DNA of 1,278 nt from a phage. Below are positions 1 to 1,278 of this stretch, in pieces. How positions within the stretch are numbered: the stretch's first letter is position 1; the number at the start of each line of letters is the position of its first letter. The notes beneath the pieces are model-generated. The model did not search any database and had not been told where the DNA came from. It saw only the letters and a list, made by a program, of their open reading frames with translations. A program made the position numbers and the translations under genes. The DNA lies in sequence record MK370060.1. The stretch is one strand, 5' to 3'.

Positions 1-1278
1 ATGTCTAATGTTCAGACTTCTGCTGAGCGTATTCCTCATGATCTTTCTCATCTTGTTTTTGAGGCTGGTAAAATTGGTCGTCTTAAAACTATTTCTTGGA
101 CTCCTGTTGTTGCTGGTGATTCTTATGAGACTGAGATGGTTGGTGCTATTCGTCTTTCTCCTCTTCGTCGTGGTCTTGCTGTTGATTCTCGTGTTGATGT
201 TTTTACTTTTTATATTCCTCATCGTCATGTTTATGGTCAGCAGTGGATTGATTTTATGAAAACTGGTGTTAATGCTACTCCTCTTGCTCCTGTTACTTGC
301 TCTTCTGGTTGGGATTCTGCTGCTTATCTTGGTACTATTCCTTCTACTAATCTTAAAGTTCCTAAATTTCTTCATCAGTCTTATCTTAATATTTATAATA
401 ATTATTTTAAACCTCCTTGGTCTAATGATCTTACTTATGCTAATCCTTCTAATATGCCTGCTGAGGATTATAAATGGGGTGTTCGTGTTGCTAATCTTAA
501 ATCTATTTGGACTGCTCCTCTTCCTCCTGATTCTCTTACTAAACAGGATATGACTACTGGTGCTACTACTATTGATATTATGGGTCTTCAGGCTGCTTAT
601 GCTAAACTTCATACTGAGCAGGAGCGTGATTATTTTATGACTCGTTATCGTGATATTATGAAAGATTTTGGTGGTCATACTTCTTATGATGGTGATAATC
701 GTCCTCTTCTTCTTATGCGTTCTGAGTTTTGGGCTTCTGGTTATGATGTTGATGGTACTGATCAGACTTCTCTTGGTCAGTTTTCTGGTCGTGTTCAGCA
801 GACTTTTAATCATAAAGTTCCTCGTTTTTATGTTCCTGAGCATGGTGTTATTATGACTCTTTCTGTTACTCGTTTTCCTCCTACTCATGAGATGGAGATG
901 CATTATCTTGTTGGTAAAGAGTCTCTTACTTATACTGATATTGCTTGCGATCCTGCTCTTATGGCTAATCTTCCTCCTCGTGAGATTGAGGTTAAAGATC
1001 TTTTTCATTCTGCTGGTACTGGTAAATTTAAAATTGCTGAGGGTCAGTGGTATCGTACTCAGCCTGATCGTGTTGCTTTTCCTTATAATGCTCTTGATGG
1101 TTTTCCTTTTTATTCTGAGCTTCCTTCTAATGATATTCTTGAGCGTGTTCTTGTTCGTACTGATAATTATGATGAGATTTTTCAGTCTATGCAGCTTGCT
1201 CATTGGAATATGCAGACTAAATTTAATACTACTGTTTATCGTCATATGCCTACTACTCGTGATGGTATTATGACTTCT
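1..1278 (+). CDS. F: Major capsid protein F of a Microviridae (phiX174/G4-like) phage; recoded or back-translated sequence. Open at the 3' end: no stop codon in the window.
   Basis: Frame 1 runs 426 codons from ATG at position 1 to the last base with no stop. The translation begins MSNVQTSAERIPHDLSHLVFEAGKIGRLKTISWTPVVAGDSYE and ends TTRDGIMTS. It contains blocks I recall as conserved in phiX174-family F proteins: RLSPLRRGLA, LNIYNNYF, TIDIMGLQAAYA, DNRPLLLMRS, GYDVDGTDQTSLGQFSGRVQQT, PRFYVPEHG, KFKIAEGQWYR. The length is about one residue short of the roughly 427 aa I recall for phiX174 F, and the window ends exactly at the canonical ...IMTS C-terminus. The call rests on recalled protein similarity, not on a database search. 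Confidence 0.93.
   Translation, partial: MSNVQTSAERIPHDLSHLVFEAGKIGRLKTISWTPVVAGDSYETEMVGAIRLSPLRRGLAVDSRVDVFTFYIPHRHVYGQQWIDFMKTGVNATPLAPVTCSSGWDSAAYLGTIPSTNLKVPKFLHQSYLNIYNNYFKPPWSNDLTYANPSNMPAEDYKWGVRVANLKSIWTAPLPPDSLTKQDMTTGATTIDIMGLQAAYAKLHTEQERDYFMTRYRDIMKDFGGHTSYDGDNRPLLLMRSEFWASGYDVDGTDQTSLGQFSGRVQQTFNHKVPRFYVPEHGVIMTLSVTRFPPTHEMEMHYLVGKESLTYTDIACDPALMANLPPREIEVKDLFHSAGTGKFKIAEGQWYRTQPDRVAFPYNALDGFPFYSELPSNDILERVLVRTDNYDEIFQSMQLAHWNMQTKFNTTVYRHMPTTRDGIMTS

What the first reader, a model, noticed from the sequence alone, without database searches (positions are those of the whole stretch)
1..1278. Strict one-codon-per-amino-acid encoding: the sequence is a back-translation or synthetic recoding, not natural genomic DNA
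Reading frame 1 codon by codon, each amino acid uses a single codon with no synonymous variation across 426 codons: Ser TCT, Leu CTT, Arg CGT, Gly GGT, Ala GCT, Val GTT, Thr ACT, Pro CCT, Ile ATT, Asn AAT, Asp GAT, His CAT, Tyr TAT, Phe TTT, Lys AAA, Glu GAG, Gln CAG, Cys TGC, Trp TGG, Met ATG. Natural Microviridae genes favour T-ending codons but still use many synonymous codons. The chosen codons look like the top codon per amino acid from a phiX174-like usage table. Consequently promoters, RBSs, terminators, overlapping frames and RNA structure cannot be read from this DNA; only the protein is informative.
Basis: seen in the sequence. Interest (0 to 1): 0.6.

Follow-up and report, generated by a model that had tools for sequence, protein, structure and literature searches.

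The report
Back-translated ID18/WA14 phage capsid gene
This DNA is not a natural gene: it is the known coat protein F of the E. coli phages ID18/WA14, converted back into DNA by a rule that gives each amino acid phiX174's most-used codon, so only the protein carries biological information.

Summary
Under natural microvirus synonymous frequencies the chance of this is 1e-92 to 1e-120.

The protein is 100% identical over all 426 residues to the major capsid protein gpF of the G4-like phages ID18 and WA14. The DNA is only 84.7-84.8% identical to those genes. All 194-196 differences are synonymous.

Four natural contigs encode this same protein. They use 49-51 codons, end in TAA, and are 96-99% identical to each other.

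The 20 codons are the most-used codons of phiX174 for all 18 degenerate amino acids. The match is 17/18 for alpha3, 12-13/18 for G4, 13-15/20 for ID18/WA14 and 7-9/18 for E. coli. Back-translating ID18 gpF with phiX174's top codons reproduces the window exactly.

A diagnostic 36-mer is absent from the viral, metagenome and genome collections, and there is no plasmid match.

Verdict: this is an artificial "one amino acid-one codon" back-translation. Its interest is low, and it should be flagged as non-natural DNA.

The parts
1..1278 (+). Artificial one-codon-per-amino-acid coding sequence for the 426-residue major capsid protein gpF of Enterobacteria phages ID18/WA14 (Bullavirinae, Gequatrovirus)
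   Evidence: 20 distinct codons in 426. tblastn is 100% identical over residues 1-426 to DQ079908/NC_007856/DQ079909 gpF. Pfam Phage_F PF02305 scores 527 bits. The PDB best match is 1GFF, G4 gpF, E=3.9e-273. Back-translation with phiX174 top codons equals the window exactly.
1..3 (+). ATG start codon. The window begins exactly at residue 1 of the protein, with no 5' UTR or RBS.
   Evidence: Sequence read. The natural gene starts at NC_007856.1 position 2556.
1276..1278 (+). Last sense codon (TCT, Ser426). The TAA stop found in all four natural genes is absent, as expected when a protein record is the input.
   Evidence: The window ends at Ser426. The natural genes are 1281 nt and end ...TCA TAA.
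1..1278 (-). Stop-free antisense in-phase frame of 426 codons. It is a by-product of the codon set, not a gene.
   Evidence: Frame -1 has 0 stops. The codon set lacks TTA, CTA and TCA, whose reverse complements are the stop codons. The natural genes have 9-10 stops in this frame.
757..781 (+). Terminator-like hairpin followed by a T-run. It is a chance or recoding by-product.
   Evidence: One site was found against 1.0 +/- 0.8 in shuffles. Six promoter-like sites were found against 3.8 +/- 1.8.

Best explanation
The window is an artificial reverse translation. Someone, or some program, took the 426-residue amino-acid sequence of the major capsid protein gpF of coliphage ID18 or WA14 (the two proteins are identical). 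Each residue was replaced with one fixed codon, the most frequently used synonymous codon in phiX174 (a phiX174-type codon-usage table). No stop codon was added. [quoted passage not shown] The DNA therefore holds exactly the information in the protein and nothing more. Shown here: the one-to-one mapping, the identity of the protein, the identity of the rule, and the absence of the sequence from natural collections. Inferred: that a protein record rather than the gene was the input (no stop codon, no flanks), and that the sequence is a computational product. Whether it was ever physically synthesised cannot be determined.
For: There are 20 codons in 426 positions, and the chance probability is 1e-92 to 1e-120. 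The protein is 100% identical over its full length to ID18/WA14 gpF. All 194-196 nucleotide differences from the natural genes are synonymous: 189-191 at codon position 3, and 5 at position 1 from Leu TTA/TTG to CTT. Four natural contigs encoding the identical protein use 49-51 codons and end in TAA. They are 95.9-99.4% identical to each other but only 84.3-84.8% identical to the window. The window codon is the top phiX174 codon for 18/18 degenerate amino acids. The figure is 17/18 for alpha3, 12-13/18 for G4, 13-15/20 for ID18/WA14 and 7-9/18 for E. coli. An algorithmic back-translation of NC_007856.1 2556..3833 with phiX174 top codons equals the window exactly. The 36-mer at 771-806 has no exact match in the viral, metagenome or genome contig collections, and megablast finds no plasmid hit. 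The method is a described standard: all synonymous codons are replaced by the most common one in a reference set, and it is also offered for protein back-translation (PMC1933141).
Against: Nothing in the sequence contradicts this. Two caveats apply. First, Cys is tied (TGT = TGC) in the phiX174 reference genome, so the exact table or tie-break rule is not uniquely fixed. Second, alpha3's table fits 17/18, so 'phiX174-like' is safer than 'phiX174 RefSeq exactly'. The collections searched hold natural genomes and metagenomes. They would not necessarily contain synthetic-construct or patent records, so absence there does not show that the sequence was never deposited or built.
Confidence: 0.96

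Rival explanations
1. A physically synthesised, deliberately recoded capsid gene. For example, it could be ID18/WA14 gpF rewritten in phiX174's preferred codons for a capsid swap into a phiX174 chassis, or for a codon-usage and fitness experiment, and later sequenced or deposited.
For: It uses the same design rule as the best explanation. Choosing a phiX174 table for a G4-clade protein would make sense if the target context were phiX174. Synthetic microvirus genomes are an established experimental system (PMC6883844, listed; a chemically synthesised G4 is mentioned in PMC6316680).
Against: There is no stop codon, no RBS, no cloning flanks and no restriction-site avoidance. The design creates seven T-runs of 5 or more and no synonymous variability, which practical gene design usually avoids (drawbacks listed in PMC1933141). 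There is no plasmid or phage record with this DNA.
Confidence: 0.05
2. Output of a generative sequence model, or another degenerate sampling process, that collapsed onto the modal codon for each amino acid.
For: The sequence is non-natural and absent from public collections.
Against: The protein is 100% identical to a natural protein over 426 residues, and the DNA follows a deterministic rule with zero exceptions. A sampler would be expected to show at least occasional amino-acid or codon deviations.
Confidence: 0.02
3. A natural F gene from a microvirus with extreme codon bias.
For: Microviruses do favour T-ending codons. Natural F genes have T at 45-52% of third positions.
Against: P is at most 1e-92. 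Every natural gene examined uses 49-52 codons with ENC 37-39. Natural genes encoding the identical protein differ from the window at about 195 synonymous sites but from each other at only 8-53. The window lacks a stop codon. Its codon preferences match phiX174, not its own clade.
Confidence: 0.001

Closest known systems
gpF major capsid protein gene of Enterobacteria phage ID18 (NC_007856.1/DQ079908.1, 2556..3836) and coliphage WA14 (DQ079909.1, 2556..3836)
   Same: The encoded protein is identical at all 426 residues, and the DNA aligns colinearly without gaps.
   Different: Nucleotide identity is 84.7-84.8%. There are 194-196 synonymous differences. The window uses 20 codons against 51. It has no TAA stop and no genomic context. 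GC is 37.4% against 45.9%, and third-position T is 81% against 45%.
'One amino acid-one codon' codon optimisation / back-translation (described for OPTIMIZER, JCAT, GeneDesign and others; PMC1933141)
   Same: Every amino acid is encoded by the single most-used synonymous codon of a reference set, and the method applies directly to a protein input.
   Different: The reference set is a phage genome (phiX174-type) rather than the highly expressed genes of an expression host. E. coli tables fit only 7-9 of 18.
Bacteriophage G4 gpF (PDB 1GFF) and phiX174 gpF (PDB 2BPA/1AL0/1CD3)
   Same: They share the Phage_F fold family and have full-length sequence matches, with E=3.9e-273 for G4 and about 1e-195 for phiX174.
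   Different: These are related proteins, not identical ones. tblastn identity to G4-clade relatives such as ID11, WA2 and NC13 is about 89%.

Membership tests
One amino acid-one codon back-translation (artificial sequence) | Exactly one codon per amino acid throughout | tested here: met
   20 distinct codons in 426 codons; ENC 20.0; H(codon|aa)=0.
One amino acid-one codon back-translation (artificial sequence) | Each chosen codon is the most frequent synonymous codon in one reference table | tested here: met
   phiX174 genome: 18/18 degenerate amino acids, with Cys tied. Other tables fit worse: alpha3 17, G4 12-13, ID18/WA14 13-15 of 20, E. coli 7-9.
One amino acid-one codon back-translation (artificial sequence) | Applying the rule to the source protein regenerates the sequence exactly | tested here: met
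   The back-translation of the NC_007856.1 2556..3833 product equals the window (True).
One amino acid-one codon back-translation (artificial sequence) | Documented provenance as a designed or computed sequence | not testable with these tools
   The window carries no source metadata, and no synthetic-construct or patent collection is available.
Microviridae major capsid protein F (Pfam PF02305 Phage_F), protein level | Profile match above the curated cut-off | tested here: met
   527.1 bits against a cut-off of 25; E=6.3e-158.
Microviridae major capsid protein F (Pfam PF02305 Phage_F), protein level | Full-length similarity to capsid proteins with solved structures | tested here: met
   1GFF G4 gpF matches query residues 2-426 with E=3.9e-273. 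The phiX174 and alpha3 F chains give about 1e-193 to 1e-196.
Natural Gequatrovirus (G4-like) F gene, DNA level | Synonymous codon diversity typical of the clade (49-51 codons, ENC about 37) | tested here: not met
   The window has 20 codons and ENC 20.0.
Natural Gequatrovirus (G4-like) F gene, DNA level | High nucleotide identity to other genes encoding the identical protein (natural set: 95.9-99.4%) | tested here: not met
   84.3-84.8% identity to all four.
Natural Gequatrovirus (G4-like) F gene, DNA level | Stop codon and J-F-G genomic context | tested here: not met
   The window ends at the last sense codon and has no flanks. The natural loci have TAA and neighbouring J and G genes.

The most novel reading that the evidence does not exclude
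The sequence is a real, physically built recoded capsid gene: ID18/WA14 gpF written entirely in phiX174's modal codons, for example for a cross-genus capsid swap or a test of how removing all synonymous variation affects microvirus fitness and ssDNA packaging. It would not be just an in-silico back-translation.
Probability: 0.05. Interest if true: 0.25.

Novelty: not a real feature. Interest (0 to 1): 0.05.

Why it matters
The value of this result is mainly quality control. The window should be flagged as non-natural DNA, so that nothing downstream reads biology into its nucleotide-level properties. These include the extreme T3 bias, the strong 3-base periodicity, the 426-codon stop-free antisense frame, the promoter- and terminator-like hits, and any predicted RNA structure. 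The only biological content is an already known protein, the F capsid protein of the G4-like coliphages ID18/WA14. It also shows that a tool-free reader can correctly recognise a back-translated sequence.

Tried and rejected
(1) A natural gene with extreme bias. Rejected on probability and on comparison with four natural genes for the same protein.

(2) A table derived from the source phage itself. ID18/WA14 genome or F-gene tables fit only 13-15/20, with Asp, Glu, Phe, Asn and Gln disagreeing.

(3) A G4 table. It fits 12-13/18.

(4) E. coli host optimisation. It fits 7-9/18 for ribosomal/EF genes, other genes, or both sets together, and Leu CTG, Pro CCG and Thr ACC disagree.

(5) A simple 'always use the T-ending codon' rule. 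Rejected because Cys is TGC although TGT exists.

(6) An alpha3 table. It fits 17/18 and fails only on Cys (TGT > TGC). It is a near miss, so the table is best described as phiX174-type.

(7) Searches for the exact DNA: megablast and blastn against phages, megablast against plasmids, and an exact 36-mer in the viral, metagenome and genome contigs. Nothing exceeded 85% identity and there was no exact hit.

(8) A promoter and terminator scan. Counts were within shuffle expectation and are uninformative.

Full report
**Observation.** The 1278-base window reads as one open frame of 426 sense codons from ATG to a final TCT, with no stop codon. T occupies 81% of third positions and GC is 37.4%. The effective number of codons is 20.0, the theoretical minimum. 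The conditional entropy of codon given amino acid is 0.000 bits, against 1.09 bits in the natural gene for the same protein.

I calculated the probability that every one of the 20 amino acids uses a single codon, given the window's amino-acid counts and natural synonymous frequencies. It is 10^-92 with ID18 F-gene frequencies, 10^-120 with the ID18 genome and 10^-106 with the phiX174 genome.

**What the protein is.** tblastn against 50,697 phage records gives 100% identity over residues 1-426 to gpF of Enterobacteria phage ID18 (DQ079908.1 / NC_007856.1, 2556..3836) and coliphage WA14 (DQ079909.1). Phage EMCL318 is 99.1% identical, and other G4-clade phages are about 89-90% identical. Both source records are classified as Microviridae, Bullavirinae, Gequatrovirus. 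Pfam gives Phage_F (PF02305) at 527 bits. The closest solved structure by sequence is G4 gpF (1GFF, E=3.9e-273), followed by the phiX174 and alpha3 F chains. ID18 and WA14 are natural isolates from wastewater plants in Moscow, Idaho and Pullman, Washington. [quoted passage not shown]

**DNA versus protein.** At the nucleotide level the best matches are the same phages, but at only 84.7-85.0% identity, colinear over the whole length. A position-by-position comparison shows 196 mismatches to ID18 and 194 to WA14. All are synonymous: 189-191 at codon position 3, and 5 at position 1, where Leu TTA/TTG becomes CTT. The natural genes use 51 sense codons and end in TAA.

An exact-protein look-up found four public contigs that encode this very protein: ID18, WA14 and two Logan assemblies (SRR27912339 and DRR831915). 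Each sits in normal microvirus gene context. Those four genes are 95.9-99.4% identical to one another, use 49-51 codons and carry TAA. Each is only 84.3-84.8% identical to the window. The window is therefore an outlier from all natural encodings of its own protein, by about 195 purely synonymous changes.

**Which rule generated it.** I built codon tables from annotated CDSs. The window's codon is the most frequent one in phiX174 for all 18 degenerate amino acids. This holds for the whole genome with or without A*, and for the F gene alone. Cys is an exact tie in the genome tables: TGT 13 to TGC 13 without A*, and 15 to 15 with it. In the F gene TGC leads 2 to 1.

Other tables fit worse:
- alpha3 genome: 17/18
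- G4: 12-13/18
- ID18/WA14's own genomes or F genes: 13-15/20, with Asp, Glu, Phe, Asn and Gln consistently disagreeing
- E. coli K-12 (27 ribosomal/EF genes, 18 other genes, or all 45): 7-9/18

A trivial 'take the T-ending codon' rule fails on Cys. The decisive test was an algorithmic back-translation. I translated NC_007856.1 2556..3833 and wrote each residue as phiX174's top codon, breaking ties alphabetically. The result equals the window exactly. The protein comes from a Gequatrovirus and the codon table from a Sinsheimervirus-type genome. That mismatch is itself a mark of an artificial origin.

**Absence from nature.** I chose a 36-mer (771-806) that differs from the natural genes at 10 positions. 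It has no exact match in the viral, metagenome or genome contig collections. Megablast against 72,556 plasmids finds nothing.

**Explanation.** The sequence is a 'one amino acid-one codon' reverse translation of ID18/WA14 gpF with a phiX174-type table. This is a named, standard method in which all synonymous codons are replaced by the most common one in a reference set. It is also offered for back-translating a protein input (PMC1933141). The missing stop codon, and the window starting and ending exactly at the protein's termini, suggest that a protein record was the input. That step is inference. Whether the DNA was ever synthesised cannot be decided from the sequence.

I give 0.96 to the statement that it is an artificial one-codon back-translation. 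Within that, about 0.05 goes to a physically built construct. The features that argue against a construct are the lack of a stop codon, RBS and cloning flanks, and a design with seven T-runs of 5 or more. A generative-model origin is unlikely because there are zero deviations from both the protein and the rule. A natural origin is excluded for practical purposes.

**Consequences.** Because the mapping is one-to-one, the DNA has no degrees of freedom beyond the protein. Several conspicuous nucleotide-level properties are by-products of the recoding:
- The antisense in-phase frame is stop-free for all 426 codons, because the codon set lacks TTA, CTA and TCA. Natural genes have 9-10 stops in that frame.
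- Frame +2 has 6 stops against 15-16 in natural genes.
- Period-3 power is 86 times the mean, against 18 times in the natural gene.
- There are 37 repeated 9-mers against 9 in the natural gene.
- Six promoter-like sites and one terminator-like site were found, which is within shuffle expectation.

None of these should be read as biology. The refinements are that the protein is ID18/WA14 gpF rather than a phiX174 protein, and that the nucleotide similarity to nature is a uniform 85% rather than weak or patchy.

**Novelty and score.** The protein is already known and the encoding is a known computational method. As a biological feature it is not real. Interest is 0.05, and its only value is as a data-quality flag.

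Noticed in passing
window 1-1278, minus strand, in phase with the codons: The antisense in-phase frame is open for all 426 codons (0 stops). It would look like a long antisense ORF. It arises because none of the 20 codons used is TTA, CTA or TCA. Natural ID18/WA14 F genes have 9-10 stops in that frame.
   Followed up: yes
window frame +2: There are only 6 stops in frame +2, against 15-16 in the natural genes. This is another by-product of the reduced codon set and could mimic overlapping-gene signals.
   Followed up: partly
L004 2556-3836, L005 2556-3836, L006 3001-4281, L007 347-1627: Four natural contigs (ID18, WA14, and Logan assemblies SRR27912339 and DRR831915) encode the identical 426-residue gpF while differing at 8-53 nucleotide positions (0.6-4.1%). 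Every difference among them is synonymous, which indicates strong purifying selection on this capsid protein.
   Followed up: partly
L003 (phiX174 NC_001422.1), all CDSs: Cys codon usage in phiX174 is an exact tie: TGT 15 / TGC 15 with A*, and 13/13 without. The window's TGC therefore implies a tie-break (alphabetical order works) or a slightly different phiX174 table. In the F gene alone TGC leads 2:1, but there Asp is tied.
   Followed up: partly
window 1276-1278: The record ends on the last sense codon (TCT, Ser426) and has no stop codon. All natural versions end TCA TAA. This suggests a protein FASTA, not the gene, was the input to the back-translation.
   Followed up: yes
window 757-781 (+), and six promoter-like sites (e.g. 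494-467 minus strand): There is one terminator-like hairpin with a T tail and six sigma-70-like matches. Both counts are within what shuffled sequence gives (1.0 +/- 0.8 and 3.8 +/- 1.8). They are meaningless in a back-translated sequence.
   Followed up: yes
window, whole length: The recoding raises low-complexity content. There are seven T-runs of 5 or more against none in the natural gene, and 37 repeated 9-mers against 9. The longest exact repeat is 11 nt, at 347 and 491 (CTAATCTTAAA, from the shared peptide context N-L-K). Period-3 power is about 5-fold higher than in the natural gene.
   Followed up: yes

Follow-up and report, generated by a model that had tools for sequence, protein, structure and literature searches.

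A microvirus capsid gene F written with one codon per amino acid: very probably a back-translation of the gpF protein of phages ID18 and WA14

The window, by which we mean the whole stretch of DNA analysed here (1278 bases, the exact length of the source window), is taken up from end to end by a single open frame. Frame +1 runs from an ATG through 426 sense codons to a closing TCT (Ser) with no stop along the way, and the protein that it encodes ends in ...TTRDGIMTS (Table 1). Chance alone, given the base composition of the window, would leave 426 codons free of stops with P = 3e-10, which marks this as a genuine coding frame; it is missing from the ORF listing because it overruns both ends of the window. 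The first-pass annotation had described the stretch as the sense codons of a gene, without stop codon and without flanks, and had placed an ATG at position 1 and a final TCT (Ser) ending at position 1278. Translation confirms both termini, and the 426-codon frame does fill positions 1-1278. The C-terminus IMTS, which had been called the expected one, likewise ends the G4 F chain and the phiX174-type F chain in alignments.

Table 1 Features of the window, with positions counted from its first base.
Feature	Position	Strand	Basis
Complete string of 426 sense codons for gpF, the major capsid protein of microviruses, in recoded form with a single codon for each amino acid	1..1278	+	Translation, Pfam, 100% protein identity, 20 codons, exact rebuild
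Start codon ATG, matching in position the start of natural F (NC_007856 2556)	1..3	+	
TCT (Ser426), the final sense codon; in the natural gene this codon is TCA and a TAA stop follows, and this TAA is absent in the window	1276..1278	+	
Sole terminator-like hairpin, with a stem of 9 pairs (3 G-C) and a T-rich tail behind it	757-781	+	
Five ORFs of 26-128 aa, almost all Leu/Phe/Val/Ile/Met	8-259, 266-553, 560-640, 668-856, 887-1273	+ (frame +2)	

The encoded protein belongs to the Phage_F family (Pfam PF02305), whose profile it matches at 527.1 bits against a gathering score of 25 (E = 6e-158). Residues 2-426 align with residues 1-426 of G4 F (PDB 1GFF, E = 4e-273), phiX174 F (PDB 2BPA/1AL0) aligns end to end (E = 8e-195), and alpha3 F (PDB 1M06) is collinear over the full length. 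With the F proteins of G4 and phiX174 it has the family, the full-length collinearity and the IMTS C-terminus in common, and it differs from both by amino-acid substitutions. When 50,697 phage records were searched in translation, 426/426 residues proved identical to gpF of ID18 (NC_007856.1, DQ079908.1) and of WA14 (DQ079909.1), with EMCL318 gpF at 99.1% protein identity in the same search; other G4-like phages reach about 89-90% by tblastn. The source protein is gpF of ID18 or WA14, and the source record could be either, the two not being separable because gpF is identical in both. These phages (Microviridae, Bullavirinae, Gequatrovirus G4 clade) were isolated from sewage in Moscow, Idaho, and in Pullman, Washington, and together with EMCL318 they make up a subcluster within the G4 clade (PMC6316680). 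Because it matches the annotated capsid protein of ID18 at every residue (100%), the window protein would be expected to form a T=1 capsid of 60 F copies.

At window positions 1012-1020 (residues 338-340, ...HSAGTGKF...) the protein lacks one residue of G4 F and differs from it by several substitutions: G4 F has HSSPDSAKF (1GFF) where the window has HSA-GTGKF, with the gap at window residues 338-339. The gap and the substitutions are natural features of the ID18/WA14 subclade, in which F is one residue shorter than in G4.

The natural F genes of ID18 (NC_007856.1 2556..3836) and WA14 (DQ079909.1 2556..3836) have the same protein, length, start and last residue as the window, and their natural surroundings are one of the things that set them apart from it. 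In NC_007856 the F CDS (2556..3836) measures 1281 nt (426 sense codons and the TAA stop), as it does in WA14, and the window corresponds to this full-length CDS minus its stop. The last Ser codon of natural ID18 F is TCA, and TAA follows directly. Upstream of F (NC_007856.1 2516-2555), gene J is followed by a terminator hairpin (GGGGCTTCGGCCCC), and an AAGGA ribosome-binding site lies about 7 nt from the ATG; downstream (NC_007856.1 3834-3866) the TAA stop leads into an A-rich F-G intergenic region. The TAA, the ribosome-binding site, the J hairpin and the flanking genes J and G, all present in NC_007856, are absent from the window. There is no sign of a fusion or of a longer protein, since the window protein and the natural protein share their last residue, after which the natural gene has TAA. 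The first-pass annotation had suggested looking at the adjacent bases, where a long in-frame continuation would point to a fusion; read on the natural homologue, those bases lend that scenario no support. Taken alone, the exact CDS boundaries are a weak argument for an engineered origin, because a natural CDS cut at its annotated coordinates would look alike; the decisive evidence lies elsewhere.

At the DNA level the window stands well apart from the genes whose protein it encodes. Its identity to natural F is 84.7% for ID18 and 84.8% for WA14 (about 84.7-84.9%), which corresponds to 194-196 differences over the two phages, and this lies outside the variation of the ID18/WA14 lineage itself, whose two F genes are 8 nt apart (99.4% identity). 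All 196 differences from ID18 F are synonymous (0/196 non-synonymous): 191 fall at codon position 3 and the other 5 at position 1, each of these five being a Leu codon changed from TTA or TTG to CTT. Against ID18 and WA14, 189-191 of the 426 codons (45%) are synonymously replaced, and the GC content is 37% versus 46% in the natural gene. Neither a nucleotide search nor megablast found a phage record with more than 85% DNA identity to the window.

The direction of these replacements is uniform. The window employs exactly 20 codons for 20 amino acids, so that, for example, Leu is CTT in 32/32 cases, Ser TCT in 28/28, Arg CGT in 23/23 and Thr ACT in 37/37, whereas the natural F genes of ID18, WA14, phiX174 and G4 use 51-52 codons (51 in ID18 and WA14). 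Wright's effective number of codons is accordingly 20.0, the theoretical minimum, versus 37-42 in the same four natural genes, and 347 of the 426 codons (81%) end in T, compared with a T3 of 0.42-0.52 in natural F genes. The probability that the window protein would be encoded with one codon per amino acid has a log10 of -92 with the codon frequencies of ID18 F and of -85 with those of phiX174 F. The mixed synonymous usage that is typical of bullavirus genes is absent from the window.

To trace the table behind this usage, we compiled codon usage over all annotated CDSs of each genome for five bullaviruses: phiX174, ID18, WA14, G4 and ID62 (NC_007824.1). The genome-wide top codon of phiX174 is the window codon for 17/17 degenerate amino acids with a unique top codon there, and Met and Trp have one codon each. 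For Cys, TGT and TGC are tied in phiX174 (13:13, or 15:15 when A* is counted), and the window has TGC, the alphabetically first of the two. Writing the ID18 gpF protein with the phiX174 top codons, ties being settled alphabetically, rebuilds the window at 1278/1278 bases, and this exact rebuild is the decisive test of back-translation. Other tables fail as the source: that of ID18 itself mismatches at five amino acids (Asp, Glu, Phe, Asn and Gln), and these five are among the eight mismatching in the WA14 table and the six in the G4 table, while the preferred-codon table of E. coli K-12 mismatches at nine. The table of the alpha3-like ID62 departs from the window at Cys only (TGT 15 : TGC 7); it is slightly worse than that of phiX174 and not strongly excluded. 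The attribution to phiX174 turns solely on Cys because ID62 gives the same codon elsewhere, and the table is probably phiX174's own rather than a near-identical T-ending one.

The same tabulation offers a view of codon preference across the subfamily. Apart from Cys, the top-codon table of the alpha3-like ID62 equals that of the window, the phiX174-like and alpha3-like genera being nearly alike in their preferred codons. The G4-like genus prefers GAC, GAA, TTC, AAC and CAA, a clear split in codon preference within Bullavirinae.

No Rfam families and no tandem repeats were found in the window, and both promoter-like sites (6, versus 3.8 ± 1.8 in shuffles) and terminator-like sites (1, versus 1.0 ± 0.8) occur at shuffle level. 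The single terminator-like hairpin is a chance match in T-rich recoded sequence, since its count equals the shuffle expectation. The five frame +2 ORFs were rejected as genes, 81% of the codons in that frame having a middle T; they are hydrophobic because the T that fills the third position of the real frame becomes the middle of the +2 codons. On the minus strand, the antisense frame in register with the gene is open over the whole window (positions 1-1278, 0 stops in 426 codons) and rich in Ile, Ser, Arg and Lys. It is fully open since the gene has no TTA, CTA or TCA among its sense codons, and its codons start with A because most sense codons end in T, so that this frame, too, was rejected as a gene and regarded as a mechanical result of the codon table.

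We also searched for the DNA in public collections, using three diagnostic 40-mers, each with 10 differences from the natural gene and each scanned against one collection. Exact scans with one 40-mer apiece gave no match in IMG/VR viral contigs, GTDB genome contigs or JGI metagenome contigs, and megablast of the whole window against PLSDB plasmids gave none either. These results bear on whether the window might be a natural excerpt, namely an F gene with extreme codon bias that comes from a G4-like microvirus not yet described and was cut exactly at the limits of its CDS. Such a gene would encode, as the window does, a bona fide full-length microvirus capsid protein, and natural bullavirus genes do favour T-ending codons, as the T3 values of their F genes indicate; but strict single-codon usage has a probability of about 1e-92 under natural frequencies, and complete protein conservation would have to coincide with the change of 45% of the codons, all synonymously and all toward one table, when natural relatives with the same protein are separated by only those 8 nt. 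With no copy among the viral, genome and metagenome contigs, the plasmids or the phages searched, where the best phage DNA reaches 85%, natural origin is effectively refuted, and we assign it a negligible probability.

Among artificial origins, the table and its exceptionless use help to discriminate. Allotting one codon to each amino acid is a known optimisation style that the window fits, and a CDS without its stop resembles an insert for C-terminal fusion, as would be expected of a synthetic gene codon-optimised for E. coli in commercial fashion with the stop supplied by the vector. The codon set nevertheless matches phiX174 instead, 9 of the 20 amino acids having a codon other than the one E. 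coli uses most (window codon/E. coli top codon: Leu CTT/CTG, Ser TCT/AGC, Ala GCT/GCG, Pro CCT/CCG, Gly GGT/GGC, Thr ACT/ACC, Val GTT/GTG, Glu GAG/GAA and Asn AAT/AAC), and no plasmid record in PLSDB holds the window by megablast, so we judge such a gene very unlikely. A codon table equal to that of phiX174 would be accounted for by a capsid gene physically built for a phiX174 chassis, with the ID18 capsid swapped in and written in phiX174-preferred codons, and experiments have already recoded entire phiX174 genes synonymously, F among them (PMC7881332). In that work, Van Leuven et al. 2020 recoded phiX174's own genes toward the most or least used E. coli codons while sparing overlaps, promoters and fragment junctions (PMC7881332). 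Like the window, these constructs carry whole-gene synonymous change in a bullavirus structural gene with the protein kept; unlike it, they concern phiX174's own genes and the table of the host, whereas the window is an ID18 protein recoded in total, without exception, with a phage table. Nor does the window contain restriction or assembly junctions, a stop codon or regulatory sequence, and among the phage and plasmid records searched there is no deposited record of it. A chassis gene of this kind, which differs from the best explanation only in whether the DNA was made, is in our estimation extremely unlikely. We consider it very improbable, too, that the window is a physically synthesised ID18 capsid gene, harmonised to the codon preferences of phiX174 for use in a microvirus of chimeric or designer type and absent from the collections searched.

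The window is not natural DNA but an artificial sequence, a designed or in-silico back-translation, and very probably it is the deterministic back-translation of a known protein record, the gpF of ID18/WA14, with a phiX174-type table of most frequent codons. The first-pass annotation had leaned toward an engineered or back-translated origin, and single-codon usage, synonymous-only divergence, agreement with the phiX174 codon table and the exact rebuild now substantiate that view. Single-codon back-translation with the most frequent codon is done by standard sequence utilities, of which EMBOSS backtranseq with a phiX174 usage table is presumably a candidate. The procedure would have started from the 426-residue gpF record of ID18 (identical in WA14) and would have replaced each residue with one fixed codon, the most frequent in a phiX174-type usage table, to yield a product running from the ATG to the last sense codon without flanks. 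The window has no stop, ribosome-binding site or neighbouring genes because a protein sequence carries none. It resembles the output of standard single-codon back-translation in having one codon per amino acid, a reference table of top codons and neither stop nor flanks, and it regenerates exactly from a known protein. None of the evidence gathered contradicts back-translation. The window was probably produced by software, or designed in this way for synthesis, and a sequence existing only in silico and one physically made would share the same design.

The protein being already known, the window holds no biological novelty, and its relevance is one of quality control, in that it belongs with artificial or control sequences and not with genomic DNA. 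The DNA-level 'signals' within it, among them the extreme excess of T at third positions, the open antisense frame, the hydrophobic ORFs in other frames and any matches resembling promoters or hairpins, are mechanical by-products of the codon table and carry no biological information. Close solved structures exist for gpF, a capsid protein that is well characterised, and expression of the window with an added stop and translation signals would yield the ordinary F protein of a T=1 microvirus capsid.
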